This document shows positions 1 through 51,017 of a stretch of DNA of 51,017 nucleotides, piece after piece (positions within the stretch are counted from its first letter, which is position 1; every line of letters starts with the position of its first letter). The notes under the pieces are model-generated. The model saw only the letters and a program-made list of their open reading frames with translations. It searched no databases and had not been told where the DNA came from. The stretch spans positions 1 to 51,017 of the forward strand of contig JAFGTW010000008.1 in NCBI GenBank assembly GCA_016938835.1, written 5' to 3'. This stretch comes from Patescibacteria group bacterium. Lineage in GTDB: Bacteria; Patescibacteriota; Patescibacteriia; Patescibacteriales; UBA12465. Position numbers and translations under genes: made by a program.

Positions 1-79
1 GACGAAGGTAAGACCGATGACAGGGACGAAGTCGTAACAAGGCATCCGTAGCGGAAGCTGTGGATGGATCACCTCCTTT
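1..79 (+). rRNA. rrs: 16S rRNA 3' end (truncated by window start)
   Basis: GAAGTCGTAACAAGG, helix 45 (ATCCGTAGC-GGAA-GCTGTGGAT) and the GGATCACCTCCTTT anti-SD tail. Confidence 0.97.
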
Positions 80-228
80 CTAGGGAGTATTTATCTCCTT
101 CATCATTGATGAAGAAAGATAATAGTCGACACTACACTTAGTGTAGTGAGTGTTATCGCAAGATAACACAAAAATATTATTCGAATCGGTGCCGATTAGA
201 CTCAAAATTTCGTCAAGCAAAACAGTTC

Positions 229-259
229 AAAAAAATCGCCTTTTTAGGCGGTTTTTTTT
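229..259 (+). terminator. Intrinsic terminator after 16S rRNA
   Basis: AAAAAATCGCC-TTTTTA-GGCGGTTTTTTTT hairpin with U-tract. Confidence 0.75.
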
Positions 260-279
260 GTGCAAAAAAGACAGAATAT

Positions 280-315
280 AAAAAAGAGGGCTCTTTTATT
301 AAAGTCCTCTTTTTT
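280..315 (-). terminator. Intrinsic terminator of trpB-trpS
   Basis: AAAAAAGAGG...CCTCTTTTTT inverted repeat just past the trpS stop. Confidence 0.65.
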
Positions 316-347
316 CATATCCAAAAATTGTTTTTACTCAAGAAATA

Positions 348-1337
348 TTATCTCACACCAATTGCCTGTCGTATCTTTTTCATCTTCTCTTCGGCAATAG
401 CTAGAGCTCTATTTTTGCCATCCTCCAAAACTTTTTCCGCCTCTTCATCACTAATGCTATTAAATTTTTCTTGGAAATTCTCCAAGAAATTAACCACCAC
501 ATCGGCTAAAGCCTTCTTAAACTCGCCATAGCCTTTTCCCTTATTATCTTTCACTAAACGATGAATTTCGCGATTACCTAAACGAGCATAGATGGTCAAT
601 AAATTAGCCAAAGCAGGTCGATTAATCGGATCATAATCAATATCATCTCCAGAATCAGTAACCGCTTTCATAATTTTTTTCCTAGCCACTTCCGGACTAT
701 CAAGTAAAGCAATGTACCCAAACTTACTCTCATCACTCTTAGCCATTTTCTTAGTTGGATCACTTAAACTCATTACTCTTGCCCCCTCTTTATGAACCCT
801 AGCTTCTGGTATAGTAAAGATTGCACCATATTCATTATTAAAGCGTTTAGCAATATCGCGAGTTAGTTCCACGTGTTGTTTTTGATCTTCGCCAACTGGC
901 ACAATTTGAGCATCATAAAGCAGAATATCAGCGGCCATTAATACTGGATAATCGAAGAGACCGACGGAGACACCGTCCTGTTTATCACCAGCTTTATCTT
1001 TATACTGTGTCATTTTCTTTAAATCAGCCATATTAGTGCCTGTGCAATTAAGTATCCAGGCTAACTCTGTATGAGCGGGAATTTGCGACTGCTGAAAGAT
1101 AATTGATTTTTTTGGGTCAATGCCGGCGGCCAAATAAGTTTTAGTAATATCAAGAATGCGCCGACGCAAATCAGCTGGGCTTTGTTTTACCGTAATAGCA
1201 TGATAGTCAACAATAGAAAAAACGCATTCGTTATCTTTTTGTATATCTACCCACTGACTAATAGCGCCAATGTAGTTGCCAATAGTTAAATCGCCACTAG
1301 GTTTAATGCCGGAAAATATTTTAGTCTCTTTTTTCAT
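348..1337 (-). CDS. trpS: Tryptophanyl-tRNA synthetase
   Basis: FSGIKPSG, TIGN (HIGH-like), YPVLMAADILLY, VPVGEDQKQH, KMAKS (KMSKS-like). Confidence 0.97.
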   Translation of the reverse strand: MKKETKIFSGIKPSGDLTIGNYIGAISQWVDIQKDNECVFSIVDYHAITVKQSPADLRRRILDITKTYLAAGIDPKKSIIFQQSQIPAHTELAWILNCTGTNMADLKKMTQYKDKAGDKQDGVSVGLFDYPVLMAADILLYDAQIVPVGEDQKQHVELTRDIAKRFNNEYGAIFTIPEARVHKEGARVMSLSDPTKKMAKSDESKFGYIALLDSPEVARKKIMKAVTDSGDDIDYDPINRPALANLLTIYARLGNREIHRLVKDNKGKGYGEFKKALADVVVNFLENFQEKFNSISDEEAEKVLEDGKNRALAIAEEKMKKIRQAIGVR

Positions 1338-1371
1338 AGATTTTGTAATAAGATAATACTTCCCTAATATT

Positions 1372-2592
1372 TTACTTTAATCCGCCTTCAAAAGCAATTT
1401 CTGGAAATTCTTGAACGGCATAATCAATATCCTTATCACCACGGCCAGATAGATTAACTACAATCACATCTTCAGGGCTTAAAGTAGAAGCAAGGCGATA
1501 GGCATAGGCTAAAGCATGCGAGCTTTCAAGGGCAGGAATAATGCCTTCGCGCTTACTGGTGTAGGCAAAAGCCTTAATTGCCTCTTTATCACTAGCGCTC
1601 ACATATTCCACTCTTTTCTCATCTTTTAAGTAAGCATGGAAGGGACCAATACCAGGATAATCAAGCCCAGAAGCGATGGAATGAACCGCTGAAGGACTAC
1701 CATCCTCATTCTGCAAGACATAGGTTTGCATACCGTGAATTGCCCCAGGCTTACCCAATGTCAAGGTAGCGGCATGCTGGCCGCTATCAAGCCCTTTCCC
1801 ACTCGGTTCAACACCAATCAATTTAACATCTTCTTCATCCAAAAAGTCATGAAAAAGACCAAGAGCGTTAGAACCACCACCAACACAGGCAATTAAATAA
1901 TTTGGCAATTGTCCAAGCTTTTTCTGACTCTGCTCACGCACTTCTCGACCAATAATACTTTGAAAATAAGCAACCATGGCCGGATAGGGATGAGGGCCAA
2001 CAACTGAACCAATCGCAAAGAAAGTATCTTCATACTCCTGCATATAAACACCAAAGGCACTATCAACAGCTTCTTTTAAAGAACGTCCGCCTTCTTTAAC
2101 GGCTACCACCTTCGCTCCCAAAAGCTTCATTTTTGCTACATTATCAGCTTGTTTAGCAATATCAATTTCACCCATATAAATTTCACATTCGAGTCCGACA
2201 ACAGCAGCTGCAGTTGCTAAGGCCACTCCATGTTGTCCTGCCCCCGTTTCTGCCATCATCTTTTTTTTGCCCAAACGCTTAGCCAACAAAGCCTCGCCCA
2301 AGCAATGATTAATTTTATGAGCGCCAGTGTGATTTAAGTCTTCTCTCTTAAAATATATTTTCGCACCACCTAAATCTGAACTGATATTTTTAGCTAAATA
2401 TAGAGGTGATGGCCTTCCCGCAAAATCTTGCAAAAGTCTCTTGTACTCTTGCTGAAAAGAGGTATCTTCTTTAATTTCATTAAAAGCAACTTCCACTTCT
2501 TTTAAAGCTTTCTCCAGAACTGGAGGGACAAGGCGACCGCCATAGCTACCATAAAAGCCATTTTTATCAGGTAAATTTTTGTAATTAGACAT
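1372..2592 (-). CDS. trpB: Tryptophan synthase beta chain (no trpA in window)
   Basis: [17 protein letters not shown] lysine motif, [30 protein letters not shown]. Confidence 0.97.
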
Positions 2593-2670
2593 ATGTTTTT
2601 ATATACATTAATTTGCTTAAAAACAAATTAAATAAATATTAAATAAATAAAATAAAAATACTAACGATAA

Positions 2671-2721
2671 TTAGAATCGCCAATATTCAGAACATCGATT
2701 GTAGAATATAAAATTTTTCAT
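2671..2721 (-). CDS. Possible 16-aa leader peptide MKNFIFYNRCSEYWRF
   Basis: Translated by hand between the T-box terminator and trpB; aromatic-rich, one Trp codon. Confidence 0.25.
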   Translation of the reverse strand: MKNFIFYNRCSEYWRF

Positions 2722-2733
2722 AAATTTAACAAT

Positions 2734-3006
2734 AAAAAAATCCCGTCTTCTCTGCCAAATATAAATTTAGCAGAAAGGACGGGATCTCCCGCGGTACCAC
2801 CTTTCTTATTTCAAGACTTACGCCTTCAAATCTCTTTCAACCTCTCTATCATAATATATGATGACAAGGTCTAAGCTATGATTACGGAGCTAGCCGGACA
2901 AGCACTAACGCACTTATCATCCTATGCGAATACGCATAAATTTATGCCCAACCCCGGCAATATTTACCGGGACATAAATATGAATTTTAAGATTGGCAAA
3001 GAATCA
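2734..3006 (-). promoter_or_regulatory. T-box riboswitch (probably Trp) with terminator/antiterminator
   Basis: Minus strand AAAGGTGGTACCGCG T-box motif (2790-2804) pairing with CGTCCTTT; overlapping terminator ATCCCGTCCTTTCTGC...GCAGAGAAGACGGGAT-TTTTTT; F-box-like CCGTAATC upstream. Confidence 0.88.
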
Positions 3007-3012
3007 ATGACA

Positions 3013-3041
3013 ATAGTAGCAAAAATTTAAACAAAAGTCAA
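3013..3041 (-). promoter_or_regulatory. Sigma70 promoter of the T-box leader
   Basis: TTGACT-17 nt-TACTAT with TG extension. Confidence 0.7.
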
Positions 3042-3050
3042 AAGGAAAAA

Positions 3051-3743
3051 CTAAATAACTTTCTTCAGATAAGCTAGCCAATAATTTCTTTTATACGACT
3101 GCTTTTTAAACTTAGCATAATTTGTTTTTTTCTCTAAGAACTGAATTTTAAAATATTTAGAATAAGTATTAATAAAATCTTCTCTTGAAAAAACTCTTTC
3201 CGTTAAACCCATGTCTTTATTTATATATGTATCATATTCTTTTCCTGGGTGTTGTTTTAATAAGACTTTGGCGTTATCATCACCATCCTTACACAGAGCT
3301 CTAACAAAAAAATGAGCACCATTTTTTAAAATGCGCTGAACCTCTTTTAAATAAATAGCTCGTTCCTTTTCATGTAAAGAATTGGAAGACATTATATCAA
3401 TCACTAAATCAAAATTATCATTTTCAAAAGGATATTTTGCCCCAATATCTGCAACTCGATAATCAACACTTATTCCTAATGATTTAGCTTGTTCTCGAGC
3501 AAGTCTAACTGCGGTCAATGATATATCAAAACCAAACACTTCATTATCTCCCATTTGTGCCAAGTAGTTTGAATGCTTACCGTTACCAGAGCCAAGATCT
3601 AAAATCTTTAAACCATCAAAAACCACGTGTTCATTTTTCTTTAAAAACTTGATGTATCTTTTGAGATCATTACGTGGCTCTTGACTAATTTGAATCAGCT
3701 GAGGTTTATTATATTCTTGTTCCCAAGTCTTTTTTTGTGACAT
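3051..3743 (-). CDS. Class I SAM-dependent methyltransferase
   Basis: ILDLGSGNG motif I, GFDIS motif II, FDLVI. Confidence 0.88.
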   Translation of the reverse strand: MSQKKTWEQEYNKPQLIQISQEPRNDLKRYIKFLKKNEHVVFDGLKILDLGSGNGKHSNYLAQMGDNEVFGFDISLTAVRLAREQAKSLGISVDYRVADIGAKYPFENDNFDLVIDIMSSNSLHEKERAIYLKEVQRILKNGAHFFVRALCKDGDDNAKVLLKQHPGKEYDTYINKDMGLTERVFSREDFINTYSKYFKIQFLEKKTNYAKFKKQSYKRNYWLAYLKKVI

Positions 3744-3858
3744 ATATTATTTAATATAAGAATAAAATCTTTAATATTTTAACACAGTAAATTTTTTATA
3801 TAAATAAGAGATTAATTCCTAAAAATAAAAAAACCGCGATTATACATATCGCGGCTTG

Positions 3859-3931
3859 CGAGGCGTAAAGGGCTCGAACCTCTAACCAAAGCCTTAAAAG
3901 GGCTCTGCTCTGCCAATTAAGCTAACGCCCC
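3859..3931 (-). tRNA. tRNA-Lys(UUU)
   Basis: Cloverleaf, acceptor GGGGCGT/ACGCCTC, anticodon arm GAGCC-CTTTTAA-GGCTT; promoter TTGACA-17-TAAGAT at 3952-3980. Confidence 0.93.
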
Positions 3932-4077
3932 ATTTCAAATGAACTTAATCTATCTTATTAAATTGATTACATATTGTCAAGTTAACATAAATCAGTAATG
4001 ACTAATGATTTTTTTTCATATTTAAAAATTATTTGACTAATTAATGGAATGTTCATACACTATTGCTATCTAAATAA

Positions 4078-4148
4078 CGGGGTGTAGTATAGAGGTAGTA
4101 CGCATGCATGGGGTGCATGTATCCCGGGTTCGATTCCCGGCACCCCGA
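4078..4148 (+). tRNA. tRNA-Pro(GGG)
   Basis: Acceptor CGGGGTG/CACCCCG, anticodon arm CATGC-ATGGGGT-GCATG, T-arm GGTTCGATTCC; promoter TTGACT-17-TACACT at 4033-4061. Confidence 0.93.
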
Positions 4149-4160
4149 CAAGTGAAACGA

Positions 4161-4255
4161 GGAGAGGTGAACAGACCGACTACTCGGTCTGTGTTCGGAA
4201 TCGAAATTCGCCAGTTGGCGGACGGCGAATCAGAGCAGCCCGACTCTGATCTCTT
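4161..4255 (+). repeat. GC-rich multi-hairpin element after tRNA-Pro with antisense T-arm copy
   Basis: Hairpins ACAGACCGA/TCGGTCTGT, ATTCGCC/GGCGAAT, ATCAGAG/CTCTGAT; GGAATCGAA (4197-4205) is the reverse complement of tRNA-Pro 4129-4137. Confidence 0.55.
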
Positions 4256-4401
4256 AATAATTTTTACCAAGATAAAACAAAAAAAATCGTCATCTGACGG
4301 TTTTTTTTGAATAGTTGCTAAAACAGATAATAATCATTATAATAAAGTAAGAAAAATATATCCGATTCAAGACCATGAGGTTATTGAATTTTTTAATATT
4401 T

Positions 4402-5892
4402 ATGATTGATTTTAAGCAAAAATTAGAGGAAAGTGATCCAAATATTTATAAGCAATCACAACTTGAAGAAAACCAAGTTATTTTAGATAAACTCAAGAAA
4501 CACCGTAAAGCAAAAAATTACTTTATCGCTTTGTTAGTTCTAGCTATTGTTTTTTCTGGAAAAATCATGATTTCTAGTTCAGGTGCTAGCCAATGGTTAA
4601 ATAATAATCCAATTATTAATTTAGTTAGCCATTTAGGTCAAAACTCTGATAATAAATTACAAGGAGAAGATAGAGATAAAATTAATATTTTATTATTAGG
4701 CATGGGCGGATCAAATCACGAAGGAGGCTATTTAGCTGACACTATTATGCTAATAAGTCTACAGCCCTCCAGTAAAAAAGTAGCTATGACATCTATTCCT
4801 CGCGACTTAACTGTGCCCACTGCTAACGGCTCTTGGCGTAAGGTTAATTCTATTCATGCTACTGCCGAAGCACAAGAAGAAGGGCAAGGTGGACCAACTA
4901 TGGCGGAAACACTCAGTTCAGTCCTTGATCTTAAAATTGATTATTATATACGTATAGATTTTGATGGTTTTATTAAAATTATTGATGAACTTGGAGGCGT
5001 CGATGTTGATGTTGAAAATACTTTAGATGATTATAGTTATCCAATTAGAGGAGAAGAAGAAAACCCTGATTATTTCGCTCGTTTTGAACATCTGCACATT
5101 GAAGCTGGGCAGCAGCATATGAATGGCTCCCTAGCCTTAAAATATGCCCGTAGTCGCCACGCTTATGGAGTTGAAGGTTCTGATTTTGCTCGCGCGAAAA
5201 GACAACAATTGATTTTAGAAGCTGCAAAAGATAAATTGCTATCAAAAAATAATCTTCTAAAACCAGGCATGTTAAGTCGCATTATTGCTGAACTTAATCG
5301 TAACATTAAAACTAACTTAGACGTTTGGGCCATGCTAAAACTATGGAACGATTATAAAGATGTCCAGCGAGAACAGATATCCAACACTGTTTTAAGTGAT
5401 GGCCCTGGTGGCTTCTTAATTGCCGGACGCGGAGAAGATGGCGCTTACATTCTAATCCCTCAAACTGGAAATTTTAATAAAATCCAAGAAATGCTTAAAA
5501 ATATTTTCGGAAATAATGAAAGCGTCTCTAATAATAATCAAACAAATAATAAAATAGAAACTCAAACATCAATTATTCAAATTGAAAAAATTGATAAAGA
5601 AATAAAAGTGGCTGTCTTAAATGGCACTTGGGTTAGTGGCCTAGCTGCTAACACTGCTATCAATTTACAAGAATACGGATTCAAAATCATAGAAACCGCT
5701 AATGCTCCTACAAGAGAATATACCGAATCCGTTATCTATGATCTTGGTTACGGCAAAGAATTAAAGGCTTTAGAAATTCTACAAGCAGCTGCTGATGCTA
5801 AGCTTGTTTACGATGCCCCTTCTTGGCTCGAGACCTATAAAAATAGTCCTGAACATCCTGACTTCATCTTAATCATCGGTTCTAATAAATAA
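4402..5892 (+). CDS. LCP (LytR-CpsA-Psr) family protein with C-terminal LytR_C domain
   Basis: N-terminal TM, INILLLG, DTIML, SIPRD, YARSRH, SDFARAKRQQ; C-terminal VAVLNGT..GLA; start moved to ATG 4402. Confidence 0.9.
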   Translation: MIDFKQKLEESDPNIYKQSQLEENQVILDKLKKHRKAKNYFIALLVLAIVFSGKIMISSSGASQWLNNNPIINLVSHLGQNSDNKLQGEDRDKINILLLGMGGSNHEGGYLADTIMLISLQPSSKKVAMTSIPRDLTVPTANGSWRKVNSIHATAEAQEEGQGGPTMAETLSSVLDLKIDYYIRIDFDGFIKIIDELGGVDVDVENTLDDYSYPIRGEEENPDYFARFEHLHIEAGQQHMNGSLALKYARSRHAYGVEGSDFARAKRQQLILEAAKDKLLSKNNLLKPGMLSRIIAELNRNIKTNLDVWAMLKLWNDYKDVQREQISNTVLSDGPGGFLIAGRGEDGAYILIPQTGNFNKIQEMLKNIFGNNESVSNNNQTNNKIETQTSIIQIEKIDKEIKVAVLNGTWVSGLAANTAINLQEYGFKIIETANAPTREYTESVIYDLGYGKELKALEILQAAADAKLVYDAPSWLETYKNSPEHPDFILIIGSNK

Positions 5893-5902
5893 TCTTAGAA
5901 AA

Positions 5903-7294
5903 ATGAAAAACGATACAGACAATCTACCTATAGTCGCTATTTGCGGACGAACCAATGTCGGTAAGTCGACTTTATTTAATCGTCTAACCGAAAAAAAACA
6001 AGCCTTAGTTTCAAAAATAGAGGGAACGACTAGGGACTGTAATATTGGTTTAGTATATTGGGATCGCAAAGTTTTTCGTCTAGTAGACACGGCGGGGCTA
6101 ATTGACGCTAATATTATTAGTGAGCGCAAAAAAACAAGTAGCGATATTGACGTGCTTGCGCAGCAACAAGCTTTAAATTATTTAAAACAAGCCCAACTTT
6201 TGTTATTTGTTGTTGATGGCAAAACCGGTTTAATGCCAGAAGACAGAGAGCTGGCTAGAGTGTTACGCCGTCAGCCTCGTTATGCAAATAAAATATTAAT
6301 GGTCGCTAATAAAATTGACAGCGGTAAACTTCGGAGTGAGGCCGCAATTTTTAATAAGCTAGGATTAGGCGAGCCTTGTTCACTCTCTGCTCAGACTGGT
6401 GCTGGTACCGGTGATTTATTAGATACTATTTTTCAAAAAATTGACTCAGTGGTTGATGATAATGCTGAAGACAAAAAAGAAATTGTAGCCAAGATGGCTA
6501 TAGTTGGTAAACCAAATGTAGGTAAATCTTCTTTACTTAATGCTCTACTTGGTTATCAAAGAGTTATTGTTAGTGATCAGCCTCACACCACCAGAGAATC
6601 CCAAGACATCGAACTGGAACGGGACGGTAAAATTGTTCACTTAATTGATACCGCCGGAATTTCTCGTCACGGACATAAAGGTAAGGGTCTAGAAAAAGAA
6701 GGTATTGCCTTATCTCTACAAAGCTTACAAAGAGCAGATATTGCTCTATTAGTACTTGATTTAGCGGAAACTCTAACTCATCAAGATGCTAAAATGGTAG
6801 AAGAAATTGTTAATCGTGGTAAAAGTTTAATTATTATTGCTAATAAATGGGACAAGATTGAAAATAAAAACCCTAAGCACTGGAAAGATGTAGTACAAGA
6901 TAAACTTCCGTTTGCTACTTGGGCTCCGATTATCTTTGTATCAGCTAAGACAGGCTCAAAGGTAGACAAAATTCTTGAAATTGCCCTTGAAGTAGCTGAA
7001 GCGCGTAAAGTTGAAATTAGTGAAACTCAATTAAAGAAATTTCTAAGTAGGGTAGTAAAAATTCATTTACCTGCTAAAGGCAAGGGTTTAAAAGCTCCTC
7101 ATATTTATGAAATCGCACAAAAGCGCTCCAACCCACCGGTATTTACCGTGCGTATTGGCTCTCGTGATGACTTACATTTTTCCTATGTTCGCTTCCTTGA
7201 AAATCGTTTACGTGAACAATATAGCTACATTGGCACGCCCGTACGAATGCATGTAATTAAGAATAAAAAGAAGCACGGCGTTAGAGAAGTTTAA
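5903..7294 (+). CDS. der: Ribosome biogenesis GTPase Der/EngA
   Basis: Two G domains (GRTNVGKS, DTAG, NKID; GKPNVGKS, DTAG, NKWD) plus KH-like tail. Confidence 0.96.
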   Translation: MKNDTDNLPIVAICGRTNVGKSTLFNRLTEKKQALVSKIEGTTRDCNIGLVYWDRKVFRLVDTAGLIDANIISERKKTSSDIDVLAQQQALNYLKQAQLLLFVVDGKTGLMPEDRELARVLRRQPRYANKILMVANKIDSGKLRSEAAIFNKLGLGEPCSLSAQTGAGTGDLLDTIFQKIDSVVDDNAEDKKEIVAKMAIVGKPNVGKSSLLNALLGYQRVIVSDQPHTTRESQDIELERDGKIVHLIDTAGISRHGHKGKGLEKEGIALSLQSLQRADIALLVLDLAETLTHQDAKMVEEIVNRGKSLIIIANKWDKIENKNPKHWKDVVQDKLPFATWAPIIFVSAKTGSKVDKILEIALEVAEARKVEISETQLKKFLSRVVKIHLPAKGKGLKAPHIYEIAQKRSNPPVFTVRIGSRDDLHFSYVRFLENRLREQYSYIGTPVRMHVIKNKKKHGVREV

Positions 7295-7415
7295 ATTATT
7301 TAAAAAAATTTTATTACCATTTTAAAATGTCCGCAAACAGCGGATATTTTTATTTTATCGTCATTTCAGCCTGAATGCGCTATAATAAATATAATTAATT
7401 TCTATTCTATTATTT

Positions 7416-7970
7416 ATGCAAATTATTATCGGTCTGGGTAATCCCGGCACAAAATACGCTCTTACGCGTCACAACGCTGGCTGGATCGCCTTAGATTTAT
7501 TGGCGGGCAGTGAGGACTGGAAAGAAGAAAAAAGATTTAATTCTCTAATTAAGGAGACTCCGGGATACTTATATATAAAGCCCCTTAGTTTTATGAATCA
7601 CTCCGGCGAAAGTGTATACAAAGCTCTTAATTTTTACAGATTAATTGAAAAGCACTTTTTAAAGGGCGTAAAAAAAGAACAGAACTTGCAGGACTGTCTT
7701 TATGTTATTCAAGATGATTTAGATTTGGACTTAGGGACCTGGAAAATCAGTCAGGACTCAAGTAGTGGCGGACATAAAGGTATTCAATCAATTATAAGCC
7801 ATGTTAAAACACAAAAATTTACCCGTCTTCGCCTTGGTATTAAAACCGAATTATTACGAAATCCTTTGCCAGCCGATAAATTTGTCTTACAAAGATTTAG
7901 CGATCAAGAACTAAAAACTTTAAAGACAACAATTGAGCAAGCCTCACCCGATTTTAAAGCCTTATTATAA
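7416..7970 (+). CDS. pth: Peptidyl-tRNA hydrolase
   Basis: IIGLGNPG, TRHNAG, SSGGHKG, RLRLGI. Confidence 0.96.
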   Translation: MQIIIGLGNPGTKYALTRHNAGWIALDLLAGSEDWKEEKRFNSLIKETPGYLYIKPLSFMNHSGESVYKALNFYRLIEKHFLKGVKKEQNLQDCLYVIQDDLDLDLGTWKISQDSSSGGHKGIQSIISHVKTQKFTRLRLGIKTELLRNPLPADKFVLQRFSDQELKTLKTTIEQASPDFKALL

Positions 7971-7985
7971 GCAACCATATACAAT

Positions 7986-8092
7986 AAAATCCCCTTAACT
8001 GCTCATACAAAAAGTTTAGAAGCGTCAATCTGCTAGGAGGAAAGCAAAAAAACACTAAACATTTGTACAAGCAGCCAAGGGGATTTTTTAAC
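7986..8092 (-). ncRNA. Candidate ~105-nt long-hairpin small RNA with anti-SD-like apical loop
   Basis: Long imperfect hairpin whose mismatches become G-U only on the minus strand; loop TTCCTCCT; promoter TTGACA-17-TAAGCT at 8098-8126. Confidence 0.5.
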
Positions 8093-8119
8093 TTTCAAGC
8101 TTATACAATATAGCCATTT

Positions 8120-9241
8120 ATGTCAAGTTTAGAAAAAAATACAAGCGAAAACTTATATTTAGCGGCGCTTAGCTCAATTACCGGCTTAGGGCCGAAACGT
8201 TTGCAAAAATTAAAGCAAGTGCTTAAAACTTGGCAAAATATTTGGGAATCTAATACTAATATATGGCAACAACTTAAAATACCTCCTAAAACACAACAAC
8301 TGTGGCAGAAAAAGAGAGAAACATTTAATTTTTCCCTCCTAGAAACATCCTTAGAAAATAATCAGATAACTTTAATCGATCAACAACATCCCAACTACCC
8401 AATAGCTCTAATGGATTTAGAATCTCCACCCTTATTGCTCTACGCTCAAGGCACTTGGCCAAAATCTAAAAAACAAATTACCATCATCGGTTCACGTCAA
8501 CCTAGTCCTTATGGTGAAGAAGCTTTAAAGATGATTGCTATACCTTTAATTAAAGCTGGATATAGTACGGTCAGCGGGCTTGCTCTCGGCCTAGACTCAC
8601 TCGCACATCGCCTAAGCTTAAAATACGGAGGGCATACCACTGCCATCATCGGCTCCGGTCTTAACAATATTTACCCACGTGAAAATAAGAATCTAGCTCA
8701 AGATATTATTAAACAAGGTGGTTTAATTTTATCCGAGTACTACTTAAATGCACCGCCGATAAAGGCAAATTTTATTTTGCGTAATCGCCTATTAGCCGCT
8801 ATTTCACCAAGCACCCTTCTCGTTGAAGCTAATCTAAAATCTGGCTCAATGATAACTGCTCGCCATACTCAAAAATTAAAACGAAAACTATATGCTGTGC
8901 CAGGAAATATTTTCAACCAACAAGCAGCCGGTTGTCATCAGTTAATTCAAAATGGCGCAATTTTATGTAATCAAGCTAGTGAGATTTTAGGCGTTAACTC
9001 CATGGAAACAAATATCCAGGCAGAAAATTATCTTAATCTTGAACCAGTTGCCTTAAGCATTATTAAACTGTTAAAAAAACAACGCTCCTCATTTTCAGAA
9101 TTAAGCGCCGATCAAATATCAGCGCTGCTTAAACTTGACACCGTGAGCACAAATAGTACACTAAGTATATTGGAAATGAAAAAATACATCACTCAACGTC
9201 AAGGTCGTTATTCAATAAACTCTAAAACGACCGAATATTAG
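8120..9241 (+). CDS. dprA: DNA-processing protein DprA/Smf
   Basis: IIGSR, VSGLALGLD, RNRLLA, VEA..KSGS..TA, YAVPG; usual position upstream of topA. Confidence 0.95.
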   Translation: MSSLEKNTSENLYLAALSSITGLGPKRLQKLKQVLKTWQNIWESNTNIWQQLKIPPKTQQLWQKKRETFNFSLLETSLENNQITLIDQQHPNYPIALMDLESPPLLLYAQGTWPKSKKQITIIGSRQPSPYGEEALKMIAIPLIKAGYSTVSGLALGLDSLAHRLSLKYGGHTTAIIGSGLNNIYPRENKNLAQDIIKQGGLILSEYYLNAPPIKANFILRNRLLAAISPSTLLVEANLKSGSMITARHTQKLKRKLYAVPGNIFNQQAAGCHQLIQNGAILCNQASEILGVNSMETNIQAENYLNLEPVALSIIKLLKKQRSSFSELSADQISALLKLDTVSTNSTLSILEMKKYITQRQGRYSINSKTTEY

Positions 9242-9260
9242 GTAATAAAAATACAAAGAT

Positions 9261-11480
9261 ATGAAACTGATAATCGTCGAGTCGCCAACAAAAGCCAAAA
9301 CAATCAGCAAATTCTTAAATAAGGACTACCAAATTGAGTCCTCTTTTGGACATGTCAGGGATTTACCCGCCAAGGAAATGGGTATCGATATTGAAAATAA
9401 TTTTGAACCAAAATACGTTACTCCAACTAAGGCTAAAAAAACTGTTAGCACTTTAAAGGCGGCAGCGACTAAAGCAGACGAAGTTATTCTCGCCTCCGAC
9501 GAAGACCGTGAAGGAGAAGCCATTGCTTGGCACCTAGCGCAAGTACTAAAACTAAAACCAGAAAAAACTCAGCGCATTGTTTTTCATGAAATCACCAAGC
9601 CAGCAATTTTAGAAGCCTTAGAACATCCTCGCTTTATTAAACAGTCGCTAGTTGATGCTCAGCAAGCTAGAAGAATCTTAGATCGTCTGGTTGGTTATGA
9701 GCTATCCCCCTTCTTGTGGAAGAAGGTAGCTAAAGGTTTATCTGCTGGAAGAGTACAAAGCGTCGCCATTAGATTAATTGTAGAAAGAGAAAGAGAAATA
9801 CTTGCTTTTGACGCTAAAGAATACTGGACAGTAGCAATAAAACTAAACTCTGAGCACAACAATACAAATTTCCAGGCTGATTTATTTAGACTAAACGGAA
9901 AGACTTTTGATAAGCTGGATATCTCTGCCGAAAAAGCTGAAGAATTAAAAAATGAACTAAAAGGAGCAACTTGCAATATAATTAAAATTGAACAGAAAAA
10001 TGTTAGCAAGAATCCTGGTAACCCTTTCACAACTTCCACACTCCAACAAGCTGCCAATAGAATGCTTGGCTTTAGCGCCAAACAAACTATGACTCTCGCT
10101 CAGAAACTTTATGAACAAGGTTTCATTACTTACATGCGTACTGATTCTTTAAATCTCTCTCCTCAGTTTTTAAATGATGCCAAAGATTATTTACAAGCGA
10201 CTCTAGGTAAAGATTACACCCTTGAGGAGCCAAGAATATTTAAGACTAAAGGCAAGAATGCCCAAGAAGCTCATGAAGCCGTCAGACCGACTTTAGTCGC
10301 AAACACTCCTGATAATATTAAAGATAAAGTGGATAAGAGCACCTTCCGTCTCTATCAATTAATCTGGCAACGCAGCGTTGCCACACAAATGCCAGCCGCC
10401 AAATTCAGTGCCAGCGCTATTAACACTGAAGCCACCTGCACAAACGACGTTAAACATCTCTTCCGCACTAGTGGTCAAGTATTATTGTTTGATGGTTACC
10501 TAAAAATTTACCCAGAAAAAACCAGCGAACAACAACTGCCGCAATTAAAAGAAGGTGAAGAAGTAAAACTGTTAGATATTAACACTGAACAACACTCCAC
10601 TAAACCACCCGCACGTTATAGTGACGCTGGGCTAGTTAAAGAATTGGAAAAATACGGTATTGGCCGACCATCAACCTACGCTCCGACTATTAATACCATT
10701 CTCACACGCAACTACGTAGAAAGAGGAGATGATAAGCGCCTCAAGCCAACCGATATTGCCCTGGTAGTTAATGACTTACTGGTAGAACACTTCAATAAAA
10801 TTGTAGATTACAACTTTACCGCCGGCATGGAAGACGACCTTGATGCCGTCGCCAACAATGAAAAAACTTGGCAACCGGTAATTGCCGATTTCTATCATGA
10901 CTTTCATGATAATTTAGAAAAAAAATACGAAGATATTAAAAAAAGTGATATTATGCCTGAAGAAAAATCCAACGAAATATGTGACAAGTGTAAATCTCCA
11001 ATGATTATTAAAACTGGACGTTACGGTAAGTTCTTAGCTTGTAGCGGTTACCCTGATTGTCGCAATATCAAGAAACTTAACGGCGAAACTACTGTCAAAC
11101 AAGACAATCCAGAAGTAAAAGCCCTGCAAGAAAAATACAAAGGTACTAATTGTGATAAATGTGGAGCAGAGATGATTGTTCGTTCGGGTAAATACGGGCC
11201 TTTCTTGGCCTGCAGCGCTTATCCAAAGTGTAAGAATATAAAAAATATTGAAGAAGATGGCGCTAAAAAAATCACATGTCCATCCTGTAAGACAGGAAAC
11301 ATCGTGAAAAAATTTAGTAAACGTGGCGCTTTCTATGCCTGTGACAACTATCCTGATTGTAAAAATGCCTACTGGGGTAAACCAACCGGTGATAAATGCC
11401 CTGACTGCGAATCTTTATTAATTCAAGATAAAGAAGGTCAGATTGTTTGCAGTGATAAAGGTTGCGGTTATAAGAAATAA
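9261..11480 (+). CDS. topA: DNA topoisomerase I
   Basis: IVESPTKAK, DEDREGE toprim, SAGRVQS, ITYMRTD active Tyr, C-terminal Zn ribbons. Confidence 0.98.
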   Translation: MKLIIVESPTKAKTISKFLNKDYQIESSFGHVRDLPAKEMGIDIENNFEPKYVTPTKAKKTVSTLKAAATKADEVILASDEDREGEAIAWHLAQVLKLKPEKTQRIVFHEITKPAILEALEHPRFIKQSLVDAQQARRILDRLVGYELSPFLWKKVAKGLSAGRVQSVAIRLIVEREREILAFDAKEYWTVAIKLNSEHNNTNFQADLFRLNGKTFDKLDISAEKAEELKNELKGATCNIIKIEQKNVSKNPGNPFTTSTLQQAANRMLGFSAKQTMTLAQKLYEQGFITYMRTDSLNLSPQFLNDAKDYLQATLGKDYTLEEPRIFKTKGKNAQEAHEAVRPTLVANTPDNIKDKVDKSTFRLYQLIWQRSVATQMPAAKFSASAINTEATCTNDVKHLFRTSGQVLLFDGYLKIYPEKTSEQQLPQLKEGEEVKLLDINTEQHSTKPPARYSDAGLVKELEKYGIGRPSTYAPTINTILTRNYVERGDDKRLKPTDIALVVNDLLVEHFNKIVDYNFTAGMEDDLDAVANNEKTWQPVIADFYHDFHDNLEKKYEDIKKSDIMPEEKSNEICDKCKSPMIIKTGRYGKFLACSGYPDCRNIKKLNGETTVKQDNPEVKALQEKYKGTNCDKCGAEMIVRSGKYGPFLACSAYPKCKNIKNIEEDGAKKITCPSCKTGNIVKKFSKRGAFYACDNYPDCKNAYWGKPTGDKCPDCESLLIQDKEGQIVCSDKGCGYKK

Positions 11481-11492
11481 AATTTCAACTCA

Positions 11493-11534
11493 TATAAAAA
11501 CAGACCCCTGATTAAATAGGGGTCTGTTTTTATA
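11493..11534. terminator. Bidirectional terminator between convergent genes
   Basis: TATAAAAACAGACCCCT/AGGGGTCTGTTTTTATA inverted repeat. Confidence 0.8.
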
Positions 11535-11541
11535 TCTATAT

Positions 11542-11868
11542 TTATTTTTTCTTCGTTTTGCCACGTCCATTTTTAGCACCACCTTCTTCATCATCGTTCT
11601 TCTGTTGATGATCTTTAGCAAATTCTATTCCTCGTTTTAATAACTCTCCAAATACAGCTAGATAGGCAGTGCTACTGGAAATCTTCTCCTTAATTAAATC
11701 TATTAAATTTTCCGCTTTATTAACTCCAATTTCCATCTGCTTAATCAAGCGATAAATCCTCTGAACACTAGCTATAAAATAATACAGAGCCCAGCACAAG
11801 AAAAAAACTAAGACACCGCTTGATGCGGCTAAAACCCAATTAAGGATGTCGCGTGAAGTTTCAAACAT
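11542..11868 (-). CDS. Hypothetical single-TM protein with helical and charged tail
   Basis: 108-aa ORF, one N-terminal hydrophobic helix, follows pheT. Confidence 0.7.
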   Translation of the reverse strand: MFETSRDILNWVLAASSGVLVFFLCWALYYFIASVQRIYRLIKQMEIGVNKAENLIDLIKEKISSSTAYLAVFGELLKRGIEFAKDHQQKNDDEEGGAKNGRGKTKKK

Positions 11869-11923
11869 AATTTTATCTTAGCCCAGAGAATAGCCGTCCT
11901 CCCTCGGCTTTATTTATTAATAA

Positions 11924-14344
11924 TTAAAAATCTCTTACTTGAGCTTCAAATCTATCATGACAAGCCTGAATTAAATCTTTTTGAATTAAATCTACTTCCT
12001 CAGCAGTTAAAGTTTTGTCAGTTGCCTGATAAGTTAAATGAAAAGCCCAACTTTTTTTATCCTCACCCAAAGCTTTACCCTGATAGACATCAAACAATTC
12101 TGCTTTAACTAAGAGGGGGTGAAAATTTACTAACAACCTCCAGAAATCATTATATAATATTTTCTCATCTACTACAAAAGAGATGTCGCGCACAACCGCT
12201 GGATACTTAGGTGATTCTTTATATTGATTCACTGGCACACTATTATCTAATAAAAGTAAATCCTTAAAATTTATTTCTGCAAAAGCCACCTTAGTTTTTA
12301 AGCCAAAATTATTTGCAAGCTTATTATCTACAACTCCAATCACACCAACTTCTTTGCCGTGGCAATAAATAGCGGCCACTTGCCCTTCTTTTGCCCAAGC
12401 TGGCATATTTTCTAAAGCAGTATACTCTAATTTAATTTGTGACCACAAAGAACTAAACAATAAGTCTAAATATGACTTTAGCTGATCAAAATTTTTATTT
12501 TCATCTACCCCTGAAACCACTAATCCTAAACGTTTTCCTTGATAAGGCAAGAAGTCTCCCTTTTCATCCTTTACGTATTCTCCAGGAGAAGATAAAAATA
12601 TTCGACCAAGCTCAAATAAACCAAAATCTGAATAATTAAATTGGTTTAGACGTAAATTTTGTAATAAGCCAGGAAGCAAACTTTGTCTTAAAAGAGCTTG
12701 TTGTTCTGAAATAGGATTTACTAATTTCAAATAACGACTAGGATCAATATTTAGCTTGGATAAAGCCACTTCACTAACAAATGAATAATTGTAAACCTCT
12801 AGTAAACGCCCACTTCCACTTAAAATATCTTGAATTTTACGCTCTAACAATAATTCTCTGTTTTCTGGCAAAAAAGACAGGGTGCTATTAGGAGTAACAG
12901 CTGGAATATTGTCATAACCAATAACTCTGGCAATTTCTTCTAAAACATCCTCCTTAATGGTAACGTCTTTTACAGCTCGCCAAGATGGTGGAGTTACTAT
13001 TAATAAATTTTTATTTATTTCTACTTGAAAACCAAGACGTTCCAAAATACTTTGTACCTCTTTACGGCTTATTTGCTTGCCAATTTTTTTCTTTAGCCAA
13101 GAAAAGTCTAAAGGAATGGCTTTAATTTCTAAATCAAAATTTTGCACATCCACAACTTCACCAGCTATCTCCGCCTCAGGAAATATTTCTTTGATTAATT
13201 GCCAGGCCCTTTGCCAAGCCATTTCTGGCAAGTTTGGATCAAGTGTTTTTTCAAAACGCATAGAAGCATCCGTACGTAAGTTTAATCTCTGTGAGGCTTT
13301 ACGCACATAAACAGCATTAAAAGTAGCCGCTTCTAAGATAACGCTAGTAGTATTTTCATTAACAGCACTATTGGCTCCACCCATAATACCAGCAACAGCT
13401 ATTGCGTCTGATCCATCACTAATAACAATCGTCTCTTTTGGCAATAAGCGCTCTTTACCATCCAGTGTTTCCAGGCTTTCATCGTCTTTAGATAAACGGA
13501 CGGTAATTTTCTGAATCTTGTCCGCTTCAAAAACGTGCAATGGCTGACCAGATTCAAACATTACATAATTGGTAATATCAACCAACGCATTAATTGGACG
13601 CACATTAACAGCTGTTAAACGCTCTTTTAACCAACTAGGCGACTCAGTGTTCTTAACATTATTTATTTTAACCGCAATATAACGAGAGCAAATATTTTTA
13701 TCCTCTATTTTAACCGCAATTTTTTCTTTACCACTTGGTATTAATATTTTTTCATCTATTTTTAAGTATGGTAGCAGTGGCGTCTTAAGCAGAGTGCTAA
13801 TTTCACGCGCCATGCCATAATGTCCCCAAAGATCACCACGGTTAGATAAAGATTTATTATCAATTTCTAAAATAATATCATTTAAAAGTAAGTGAGAAGA
13901 AAAACTTTGACCAACTTTAGCATGCTTAGCTAAAACCATAATTCCTTCATGATCATTACCTAGTCCTAATTCATCTTCAGCGCAAATCATACCAGAAGAT
14001 TGCTCACCTCTAATCTCGGTATCTTTAATTACTAAACCATTAGGCAGGGTTGCGCCCACTAAGGCAACAGCCACGCGTTGACCAGCGGCTACATTAGGAG
14101 CGCCACAAACAATAGATAAAATTTCTTTCTTAACGTCAACCTTAGTTAATCGTAATCTATCTGCATTAGGATGAGGCTCAACAGATAAAACATTACCGAC
14201 AACCACCTTATCAAAAGATGCACTTTGAGCGCGCCAAGATTCCACTTCAACTGTATGTAAAGTTAAAAGCTGGGCCAGTTCTTCCGGCTTCATTTTGCTC
14301 GGTATTTTAACAAAGTCTTTTAGCCAATTTAAAGATAAATACAT
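11924..14344 (-). CDS. pheT: Phenylalanyl-tRNA synthetase beta subunit
   Basis: HPNADRL, IVCGAPNV, SSGMICA, DITNYVM, GQPLH, EEIARVIGY, C-terminal FDX-ACB. Confidence 0.97.
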   Translation of the reverse strand: MYLSLNWLKDFVKIPSKMKPEELAQLLTLHTVEVESWRAQSASFDKVVVGNVLSVEPHPNADRLRLTKVDVKKEILSIVCGAPNVAAGQRVAVALVGATLPNGLVIKDTEIRGEQSSGMICAEDELGLGNDHEGIMVLAKHAKVGQSFSSHLLLNDIILEIDNKSLSNRGDLWGHYGMAREISTLLKTPLLPYLKIDEKILIPSGKEKIAVKIEDKNICSRYIAVKINNVKNTESPSWLKERLTAVNVRPINALVDITNYVMFESGQPLHVFEADKIQKITVRLSKDDESLETLDGKERLLPKETIVISDGSDAIAVAGIMGGANSAVNENTTSVILEAATFNAVYVRKASQRLNLRTDASMRFEKTLDPNLPEMAWQRAWQLIKEIFPEAEIAGEVVDVQNFDLEIKAIPLDFSWLKKKIGKQISRKEVQSILERLGFQVEINKNLLIVTPPSWRAVKDVTIKEDVLEEIARVIGYDNIPAVTPNSTLSFLPENRELLLERKIQDILSGSGRLLEVYNYSFVSEVALSKLNIDPSRYLKLVNPISEQQALLRQSLLPGLLQNLRLNQFNYSDFGLFELGRIFLSSPGEYVKDEKGDFLPYQGKRLGLVVSGVDENKNFDQLKSYLDLLFSSLWSQIKLEYTALENMPAWAKEGQVAAIYCHGKEVGVIGVVDNKLANNFGLKTKVAFAEINFKDLLLLDNSVPVNQYKESPKYPAVVRDISFVVDEKILYNDFWRLLVNFHPLLVKAELFDVYQGKALGEDKKSWAFHLTYQATDKTLTAEEVDLIQKDLIQACHDRFEAQVRDF

Positions 14345-14356
14345 AATATCAACAGA

Positions 14357-15385
14357 TTAAAATTGTTTAAGGAAGCGCATGTCGCCACTATTAAATAAAC
14401 GAACATCGTCAATGCCATATTTTAACATAGCTAAACGATTTAAACCGAAACCAAAAGCAAAACCAGAATATTTTTCTGGATCAATACCACCGGCACGCAA
14501 GACATTAGGATGAATGAGACCGCAGCCAAGAATTTCTAACCATCCTGAATATTTACAAACACGACAACCTTGTCCCTGACAAAGAAAGCAAGTATATTCA
14601 CCATTAGAGCCCGGCTCCACAAAAGGATAAAATTTTGGACGCATGCGTAATTTGGTTTCTGGTCCATACAACTTTTTTCCAACCAACTCCAAAATATTTT
14701 TCATATGAGCAAAATTGATATCTTTACCAATCATCATCCCTTCTAATTGATAGAAGGTGTGCTCGTGCCTAGAATCAGTTGATTCGCTACGAAAAACTCT
14801 CCCGGGCATAATCATACGCAAAGGAGCTCCATATTTCTGCATAGCTCTCACTTGGGTATTTGAAGTTTGAGAACGCATAGCTAAATCATATTCTCCATCT
14901 TTGTTTTTTATATCCACATAAAAAGTGTCTTGCATGTCTCTAGCTGGATGATGAGGGGGTACATTTAAAGCTTCAAAATTATAAAATTCACTTTCTAGTT
15001 CTGGCCCGTCCATTACTTGAAATCCAAGTGTAGCAAAAAAATCTTCCAATTCCCGTTTTAATAAAGTCAGTGGGTGCAAATGCCCTCTCTCTATTTTTCC
15101 TCCAGGAATAGTCGGATCTAATTGCTTATTGGAATCATGCTTTTTTTCTATGTCTACTTTAGTTTCGCTAAACCTCATTTGCAGCTCTTGCTTAACAACA
15201 TTAGCTAATTCCCCAACTTCTTTTCTTAAATCAAGACTTAAATCCTTCAATTCTCCCAAAATATTACTAAGCTCACCCTTACGAGAAAGGTATTTTATTT
15301 CTAGATCACGTAAAGTCGATAAATCCGTAACTTTGTCTAAAGCAGATAAAAATTCTTCACGTAATTTTTGTAATTTATTTTTCAT
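14357..15385 (-). CDS. pheS: Phenylalanyl-tRNA synthetase alpha subunit
   Basis: GHLHP, HPARDMQDTFY, FYQLEG, YPFVEP, GFAFGFG. Confidence 0.98.
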   Translation of the reverse strand: MKNKLQKLREEFLSALDKVTDLSTLRDLEIKYLSRKGELSNILGELKDLSLDLRKEVGELANVVKQELQMRFSETKVDIEKKHDSNKQLDPTIPGGKIERGHLHPLTLLKRELEDFFATLGFQVMDGPELESEFYNFEALNVPPHHPARDMQDTFYVDIKNKDGEYDLAMRSQTSNTQVRAMQKYGAPLRMIMPGRVFRSESTDSRHEHTFYQLEGMMIGKDINFAHMKNILELVGKKLYGPETKLRMRPKFYPFVEPGSNGEYTCFLCQGQGCRVCKYSGWLEILGCGLIHPNVLRAGGIDPEKYSGFAFGFGLNRLAMLKYGIDDVRLFNSGDMRFLKQF

Positions 15386-15386
15386 A

Positions 15387-15773
15387 TTATTTTATACGAC
15401 TTTTTTTATAGCTAGCCACAAATAATTCTAATATAGCAAAAATTATTAATAATAGAGAAACATTTAACCAAGTAAAAAGATTATTAGATAAAAGGAATAA
15501 AGATATGACAATAAATAAAGCAAATAAAAAAGATTGGCGAAAAGCGGTAGAAACAGCATAAAAAACTAAATCTCTTTTTAAAGCTACAAAACGGATAATA
15601 AAACCTAACAAAGCGGCTGTTCCAGATAAAGCTAAAAATAAGGCAACATAAAAAAACATGAAACCAAGCCAATTAGTAGCAGTTGGGTCAATTAGATTTA
15701 GCATTAGAGCAAAAATACCCCAACAAAGTAAAGTCATTGTTCCCATCACCCAAAGATAATGTTTTAAAGTCAT
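15387..15773 (-). CDS. Hypothetical 4-TM membrane protein
   Basis: Hydrophobic 128-aa ORF packed between valS and pheS. Confidence 0.75.
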   Translation of the reverse strand: MTLKHYLWVMGTMTLLCWGIFALMLNLIDPTATNWLGFMFFYVALFLALSGTAALLGFIIRFVALKRDLVFYAVSTAFRQSFLFALFIVISLFLLSNNLFTWLNVSLLLIIFAILELFVASYKKSRIK

Positions 15774-15790
15774 AATTGCGAAAATTAAAT

Positions 15791-18427
15791 TTAAAGTTTA
15801 AGCGCTTCATTAATATTTGCCAATTCTGTTTTATAGCGATCAAGTTTTTCTGTTTCAGTAGCCACGATATTAGCTGGAGCCCGAGAAACGAACTCTTTAT
15901 TATCTAAACGTTGACTTAAATTACTAATCAACCCTTCTAAGTTGGATTTTTCTTTTACAAGGCGCTCTCTTTCCTTTTCTGGGTCAATGGCACCCAATAA
16001 ATATATTTCCGTGCCAGCTAAGCTTATTTTAATAGCCTTTTCAGTTGGCGTTGCAGTTGTTATTTCAAGTGATTCCACTCCAGTTCGTAAAGATTTAATT
16101 AAGGCTTCTTGTTCTTTCAATGAAATCGCTCTTTCGCCGCTAACAAGCGCCTGCACTTTACGAGTTGGCTCAATTTTATTAACACTGCGGGCGTTACGAA
16201 TAGCAATAATTGTTTCTTGAATAAAAGAAAAATTATTTCCATCTTTTTCGGACACAGAAACCCAAAAATTCAGCTTGTCTTTCCATTTTGGCCACTGTTC
16301 AATCATTAATAAATTATCATTAAAGCTAGACCAAATGGCTTCAGTAACGTAAGGAATAAAAGGGTGCCACATAATCAAGACATTCTTTAGGATATAAATC
16401 AGAATTACTCCTTTATTTTTTTCAACTTTGGCAATTTCTAAATACCAATCAGCCAGCTTATTCCAAGTGAAGTCATACAAGGCTTCCGCGCCGATAGAAT
16501 AGTTAAAGTCAGCAAAAGAAGCGTCTAAAATTTTACGCACACTTAACAATTCACTTAATATCCATCGGTCCGCTAAAGTAGTGGCTACAGGCAAAACGCT
16601 AGCACTGGTGTTTAAATCATCCTTGCTAGCGTCGCTTAAAATAAAGCGAGATATATTCCAAAGCTTATTAATAAAATTTCTCTTAGCTTCTATCTTTTCT
16701 TCATTATAACGAGCATCATTACCTGGAGTTGAACCCATCAGCAAAGATAAACGAACCGCATCGGCACCATATTTAGAAATAACCTCTAAAGGATCAATCC
16801 CGTTACCTTTAGACTTGGACATCTTCTTGCCCTTCTCATCTAAAATCGTGCCATGTAAATAAACATGAGAAAAAGGTTTCTCTCCTAAAGCAAATAGAGA
16901 CATCATCATCATGCGTGAAACCCACAAAGTTAAAATTTCATAGCCAGTTTCTAAGACCTGAATAGGATGAAACCGAGCCAGGTCACCAGTTTTCTGTCCG
17001 TCCTTAAAATTCTCTGGCCAGCCAAGAGTGGAAAAAGTCCACATTCCAGAAGAAAACCAAGTATCAAGCGTGTCTTCATCTTTAATCCAATCATCTCCAG
17101 CTGGGGATTCTTCTCCAACAAAAACTTCATCACCACGATACCAGGCAGGAATACTATGTCCAAACCAAATCTGCCGAGAAATACACCAGTCATGCAGATT
17201 CTCCATCCAATCACAATAGCGTTTATTAAACCTCTCTGGCAAAAACTTAACCTCCTCCGTTTTAGCTAGTTCAAGGGCGGCCTCTTTTAAAGACTTACCT
17301 TTTAAGCGAGCTACTGGAGTATCAACGGCAATAAACCACTGCTTTGAAGGTAGTGGCTCAATTGGACTATCACAACGATAACAACAAGAAAGATTATTAA
17401 TAATTTCTTCTTCTTTAAGAATTAATTTTTGTTGACCTAAATGTTCAACAATTACTTGTCTAGCGGCAATCGCCGTTAATCCTGAATACTCACCAAAACC
17501 TTCTTTAATTAAACCATTCTCATCAATAACTTTAATAATAGCTAAATCATTTTCTTCGGCCATATGCCAATCAATCGCTGAATGAGCCGGAGTTACACCC
17601 AGGGCACCAGTACCAAATTCCATTTCAACATTACGATCGGCAATAATTTTAATCTTTAAATCTTGACCACAAAAATTTACTTTATACTCCTTACCAATAA
17701 ATTTCTTATAGCGCTCGTCTTTGGGATTAACTGCCACCGCCGTATCTCCTAGTTTTGTTTCTGGGCGCGTAGTGGAAATAGCGATAGGGAAATCGGAACT
17801 ATATTTAAAAGTATACAACTTAGCTGTCTGCTCTTTATATTCAACTTCATCATCAGCTAAAGTAGAGTGACAACGAGGGCACCAATTAACTATTCTTTCT
17901 CCTCGATAAATAATGCCCTCGCGATGCATGTCTAAAAACATTCTCTTAACTGCAAATTGACGCTCATCATCAAGGGTAAAGGCAAGGCGTGACCAATCAA
18001 GCGAAGCTCCCATTTTACGTGTTTGCCCTAAAATAGTAGCCTGAGTCTCAGCCACAAACTTTTGCACCTCAACTAAAAACTGTTCTCGTCCTAAATCATG
18101 CCGAGTCTTACCACTTTCCGCAAAAATTTTCTTTTCTACCATATTTTGGGTAGCAATAGCGGCATGATCAGTGCCAGGCAGCCATAAAGTACGATAACCA
18201 TTTTGACGACGATAACGTACCATTAAATCCTCAATGGCTAACATGGCACTATGCCCCAAATGAAGTTTTGCGGTAATATTAGGCGGAGGAAGTATAACTG
18301 TATAAGCAGGAGCATTATCTGGTAAATCAAGGTTATCTGGATTAAAAAAACCAGAATTTTCCCATTTTTGATAAATATCATCTTCAAATATCTCCGGATT
18401 ATAAATTTTTTCTAATTCACTTTTCAT
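15791..18427 (-). CDS. valS: Valyl-tRNA synthetase
   Basis: PPPNIT, HLGH, PGTDHA, DWCISRQIWFGH, KMSKS, C-terminal coiled coil; start moved to ATG 18427. Confidence 0.97.
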   Translation of the reverse strand: MKSELEKIYNPEIFEDDIYQKWENSGFFNPDNLDLPDNAPAYTVILPPPNITAKLHLGHSAMLAIEDLMVRYRRQNGYRTLWLPGTDHAAIATQNMVEKKIFAESGKTRHDLGREQFLVEVQKFVAETQATILGQTRKMGASLDWSRLAFTLDDERQFAVKRMFLDMHREGIIYRGERIVNWCPRCHSTLADDEVEYKEQTAKLYTFKYSSDFPIAISTTRPETKLGDTAVAVNPKDERYKKFIGKEYKVNFCGQDLKIKIIADRNVEMEFGTGALGVTPAHSAIDWHMAEENDLAIIKVIDENGLIKEGFGEYSGLTAIAARQVIVEHLGQQKLILKEEEIINNLSCCYRCDSPIEPLPSKQWFIAVDTPVARLKGKSLKEAALELAKTEEVKFLPERFNKRYCDWMENLHDWCISRQIWFGHSIPAWYRGDEVFVGEESPAGDDWIKDEDTLDTWFSSGMWTFSTLGWPENFKDGQKTGDLARFHPIQVLETGYEILTLWVSRMMMMSLFALGEKPFSHVYLHGTILDEKGKKMSKSKGNGIDPLEVISKYGADAVRLSLLMGSTPGNDARYNEEKIEAKRNFINKLWNISRFILSDASKDDLNTSASVLPVATTLADRWILSELLSVRKILDASFADFNYSIGAEALYDFTWNKLADWYLEIAKVEKNKGVILIYILKNVLIMWHPFIPYVTEAIWSSFNDNLLMIEQWPKWKDKLNFWVSVSEKDGNNFSFIQETIIAIRNARSVNKIEPTRKVQALVSGERAISLKEQEALIKSLRTGVESLEITTATPTEKAIKISLAGTEIYLLGAIDPEKERERLVKEKSNLEGLISNLSQRLDNKEFVSRAPANIVATETEKLDRYKTELANINEALKL

Positions 18428-18550
18428 ACCTTTAAAATTACCAAAAATATGCCTTTGCGTCAACCTTAAATTACCTTGACTCTAGCCAAAATTAATTATA
18501 TATTGAATGGTTAGATTATATATAATACTTACTAATCACACAATTACAGA

Positions 18551-19714
18551 ATGCTTACTTTAGAACAACAAATATTTAGACAGATTGAAAAATCGGGTAA
18601 AATCCTGATTTCTTTTGCTGCCGACTGGAATGGCGATGCCGTTGCCTCATCCTTGGCTTTATTTTTGTTTTTAAAAAAACTAGGCAAAGAAGTTGAAATT
18701 GCCGCCCATCTTAATACAAAGGATATTAGTAAAAAAAATGAAAAAGAACGTTGGCGCTTTCTACCTGCCTACGACCAACTACAAACCTCTCTTAAAAATC
18801 TACGTAAGTTCATAGTTTCACTTGATATTAGTCAAGCTGCCATCAGTCAAATTAAATATACCATTGATGAAAAGAAATTAAACTTTATCATCTCCCCAGA
18901 AAAAGGCTGGTTTAGCTCTAAAGACATAAGTAGCTCATCTAGTGGTTTTAAGTATGACTTAATAATTTGTCTTGATACAACCGACCTAGAATCTTTGGCT
19001 ACTATTTATGATAATAATGTGGAATTTTTTTACAAAAATACCATCATTAATATTGATCATCATGCCGGCAATGAAGAGTATGGACAAATTAATCTCATTG
19101 ACCTCAATCTTGTTTCTACATCAGAATTAGTTTTTAATTTACTTAAACACCGTGATTATAATTTAATTGATGAAGATATTGCTACTTGTTTACTAGCGGG
19201 TATAATTAGCAAAACTAATAATTATAAAAACAACACACTCACTCCACGTACTCTCTTAACTAGCTCAAAATTAATTAGCTTAGGCGCTCGTCGAGAAGAG
19301 ATTATTAATCAATTATACCGCTCTCGACCATTATCCGTTTTGAAACTGTGGGGAAAAATATTAAACAATCTACAAACAAATATCGACAAGCAACTTATTT
19401 GGTCACTTTTAGACAAACAAGATTCTTCTCTACTTTTAAAAGAAGGTCTTGACATCAAAGAAATAGTTGAAGAAATAAGTACAAGCGTGCCAGAATCAAA
19501 ATTGATATTAATTGCCCTGATACCAAGCGATGGACAAGGATTAGAGCTACATGCTTATACTAATAAAGGGGTATCAGCAATTGAGATGCTTAAGCCCTGG
19601 AATGCGAGCGGGAACAACAAAACGGCCAAAGCCGTCACTTCGATTACACCCAACGAAATATTAAAAAAAATAATTGAACCAATACAACAGATGCTTGATA
19701 AAATTAACGGCTAA
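18551..19714 (+). CDS. DHH-family phosphoesterase (NrnA-like)
   Basis: GDAVASSLAL, CLDT, INIDHH motifs. Confidence 0.85.
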   Translation: MLTLEQQIFRQIEKSGKILISFAADWNGDAVASSLALFLFLKKLGKEVEIAAHLNTKDISKKNEKERWRFLPAYDQLQTSLKNLRKFIVSLDISQAAISQIKYTIDEKKLNFIISPEKGWFSSKDISSSSSGFKYDLIICLDTTDLESLATIYDNNVEFFYKNTIINIDHHAGNEEYGQINLIDLNLVSTSELVFNLLKHRDYNLIDEDIATCLLAGIISKTNNYKNNTLTPRTLLTSSKLISLGARREEIINQLYRSRPLSVLKLWGKILNNLQTNIDKQLIWSLLDKQDSSLLLKEGLDIKEIVEEISTSVPESKLILIALIPSDGQGLELHAYTNKGVSAIEMLKPWNASGNNKTAKAVTSITPNEILKKIIEPIQQMLDKING

Positions 19715-19784
19715 TGATATAAATTAAATGGTTAAAATGAAAGATATGAGCCAATAATCAAGCAAAGGCTCGTTTTTCATTATT

Positions 19785-19861
19785 GCGCCTATAGCTCAGG
19801 TGGTTAGAGCACAGCTCTTATAAAGCTGGGGTCGATGGTTCAAGTCCATCTAGGCGCACCA
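19785..19861 (+). tRNA. tRNA-Ile(UAU)
   Basis: Acceptor GCGCCTA/TAGGCGC, anticodon arm CAGCT-CTTATAA-AGCTG, encoded CCA. Confidence 0.92.
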
Positions 19862-20013
19862 AATAAAATACTTTTGACGAAAATCTTCTCAGTATCTGTC
19901 ACGTCATAAACATAACACAACCTCACTAAAAATTTTATTCATCTCTTGAACTACCAATTCAAGCTATGTTTGTATTGCCAACTTTACCCCTATACAATAT
20001 AATAAGAAAATAA

Positions 20014-20087
20014 GGGCTCGTAGCTCAGCTGGTTAGAGCGTTACGTTGACATCGTAAAGGTCGCCCGTTCGAGTCGGGCCGAGCCCA
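20014..20087 (+). tRNA. tRNA-Val(GAC)
   Basis: Acceptor GGGCTCG/CGAGCCC, anticodon arm TTACG-TTGACAT-CGTAA. Confidence 0.94.
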
Positions 20088-20105
20088 CATTATTTTTTTA
20101 CTTTT

Positions 20106-20522
20106 ATGTTAAATTTTTTTTCAGCACGTAAAAACAAACTAATCATTAACGAAGAAACATCTGCTGTTAATGACTGGATAGAAAAAGAAGGCATCTCTGA
20201 GGGACAGCTGTCTATTGATGTCTATCACACTGATAAAAAGATTATCATTCAATCAACTATTGCCGGAGCGCAGCCAGAAGATTTAAAAATATCTCTTCAC
20301 CATGATCTTTTAACCATTCATGGTACAAGGAAACAACCACAAACAGTTAATGAAGACCAATATTTATACCGAGAATGCTACTGGGGACCATTTTCTCGCT
20401 CCATTATTCTTCCGGCCCAAGTTGACAACCGTAAAGTTGAAGCTATTATTGAAAACGGCGTTTTAACAATTACACTGACAAAAGTGGAAAGTGAAAACAT
20501 TACTGTTAATTTCAAATCCTAA
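20106..20522 (+). CDS. Hsp20/alpha-crystallin small heat shock protein
   Basis: IDVY, LTIHGTR, ECYWGPFSRSIILP, NGVLTITL. Confidence 0.92.
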   Translation: MLNFFSARKNKLIINEETSAVNDWIEKEGISEGQLSIDVYHTDKKIIIQSTIAGAQPEDLKISLHHDLLTIHGTRKQPQTVNEDQYLYRECYWGPFSRSIILPAQVDNRKVEAIIENGVLTITLTKVESENITVNFKS

Positions 20523-20523
20523 T

Positions 20524-20715
20524 ATGAATTACGAACTTACAGTAATCGATTTCAAGGACGATGAAGTAATTCTTCAAGATAAAGAGAACAGATTAATTTA
20601 TTGGCCTAAAGATAAACTACTACAAATACCAGAGATTGGACAAACTTTAATTTTTTCCATTGGCGACAATAACAAGGCAGAGTTACTTAATGAACTCCTA
20701 GGTATGGAAAATTAA
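20524..20715 (+). CDS. Small hypothetical protein (possibly DUF3006-like)
   Basis: ATG 1 nt after the hsp20 stop; 63 aa; family guess from VID...WPKDKL pattern. Confidence 0.6.
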   Translation: MNYELTVIDFKDDEVILQDKENRLIYWPKDKLLQIPEIGQTLIFSIGDNNKAELLNELLGMEN

Positions 20716-20725
20716 CGCTTATCAT

Positions 20726-22558
20726 ATGAAAAAACCTAAACTAATTATAATTACCACGATTGCTTTAGTTGTGGTTTTTTTATTTATTGTCTTAATTTTA
20801 AACGAACAAAATAAAACATCTACCAATATTCTACAAGACAATCTATACTATGGCTCTTTAGATATTAGCTCTATAGATTTAAGTACGGCTGAAGCAAAAA
20901 TAAGAAAGGCCACAAATGAACGCGAAAATCTTGGCTTAATAATTAATTATGGTACAGAAAATCTAAACATTCCTGCAACTGCATCTTCTTTTGACTCTGA
21001 TTTATCTTATTTTAATTTCAGATATAATTTAGAAAACATTAAATCAACTTTAGCTAACTACAAACAAAAAAATTCCCTAAATCGTTGGTGGCGGAAATAC
21101 ATTAGTAGACAAATTACAGTCATTCAACCTGAACTAGAGATAAATGAAGAACATCTAAAAACATTAGTCAAAGATTCATTCACAGATATTACTATTCAAG
21201 CCATTGACGCTGCTTTTATTTTTAGGGATGATACTATAACTATTAGTGAAGAGCGACCAGGTAAAACTGTTGATTGGCTATATTTTTTTGACTCAATTAA
21301 TCAAAATTTAAGTGATATAAATACTGACGCCATTAATGTTCGCACTAAAACAGCCTATCCAGAAATTTATCAGCAAGATCTTAACGGAGAAGAAGAAACT
21401 GCCCGTCAATTAACTAATAAAAATTTATCTTTAAAATATGAAGATAGAATTTGGAATGTAAATCGCGAAACGATTGCTTCCTGGCTTAGCGTTAATAAAA
21501 ATGGCGATAAAATTGAATTAAATTTTAATCCTGATCGTATTGCTAAATATTTAGAAGAAATAATATCACCCGATGTGAATGTCCCCCCTCAGGAACCACG
21601 TTTTGAAGTCAAGGATAATAAAGTTTCCAGTTGGCAGCTTGGTAAAGATGGATATGAACTAAACCTCAATCAAAGTGCCCAATTAATAATCAATGGTTAC
21701 ACTAAAAATGCTACAAATAATGAAGTTGAGTTGGCTATTAATATTATTAAACCGACAGAAGCTAATGCTCTTGAAATTAAAGAAATTATTGGAACTGGGT
21801 CATCTAACTTTGCCGGCTCACCTAGCAACCGTCGTCATAATATAGCTACTGGTGCCGCCGCTGTACATGGACTCATTATTAAGCCTGGTGAAGAATTTTC
21901 TTTAGTTGAAAACCTAGGTGAAATTGATGAAAATAGCGGATATTTACCAGAGCTAGTTATAAAAGATAATAAAACTATACCTGAATACGGTGGTGGCCTT
22001 TGTCAAGTTGCCACTACTATTTTTCGAGCCGCTCTAGCTACTGGTCTACCAATAACAGCTAGAAGCAATCATTCTTATCGGGTGTCATATTATGAACCAG
22101 CCGGCACAGATGCCTCTGTTTATGACCCCTGGCCAGACATTCGTTTTGTTAATGATTCCCCAACAAATATTTTAATCCAATCGCGAATAGAGGGTAATGA
22201 AATATTTTTTGATTTCTGGGGAGAGGAAGATGGTCGCGTCGCCACTACTACTGATCCTGTTATTTATAATATTACCCCGCCACAGCCAACAAAAATAATT
22301 GAGACCGATGAGCTGGCACCAGGAGAGAAAAAATGCACTGAAAAAGCTCATAACGGTGCTGATGCTTATTTCGACTACACCGTTACTTATCCAGAGGGAG
22401 CAACGAGCTCACCATTAGAAAAAATTAAACGCTTCTCATCTCACTACGTTCCTTGGCAAGAAGTTTGTCTAGTCGGTAGAGAGGCCACTTCAACTCCAGA
22501 TATAATTAGTAGTAGCACTACCCCAATTCTAGATATTATTCCCGCACTTCAACCATAA
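20726..22558 (+). CDS. VanW-family protein with putative peptidoglycan-binding domains
   Basis: N-terminal TM; NRRHNI, PGEEFS, GGGLCQVATTIFRA, RSNHSY. Confidence 0.9.
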   Translation: MKKPKLIIITTIALVVVFLFIVLILNEQNKTSTNILQDNLYYGSLDISSIDLSTAEAKIRKATNERENLGLIINYGTENLNIPATASSFDSDLSYFNFRYNLENIKSTLANYKQKNSLNRWWRKYISRQITVIQPELEINEEHLKTLVKDSFTDITIQAIDAAFIFRDDTITISEERPGKTVDWLYFFDSINQNLSDINTDAINVRTKTAYPEIYQQDLNGEEETARQLTNKNLSLKYEDRIWNVNRETIASWLSVNKNGDKIELNFNPDRIAKYLEEIISPDVNVPPQEPRFEVKDNKVSSWQLGKDGYELNLNQSAQLIINGYTKNATNNEVELAINIIKPTEANALEIKEIIGTGSSNFAGSPSNRRHNIATGAAAVHGLIIKPGEEFSLVENLGEIDENSGYLPELVIKDNKTIPEYGGGLCQVATTIFRAALATGLPITARSNHSYRVSYYEPAGTDASVYDPWPDIRFVNDSPTNILIQSRIEGNEIFFDFWGEEDGRVATTTDPVIYNITPPQPTKIIETDELAPGEKKCTEKAHNGADAYFDYTVTYPEGATSSPLEKIKRFSSHYVPWQEVCLVGREATSTPDIISSSTTPILDIIPALQP

Positions 22559-22580
22559 AAAAATAATAAAAAATACAAAT

Positions 22581-22610
22581 AAAAAACCTCTTTTTATAAA
22601 AGAGGTTTTT
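22581..22610. terminator. Bidirectional terminator
   Basis: AAAAACCTCTTTT/AAAAGAGGTTTTT inverted repeat. Confidence 0.7.
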
Positions 22611-22786
22611 AAAATAAAAAGACCATCTCAAACGGGTAGGCAAGAAAATATCTTCTAGGAGCTACCGAGCCAACCATTAATGCCTCTTTATAAAGCAACA
22701 ATGGTAGGCCCAAAAACCCTAGGAAGAAAATCCCCATGCTTGTCGTGCCTGACCCGTTTCAAATGGCCTTTTATTTTTTTAAGCAA
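22611..22786 (-). ncRNA. Candidate rod-shaped ncRNA with central bubble (6S RNA-like)
   Basis: Closing stem GGCCATTTGAAACGGGTCAGGCA/TGCCTACCCGTTTGAGATGGTC, asymmetric bubble, apical stems; promoter TTGACA-17-TATATT with TG at 22793-22821; terminator downstream. Confidence 0.6.
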
Positions 22787-22854
22787 CTATTTAATATATC
22801 ACACATAAAATGCTTTGTCAATAGTGTTGTCCACAACTTAACCAACAAACAAAC

Positions 22855-23685
22855 CTAAGGGCCTTTATTAAGATATATTTTCTTATTATTAGCATAAATT
22901 ATAAGTGAGCCTAGTTCGTCACTTCGCCATATTTTTAAAGCGAACATCCTCAACTGTGTTAAAGTGCTTTTTGCCGGATGATTATAAGAATTATTAGCTC
23001 CCACTGAAATAAATGCCAAATATGGAGAAACTGCCTTAATAAAAGAAGCTGAACTAGCTGAAGCAGATCCATGATGAGAAATTTTTAAAATCTGAGCTTG
23101 CCAATTAAAATTATTGCGTAATAAAGATTCTTCTCTTTTCTTGTTAGCATCACCGGCGGCCACGAGACTTAGACCATCACATTGAAAATGCAGAGCAATA
23201 GATAAATCATTTTTATCCTTACTGTTAATAAAGTCTTGATCTGGAGGAAAAAGGCAAAGCATACAATCTTGACCTAAGTTATAACAACGATTTGTGCTTA
23301 ACTGCTCACTAATAACATTATTATTTTCAGCTGCCTTAAGCAATGCAACTGAACTCTGACTGCTTAAACCAGTTGGCATAATTAACTTATCTACTTGATA
23401 GCGTTCTAATATTTCCGGCAAAGCGGTAAGATGATCTTCATGATCATGACTAAGAATAATCATATTAATATGATTGACGCCAAATCCAAGCCAATGGCCA
23501 AGTCCATTTAAACTATCCCAATTTGGTCCACCATCAACCACAATTATTTTTCCAGTCGTAGTTTTTAAAGCAAAAGAATCACCCTGGCCAACGTCAAAAA
23601 AAATAATTTCAGCTCTAGACATTGGTTGAAAAATATAATAAGAAAAGAAACTAACAATAAAAATTAAAAAGATTAGGTAACGCAT
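22855..23685 (-). CDS. ComEC/Rec2-related metallo-beta-lactamase-fold protein (MBL domain only)
   Basis: FFDVGQGDS, VDGG, SHDHEDH, GDA, LKISHHGS, SVGANNSYNHP; start moved to ATG 23685. Confidence 0.9.
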   Translation of the reverse strand: MRYLIFLIFIVSFFSYYIFQPMSRAEIIFFDVGQGDSFALKTTTGKIIVVDGGPNWDSLNGLGHWLGFGVNHINMIILSHDHEDHLTALPEILERYQVDKLIMPTGLSSQSSVALLKAAENNNVISEQLSTNRCYNLGQDCMLCLFPPDQDFINSKDKNDLSIALHFQCDGLSLVAAGDANKKREESLLRNNFNWQAQILKISHHGSASASSASFIKAVSPYLAFISVGANNSYNHPAKSTLTQLRMFALKIWRSDELGSLIIYANNKKIYLNKGP

Positions 23686-23816
23686 CTTATAATTATAACG
23701 AGTAGCAGATAAACAAAAGATAATCACAAAATAATCTTTTTCTATACAAAAACCACCCAAAAAGGGCGGTCTTTGTATAATTTTCAAAATTAATAAAATT
23801 TCAAAATTTCAAAATT

Positions 23817-23975
23817 TTATTTCTTTTTCTTTGCAACCTTCTTCACAGCTTTCTTAACAACTTTTTTAGGAGCTGCCTTCTTAACTGCTTTCTTTGCAAC
23901 CTTCTTCACAGCTTTCTTAACAACTTTTTTAGGAGCTGCCTTCTTAACTGCTTTTTTTACTTTTTTAGTAGCCAT
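23817..23975 (-). CDS. 52-aa Lys/Ala/Val-rich histone H1-like protein (absent from ORF track)
   Basis: Hand translation MATKKVKKAVKKAAPKKVVKKAVKKVAKKAVKKAAPKKVVKKAVKKVAKKKK; strong SD; promoter TTGCTA-17-TATAAT at 24068-24096. Confidence 0.9.
   Translation of the reverse strand: MATKKVKKAVKKAAPKKVVKKAVKKVAKKAVKKAAPKKVVKKAVKKVAKKKK
23826..23954. repeat. Perfect 63-bp tandem duplication within the H1-like gene
   Basis: 23826-23888 equals 23889-23951; encodes a 21-aa unit. Confidence 0.92.
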
Positions 23976-24180
23976 ATATTTCACCTCCTTTCTGGGAAAT
24001 TTCCCATTTATTTTTTCTAAATAAATTAAAATAATTTTTTTAGAAATAATTTTTATTAATTACTAATATTATACCTCGCGGTAAAATTTATAGCAATAGT
24101 TTTTAGTACAAAAAATAAAAAAAATAAAAAAGAGTTAAAACTCTTTTTTAAAAAAATTATTTATCTTCTAAAATTTTTCT

Positions 24181-25569
24181 TTATAGCCTTTCTTGAAAAT
24201 ATTTTTTTACTTCATCTGCTTTAATTTGTACTTGTTCCATTGTGTCGCGATCGCGCACTGTCACTAATCCTTTTTCTAAAGTATCAAAATCAATTGTTAA
24301 ACAATAAGGCGTACCAATTTCGTCCTGACGGCGATAACGCTTGCCAATATTACCATTATCATCAAACTCACAACGCCAATCTTGCTTCAAGTCATCAAAA
24401 AATTCTTTGGCCTTAGTTACTAACTCCGGCTTATTTTTTAATAATGGAAAGACGGCGATCTTAATTGGTGCTAATTTTACTGGTAAGGCTAAGACTGTTC
24501 TAACATCATCAGCAATTTTTTCTTCACGATAGCTTTCGGTTAAAACTGCCAAGAAAGTTCTGCCCACCCCAGCTGAAGTTTCAACAATATGAGGAATATA
24601 TTTTTCATTATTAGCTTGATCAAGATAATTTAAATCAATTCCCGATGCCTTAGCGTGCACTGACAAGTCATAATCTCCACGTGCATGAACGCCTTCAAGT
24701 TCTTTAAAGCCGAAAGGAAATTTATATTCAATGTCGTAAGCTTCTTTAGCATAAAAAACTAAATTCTCATGCTTATGCCACTGTAAATTCTCTTCCTTAA
24801 TTCCTAAACTTAAATAAAATTGCCAACGAATATCTCGCCACTGCTCAAAATACTTCATATCATCACCTGGCTTCACAAAATATTGCATTTCCATCTGTTC
24901 AAATTCACGAGTACGAAAAATAAACTGACGAGCAGTAATTTCATTACGAAAAGCTTTGCCAATTTGAGCAATGCCAAAAGGAATCTTAACTCGAGTAGAA
25001 TCTAAAACATTTTTATAATTTGAATAAATACCTTGACAAGTCTCTCCACGTAAATAAGTGGGTTCTTTAGTCCAGTCACCAGTAAAGTTTCCTAAATTTG
25101 ATTGCACTAAAAGATTAAAATTCTTAGCAGGGGTGAAATCATTAGCGCCACAAGTTGGACACTTAATTTTTTCTTTATTTTTTTCAAAAATTTCATTAAT
25201 TTCTTCTTCGCTCATTTTTTCATCAGCAAAAACACCCGCTTCCTCTAACAAACTGTCTAAACGTAACCGACTATGACATTTACGACATTCAGTTAATGGA
25301 TCAGAAAAACCTTTAACATGACCGGAAGCTTGCCAAATTTTAGGACTCATAAAAATGGCGGAATCCAAACCAACAACATCATCACGCAACTGCGTCATTG
25401 CCTTCCACCATTCTTTTTTAATATTGTTAGCCAGCTCAACTCCATAAGGGCCAAAGTCATACACAGCCGTAAAGCCATCATAAATTTCCGAAGAAGGAAA
25501 AACAAAGCCACGACGCTTACAAAGCGATACGATCTTTTCTAAAACATTATTCTGTTCTTTTTTATTCAT
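24181..25569 (-). CDS. glyQS: Glycyl-tRNA synthetase, alpha2 homodimeric type
   Basis: KRRGFVFPSSEIY, YLRGETCQG, FRTREFEQME, IGKRYRRQDEIGTP. Confidence 0.96.
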   Translation of the reverse strand: MNKKEQNNVLEKIVSLCKRRGFVFPSSEIYDGFTAVYDFGPYGVELANNIKKEWWKAMTQLRDDVVGLDSAIFMSPKIWQASGHVKGFSDPLTECRKCHSRLRLDSLLEEAGVFADEKMSEEEINEIFEKNKEKIKCPTCGANDFTPAKNFNLLVQSNLGNFTGDWTKEPTYLRGETCQGIYSNYKNVLDSTRVKIPFGIAQIGKAFRNEITARQFIFRTREFEQMEMQYFVKPGDDMKYFEQWRDIRWQFYLSLGIKEENLQWHKHENLVFYAKEAYDIEYKFPFGFKELEGVHARGDYDLSVHAKASGIDLNYLDQANNEKYIPHIVETSAGVGRTFLAVLTESYREEKIADDVRTVLALPVKLAPIKIAVFPLLKNKPELVTKAKEFFDDLKQDWRCEFDDNGNIGKRYRRQDEIGTPYCLTIDFDTLEKGLVTVRDRDTMEQVQIKADEVKKYFQERL

Positions 25570-25587
25570 AAAATTATTAATATCAAA

Positions 25588-27294
25588 TTACATTTCTTCC
25601 AAATAATTTATACCCAACAATGAAAAGCCATTCTTAAAAACCTGCTGAATAGCTTGAAGTAAGGCTAGTCTAGCTAAAACAAGGTTTGCTTCTGCTTTTA
25701 AAACTGGAACTTCATGATAGTAGTCATTGAACTGCTGCGCCAATTCAAATAAATAACGAGAAATGACAGCTGGATCCTTTTGTTCGCCAGCCTTTAAAAC
25801 GCTATCTGCAAATCTTTCTAGAAAAACGGCCAGGCTTTTTTCTTTAACATGACTTAATAAAGATAAATCAGCCTTTTTAACATTACTTGCTCCTTTACGC
25901 AAAATACTAGCTAAGCGAGCGCCGCTATATTGCAAATAAGCAGCTGTGTAGCCCTCAAAACGCAAGGCCTCATCAATATCAAAGGTAATTACCTTGTCAG
26001 CGCTAACTTTTAACATCTCAAATTTTAAAGCGGCTATTGCTAGAGAATTAGCGGTCTCTTTAATTTGAATCTCTGTCCAATCTTCATGGCGGCTAGCAAC
26101 TTCTTTTTCTGCTCGAGCATAAGCTTCCTCCCAAACTTGATTATAAGTAATAACATTACCACTACGAGAAGACATCATACCGCTTTTTAAAGCCACAAAA
26201 TCATAGCCAAGATGAGATATACGTGTTTTTTCACCAGCTAATTCAAATATTTTAGCTAACTGCTTAAAATATAATCCCTGACGAATATCAACAACATAAA
26301 TAGATTCTTCAATTTTATAATCATTAAATTTTTTTTTCGCTAAAGCTAAATCAGCCACAGGATAAAGAGCGGTGCCATCAGACCTAACAATTGGCAATAC
26401 GCCTAAATCATATTTTTCTAAATCAGCAATAATAGCTCCTTGGCTTTTTTTGAATATTCCTTTGTTTAAAAATTCTTGAACCAATCTTAAACCGTCATCA
26501 ATAACTTCGCTTTCATAAAAAATATGTTCAAATTGAATATTAAAATGTTTATATATTGCATCGAAATACGCAATACTCCAAGCACGAGTATCTTCCCATA
26601 ATTTATAATTTACCCCATTCCGACTCTCTATTTCTTTCATAATAGCCACAATTTCATCTTTTTTCTCGGGTGATTCAGTTAATTCCCTATTGGCATCAGC
26701 ATAACACTGTCCCAATAAATATCCCTTATCTTGAACGCTCTTGCTTAGCTCTTGATAGTGAAATTTATTTTGACCTTTTTGAAAAGCCCACAAAGTTTTA
26801 GCTACATGAATACCAAAATCATTAATATAAGAAACGGGAATAGCATGATAATTACAAAAATTTAATATTTTAGTAACAGAGTCGCCATAAAAAAGATTAC
26901 GTAAGTGGCCAATATGATATTCCTTATGCGTGTTAGCATTAGAGTATTCTACCATTACGCCGTTATTAGAACCGTTATCTTGTTGACCAAAATTATTACC
27001 ATTAACCTGAATATCGTTAATAACTCCGGCTAACAACGACTCTGTTTGCAAATAGAAATTTAAATAAGGACCAACAGCTCTTACCTCAATAATATACTGT
27101 TTCAGATTAATATCATTATTTAATTTTTGAGATAACTCTTGAGCTAAATTAACTGGATTTAACCCACGACTCTTAGCCAAAGCAAATAAAGGCAAGCTTA
27201 GCTCTCCCATCTCTATTTGAGGCGGATATACAAAATCTAAAGCGGCCACTCCTAATATTTCACCTAATTTATTTTTTATTTCCTCTAAATACAT
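25588..27294 (-). CDS. argS: Arginyl-tRNA synthetase
   Basis: GPYLNF, VEYSNAN, HIGHLRN, MSSRSG, YLQY..AR. Confidence 0.96.
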   Translation of the reverse strand: MYLEEIKNKLGEILGVAALDFVYPPQIEMGELSLPLFALAKSRGLNPVNLAQELSQKLNNDINLKQYIIEVRAVGPYLNFYLQTESLLAGVINDIQVNGNNFGQQDNGSNNGVMVEYSNANTHKEYHIGHLRNLFYGDSVTKILNFCNYHAIPVSYINDFGIHVAKTLWAFQKGQNKFHYQELSKSVQDKGYLLGQCYADANRELTESPEKKDEIVAIMKEIESRNGVNYKLWEDTRAWSIAYFDAIYKHFNIQFEHIFYESEVIDDGLRLVQEFLNKGIFKKSQGAIIADLEKYDLGVLPIVRSDGTALYPVADLALAKKKFNDYKIEESIYVVDIRQGLYFKQLAKIFELAGEKTRISHLGYDFVALKSGMMSSRSGNVITYNQVWEEAYARAEKEVASRHEDWTEIQIKETANSLAIAALKFEMLKVSADKVITFDIDEALRFEGYTAAYLQYSGARLASILRKGASNVKKADLSLLSHVKEKSLAVFLERFADSVLKAGEQKDPAVISRYLFELAQQFNDYYHEVPVLKAEANLVLARLALLQAIQQVFKNGFSLLGINYLEEM

Positions 27295-27296
27295 AC

Positions 27297-28526
27297 TTAT
27301 TTAACTAGAAGCTTTACAAACTGACGCTTACCTCTTTGAATAATTAAATTTGATACAACTTTAATTTCTGCTTGGGTGTCTTTAATAGTAGTCAATCCAT
27401 TAATTGGACCTACTTTTACACCACCCTGTTCAATTACTCGCTTAGCTTCGCCTCGGCTAGAGCTTAAGCCGAGTAACGAAACTAAATCAATTAATTTATA
27501 TTCACCTGGTTCAACCTCTTTTACCTCAACATCTTCAGGTACCTCTTTATTTTGTATGGTTTTAATAAAATTATCTTGTGCGGCATTAGCGTTTTTCTCT
27601 CCATGATTAATGGCCGTAATCTCCCAAGCCAAACGCATTTTAGCGTCACGAGGACTTAATTCTCCATTGGCTATATTACTATTAATGCTTTTAACTTCAT
27701 CCCAAGGTAAATTAGTGCATAATTCAAAAGCGGATGTTAAAACTCCGTCTGCCCAAGACATAACCTTGCCATACATATCATTAGCATTTTCATCAAGCAT
27801 AACAATGTTACCCTCGCTCTTTCCCATTTTTTTACCATCATTGTCAGTTAACAATTTCATGGTCAAAACATTTTTATCCTTGCCTTTGGTGGCCTTTAAT
27901 AAATCACGCCCACACATCATATTAAACATCTGATCATTTCCGCCAACCTCTACATCAACATCAAGTGCTACGCTATCATAGGCTTGAGCTAAAGGATATA
28001 AAAATTCATGTAAAAAAATTGGTTTTTCTTCAGATAAACGTTTCTGAAACATGTCCCTCTGAATCATTTGTTGAACGGTAAAATTGGCAGATAATTCAAT
28101 TAAGTCTTTAAAGCTTAGTTTATCGTGCCATTCGTTATTATAACGCAATTCAGCTGGATTATTGCCATCAAAATCTAAATAAGCTTTTGCTTGTTGATGA
28201 AAATTAGTAGCATTACTCATTACTTCTTCACGAGTCAATTGTTTGCGTGCAGCACTTTTGTCTGTAGGATCTCCAATCATGCCAGTAAAGCCACCAATTA
28301 AAAAAATCACTTTATGTCCCAATCTCTGAAACTGAGATAGCTTAGATAAGGCAATAGCATTACCTATATGCAAGGAAGATGCGCTGGGATCAAAGCCACA
28401 ATATATGCGCAAAACTTTACCAGCTAAAAGCTTTTTTTCTAGTTCATTTTTTACAGGATAGACTTTCTCTACACCTCTTTCTAAAATTTCTGTAATTAAT
28501 TTTTTGTCAGCATTTATTTTTGCCAT
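27297..28526 (-). CDS. tyrS: Tyrosyl-tRNA synthetase
   Basis: YCGFDP, HIGN, IGDPT, YPLAQAYD, GGNDQ, KMGKS, C-terminal S4. Confidence 0.97.
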   Translation of the reverse strand: MAKINADKKLITEILERGVEKVYPVKNELEKKLLAGKVLRIYCGFDPSASSLHIGNAIALSKLSQFQRLGHKVIFLIGGFTGMIGDPTDKSAARKQLTREEVMSNATNFHQQAKAYLDFDGNNPAELRYNNEWHDKLSFKDLIELSANFTVQQMIQRDMFQKRLSEEKPIFLHEFLYPLAQAYDSVALDVDVEVGGNDQMFNMMCGRDLLKATKGKDKNVLTMKLLTDNDGKKMGKSEGNIVMLDENANDMYGKVMSWADGVLTSAFELCTNLPWDEVKSINSNIANGELSPRDAKMRLAWEITAINHGEKNANAAQDNFIKTIQNKEVPEDVEVKEVEPGEYKLIDLVSLLGLSSSRGEAKRVIEQGGVKVGPINGLTTIKDTQAEIKVVSNLIIQRGKRQFVKLLVK

Positions 28527-28644
28527 AAATACTTGGTAATAATTTATTAAATATGATACAATAATAGCAAACCTAAGTTAATTTTTCAATCTAAAAAGAT
28601 TTAATTTTTATTATATTTATAATAGTTAATTTTAATATAACTTT

Positions 28645-29616
28645 ATGTTCTCTTATCGCATTTTTCTCAAACAAGCTTGGATTATTACCAAAAAATATAA
28701 ACATCTTTGGTTCTTTGGTATTTTTGCCTCATTAACTGCTATTGGTGGTGAATATCAGCTTATTACTCAAGGTTTCAATGCTCGTCCAGGCGGACACTTC
28801 GTTGATAACGGAATCCTCATTATTTATAACCTTTTTAACCCTACATTTTATAGCAGCTTAGGTCAACTAGCAACTACAAACATTTCCGCTTTCTGGTCTT
28901 TAATTAGCGTTATTGTCTTAGCTATATTATTGATACTAATCATGATTTATCTGGCTATTACTTCTCAAGCTGCCTTAGTTGAACAAAGTGCTCGTTTAAT
29001 GTTAAGCAAAAAAAAGAACGAAAAGTTAGGTATTAATGAGGGAATAATTTTTGGACGTCGCCATTTTTGGCCAGTTTTAGGTTTAAATCTTAGCAATAAC
29101 TTTATTATTAGCGCCTGTCTATTAATTGTAAGTTTACCCTTGATTTTCTTATTAATAACTGATTCTGTTGCTATTAATTTAACATATTCCGCCTTATTTA
29201 TTATATTTGTACCAATTGCTCTAGCTATTTCCCTGATTATGAAATACGCCATAGCCGCACAAGTTTTAGAAAACAATAGCTTTATTACTTCGATTGAAAA
29301 AGCTTGGAAAATATTTTATAAAAATTGGCTAGTTAGCTTAGAAATGGCTATTATTCAATTTTTAATTAGTTTTATCGTGGGCTTAGTAATCTTAATTATA
29401 ATTTCTTTATTTTTTATACCCTTATTACTGTTATCTTTTCAGCTATCCTTGCCATTACTCGCGTCCCTAAGCTTTATTTTAATTATTGCAAGCATGATTA
29501 TAGTCGCTTCGATCTTAAACACTTTCCAAATTTCTACCTGGACTAGTTTATATTTGCACCTCCAACAAAAAAGAGGTATTAGTAAAATAGAACGTTTTTT
29601 CAGGAATAACCGATAA
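28645..29616 (+). CDS. Hypothetical polytopic membrane protein
   Basis: 323 aa with several hydrophobic segments. Confidence 0.75.
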   Translation: MFSYRIFLKQAWIITKKYKHLWFFGIFASLTAIGGEYQLITQGFNARPGGHFVDNGILIIYNLFNPTFYSSLGQLATTNISAFWSLISVIVLAILLILIMIYLAITSQAALVEQSARLMLSKKKNEKLGINEGIIFGRRHFWPVLGLNLSNNFIISACLLIVSLPLIFLLITDSVAINLTYSALFIIFVPIALAISLIMKYAIAAQVLENNSFITSIEKAWKIFYKNWLVSLEMAIIQFLISFIVGLVILIIISLFFIPLLLLSFQLSLPLLASLSFILIIASMIIVASILNTFQISTWTSLYLHLQQKRGISKIERFFRNNR

Positions 29617-29691
29617 TTTTAAGCTTTTTAAAAGCCGCGGCCAGGGCTGCTAATTTGCGGCAGATTAGCTGCGGCTATTAAATATTTAACT

Positions 29692-32600
29692 ATGAGTGAT
29701 ATTGTTTCAATTGAAAATTTGATTGATCCAGAAGATAGCAAAGACGAGGATAGCATGCAAGGAAAATTTGCGGCTAAACAAAAGGAAATCAAATTAAAAG
29801 AAATAGAAAAAAGCTGTGAACAAAGGGCAAACGCTATTGGTCTGCCTTATGTTAATTTATTTGCCTTCCCTATTAGCCCAGAAGCATTGATGCTGATTCC
29901 AGAAGATTTATGTATTGAATTAGGCATGGTTTGTTTTTTCTATGATGGTAAAAATATTAGAATTGCCTGTGTGGAACCAACTCAAGAAATTGCTGATGAA
30001 ATTGAACGTTTAAATGAAAAATATTTTACTAACACCAAGCTTTATTTAATTTCACAAAATAGTTTTAACCAAGCAATTGACATCTATAAAACTATTCCTA
30101 AAGTAAAAAAGTATGAATCGGGCGTAGAAATTACCGCCGAGAATTTAGAAAAATTTAAACAAGATATTTCTAACTATAAATCACTCAACGATAAGATTAA
30201 TGAAGTAAATGTTAGTGATATTGTAACCCTCATATTAGCTACTGCGATAAAAGTTAATTCTAGTGATATTCACATTGAAGCTGAAGAAAATGGAGTAGCT
30301 GTTCGTTTTCGTATTGATGGCGTTCTTCAAGACGCAGCTACAATTGATAAAGATAAGTGGCGTAAAATAATTACGCGCATGAAGATTCTCGCCAAGGTGA
30401 AAATCAATATTTCCAACAAACCACAAGATGGTCGTTATACTATTCATTTAAGTGATGGCAAAATTGATGTTCGTTCTTCATTTTTACCCACTGCTTTTGG
30501 TGAAAGTGTAGTGATGCGTTTATTAGATTCTAAGACGGCATCACTTGAATTCACTAAACTAGGCATCCGGCCAGAAATATTGAAAAAATTAAACGAAGAA
30601 ATTAGCAAACCAAATGGTCTCATCTTAACAACTGGACCAACTGGATCAGGCAAAACAACCTCTCTGTATGCTATTTTAAATAAACTGAACCAACCAGGAA
30701 CAAAAATAGTTACACTCGAAGATCCAATTGAATATCAACTAAAAGGAATTAACCAAAGTCAAATTGATACTAAACATGGATATTCTTTTTCTGATGGCTT
30801 ACGCTCAATTTTAAGACAAGATCCAAATATTATTATGGTTGGAGAAATTAGAGATTTGGAAACAGCCGAGATATCAGTACAAGCATCTTTAACTGGCCAC
30901 TTAGTATTATCCACCCTTCACACCAATGATGCTGCTGGTGTTATCCCTCGTTTAATTGATATTGGTGTTAAGCCATATTTTTTGGTTCCCTCAATTAATG
31001 CCGTTATCGGACAACGATTAGTTAGAAAGCTTTGCCCGCATTGTCGTCAGGAACACGTTCTTAGCAAGGAGGAAGAAGAACAGGTACAAAAAATACTGGC
31101 TGTTATTTCACCAAAAGCAAATATTGATATTCCTACAAAATTACCACCTATTTATCAACCCTCTCCAAAGGGCTGTAAAGAGTGTAATTTTATTGGCTAT
31201 AAGGGGCGCTTGGGAATATACGAAATTTTTACCATGGATGATAATCTGAAACAATTAACTATTGATAAGGCTCCCGCTTTTAAAATTCTACAGCAGGCTA
31301 TTGAAAATGGCATGATCACTATGCTTCAAGATGGTGTCTTAAAATGTTTAGACGGCATTACTTCTTTAGAGGAAGTTTATCGTGTTGTTGGTAATTTTGA
31401 TTATGTTAACGAGCTTTATGATATTGTAATTTCACAAACACTTGGACGAGGAGTTAAAATAAATCAAGAAGAATTTGAGCGAGCCCAAGCTTTAACTAAA
31501 AATGTCGAAAAAACTATTAATTTAAGTGAGGTTCCTTCTAAAGAAATCATTAAATTAATTATGGCTATGGCGGCCGATAGCCAAGCTGGAGATATTCACA
31601 TTGAACCAAGTGAAAATAGCGTTAAAGTGCGTTTTCGTATTGATGGAGTTATGCATGATATTCTAGAGCTGCCTAAAACAACTTATCTCCCAATTCTTTC
31701 TGAAGTAAAAATTCTAGCCGGTTTTGCCACCAATGTTAAAAGAGCTACACTTGACGGACGATTTGCTATTTATTTACCAAAAAATAAAATTGATTGTCGT
31801 TTATCTATTATTGCGGGTGGTTTTGGCGAAACTATTGTTGTGCGTTTATTAGCAACTTCAGCTGCTAATCTAAATTTAGAAACTTTAGGCATTACTTCTG
31901 TCGCTAAAAAACATCTTGATTTAGCCATGACCAAAACTAAAGGTATTATTATTACTACCGGTCCAACTGGCTCTGGCAAGACTACAACTCTTTATGGTAT
32001 TTTAAATAAACTTAATAAACCAGATGTAAAAATTATTACTGTTGAAGATCCAATTGAGTATCAATTACCAGGAGTTATGCAAACTCAAATTGATACTGAG
32101 CATGGTTATACTTTTGCGGCTGCTATGCGTTCACTCCTCCGTCAAAACCCCAACATTATGATGATTGGTGAAATTAGAGATGAAGAAACTGCTAAAATTG
32201 CCATTGAAGCATCTATGACCGGACACTTAGTTCTTTCTACGATTCATGCCAATAGCGCCGCTGGAGCTATTTCTCGTTTTGTTGGATTAGGAGTAGAAAA
32301 ATCATCCCTAGCTAACTCAATTGAATTTTCCATCGGACAACGTTTAGCTCGCAGAATCTGTCCTCACTGCAAAGTTGAAGATCCTGCCACTCCAGAAAAA
32401 ATTCAACATGCTCAAATAATAATTGATAGCATCAAAAACAGTAATATTGTTATTCCAAAAAATCTAAAATTTTATCGTGGTGCCGGTTGTGAAGAATGTA
32501 AACACATTGGTTATAAAGGACGTGTCGGTTTATACGAAACCATTGCCGTTACTCCAACTATTCAAAAATTAATTCAAGGGAGTGATGCCACGGATCACGA

Positions 32601-32709
32601 CATTGAACAAGAAGCCATCAATGAAGGCACCGTAACTATTGCCCAAGACGGAATCATTAAAGCCTTAGCTGGAGAAACTAGCCTTGATGAAGTATTCCGT
32701 GTTATTTAA
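29692..32709 (+). CDS. GspE/PilB-family ATPase with two tandem ATPase modules
   Basis: Two copies each of DIHIE, RFRIDG, GPTGSGKTT, EDPIEY, LRQxP..GEIRD, GHLVLSTxH and Cys4 Zn motif. Confidence 0.93.
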   Translation: MSDIVSIENLIDPEDSKDEDSMQGKFAAKQKEIKLKEIEKSCEQRANAIGLPYVNLFAFPISPEALMLIPEDLCIELGMVCFFYDGKNIRIACVEPTQEIADEIERLNEKYFTNTKLYLISQNSFNQAIDIYKTIPKVKKYESGVEITAENLEKFKQDISNYKSLNDKINEVNVSDIVTLILATAIKVNSSDIHIEAEENGVAVRFRIDGVLQDAATIDKDKWRKIITRMKILAKVKINISNKPQDGRYTIHLSDGKIDVRSSFLPTAFGESVVMRLLDSKTASLEFTKLGIRPEILKKLNEEISKPNGLILTTGPTGSGKTTSLYAILNKLNQPGTKIVTLEDPIEYQLKGINQSQIDTKHGYSFSDGLRSILRQDPNIIMVGEIRDLETAEISVQASLTGHLVLSTLHTNDAAGVIPRLIDIGVKPYFLVPSINAVIGQRLVRKLCPHCRQEHVLSKEEEEQVQKILAVISPKANIDIPTKLPPIYQPSPKGCKECNFIGYKGRLGIYEIFTMDDNLKQLTIDKAPAFKILQQAIENGMITMLQDGVLKCLDGITSLEEVYRVVGNFDYVNELYDIVISQTLGRGVKINQEEFERAQALTKNVEKTINLSEVPSKEIIKLIMAMAADSQAGDIHIEPSENSVKVRFRIDGVMHDILELPKTTYLPILSEVKILAGFATNVKRATLDGRFAIYLPKNKIDCRLSIIAGGFGETIVVRLLATSAANLNLETLGITSVAKKHLDLAMTKTKGIIITTGPTGSGKTTTLYGILNKLNKPDVKIITVEDPIEYQLPGVMQTQIDTEHGYTFAAAMRSLLRQNPNIMMIGEIRDEETAKIAIEASMTGHLVLSTIHANSAAGAISRFVGLGVEKSSLANSIEFSIGQRLARRICPHCKVEDPATPEKIQHAQIIIDSIKNSNIVIPKNLKFYRGAGCEECKHIGYKGRVGLYETIAVTPTIQKLIQGSDATDHDIEQEAINEGTVTIAQDGIIKALAGETSLDEVFRVI

Positions 32710-32728
32710 ATAATTATTAAAATATTAT

Positions 32729-33304
32729 ATGATCAATAAATCACTCGTTAGTAAACTAAAAGAAAATTACGGACAAAGAGAGAAAGAAAGAAGACAAATC
32801 ATTAGTCGCTCTAATGACGTTCTTTTTCAAGCTAAAAAAACTATTTTTGCTTTACAGCGAGAAGAACTAAAAGAAGGCGAAGAAAAAATAAAAGCCATGG
32901 AAGATTTATTAAAAAAAATGGAAAAAGATTTTGGTTTTATTCGCTTACGTGAAGAAGGGGCCTATCATGCCGCCGCTGAAGAGTATGTTGAAGCTAAAAC
33001 CTTTGCCGCTATTATCTCTGATAAAAACATTACTGAGATTAAAGGTATTAAATTAGGCTACGACAGCTATCTTGGCGGCTTCTGTGACTTAATTGGAGAA
33101 ATGGTTCGCTATGCTACTAATCGGGCTGCCAAAGGTAAATATGAAACCGTAGCCGAAATGAAAGAAAAAGGCGAAGCGATTATGAGCAATTTATTAGATT
33201 TTGATTTAACCGGTTATCTCCGTACTAAATACGATCAAGCTCGAGGACATTTGCGCAAACTTGAGCAAATGGCCTACGAAATTCGTTTACGTAAAGATAA
33301 ATAA
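32729..33304 (+). CDS. Translin/TRAX-family protein
   Basis: Helical 191 aa with EEYVEA, YLGGFCDLIGEMVR and LRTKYD, matching translin-family patterns recalled from memory. Confidence 0.85.
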   Translation: MINKSLVSKLKENYGQREKERRQIISRSNDVLFQAKKTIFALQREELKEGEEKIKAMEDLLKKMEKDFGFIRLREEGAYHAAAEEYVEAKTFAAIISDKNITEIKGIKLGYDSYLGGFCDLIGEMVRYATNRAAKGKYETVAEMKEKGEAIMSNLLDFDLTGYLRTKYDQARGHLRKLEQMAYEIRLRKDK

Positions 33305-33309
33305 AAACT

Positions 33310-33804
33310 ATGCTTATTGCCATCGCCTCTGATTTACATGACAATCTTACCAATTGGCAAATATTTAATAACTACTTAAACGAGCAGGGCATCAATACCC
33401 TGCTTTTCTGCGGCGATCTATGTAATAACGAGACCTTACAGCATATCCGACAGGAATTTCCTGGAAAAATATATTTTATCGCTGGTAATCAAGAATTATA
33501 TGATTTTCAGGAAGCAGAAAATTTAAAAAACGCTGAATTTTTAGGCCGCCACGGAGCCATAGAAATAAAAAACATTAAAATTGGCTTAATTCACGAACCA
33601 AATTTTAAAGAAAAACTATTAAGAGAAAGGGATAATCTTAATTTCATTTTTTATGGACACACTCATAAGCCTTGGATAGAAAATGAAGGCTCTTTAGTTG
33701 TTGCCAATCCCGGAACTTTGGGTGGAGTTTTTTATCGAGCTAGTTTTGCTCTTTTAAACACCAAAACAAAAAAACTTGAATTAAAAATTTTAGACCAGCT
33801 ATAG
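33310..33804 (+). CDS. YfcE/MJ0936-like metallophosphoesterase
   Basis: SDLH, CGD, GN, GHTHKP, NPG motifs. Confidence 0.88.
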   Translation: MLIAIASDLHDNLTNWQIFNNYLNEQGINTLLFCGDLCNNETLQHIRQEFPGKIYFIAGNQELYDFQEAENLKNAEFLGRHGAIEIKNIKIGLIHEPNFKEKLLRERDNLNFIFYGHTHKPWIENEGSLVVANPGTLGGVFYRASFALLNTKTKKLELKILDQL

Positions 33805-33808
33805 CCAA

Positions 33809-33843
33809 CAAAAAAAGATCTTCTTTTAGGGAAGGTCTTTTTT
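33809..33843. terminator. Bidirectional terminator
   Basis: AAAAAAGATCTTC/GAAGGTCTTTTTT between convergent genes. Confidence 0.7.
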
Positions 33844-33856
33844 AATATATTCAACA

Positions 33857-36325
33857 TTATTTATATAATTCTTGTAAATATTGGCCAGTAATACTTTGCT
33901 TACACTTAATAATGTCTAAAGGTGTTCCTTGCGCCACTACTTGCCCACCTTTAGCGCCACCATCCGGCCCCATATCAATTACCCAATCTACTGATTTAAT
34001 AACATCTAAGTTGTGCTCAATAATTAAAACCGTATTGCCCTGATCAACTAATAAATTTAAAACTTTAAGTAAGCGATCAATATCAGCGAAATGCAAGCCC
34101 GTTGTCGGTTCATCTAAGATATATAAAGTGCGTCCAGTCGCCCGGCGTGATAATTCAGTTGCTAATTTAATGCGCTGTGCTTCACCGCCAGAAAAAGTAG
34201 TGGCCGATTGACCAAGGTGAATGTAGCCAAGGCCAACCTCTTCTAAAGTGGAAAGTTTTTGATACAAGGCTGACTGATCTTTAAAAAATTCTAAAGCTTC
34301 ACTTACAGTTAAATTTAAAACATCAAAAATATTTTTATCCTTATATCTAATATCAAGAATTTTTTGCTGAAATCGCTGGCCATGACAAGCCTCACATTTT
34401 AAATAGACATCATTTAAAAATTGCATCTCTACTTTAATGGCACCATCACCAGAACAGCGCTCGCAACGACCACCGGAAACATTAAAAGAAAAGTGTCCGG
34501 GAGTTAAGCGCTTTAAACGTGATTCCGGTAAAGCTGCAAATAGATCTCTTATATAAGTATATAGTCCCGTGTAGGTGGCTGGATTGGAACGAGGAGTACG
34601 GCCAATCGGAGATTGATTAATATCAATCACTTTATCAATATTATCCAAACCTTTAATTTCTTTATGAGCACCTACCTCTGCCTTTGAACGATAAAATTTA
34701 CGAGTTAAGGCGTTAGCTAGGATATCAGACATTAAGGTTGATTTACCTGAACCAGAAACACCAGTAATTGCCACTAATTTAGCTAAAGGGATATCAACGT
34801 TAATATCTTTTAAATTATGCTCACTAGCCCCAAGCACAGAAATTACTTTACCGTTACCAGGTCGAAAATGCTTTTTATCAGGGATTGATTTTTCTCCTGA
34901 TAAATATGCTCCCGTAATTGATGTCCGGCATTTAGTAATTAATTCTGGTTTGCCAGCAAATAGAATATTGCCACCATGTTCCCCGGCACCAGGACCAACA
35001 TCAACCAAATAATCAGCAGCTTGCATCATTGCAATATCATGTTCAACTACAATCACCGTATTGCCATTATCACGTAAACTTTTAAGCATGGAAATAAGTT
35101 TATCATTATCGCGTTGATGTAAACCAACCGAAGGTTCATCTAAAACATAAAGAACACCACTTAAAGTTGAGCCAACTTGAGCCGCTAAGCGAATACGTTG
35201 AGCCTCTCCGCCAGACAAACTAGCTGCTGGTCTATTTAAAGTTAAGTAAGATAAACCAACTTTTTCTAAAAATTCTAAATTTTTTACCACTTCTTTTAAA
35301 ATAGGACGAATAATACCAGCGGCTGAACCCCAATTTTCTTTTTCTAACCAAGAAAACAAAAGTGCCCTCAAAGAATCAACTGTTTTCTCACCTAAATCAA
35401 AAATATTTAAACCTTTAATCTTTACCGCTAAATATTCTGGTTTTAAGCGAGCGCCAGCACAAGCAGGACAAATAGCTGGTCGCATGCATTTTTCTATTTC
35501 CTGTTTAACAAAATTTGATTTCGTTTCTTCATAGCGAGTTAACAACTCAGTGCTTAAGCCCGTCCATTTCTTGTCTCCGTTTAAAATAGCAGCTCTCTGA
35601 CCAGCTGTTAAAGTTTGCAAGGATTGCTCAAGGGTAAAACCATAGCGTTCACCTAATTGCTTTAGTTGTCCAAACAAAGAACTGTTTTGATTTAAATTAG
35701 CGTGAGATAAAGGTTTAATTGCTCCCTGTAATAAACTTAATTTAAGATTAAAAACTAGTTCTGGATCTATTTCTGTACGTGTGCCAAGTCCACTACAATA
35801 ACTACAGGCGCCGTAGTTTGAATTAAAGGAAAAATGACGAGGCTCCATTTCTGATAAAACATAACTACAATTTGCACAAGCATAAAGATAATGCGGATCA
35901 TCTTTCTTTTTCGTCTTACTGTTTCTTACTGCCTTTTTCAAACGAGTCTTACAATGAGGACAATATGGCCAAGCGACACGAGCATATAATAAACGCAAAT
36001 AATCATAAATTTCTGTCACTGTACCAACAGTAGAACGAGGATTATTTCCAACCGTTCTTTGATCAATGGCAATAGCTGGTGATAAGCCTTCAATTAAATC
36101 AAAATCAGGCTTATCCATTAAGCCTACAAATTGACGAGCATAAGCTGATAAAGATTCAACGTATCGACGCTGACCCTCAGCATAAATAGTATCGAAAGCC
36201 AAAGAAGATTTACCAGAACCGGATAAACCAGTAATAACAATCAGTTGATTACGTGGTAAATCAAGGCTAATATTTTTCAAATTATGAGTACGAGCACCGC
36301 TTATCTTAATCTTATTTTCAAGCAT
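33857..36325 (-). CDS. uvrA: Excinuclease ABC subunit A (short, 822 aa)
   Basis: [52 protein letters not shown]. Confidence 0.96.
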
Positions 36326-36427
36326 GAAGGCAAAAATTAATATTTTTTGAATAGAGTATATTATACAAGCTTTTTACCAAAAAAACAAGGCAGTAAAAAA
36401 CTGCCCTGATTATATACTTCTTAGTAT

Positions 36428-37465
36428 TTAGAAAAATGATAAAAATATTTTAAAAATAGACATCAATATACGTTGAACAAAACTTAAACGTCTAAAACTA
36501 AGCTCCGGCTTTCGTGCTTGAGCTTCCCATTTATTAATAATTTTTATAAGTGTAGCAATCGCCTGTTTTTGCTGAAAAAAAACACCAATTTCAGCATTAA
36601 AACCAAAAGATAAAACATCTAAATTTTGTGAACCAACTAAAGCCTCTCTTTCATCAATTAACATGACCTTGGCATGATTCATGTTTGGCGTAAAATAAAA
36701 TTCAACACCAACTAAAGCCAAGCGGCAAGCATTAAAATAATTAATTTTGTTTAAAACTTTAATATCAGTATCTTCAGGAATAATTATTTTTACCTTAACC
36801 CCTCTTCTAACCGCATCATCCAAAGCCTGCATTAAACGGCGCGGAGGTAATAAATATGGAGTAATAATTTTAATAGACGTTTTGGCTTCAATCAATTTTT
36901 TCAAATAATAATTATTCAAGCGATATTTTTTATCTCCTATCTCCCAAGTGTCTATTACCCATGACTTAATTTTTTTTACTAAAGGTAAACGGCTTTGTTT
37001 TAAAATATTATTATTTTTACCGCCACACTGTTGATATGTATAAGCAAAAGAGCGAAGCAATGGTTTAATAATCTTACCACCTAGCCGCAAATGCAAATCT
37101 TGCCAATTACGTATTTTATTTTCAATATTAACACCACCAATAAAAGCAATCTTACTATCAATAATTACCAATTTACGATGTGTGCGACGCAACCAACGAG
37201 AAAAGAATAATAACTCTACTCCGGCAGAACGTAAATCTTGGATAGATGAAGCTTTTAATTCACTGCTACCATAGGCATCAAGCACCATTACTACTTCCAG
37301 TCCTAATAAAGCCTTAGCTTTCAACTGCCCTAAAAAATCATGTGTTTGTTGAGTGTCTCCCAAAAAAATATACATTTCAATATATATTGATTTTTGAGCT
37401 TGATTAATGGCGGCCATGATTCCATCCCAAGCCTTATCTGAAGTTGTATAAAATTTATAGCGCAT
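36428..37465 (-). CDS. Phospholipase D family, cardiolipin synthase-like (no N-terminal TM)
   Basis: Two HKD motifs, HRKLVIID and HAKVMLID. Confidence 0.88.
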   Translation of the reverse strand: MRYKFYTTSDKAWDGIMAAINQAQKSIYIEMYIFLGDTQQTHDFLGQLKAKALLGLEVVMVLDAYGSSELKASSIQDLRSAGVELLFFSRWLRRTHRKLVIIDSKIAFIGGVNIENKIRNWQDLHLRLGGKIIKPLLRSFAYTYQQCGGKNNNILKQSRLPLVKKIKSWVIDTWEIGDKKYRLNNYYLKKLIEAKTSIKIITPYLLPPRRLMQALDDAVRRGVKVKIIIPEDTDIKVLNKINYFNACRLALVGVEFYFTPNMNHAKVMLIDEREALVGSQNLDVLSFGFNAEIGVFFQQKQAIATLIKIINKWEAQARKPELSFRRLSFVQRILMSIFKIFLSFF

Positions 37466-37708
37466 ATATTTATTATATCACGCCTAAGTAAATAGACTTA
37501 ACATAATATTAGCTATTTGTATTTTAGGTTTTTTAACCTGATTAAGCAATGATTGATAAATTTTACTTCACTATAAAAATAAATTAACAGATGAAGAATA
37601 AATTAATTTTAATCTTAGCTGAAGTAGTGGTTTAATCCTATTCAATTCCACAGCCTAAAAGCTGTCTAATTAAAAACAACTCCACAAAAATGAAGTTGTT
37701 TTTAATTA

Positions 37709-37925
37709 GTAGTCCCTAGGGGAGTTATCGCGCTCGCTTTTCTTCCGAAAAGCTCACTTGTCCAGAGTTGGCATCCAATATGCCCCCGGCATATTGTCCG
37801 ACATTTGTCTGCATCCTCACCGCTCAACATAGCGGCTCGGATTTGACTCATTTCCAACTTGTTCGACTCCCGCGCCTATGGCGCCATAAATAAAAGAGCA
37901 GTCATATGACTGCTCTTTTATTTAC
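37709..37925 (-). repeat. tRNA-Glu-associated structured element with 17-bp duplication of the tRNA 3' end
   Basis: GTAGTCCCTAGGGGAGT at 37709-37725 and 37926-37942; inverted T-arm GTTCGACTCCC at 37861-37871; multiple internal hairpins. Confidence 0.8.
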
Positions 37926-37926
37926 G

Positions 37927-37998
37927 TAGTCCCTAGGGGAGTCGAACCCCTCTTACCAGGATGAAAACCTGGTGTCCTAACCGATAGACGAAGGGACC
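37927..37998 (-). tRNA. tRNA-Glu(UUC)
   Basis: Acceptor GGTCCCT/AGGGACT, anticodon arm CCAGG-TTTTCAT-CCTGG; promoter TTGACA-17-TACAAT at 38042-38070. Confidence 0.94.
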
Positions 37999-38146
37999 AA
38001 GATAAAAAAATAGAACAAAAAAAGTTCTTATTTGCAAAAATATTGTATAGATATTTTTAAGCTTTGTCAAATTAATATTTATCTAATTTAACCTTAGTCT
38101 CACAATAATCTTGCCATTATTTAAAAAAACATTACAATTACTATAT

Positions 38147-39187
38147 ATGTATATATTAGGAATTGAAAGTAGTTGCGATGAAAGTGCCGCCTCTGTTTTA
38201 AAAGCCTCTGGGCAAAAAACGGAGATTTTAAGTAATGTCATTTCTTCACAAATTGATATCCATACTCAATATGGCGGAGTAATTCCAGAAATTGCCGCTC
38301 GCGAACACGTCTTAAATATATTACCAACGATTGAATCAGCTCTAAAAGAGGCAAAAATACAAGCCAAGGACTTAAAGGCAATTGCTGTCACACAAGGACC
38401 AGGGCTATTAAGTTCACTCATTGCTGGTGTTGAAACTGCTAAAGCTTTATCAATTATTTGGCAGAAACCTCTCATACCTACACATCACATTATTGGACAT
38501 ATTTATGCAAACTTTATTAGTACTGAAAAACAGCCTCAATTCCCTTTGCTAGCCTTAGTCGTATCTGGTGGACATAGCAACATCATTTACATGTCTGATC
38601 ACTATAAATTTAAAGTCATTGGTGAGACAAAAGATGATGCCGCTGGTGAAGCTTATGACAAAGCTGCTAAAATGATGGGGCTAAGTTATCCTGGTGGACC
38701 AATTATTGCTAAATATGCCGAAGAGTTTAGATTAAGTGGCAAAAATTGTAAAATTGAGCTACCAAGACCGATGTTAAATTCACCTGATTTTAATTTTTCC
38801 TTTTCTGGACTTAAAACCGCCCTATTATACAAATTACAAAAAGATAAAAAGTGGAAAGACAGAATTCCTGAATACTGTCTTGCCTTTGAAGAGGCGGTTA
38901 TTGACACTTTATCTCATAAAATCATCAAAGCATCTCACAAATACCCAGTAAAAAGTATACTTCTAGCTGGTGGCGTGGCCGCTAACCGTGCCTTAAGAAC
39001 AAAATTAAACACTGAAATTAGTGAAAAATTACCAAATACTAAACTATACTTACCAAATTTAAGCTATACCACTGATAATGCCGCCATGATTGCCTCAGCT
39101 GGATATTTCAATTATTACAAACATAAAAACAAGGCTTTTGCTAATTTCAAAAAATTGAGTGCCAGATGTGATCTAAAGATCTCTTAA
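38147..39187 (+). CDS. tsaD: tRNA t6A37 threonylcarbamoyltransferase TsaD
   Basis: ILGIESSCDE, YGGVIPE, HHIIGH, VSGGH, DDAAGEAYDK, GGVAAN, DNAAMIA; start moved to ATG 38147. Confidence 0.97.
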   Translation: MYILGIESSCDESAASVLKASGQKTEILSNVISSQIDIHTQYGGVIPEIAAREHVLNILPTIESALKEAKIQAKDLKAIAVTQGPGLLSSLIAGVETAKALSIIWQKPLIPTHHIIGHIYANFISTEKQPQFPLLALVVSGGHSNIIYMSDHYKFKVIGETKDDAAGEAYDKAAKMMGLSYPGGPIIAKYAEEFRLSGKNCKIELPRPMLNSPDFNFSFSGLKTALLYKLQKDKKWKDRIPEYCLAFEEAVIDTLSHKIIKASHKYPVKSILLAGGVAANRALRTKLNTEISEKLPNTKLYLPNLSYTTDNAAMIASAGYFNYYKHKNKAFANFKKLSARCDLKIS

Positions 39188-39232
39188 TATTTGCTTTTTT
39201 CCTATCAATCTATTAAAATATTGATACATTAT

Positions 39233-39306
39233 GGCTCGATGGTGAAGTGGTCTAACACTGCAGTTTGCAAAACTGCCATTCGTGGGTTCGACTCCCACTC
39301 GAGCCT
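39233..39306 (+). tRNA. tRNA-Cys(GCA)
   Basis: Acceptor GGCTCGA/TCGAGCC, U discriminator, anticodon arm GCAGT-TTGCAAA-ACTGC. Confidence 0.94.
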
Positions 39307-39368
39307 CAATTAAAAGACTTTGTTAATAAACAAGGTCTTTTTTTATTATTAAAATTAATACTAAGATA

Positions 39369-39534
39369 TGTGGATAACTTGTGTTTTCTGTGTATAAAAT
39401 ATAATTTTTAGTCCACAAATACCTAGACTTAAACTCTAATTATATAATTATTTTAGGCTAATATTAAATTAATTATTTAATATTGGCAATAAATTAACAG
39501 TAATCTTGCCTTATCCACAAATACATGCTATAAT
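39369..39534. promoter_or_regulatory. DnaA-box cluster and strong + strand promoter
   Basis: TGTGGATAA 39369-39377, TGTGTATAA 39389-39397, TTATCCACA 39511-39519; TTGCCT-17-TATAAT with TG at 39506-39534. Confidence 0.7.
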
Positions 39535-39540
39535 AGTAAT

Positions 39541-39878
39541 AGTTAAACAAAGTTCCTTTCACTGAGTCTTAGATTATTTGTCGGCGCTAGTACGACAAAA
39601 GAATGGCAAAACAGCCAAAAGGGCAAGAAAAAAGGGCTAATCAAAAAGAAGAAAAAAGCTTAATAAAATCTAAAAAAGTAATTTTATCAAGTTTTTATCC
39701 GAAAATTAGCACAATTAATTAAAACAAACCACATCTTGCAAAGAAACGGTGAAAAGACAAAAGCTTTAAAACTAGCAAAAGCCTCAATAATCCTGGTGTT
39801 AACTAGGATTGGGGCTCAGACGACGGCCTATTACTTGCTTCTTATAGCAAAGAACTGCCCGTTCTGGGCCCCTTTTTT
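39541..39878 (+). ncRNA. Candidate ~335-nt structured transcript of unknown family
   Basis: Between a promoter and a GCCC/GGGC + U-tract end; nested helices AGTTC/GAACT, CTGAGTC/GGCTCAG, TTTGTCG/CGACAAA, GCAAGA/TCTTGC, GCTAAT/ATTAGC, AATCCTGGT/ACTAGGATT. Confidence 0.5.
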
Positions 39879-39957
39879 AATACTTAAATTATTTAATTGC
39901 TTTTTAAACTTATTCCTGCTAAAAATATATCGTAATAATGCTTAATCATTTTAATAT

Positions 39958-41022
39958 ATGCCCCTATCTATTGGAATTGTCGGCCTACCTAATGTAGGCA
40001 AATCAAGCCTATTTAATATTCTTACTAAAAAGAGCGTAGAAGCGGCCAATTATCCTTTTTGTACAATTGATCCTAATGTAGGGGTAGTTAAAGTTCCAGA
40101 CCAACGTTTAAATGAGTTAGCAGCAGTCTCAAAACCACTGAAACTTATTCCTACAAGTATTGAATTTGTTGATATCGCTGGTTTAGTGGCTGGGGCGAGT
40201 AAAGGCGAAGGCTTGGGCAATAAATTCCTTTCCCATATCCGAGAATGTGATGCTATTTGTGAGGTTATTCGTAATTTTCAAGATAAAAATATTATTCATG
40301 TAAACGGTGAAATTAATCCAAAGGGTGATAAAGAAACTATTAACCTTGAGTTAATATTAGCTGATTTAGCCAGTATTGAGAAAAGACTAGAAAAAACCCG
40401 GAAAGAAAGCCGGAGTGGTAATAAGGAATTAATTACCCAAACAACTATTTTAGACCGAATATTTAAGCATTTGGAGCAAGGATTAGCTATTCGATCACTT
40501 GAATTCAACGAAGAAGATCTACCCTTTATAAAAGAGCTTAATCTTTTAACCATTAAACCGATTATCTACTTGCTAAATGCCGATGATTTAGAAAATTTGC
40601 CTGATTTAGGTGAAATGGATGGCGAAGTTATTAGTGTTAATGTAAAAATTGAGGAAGAAATTGCCACTCTACCTGAGACAGAGCAAGCTGAATACATTGA
40701 AGCATTAGGATTAAAACAAAGCGGCTTAGATAAATTAATTGCCGCTTCTTACAAACTCCTTGGTCTTGATACTTTTTTTACCACTGGCCCCGATGAGACC
40801 AGGGCTTGGACAATTAAACATAATACTAAAGCACCGGATGCTGCTGGAGTGATCCACACCGACTTTATCAAAGGATTTATCCGGGCTGAAGTTATTCAAT
40901 GGGATAAATTTGTTGAGACGGGCAGCGAAGCAAAGGCGCGCGAACAAGGCTTAATTCGCACTGAAGGAAAAAATTATATTGTTCAGGATGGCGATGTCTG
41001 CAATTTTTTGGTTAATCGTTAA
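39958..41022 (+). CDS. ychF: Ribosome-binding ATPase YchF
   Basis: GIVGLPNVGKS, ANYPFCTIDPN, DIAGLV, GEGLGNKFL, AAGVIHTDF, TGS tail. Confidence 0.97.
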   Translation: MPLSIGIVGLPNVGKSSLFNILTKKSVEAANYPFCTIDPNVGVVKVPDQRLNELAAVSKPLKLIPTSIEFVDIAGLVAGASKGEGLGNKFLSHIRECDAICEVIRNFQDKNIIHVNGEINPKGDKETINLELILADLASIEKRLEKTRKESRSGNKELITQTTILDRIFKHLEQGLAIRSLEFNEEDLPFIKELNLLTIKPIIYLLNADDLENLPDLGEMDGEVISVNVKIEEEIATLPETEQAEYIEALGLKQSGLDKLIAASYKLLGLDTFFTTGPDETRAWTIKHNTKAPDAAGVIHTDFIKGFIRAEVIQWDKFVETGSEAKAREQGLIRTEGKNYIVQDGDVCNFLVNR

Positions 41023-41089
41023 AATAAAGACTCAATATAGCAAAAAACCCGTCACACTTTATGCGACGGGTTTTTATAATCAAATTATT

Positions 41090-41656
41090 TTAGCGTGATA
41101 AAGGAATTATTGGCGGACGACTAGACGGAGCTGAATTAGTAAAACCATTATTAAATCCTCCCGCTAGACCAGTAGACCTTACTGGTGCTGTCCTGTTTTG
41201 ATTTCTGGCCTGACTAATAGATACCATTGGTTGCGCCGATTGCTTTAAATTAGACTTAGATAAACCACTTAATCCTGTTATATTAGAACGTGAATTTGCC
41301 TGAGCAAAACCGGGTCGACTCATTTGGATATTATCTTCTTCACGATTAACGCGAGCATGAGAAACAGGGGCGCTCTCCCCTAATCTTTTTAAAACTTTCT
41401 TAACCACCACCGTTTGATGGGCGCTTAATGGAGATTCTGCTTTGATTTTTTTTAAAGCCGTTCTTTGATAAACATGATTAAAATTACCCTTACTAATCAA
41501 ACCACGATAACGATAAACAGCTTTATTAATAGCATCTTGATTATCGGCTACGGCGCTCATGATATGATTATTTTTCACTGCAACCTTAAGCTTTTTCTTA
41601 AAACCAAGATGACTAAATTCTTTGCCGCCTGAAGGCAAAATATCTGTTGCTCCCAT
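41090..41656 (-). CDS. Hypothetical basic protein with low-complexity C-terminus
   Basis: 188-aa ORF 6 nt after the upstream gene; terminator at ~41042-41075. Confidence 0.7.
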   Translation of the reverse strand: MGATDILPSGGKEFSHLGFKKKLKVAVKNNHIMSAVADNQDAINKAVYRYRGLISKGNFNHVYQRTALKKIKAESPLSAHQTVVVKKVLKRLGESAPVSHARVNREEDNIQMSRPGFAQANSRSNITGLSGLSKSNLKQSAQPMVSISQARNQNRTAPVRSTGLAGGFNNGFTNSAPSSRPPIIPLSR

Positions 41657-41662
41657 ATATTT

Positions 41663-42847
41663 TTAATTAATTTTTTCTAAAACAATTAACTCACGCCAAA
41701 CTTTCTGTCCATCCCTATGATATAAAAGAGTTCCGCGTTCACTAATTTTAAGCCAAGGTAAATCAATAAATCTTTCCGGTAAAAGATTTATAATCTGCCA
41801 TTTATCTAATCGTGGTTCAATAAATTCACGGCCAAAAAATACAGGCCAGACCATCACCACCCGACCATTATCTTTTAAAATGCTATAAAAATTATCCAAA
41901 GCCTTAGAATACAATTCTGCTAATTCAACCTGAATGGTAGTAATATCATTTAAATCTCTTTGTGGTCCTAAATATGGCTCAGTTACAATAGTGTCCACAC
42001 TTTTTGGTTTAAGGAATTGAGCCAAACGAGTAGCATTTTTGATGTGAAATTTAGCTCTTGTTTCTAAGCCGTAAAGTTCACGTAGCCATTCTGCATTTAC
42101 CCGACTATCCTTAATTGCTTTCTCTGACAAATCGGTCCCCATCAAATTTGTATAACCCATGAGCATGGCTTCATTAATAACCGTGCCAGAGCCACAAAAA
42201 GGATCAAGTAAAAGACCGTCCGCTGACATTTGCCCAGCAAAATTTATCATCATTTGAGCTAATTTTGGTGGCAACATCCCTGAATGATCATCACGAATAG
42301 GACGACCAAAATCTCGACGAGATAATTCTTTATACGGTTGTATCGCTAAAGTTCGGGCAATAATTAAAGTTTTATCACGGCGAAAGAATATTAATTCAGC
42401 CCCCTTGCTTAGCAATTTATTCTGTCCTACTACTACACTAGAAAGTTCTTTTTCGCGACTAGTAACCAAACGTGAGGATATTTCAGCTGATTTTAGCTCT
42501 TTTTTAATATTTAGTCCTAATTTCTCCACTTCAAAATGACCACCAATTCCCTGGTCCGATAAGCCAAAAATTAATTTACCTTCGCCACGATTAGCCTTGA
42601 CCTGAATTAATTCCGCGCATTTCTTAGCTAAAGTCGGAATAGGCATATTTACTGGCACCTCCATTTCAATTTCAGCAATTTTAAGAGTTCCACCAAGACT
42701 ACTAATAAGATTTTCAGCATTAATTTCCGTATTTTTTTTCACTAAAATACGATCATTTGACCAAGAGACTTCATTATCACCTAAAACGGCCAATAATTCT
42801 GCCACTGACCAGCTTGAATGCGTTCCTAATATAAAAGCATAATTCAT
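41663..42847 (-). CDS. Trm11/UPF0020-like RNA methyltransferase
   Basis: GMLPPKLAQMMIN, LLDPFCGSGT, GTD, TEPYLG. Confidence 0.8.
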   Translation of the reverse strand: MNYAFILGTHSSWSVAELLAVLGDNEVSWSNDRILVKKNTEINAENLISSLGGTLKIAEIEMEVPVNMPIPTLAKKCAELIQVKANRGEGKLIFGLSDQGIGGHFEVEKLGLNIKKELKSAEISSRLVTSREKELSSVVVGQNKLLSKGAELIFFRRDKTLIIARTLAIQPYKELSRRDFGRPIRDDHSGMLPPKLAQMMINFAGQMSADGLLLDPFCGSGTVINEAMLMGYTNLMGTDLSEKAIKDSRVNAEWLRELYGLETRAKFHIKNATRLAQFLKPKSVDTIVTEPYLGPQRDLNDITTIQVELAELYSKALDNFYSILKDNGRVVMVWPVFFGREFIEPRLDKWQIINLLPERFIDLPWLKISERGTLLYHRDGQKVWRELIVLEKIN

Positions 42848-42870
42848 ATAACTATATAATGCCCTAACTC

Positions 42871-43096
42871 TTGCTTTTTTTCAAGCTTCATGATAAATTA
42901 AAGGCACAAAAAAATATAATACATATCTTTCCCATATTCTAATTTTTATTAGAATAATTCCGTTATAATAAATGGCGGAATTAAAGGTATTCCAAGAAAC
43001 CCAAAATCTTTGAATACTTGGGTTTTTGTTTAATAATCAAGGTAATAAAAATGTTATTTTTTTCTTAATTCATTTTTATCTCCCTTATGCTACATT
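42871..43096 (+). promoter_or_regulatory. rpsF promoter and long structured 5' leader
   Basis: TTGCTT-17-TAAATT with TG at 42871-42899, then several hairpins. Confidence 0.5.
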
Positions 43097-43603
43097 ATGT
43101 CTAAAAGTAAACCATCCGGATTAAGCCGCTATGAGATGCTTTTCATCGTTCCTAATAATTACACGGAAGATGAAGCTAAAAGCATCGTAGAAAAAGTTGA
43201 GAGTATCATTATTGAAAACGGAGCTAATATCGTTTTTCATGAATTCTGGGGAAAAAAGAAATTAGCTTACGTTATCAAACAAAATCACTATGGTTATTAC
43301 AGTCTTTGTGAATTTGATATTGAACGCAACGCTTTAACTAAAATTGATCGTGTTTTACGTCTTTCTAACGAAGTTTTACGTCATCAAATTATTAGCATCC
43401 CTGTTGTTAGCGACGAAGAGCGTTTAACCATCAAAGAAAAACAAACTCAAGCTTCAAAGAAAGAAGAAAAAGAAAAACCAAACAACAAAGAAAAAATTTC
43501 TAAAGTAGCAGAAAGAAAAGAAAAAAAAGATGCCGGTAAGGCAGAATTAAAAGACCTAGATCAGAAGTTAGAGGGCATTATTAGTGCAAAAGACCTCTTA
43601 TAA
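43097..43603 (+). CDS. rpsF: 30S ribosomal protein bS6 with long charged C-terminal extension
   Basis: YEMLFI, WGKKKLAYVI, GYY, VLRH; rpsF-ssb-rpsR synteny. Confidence 0.95.
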   Translation: MSKSKPSGLSRYEMLFIVPNNYTEDEAKSIVEKVESIIIENGANIVFHEFWGKKKLAYVIKQNHYGYYSLCEFDIERNALTKIDRVLRLSNEVLRHQIISIPVVSDEERLTIKEKQTQASKKEEKEKPNNKEKISKVAERKEKKDAGKAELKDLDQKLEGIISAKDLL

Positions 43604-43654
43604 ACTAATTTTCTTAATTTTATAAGCGCGTTTATAAAGTTAAGTTCTAAATTT

Positions 43655-44107
43655 ATGAACTTAAACAAAGCCATGATTATCGGCAACTTAACCCGCGACC
43701 CTGAAATGAGAACTACACCATCTGGTCAAAACGTTACTTCTTTTAGCGTTGCGACAAGTTTTTCTTGGACAGATAGCGCTGGACAACAACAGAAAAAAAC
43801 TGAGTTTCATAATATTATTGCTTGGAGAAAACTAGCAGAAATTTGTGCTCAATATCTTAAAAAGGGTTCGAAAGTTTATGCTGAAGGTCGCCTCCAAACA
43901 ACTGATTGGACTGGACAAGATGGTGTAAAAAAATATCGCACCGAAATTGTTTTGGAAAATATGATTATGTTGGATAAGGCAGGAAATACTTCTGGTGATA
44001 ACAATTTTACTCCTAGAACTCCAGCCAACAATCAGATTAACGAGGAATTACCAATAATCAACGCTGATGAAGAAGAAGAAATTCGCGTTGAAAATATTCC
44101 TTTCTAA
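43655..44107 (+). CDS. ssb: Single-stranded DNA-binding protein
   Basis: NKAMIIGNLTRDPE, KKGSKVYAEGRL, acidic IPF tail. Confidence 0.97.
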   Translation: MNLNKAMIIGNLTRDPEMRTTPSGQNVTSFSVATSFSWTDSAGQQQKKTEFHNIIAWRKLAEICAQYLKKGSKVYAEGRLQTTDWTGQDGVKKYRTEIVLENMIMLDKAGNTSGDNNFTPRTPANNQINEELPIINADEEEEIRVENIPF

Positions 44108-44133
44108 AAAATAAAGATTAATATAAATCTCAT

Positions 44134-44346
44134 ATGAGTAACAAAAAACCAAAAGAATGCTTCTATTGTGTAAATCAACTTGACGTTGATTACAAAGACG
44201 TTCGCACTCTACGTCGCTTTATCAATTTTTATATGAAAATTCTCCCAGGTGATCGCACCGGAGTTTGCGCCTGGCATCAACGTAAATTAACTCAAGCTGT
44301 TAAACGGGCTAGAGTTATGTCACTGCTGGCACCAACTCATAAATAA
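44134..44346 (+). CDS. rpsR: 30S ribosomal protein bS18 (Zn-binding type)
   Basis: CFYC, VDYKD, KILP..RTG.C..HQR..AVKRAR. Confidence 0.96.
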   Translation: MSNKKPKECFYCVNQLDVDYKDVRTLRRFINFYMKILPGDRTGVCAWHQRKLTQAVKRARVMSLLAPTHK

Positions 44347-44371
44347 ATTGATAAACTAAGCCGAAGAAAAT

Positions 44372-44932
44372 ATGTTAAATTTTAATGAAATTAAAACCGG
44401 CCGAATTATCCTTTTAAATAACGAGCCGTATATCATTGTAAAAGCTGATCATCATCAGATGGGTCGCGGTGGAGCTGTTTTGAAAGTTAAATGTCGTAAT
44501 TTAATTACCAATAATATTCTAGAAAGAACCTTTCAGGGCGCTGAAAAAGCAGATGAAGCCGAAACTCAAAATAAAAAAGCTGACTTTATGTATAAAGATA
44601 AAGACGAAGCTTATTTTATGGATAATGAAAGCTTTGAACAGTTTAGCTTATCAATTGAAGACATTGGTAATAAAATTGAATTCTTAAAAGAAGGTACAAC
44701 AGTTAATGTTTTCTATTTTAACGGTGCCCCCGTTGCCATTGACTTACCAATTAAGATGGAATTTCAAGTTATCTCTGCTCCGCCCGGGGTTAAAGGTAAT
44801 TCCGCTGGCAACGTTAACAAACAAGTAGAGATTGAAACTGGTGCCAAAATTAATGTCCCAATGTTTATTGAAGAAGGCGATATTATTCGCATTAACACTG
44901 AAACTGGTGAATATGTTGAAAGGGCCAACTAA
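44372..44932 (+). CDS. efp: Elongation factor P
   Basis: GRGGA loop, PGVKGNSA, ETG..INVPMFIEEGD.IRINT..GEY. Confidence 0.96.
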   Translation: MLNFNEIKTGRIILLNNEPYIIVKADHHQMGRGGAVLKVKCRNLITNNILERTFQGAEKADEAETQNKKADFMYKDKDEAYFMDNESFEQFSLSIEDIGNKIEFLKEGTTVNVFYFNGAPVAIDLPIKMEFQVISAPPGVKGNSAGNVNKQVEIETGAKINVPMFIEEGDIIRINTETGEYVERAN

Positions 44933-45031
44933 TTTCTTACGTATACTTATCAAAACCGTCTCTATTTAAGAGGCGGTTTTGTGTATTTAAAGCAATCGAC
45001 AGGCCTAATATTCGTGCTATAATCAATTTAT

Positions 45032-46402
45032 ATGAGTATTTTAGTAATTATCGCTTTGATTTTATTTTTATTCATTGCCATTCTGCGTTTAGACTGGGCT
45101 CTTTTTATTTTACTGGCAACTCTACCAAGCTATTTAATTCGTTTCAACCTAGGACCAATCCCCACCACCTTCCTTGAACTCACACTTCTTATTACATTTG
45201 CTGTTTGGTTTTTTAAAGATAAACCTTGGCAGAAATATAAAAGAAAAGATTGGAAGAATACAAAGCAGCCCTATCCCTATTATTTGGAAATTGCTGGAAT
45301 ATTAATCGCTGCTTGGTTTGGCTTGTTTATTGCTAGTTTTGATAATGGCGCCTTAGGCATATTCAAAGCCTATTTTTTAGAACCAATCATGCTTTATCTA
45401 GTAATAATTAATCGTGGACAAAGATCGGAAAGAAAATTTATTTGGCCATTGGCTATATCAGCTGTAAGTATTAGTCTAATCGCCATCTTTCAGCAAATTA
45501 CTGGTCTCTTTATTTTCAATGACTTCTGGGCTTTAATTTCACAACGTCGCGTTACTTCTGTTTTTGCCTACCCTAACGCCGTTGGTTTATACTTAGCGCC
45601 AATTATCTTTTTGTCCTTTGGACTGCTTTCTTCCTACGCCAGAAAGACTAAACTATTAACTGCTTTAAAAAAGTTATTCTTAATTCTGAGCATAGCATTG
45701 TCTTTAGCGGCTATTGTTTTTGCTCGTTCCGAGGGTGCTTTAATAGCCATTATTGGTTCAAGTTTTATCATTGCTATTTTAGCCAACAAACATAGTCGCC
45801 GTATTGCTCTAAGTCTAATGATTATTGCTATAATTGGTTTTAGTTTATATAACCCAGCGAGAAAATACCTAGAAAAGAAGGTAACTCTAATGGATTTAAG
45901 TGGGCAAATTAGACAACAACAGTGGTTTGAAACTATGGACATGCTCAATCAAGGCAAAATGCTGAGTGGGGCGGGATTAAATAAATACCAAACAGCCGTC
46001 GCCCCCTATCATCAAGAAGGAATATTTGTAAAAAATGATGATCCTGAATTTCAGCGTCATGTTGTTTGGGATGCTGAATATCGTGCTTCTGTTTGGCAGC
46101 CGGTAGAAATTTATTTATACCCTCATAATATTTTTTTAAACTTCTGGACGGAAATTACCTTATTTGGTGCCATTCTTTTTATGTGGCTCATTGGCCGCTA
46201 TTACTACGACGCCCTCGTATTACTAAAAAGTTTAGGCAGAGAAAAAAGAAATTTGGTCCTCGGACTTATCGGAGCTATAAGCACCATCTTTATTCACGGT
46301 CTCGTTGACGTTCCTTATTTTAAAAATGATTTGGCCATTATTTTCTGGCTAATAATTGCTATTCTAGGATTAATTAAAATAAAAAATAAAAAAACTGTAT
46401 GA
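45032..46402 (+). CDS. O-antigen ligase/Wzy_C-family membrane protein
   Basis: Many TMs, RVTSVFAYPN, ARSEG, PHNIFL, IHGLVD. Confidence 0.87.
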   Translation: MSILVIIALILFLFIAILRLDWALFILLATLPSYLIRFNLGPIPTTFLELTLLITFAVWFFKDKPWQKYKRKDWKNTKQPYPYYLEIAGILIAAWFGLFIASFDNGALGIFKAYFLEPIMLYLVIINRGQRSERKFIWPLAISAVSISLIAIFQQITGLFIFNDFWALISQRRVTSVFAYPNAVGLYLAPIIFLSFGLLSSYARKTKLLTALKKLFLILSIALSLAAIVFARSEGALIAIIGSSFIIAILANKHSRRIALSLMIIAIIGFSLYNPARKYLEKKVTLMDLSGQIRQQQWFETMDMLNQGKMLSGAGLNKYQTAVAPYHQEGIFVKNDDPEFQRHVVWDAEYRASVWQPVEIYLYPHNIFLNFWTEITLFGAILFMWLIGRYYYDALVLLKSLGREKRNLVLGLIGAISTIFIHGLVDVPYFKNDLAIIFWLIIAILGLIKIKNKKTV

Positions 46403-47109
46403 TATATTTAACAAAATTCTTAGCTCAAGCTGGTATTGCCAGTCGTCGTAAGGCCGAAGATTTGATTAGAGCTGGTCGCGTAAAAATTAACGGCGAAAGA
46501 GCAGAATTAGGCGTTATGGTTGAAGGCGATGAAAATATTACAGTTAGTGGCAAGGCAGTAAATAATGCTATGGCTCAAGCTCGTGTTATTATCGCCTTTA
46601 ATAAGCCTATTGGTTATACCTGTACCAATAGAAGTTTTCTTAATGAAGATAATATCTTTAGCCTACTCCCTGATCAGTATCGTAATTTAATCATTGCTGG
46701 CCGTCTTGATAAAGATAGCCGCGGCTTAATTCTCTTAACCAATGATGGTAATTTAGCTAATCAAATCACTCATCCCCGTTTTGGACATGATAAGAAATAT
46801 TTAGTGCGTTTTGCCGGCGAAGATAGAATGGAATTAACTGAAAGAAAATTATATGCTCGCGCCAAAGACGGAATTCGTAGTGAAGATGGCGATATCTTAA
46901 CTGCCAAAAGTATTAGACGCGAAGGTGATCGCTGGGCAGTGACTTTAAGTGAAGGTAAAAAAAGACATATCCGTCGTCTTTTTGCTGGCATGGGTTTAAA
47001 AGTAATTGATTTACAAAGAGTTAGTATCAGTGAACTTGGCCTAGGTGGTTTACCTCAGGGAAGCTACAAAATTTTATCGGATAAAGATGTAAAAAAATTA
47101 ATTAAATAA
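46399..47109 (+). CDS. rRNA pseudouridine synthase (RsuA/RluB family)
   Basis: S4 domain SRRKAE, NKPIG, GRLDKDSRGLILLTNDG, EGKKRHIRR. Confidence 0.94.
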   Translation: MIYLTKFLAQAGIASRRKAEDLIRAGRVKINGERAELGVMVEGDENITVSGKAVNNAMAQARVIIAFNKPIGYTCTNRSFLNEDNIFSLLPDQYRNLIIAGRLDKDSRGLILLTNDGNLANQITHPRFGHDKKYLVRFAGEDRMELTERKLYARAKDGIRSEDGDILTAKSIRREGDRWAVTLSEGKKRHIRRLFAGMGLKVIDLQRVSISELGLGGLPQGSYKILSDKDVKKLIK

Positions 47110-47114
47110 CACCT

Positions 47115-47202
47115 GGAGAGGTGGCTGAGCTGGTTGAAGGCACCGCTCTCGAAAAGCGGCAAGGGTGAAAGCCCTTCGGGAGTTCGAATCTCCCCCTCTC
47201 CG
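47115..47202 (+). tRNA. tRNA-Ser(CGA)
   Basis: Acceptor GGAGAGG/CCTCTCC, anticodon arm CCGCT-CTCGAAA-AGCGG, long variable arm. Confidence 0.94.
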
Positions 47203-47310
47203 CGAATGAGAAAAGGCGCCATTAGGCGTCTTTTTAAATAAACATAAACATACCCAGTTCAACAGTCTAGACTTAAGTGATATACTAATAAATAATAATA
47301 CTAATAATAT

Positions 47311-48120
47311 ATGACAACAAGAAAGAAAATTGGTTTAGCTCTTGGTTCTGGTGGCGTCCGTGGACTAGCTCATATTGGAGTTCTTAAAGTTTTAGTAGAA
47401 AATAATATTCCCATTGATTATATTGCCGGTTCTAGTGTTGGCGCTTGGGTTGGCGCTCACTATGCTCTTTTTCAAGATATGGATATCTTAAAAGAGTTTA
47501 CCGTTGGCAAAAGACATGAGAAATTATTTAGTTTTTTAGATGCCTCATTTTCTGGAGGCTTGGTAAAAGGTAAAAAGTTAGAAAAATTATTAAACACCTG
47601 GCTTAATAATGCTGATTTTAAAGATTTAAACATTCCTCTCAGTATTGTAGCGACCGATTTAATAAAGGCTGAACCTTATATTTTCAATTCTGGTTCGCTT
47701 GCCTTTGCTGCTCGCGCCAGCATGGCTATTCCAGGGTTTTTTAAACCAATAACTTGGGAAGATAAAGTTTTAGTTGATGGCGGACTAACTAATCCTGTGC
47801 CAGACAATGTTGTTAGCGACATGGGGGCTGACATTGTAATCGCTGTAAATCTTAACAACTTTCAAACTCCAATTCAATTTAAAAGAAAGGAGCCAAGTGT
47901 TAAAGAAGTAACCTTCAGAACGAATGAGGTGATTCAGTGTTACTTAGCCAAATATTCACTTAAATCGGCCAACATTATTATCCAGCCACCTTTAAGAAAA
48001 CACTCCAGTTGGAAAAGATACTTTATAAATGATGAAGGTGACGACCTTGTTAAAATTGGGGAAGAAGCAATGAAAGCTGCCCTGCCTGAATTATTAAAAA
48101 TAATGAATAAAAATGGATAA
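47311..48120 (+). CDS. Patatin-like phospholipase
   Basis: GSGGVRG, GSSVG nucleophile motif, DGG. Confidence 0.93.
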   Translation: MTTRKKIGLALGSGGVRGLAHIGVLKVLVENNIPIDYIAGSSVGAWVGAHYALFQDMDILKEFTVGKRHEKLFSFLDASFSGGLVKGKKLEKLLNTWLNNADFKDLNIPLSIVATDLIKAEPYIFNSGSLAFAARASMAIPGFFKPITWEDKVLVDGGLTNPVPDNVVSDMGADIVIAVNLNNFQTPIQFKRKEPSVKEVTFRTNEVIQCYLAKYSLKSANIIIQPPLRKHSSWKRYFINDEGDDLVKIGEEAMKAALPELLKIMNKNG

Positions 48121-48571
48121 AAAAATGGATAAAAAAATAGAAAAAATCTTAAATATAAAGACTGACAAGCTAGACAAAAGATTGATGAGAAAAATCAGAT
48201 TTTTAATTGTGTTTTTAGTATTAATGAGCGGAGCTTTGATATATGAGATAGCTCTTAGTGAAATCAGTTATCTATTTATTTTAGTCGGTCTTATTATCGG
48301 TATAAGTACAGGAATTGTTGTCGGTCGCATGTTTAACATTGAATGGCACGAAGAAAAAGAACAAGTAATTGCTCGTCTAGATATAATTGGCATTATTATT
48401 CTAGTTATTTACATAGCAGTGTCCATTGCTCGTCATTGGATATTTGCTCATTGGTTTGCGGGTCTAAAATTAACCGCTTTTACCTTTAGCTTCGCCGAGG
48501 GTGTTATGATAGGACGTATTATTAGCTTTCAATTCAACATTAAAAAAGTACTAAAGAGAGAGTGCTCTTGA
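48113..48571 (+). CDS. Hypothetical membrane protein
   Basis: About 4 hydrophobic helices; overlaps the patatin stop. Confidence 0.72.
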   Translation: MDKKMDKKIEKILNIKTDKLDKRLMRKIRFLIVFLVLMSGALIYEIALSEISYLFILVGLIIGISTGIVVGRMFNIEWHEEKEQVIARLDIIGIIILVIYIAVSIARHWIFAHWFAGLKLTAFTFSFAEGVMIGRIISFQFNIKKVLKRECS

Positions 48572-48591
48572 AAAGTATTTTAAATAAATTT

Positions 48592-49374
48592 ATGTCAAAA
48601 AAAATTACTTTAATTACTGGAGCCTCTTCGGGAATCGGACTAGAATTAGCTTGGGTGTGTGCTCGTAATAATCACGACCTACTCTTAATCGCTCGTCATG
48701 AAGACAAATTACAAGAATTAACCAAAGCTATCAAAGAAAAGTATTCAGTGTCGGTAGATTATTTGCCTTATGATTTAAGTGAAATAAAATCAGCTCAAGA
48801 AATATATAATCACTGTCAAGCAAAAGATTTATTTATTGATGTCTTAATTAATAATGCCGGTTTTGGTGATTGGCGCAAATTTATTGACAGTGACATTAAA
48901 AGACAACTAGATATGATTAATGTAAATATATCTACTCTGGTTTATTTAAGCCATCTTTTTATAAAAGACATGAAAAATAATGGTGGTGGCAAAATAATGA
49001 ATATCGCTTCAGCTGCCGCTTTCCAACCAGGTCCACTAATGAGCGTCTATTACGCTACTAAGGCTTTTGTGCTGCATTTTAGTGAAGCCATAGCCAATGA
49101 ATTAAAAGAAAATAATATAACGGTTACAGCTATTTGTCCGGGACCAACAGCCAGCAATTTTAAAAAGAATGCTAATATTGGTAATAGTCGCCTTATGAAG
49201 AAAAGAAATTTACCCAGCTCAAAAAATGTAGCTGAATTTTCTTATAGAGCCATGAAAAAGGGCAAGGTGGTGGCCATACATGGATTGATTAATATAATCA
49301 TGACAAAATTAGTCAATATTATCCCCCGCTCAATTGTGGTAAAAATGGTGCGGAAAATACAAGAAGAATTTTAG
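48592..49374 (+). CDS. Short-chain dehydrogenase/reductase
   Basis: TGASSGIG, NNAG, YYATK; start moved to ATG 48592. Confidence 0.93.
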   Translation: MSKKITLITGASSGIGLELAWVCARNNHDLLLIARHEDKLQELTKAIKEKYSVSVDYLPYDLSEIKSAQEIYNHCQAKDLFIDVLINNAGFGDWRKFIDSDIKRQLDMINVNISTLVYLSHLFIKDMKNNGGGKIMNIASAAAFQPGPLMSVYYATKAFVLHFSEAIANELKENNITVTAICPGPTASNFKKNANIGNSRLMKKRNLPSSKNVAEFSYRAMKKGKVVAIHGLINIIMTKLVNIIPRSIVVKMVRKIQEEF

Positions 49375-49441
49375 AAAAAAATATTCAAAAAAATCCTCCA
49401 TCATCTGGAGGATTTCTATTTAAGCTTTAACAATTTTTTTC

Positions 49442-49846
49442 TTATTTTTTCTTCTTTTGTAGTTTATATAATTCTTTTGATTTACGCGTAATAACTAGAA
49501 TGGTTAAAACAGCAATATAGGCGGAAATAACTGAGGCTGGTAATTCATAGGCAGCTCCATATATGAAATCTAATGCTAACAAAGTTATAACTATTCCAGT
49601 CCACATAATAACAAAGACTTCTCCAGGGTGACTTTCTTGATGACGATCATACCAACGCTCAAATTCTTTATTACTCACATAAATGGCTAAAATACTAACG
49701 TAAATCGTGGCAATAGCGTTTAAAGCTCCAATATAAGCATTAGCATAGAAAAAGTCAGAGATTATAATAGTAAAAAAAAGAATAGACCAAACATTAATAA
49801 GTCCTCGCCAAAAACGAAATTCATTATTTAAAATATTTAATTTCAT
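49442..49846 (-). CDS. Hypothetical membrane protein
   Basis: 134 aa, about 4 hydrophobic segments. Confidence 0.72.
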   Translation of the reverse strand: MKLNILNNEFRFWRGLINVWSILFFTIIISDFFYANAYIGALNAIATIYVSILAIYVSNKEFERWYDRHQESHPGEVFVIMWTGIVITLLALDFIYGAAYELPASVISAYIAVLTILVITRKSKELYKLQKKKK

Positions 49847-49849
49847 AAA

Positions 49850-50365
49850 TTAAATAGATATTCCTAGCAGGTTTAATAATGGGGTCGCTAAAGGGTCGGC
49901 TGTCAAACCATAAACCATAACACCACCAAGCAAGCCGGTGATAGCAATAGCAATAGCGCCAGCAACCGCTAGTAAAATTAAAATCCAGGTTTGTCCAAAT
50001 AATTTCTTCAACCAAACAACTAAAGGTTTAATGGATTGGAGATATTTTAAATCAAGCCATTCTGGCTTAATAAATATAAGTAATTCAATGATTAATAAAA
50101 TTACATAAATATTAACGGAAGCACCAGCAAAACTTTCATGCATTTCTACTAAACTATGATTAGGATTACTTATATGCTTAGCAATGTCACCAGTGACATT
50201 GGCCAACCAAGCTCCTAATAATCCAACAACCAGCATTATAATTCTCGGTATCTGCCAATCAACTGGTGGAAATTTTTTTGGCCATGGCACTAAACGTAGC
50301 AAAGAATAAAGCAGAAAAAAGGCGATAGGGAAATGTACAAAAATTGGATGTAAATTGTAAGTCAT
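49850..50365 (-). CDS. DUF2231-like membrane protein
   Basis: LHPIFVHFPIA, later His and GGVMVYG; start moved to ATG 50365. Confidence 0.75.
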   Translation of the reverse strand: MTYNLHPIFVHFPIAFFLLYSLLRLVPWPKKFPPVDWQIPRIIMLVVGLLGAWLANVTGDIAKHISNPNHSLVEMHESFAGASVNIYVILLIIELLIFIKPEWLDLKYLQSIKPLVVWLKKLFGQTWILILLAVAGAIAIAITGLLGGVMVYGLTADPLATPLLNLLGISI

Positions 50366-50489
50366 ATTTTTTTGATTATAAAAAAATAATAGCATAAAAT
50401 CGATGAATTAATCTAGTTAAACATCAAATTGCCTGATATAATTACTTGCTAAATAATAACACCTTAACTATAATTAAACCACAATTTCA

Positions 50490-50561
50490 GCCTCCATAGT
50501 TTAATGGATAGAACGCGAGCTTCCGGAGCTTGAGATAGGGGTTCGATTCCCTTTGGGGGCA
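50490..50561 (+). tRNA. tRNA-Arg(CCG)
   Basis: Acceptor GCCTCCA/TGGGGGC, anticodon arm CGAGC-TTCCGGA-GCTTG. Confidence 0.92.
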
Positions 50562-50649
50562 CCTGAATATTATCTGAAAAGACTTTACAAGCTAAAATCT
50601 TTTTGCTAAGATTTTCCCAGTACTGCCATAGCAGTATTATATTAATTTT

Positions 50650-50723
50650 GGATCGGTAGCTCAGTTGGTTAGAGCGCTGCCCTGTCACGGCAGAGGTCGC
50701 GGGTTCGAGTCCCGTCCGTTCCG
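50650..50723 (+). tRNA. tRNA-Asp(GUC)
   Basis: Anticodon arm CTGCC-CTGTCAC-GGCAG, G discriminator; one U-U mismatch in the acceptor stem. Confidence 0.93.
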
Positions 50724-50846
50724 CACTTATAAAAATCGCTTTTCAGGCGATTTTTTGTTATTATAAAATATATAATTCAAGATAATTACAAATCTAATAA
50801 GTAAAATTTGCTTTTTTTATCAAAATATATAAGAATAGATAAATCA

Positions 50847-50933
50847 GGAGAGATGCCAGAGCGGTCGAATGGAACGGTCTTGAAAACCGTCGTCGGTGAG
50901 AGCCGACCGTGGGTTCGAATCCCACTCTCTCCG
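50847..50933 (+). tRNA. tRNA-Ser(UGA)
   Basis: Acceptor GGAGAGA/TCTCTCC, anticodon arm ACGGT-CTTGAAA-ACCGT, long variable arm. Confidence 0.94.
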
Positions 50934-51017
50934 CATTAACAAAAATAAGCTATTACTAGCTTATTTTTTGTTATATAGAGCAGGAAAAAATATTTTTATC
51001 ATAATTAAACTATTTAA

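Follow-up and report, generated by a model that had tools for sequence, protein, structure and literature searches.

The 3' ends of tRNA genes are classic landing pads of genomic islands and prophages. Williams is said to have sorted integration at tRNA genes into sublocation classes in 2002, and to our knowledge each known tRNA-targeting integrase serves a single tRNA. Mobile elements also have non-autonomous derivatives, among them MITEs, which share terminal inverted repeats with an autonomous insertion sequence and lie in a short target-site duplication, and cis-mobilisable elements that retain only their attachment sites. Some recombination sites act as folded single strands, such as integron attC sites and the attP hairpin of the filamentous phage CTX, which uses the host Xer; the stem of an imperfect hairpin there restores the double-stranded site of the recombinase. 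IS110 bridge RNA is encoded beside a DEDD recombinase. Omega RNAs overlap or follow a tnpB gene, and their guide abuts the 3' end of the scaffold and is taken from the immediate flank. Patescibacteria have few recognisable transposases. In the parts of their description used here, tycheposons are integrative islands at tRNA genes flanked by partial-tRNA repeats (bioRxiv 10.1101/2020.12.28.424599), and in the passages of a 2026 preprint on noncoding clusters that we draw on, IS110 bridge RNA and the omega RNA of IS200/IS605 TnpB or IscB count as known classes.

The window analysed here comprises positions 1 to 51,017 of contig JAFGTW010000008.1, a stretch of 51,017 nucleotides from a Patescibacteria group bacterium (assembly GCA_016938835.1). 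One copy of a non-coding DNA cassette with a tight fold lies in it. The cassette, which we believe to be undescribed so far, stands behind many different tRNA genes in the tiny genomes of Patescibacteria. A full-text search of the literature, covering main texts, found no published description of this element. The words Patescibacteria, integrase and attachment are absent from the main-text passages of the 2026 preprint, and its passages on tRNA are without such an element. As far as tested, the element fails the defining features of each of the nearest known systems. We read the 217 nt as one copy of a family of non-autonomous, non-coding integrative cassettes of Patescibacteria aimed at tRNA 3' ends, and judge the chances of this reading to be about even.

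All features of the locus lie on the minus strand of the window and are given in the direction of the tRNA. A sigma-70-like promoter (38042-38070; TTGACA, 17 nt, TACAAT; 11 of 12 positions, a consensus match only) precedes an intact host tRNA-Glu(UUC) gene (37926-37998), which is found by ARAGORN, reaches 57 bits with the Rfam tRNA model and reads GTTCGACTCCC at tRNA positions 53-63. Directly behind it stands a terminator-like perfect palindrome, term1, of 40 nt with A and T tracts (37886-37925), which extends a perfect 30-nt palindrome (37891-37920). The outer A/T tracts of term1 are common to sister copies in other genera but the inner stem is not, and term1 probably arrived together with the cassette. 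Next is a small GC hairpin, GGCGCCATAGGCGC (37872-37885), which is present solely in Glu-associated copies and could derive, by decay, from an inverted copy of tRNA positions 62-68. The 5' arm, GGGAGTCGAAC (37861-37871), is 11 nt long and matches the reverse complement of tRNA positions 53-63 without a mismatch; the closing stem P1 forms between its first 6 nt and 37720-37725. The conserved GC-rich core of about 135 nt (37726-37860) folds into four helices: P2 (37854-37859 with 37766-37771), P3, a hairpin at about 37809-37848 that varies between subfamilies, P4 (37776-37796) with a conserved GGGGG loop, and P5 (37736-37753). Its conserved junction sequences are GGAA(A/G)nGAG, GTCGGAC, GGA(C/T)GCCAAC, GGACAAGTGAG and GCGAGCGCGATA. 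The unit ends with the 3' tail, ACTCCCCTAGGGACTAC (37709-37725), a direct copy of the last 17 nt of the tRNA (positions 58-74; 37926-37942 in the window), which is at once the identity segment and the 3' strand of P1.

A second terminator-like palindrome, term2 (37667-37708), follows the unit. It is orthologous to the terminator directly behind tRNA-Glu in the related genome G003, and hence is part of an earlier cassette that now lies displaced downstream. Comparison with two other loci (L018 and L010) reveals what is left of that cassette at about 37634-37666, namely a hairpin, GACAGCTTTTAGGCTGT, and behind it GGAATTGAATAGGATT, the degraded remains of an arm and of the beginning of a core; this remnant goes unscored by the covariance model described below, and the weak model matches elsewhere in the window (at most 9 bits) are noise. 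ARAGORN, Rfam, a check of the sequence and the minimum free energy fold place every feature of the first-pass annotation where it had been put. The 217-bp unit that it delimited holds as well, but not its view of how far the element extends, as the decayed older copy lies further on. The G+C content of the element is 47-52%, versus 20-38% in its surroundings. The minimum free energy fold of 186 nt, at -67.7 kcal/mol (z = -4.19; none of 200 shuffles is as stable), includes all four helices that had been named from the sequence.

The fold is kept by compensatory changes. RNAalifold predicts 34 pairs from 15 copies of ten genomes, 16 of them with compensatory changes. Over 45 distinct sequences, 93.3% of the cells are standard pairs versus 79.5% in shuffles, with 0 of 500 shuffles reaching the observed value; this alignment was fitted to the model, which favours structure, and the independent RNAalifold result agrees with it. 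In the same 45 sequences 25 of the 34 pairs are changed on both sides, and when the partners are slid by 1-3 columns as a control, pairing falls to 32-42%. The median length of the element is 170 nt. Its entropy by codon phase (0.851, 0.851 and 0.895) has no 3-nt periodicity (permutation p = 0.91), and the longest open frames differ in phase between copies and share no common start, which fits a compositional effect. That the element encodes no protein gene, as first proposed, is borne out by both results. So is its place outside the named families: in Rfam 15, only tRNA and rRNA reach threshold in the window, and with E values of up to 10 allowed, the core gives nothing beyond chance-level matches of 11-18 bits, where the cut-offs are 35-103. 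A search for tRNA, tmRNA and tRNA-like RNA with ARAGORN finds the tRNA alone, and the element is without a 5' acceptor strand. Its closing stem, formed by positions 58-63 with the arm, is shifted relative to the real T-stem and thus does not mimic a T-arm, so the suggestion of a tRNA-mimic regulator is not supported.

Strong covariation and conserved junction sequences also favour a rival reading, in which the element is a small RNA gene of the host. A trailer RNA would be co-transcribed with the tRNA by read-through of term1 and freed by 3' processing, its closing stem and single-stranded tail being tRNA-derived; it would have a role in tRNA metabolism or in the traffic of islands at tRNA genes, where it might serve as a decoy attachment site, and would have spread by duplication and been homogenised by gene conversion. 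We regard this as possible but rather unlikely. A consensus scan finds the tRNA promoter to be the sole promoter-like site upstream of the element on its strand. On the tRNA strand, G-U pairs outnumber A-C mismatches by 110 to 29 over all pairs and by 24 to 13 in the five best helices, a modest hint that the tRNA-side strand is the one that folds, in a count that leans to the strand used for model building. Some copies stand inside tRNA clusters, between tRNA-Ala(CGC) and tRNA-Pro(CGG) or between tRNA-Leu(CAG) and tRNA-Val(CAC), which again suits a host RNA; against it, a terminator separates the tRNA from the element in nearly all copies.

The element is not confined to the window. A BLAST search against its own genome finds a second copy with 88% identity on contig C53 and a partial third copy on contig C33; the latter lies behind tRNA-Val(UAC), and both its arms are altered to fit tRNA-Val. 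A covariance model was made from an alignment of 15 copies from ten genomes, which have a nearly constant length of about 171 nt. With it, the genome of the window (0.8 Mb) contains four strong, intact matches and one decayed one. The model matches 79 of the 148 genomes of the source's family, with a maximum of 17 per genome, and 41 of the 151 genomes in its order, spread over 9 of 26 families; the filters were stricter for these large sets and miss diverged copies, such as a recognisable variant in G003. The first-pass annotation would have been undone had no similar architecture existed at other tRNAs or in other genomes, and these numbers show that it does, beyond what chance would give. 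Within the source's genus 7 of 15 genomes carry the element. Such patchiness among congeners, together with a copy number that spans 0 to 17, speaks against a host RNA gene.

Named records with model matches are titled Candidatus Falkowbacteria, Patescibacteria group or (Candidatus) Paceibacterota. A scan of genome contigs found 65 stretches with a conserved 19-mer, and the model confirmed those in records with Falkowbacteria, Patescibacteria or Paceibacterota titles and in a few records titled otherwise. The latter are labelled 'Gammaproteobacteria', 'Bacillota' and 'bacterium', and we suspect these labels to be wrong. The 19-mer stretches in records of a Solirubrobacteraceae MAG, Bifidobacteriaceae, Blastocatellia, Nitrospira and Chthonomonas obtain no covariance-model score. 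A viral contig collection has no exact match to two conserved patterns, which counts against an integrative cassette as far as so insensitive a method as exact-match scanning can tell.

To relate the element to its neighbours, 69 copies were analysed: 43 of 46 matches at best-hit loci (one duplicate locus and two weak tandem remnants were left out) and 26 of 27 matches from stretches of genomes G133 and G125 (one match at E = 0.01 was left out). The best-hit set was chosen by score and is therefore biased to intact copies. The element is clearly tied to tRNA genes, as had been claimed: 49 of the 69 copies lie 4-61 nt (mostly 42-61) behind a tRNA on the same strand, and these tRNAs belong to 18 anticodon classes and 11 amino acids. 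A nineteenth class is tRNA-Lys(CUU) in genome G234. One copy stands in tandem behind another copy and 19 have no tRNA within reach; four of the 19 lie at contig ends, and according to the maps the others are tandem followers or have genes intervening. In the unselected set from G133 and G125, 18 of 26 copies are directly adjacent to a tRNA, and as we read the maps, the other 8 are tandem followers or cut off by cargo genes.

Both ends of the element follow the tRNA behind which it stands. In 33 of the 49 copies the 3' tail is identical to the resident tRNA over its final 16 nt (16/16), and in 40 of 49 it agrees at 14 or more of the 16 positions. The 5' arm is the full reverse complement of tRNA positions 53-63 (11/11) in 30 of 49 copies, agrees at 10 positions in 13, at 9 in 5 and at 8 in 1, and so reaches at least 10 of 11 in 43 of 49; the match seldom extends further 5'. 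When the arms are compared with 11 distinct T-arm types, the type of the resident tRNA is the unique best match in 33 of 49 copies and a tied best match in 9. Rare and unusual T-loops are mirrored exactly. For example, GTCCGA of tRNA-Gly(UCC) is met by the arm TCGGAC, GTTCAAG of tRNA-Ala(GGC) by CTTGAAC, and GACCCCC of tRNA-Asp by GGGGGTC; the arm mirrors the unusual T-loop of tRNA-Leu(CAG) exactly as well. Arm and tail overlap over tRNA positions 58-63, and their mutual pairing closes the core. A hand count of arm mismatches gives 11 wobble-compatible transitions versus 8 incompatible ones and is too weak to use. The check that had been proposed from the single locus thus comes out positive: in 49 copies at 18 anticodon classes, antisense arm and 3' copy both change along with the host tRNA. 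That both arms are copied from the tRNA which the element follows points to a novel mode by which mobile elements may target tRNA genes.

Comparison of orthologous loci shows units that come and go. At the tRNA-Glu(UUC) locus, the upstream region is common to three species of the genus. Genome G014 has only the tRNA, a terminator and an AT-rich spacer there, and is an empty site without a unit; G003 has one unit of an older subfamily; and in the window, a new unit stands between the tRNA and the older, now decayed unit. In G133 and G125, the tRNA-Ser(UGA) locus is orthologous from the 17-nt copy through term2 into the flank, as is the tRNA itself, yet everything between the two repeats (terminator, arm and core) is unrelated. 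This looks like a cassette exchange. One empty orthologous site and one cassette replaced whole count against a host RNA gene, as do the many truncated or decayed copies. The same holds for identical units in tandem arrays, such as the 4.5 perfect 208-nt units behind tRNA-Lys in G234. Units stack in such arrays, and older copies are displaced from the tRNA and decay. A long target duplication spanning the terminator is ruled out because term1 and term2 are unrelated, both in the window and in genome G019.

Cores are also shared between tRNAs. One behind tRNA-Gly(GCC) in G164, a genome of another genus, has about 95% identity to the core of the window copy, while terminator, spacer and tail are unrelated. 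A tree of cores has no grouping by tRNA, and G133 has nearly identical cores behind tRNA-Cys, behind tRNA-Ser and at three sites apart from their tRNA. At one informative locus (L060), the arm matches the left part of the tail, both being of the tRNA-Gln(CUG) type, but neither matches the resident tRNA-Gln(UUG). Since they fit each other and not the resident tRNA, these parts travel with the element, and the crossover lies further 3'. Two points weigh against an integrative cassette here. Recombination or gene conversion between resident units would give shared cores without any transposition, and the cassette reading does not account for the new 17-nt copy that a nearly identical core carries behind another tRNA. 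A third point comes from two species with an orthologous Glu-UUC locus: the core is nearly identical between them while the terminator and flanks have diverged. Core conservation so far above that of the surroundings equally fits an RNA under selection in the host, and makes that reading a serious rival.

Islands use the same tRNA ends. Where an element has no preceding tRNA, the DNA upstream of it ends in a short pseudo-tRNA end unlike the element's own arms, with cargo genes before that. The cargo between tRNA and element consists of Fic and CYTH genes at locus L035, and of a serine recombinase, a Rep gene (PF23343, 'Replication-associated protein ORF2/G2P') and a Macro-domain gene at L036. 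Further cargo frames in G133 may, to go by their sequences, encode methyltransferases, a peptidase E-like protein, a deaminase, a radical-SAM protein and a Nudix protein. In the genome of the window itself, contig C49 carries an island with a 556-aa serine recombinase and Rep beside tRNA-Gln(UUG). These islands appear to have been inserted between a tRNA and its resident element. The islands are separate users of the same tRNA sites. Among sequencing runs, the stretch turned up in just two DNA runs, both from one study that may include the source sample. Two metatranscriptome runs, available as contigs only, have RNA cover on the tRNA alone, from other organisms. No transcript, excised form or read from an empty site was seen in the runs covered, which counts against the cassette reading. 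A contig from the RNA library of run X20 leads from an island end through a terminator into the beginning of an element; this may be DNA carry-over.

This neighbourhood raises the question of whether the elements are passive scars, functionless remnants of the distal attachment sites of integrase-bearing islands or prophages that use tRNA 3' ends. The islands between tRNA and element at L035 and L036 and the large serine recombinase and Rep island beside tRNA-Gln agree with this, and partial-tRNA repeats are the usual footprint of such islands in the portion of the tycheposon work that we cite (bioRxiv 10.1101/2020.12.28.424599). Scars would not, on the other hand, hold a constant length of about 170 nt, five covarying helices and 95% identity across genera. 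The island ends bear pseudo-tRNA ends of their own that are different, and an antisense arm is foreign to a normal attachment-site scar. We consider this explanation very unlikely.

What would move an integrative cassette is a harder matter. There is no gene inside the unit, a recombinase included, and 69 neighbourhoods contain no autonomous parent with the same ends. The first-pass annotation had looked to co-occurrence with recombinases, and for serine recombinases there is none: 51 genomes have both recombinase and element, 28 the element only, 41 the recombinase only and 28 neither (odds ratio 1.24, no association), a count that is descriptive only as the genomes are related. In five high-copy genomes, neither IS110 (DEDD transposase, PF01548) nor TnpB (PF07282) is found (0 of 5 each); Y1 transposase is above the cut-off in one, Rep_ORF2-G2P is present in three and reverse transcriptase in four. 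Tyrosine recombinases occur in all five, G125 and G234 each having just one, which is Xer-like, and the genome of the window has two. Among the families tested, only the Xer-like tyrosine recombinase thus occurs in all five high-copy genomes. The lack of a recombinase in the unit and of an association with serine recombinases counts against the cassette reading; so does G125, which holds 10 copies yet has no match to serine recombinase, IS110, TnpB, Y1 transposase or Rep.

Reverse transcriptase genes in four of the five high-copy genomes, and arms that look templated by tRNA, would suit a retroelement, a unit copied through RNA by a reverse transcriptase with a tRNA-derived tail taken from the tRNA molecule. 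Several observations oppose it. In the neighbourhood maps no reverse transcriptase lies next to any element, and genome G157, with 15-16 copies, has no reverse transcriptase match at 99% completeness. The tail is a sense copy of the tRNA 3' end, not the complement that a primer-binding site would be. Reading of the junctions shows no CCA after the copies, save in two that look like chance, so copying from mature tRNA is rejected as well. We hold a retroelement to be extremely improbable, and the earlier suggestions of RNA-mediated and of tRNA-primed movement are not supported.

A unit of the integrative cassette that we favour has the order terminator, short spacer, 11-nt arm, four-helix core of about 135 nt, and copy of tRNA positions 58-74. 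Entry and exit would take place by recombination inside the 17-nt identity segment of the tRNA 3' end, and since the unit carries its own terminator, the tRNA gene would stay whole. The conserved fold is closed by a stem made of target-derived arms, which argues for a folded nucleic acid as the recognition module. The module of arm, core and copy would then be the recognition target of an enzyme acting in trans, either as RNA read through from the tRNA promoter or as folded single-stranded DNA, and the arm may act as a guide-like sequence over positions 53-63, the T-loop and T-stem, of the target. For a move to a new tRNA, one change in the arm would be enough among the 11 T-arm types, but the acceptor part of the tail would need replacement. 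A double-stranded circle of 208-217 bp would be an awkward recombination substrate and a difficulty for the proposal.

A bolder version of the proposal makes the module of arm, core and tail a programmable guide, RNA or folded single strand. The antisense arm (53-63) and the sense tail (58-74) would address both strands of the tRNA gene around the T-loop and guide a host-encoded or unrecognised recombinase, which would place the cassette at the 3' end of the tRNA; retargeting would take one to three arm nucleotides. We put this forward tentatively and think it unlikely. If true, it would mean guide-directed, tRNA-specific integration without a dedicated transposase gene in the element.

Among described systems, the cassette can be set beside tRNA-gene islands and tycheposons. 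As in the cited portion of the tycheposon work, the target is the 3' part of a tRNA, a direct repeat spans the T-loop through to the 3' end and leaves a regenerated tRNA, and newcomers push older units away from the tRNA, so that arrays and degenerate remnants accumulate. The flanking direct repeat of the tRNA 3' part that marks such islands is present here (16/16 in 33 of 49 copies). An internal integrase specific for one tRNA is not: the unit of about 210-220 bp has no integrase or other gene, and one folded core serves at least 19 tRNA classes, whereas in that portion each tycheposon integrase serves one tRNA. The antisense arm that pairs with the repeat is a further difference from tycheposons.

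MITEs and cis-mobilisable elements are likewise short, multi-copy, non-coding and presumably moved in trans. Unlike them, the cassette has no autonomous parent that could be found, and its internal sequence is under structural selection. Its 'inverted repeat' is only the 6-bp overlap of arm and tRNA copy, and its 17-nt repeat could have arisen as a duplication or serve as an identity segment; at L060 the copy travels with the element on its left side, which argues against a plain target duplication.

With attC sites and CTX attP the cassette shares conservation of structure over sequence, inverted half-sites that pair across a folded segment, an enzyme that would act in trans and cassette arrays, and islands encoding Rep (PF23343) share the tRNA ends in these genomes. 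Its closing stem of arm and copy is present and covaries, and all five high-copy genomes have a tyrosine recombinase. It differs in a stem of about 6 + 4 bp and in a target that is the T-arm of a tRNA, not dif or attI.

Like IS110 bridge RNA and omega RNA, the element has a structured scaffold of about 150 nt between short target-matching sequences, with one arm antisense and one sense to the target, so that both DNA strands could be addressed; as in omega RNA, its tail abuts the 3' end of the scaffold. In contrast to these RNAs, its matches are copied from an intact tRNA 50 nt upstream, not from the immediate flanks, and the high-copy genomes lack DEDD transposase and TnpB. The only guide-RNA match in Rfam is to IS605-orfB-I, at 12.9 bits against a gathering score of 94.2.

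A single small, gene-less folded module thus sits behind at least 19 tRNA classes, with arms that fit the resident tRNA, and genomes below 1 Mb carry up to 17 copies of it. If instead of a cassette it is a host RNA, it would represent an abundant, unannotated RNA class tied to tRNA genes. Under either reading, it accounts for assembly breaks behind tRNA genes and marks the growing edge of variable regions. If the arms do the targeting, they would provide a simple, naturally reprogrammable way of aiming DNA insertion, and the spread of mobile DNA in Patescibacteria would become testable.

The terminators of the element units keep some parts and change others. Among sister units (positions 37886-37925 and 37667-37708 of the window, and loci L018 and L010), the outer A/T tracts are kept; the inner GC stem is wholly different from one terminator to the next, with its pairing still perfect. 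Such inner stems point either to very fast turnover or to exchange. In genome G019, both element copies (L007, at about 1454-1492, and L032) carry the same first terminator and hairpin. The loop of that terminator is in opposite orientations in the two, TCAGAGA versus TCTCTGA, and it looks as if the palindrome has been flipped between the two copies.

A small GC palindrome of 18-24 nt, CCTGCCTGCCGGCAGGCAGG and variants of it, interrupts several otherwise normal element copies in different genomes. It is found at positions 5022-5042 of locus L036, and also in L019, L068, L075, L155 and L018. Its insertion point varies, lying either within the copy of the tRNA 3' end or within the core, and the palindrome looks like a separate, tiny hairpin insertion element.

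At window 4150-4250 (plus strand), roughly 100 nt of GC-rich sequence abuts the tRNA-Pro(GGG) gene without an intervening terminator. It contains GGAATCGAA, a near-complement of the T-loop of that tRNA. The covariance model of the element gives this stretch no score; it may be a fragment of the element family or of a related one. The conserved 19-nt word of the element, searched for by exact match, also occurs on many contigs of one GC-rich actinobacterial metagenome-assembled genome (Solirubrobacteraceae records, L089-L140). None of these contigs is scored by the covariance model, and the matches presumably belong to an unrelated repeat that has the same 19-nt word.

Within the window's own genome, several contigs (C20, C23, C33, C39, C50 and C53) end exactly at, or just past, a tRNA gene, the tRNAs concerned being Ser-GGA, Glu-CUC, His, Gln-UUG and Gln-CUG. 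On C53 an element begins 58 nt from the contig end, which itself reads as the 3' end of tRNA-Glu. The number of element copies in this genome is a lower bound, because repeats that follow tRNA genes have probably broken the assembly.

In the same genome, within positions 1-9000 of contig C49, an island directly adjoins tRNA-Gln(UUG); a second copy of this tRNA lies at the end of contig C39. The island encodes a 556-aa serine recombinase, a Rep protein of family PF23343, a P-loop NTPase-like ORF and a 595-aa ORF, and is possibly an integrated element of filamentous-phage-like or rolling-circle type.
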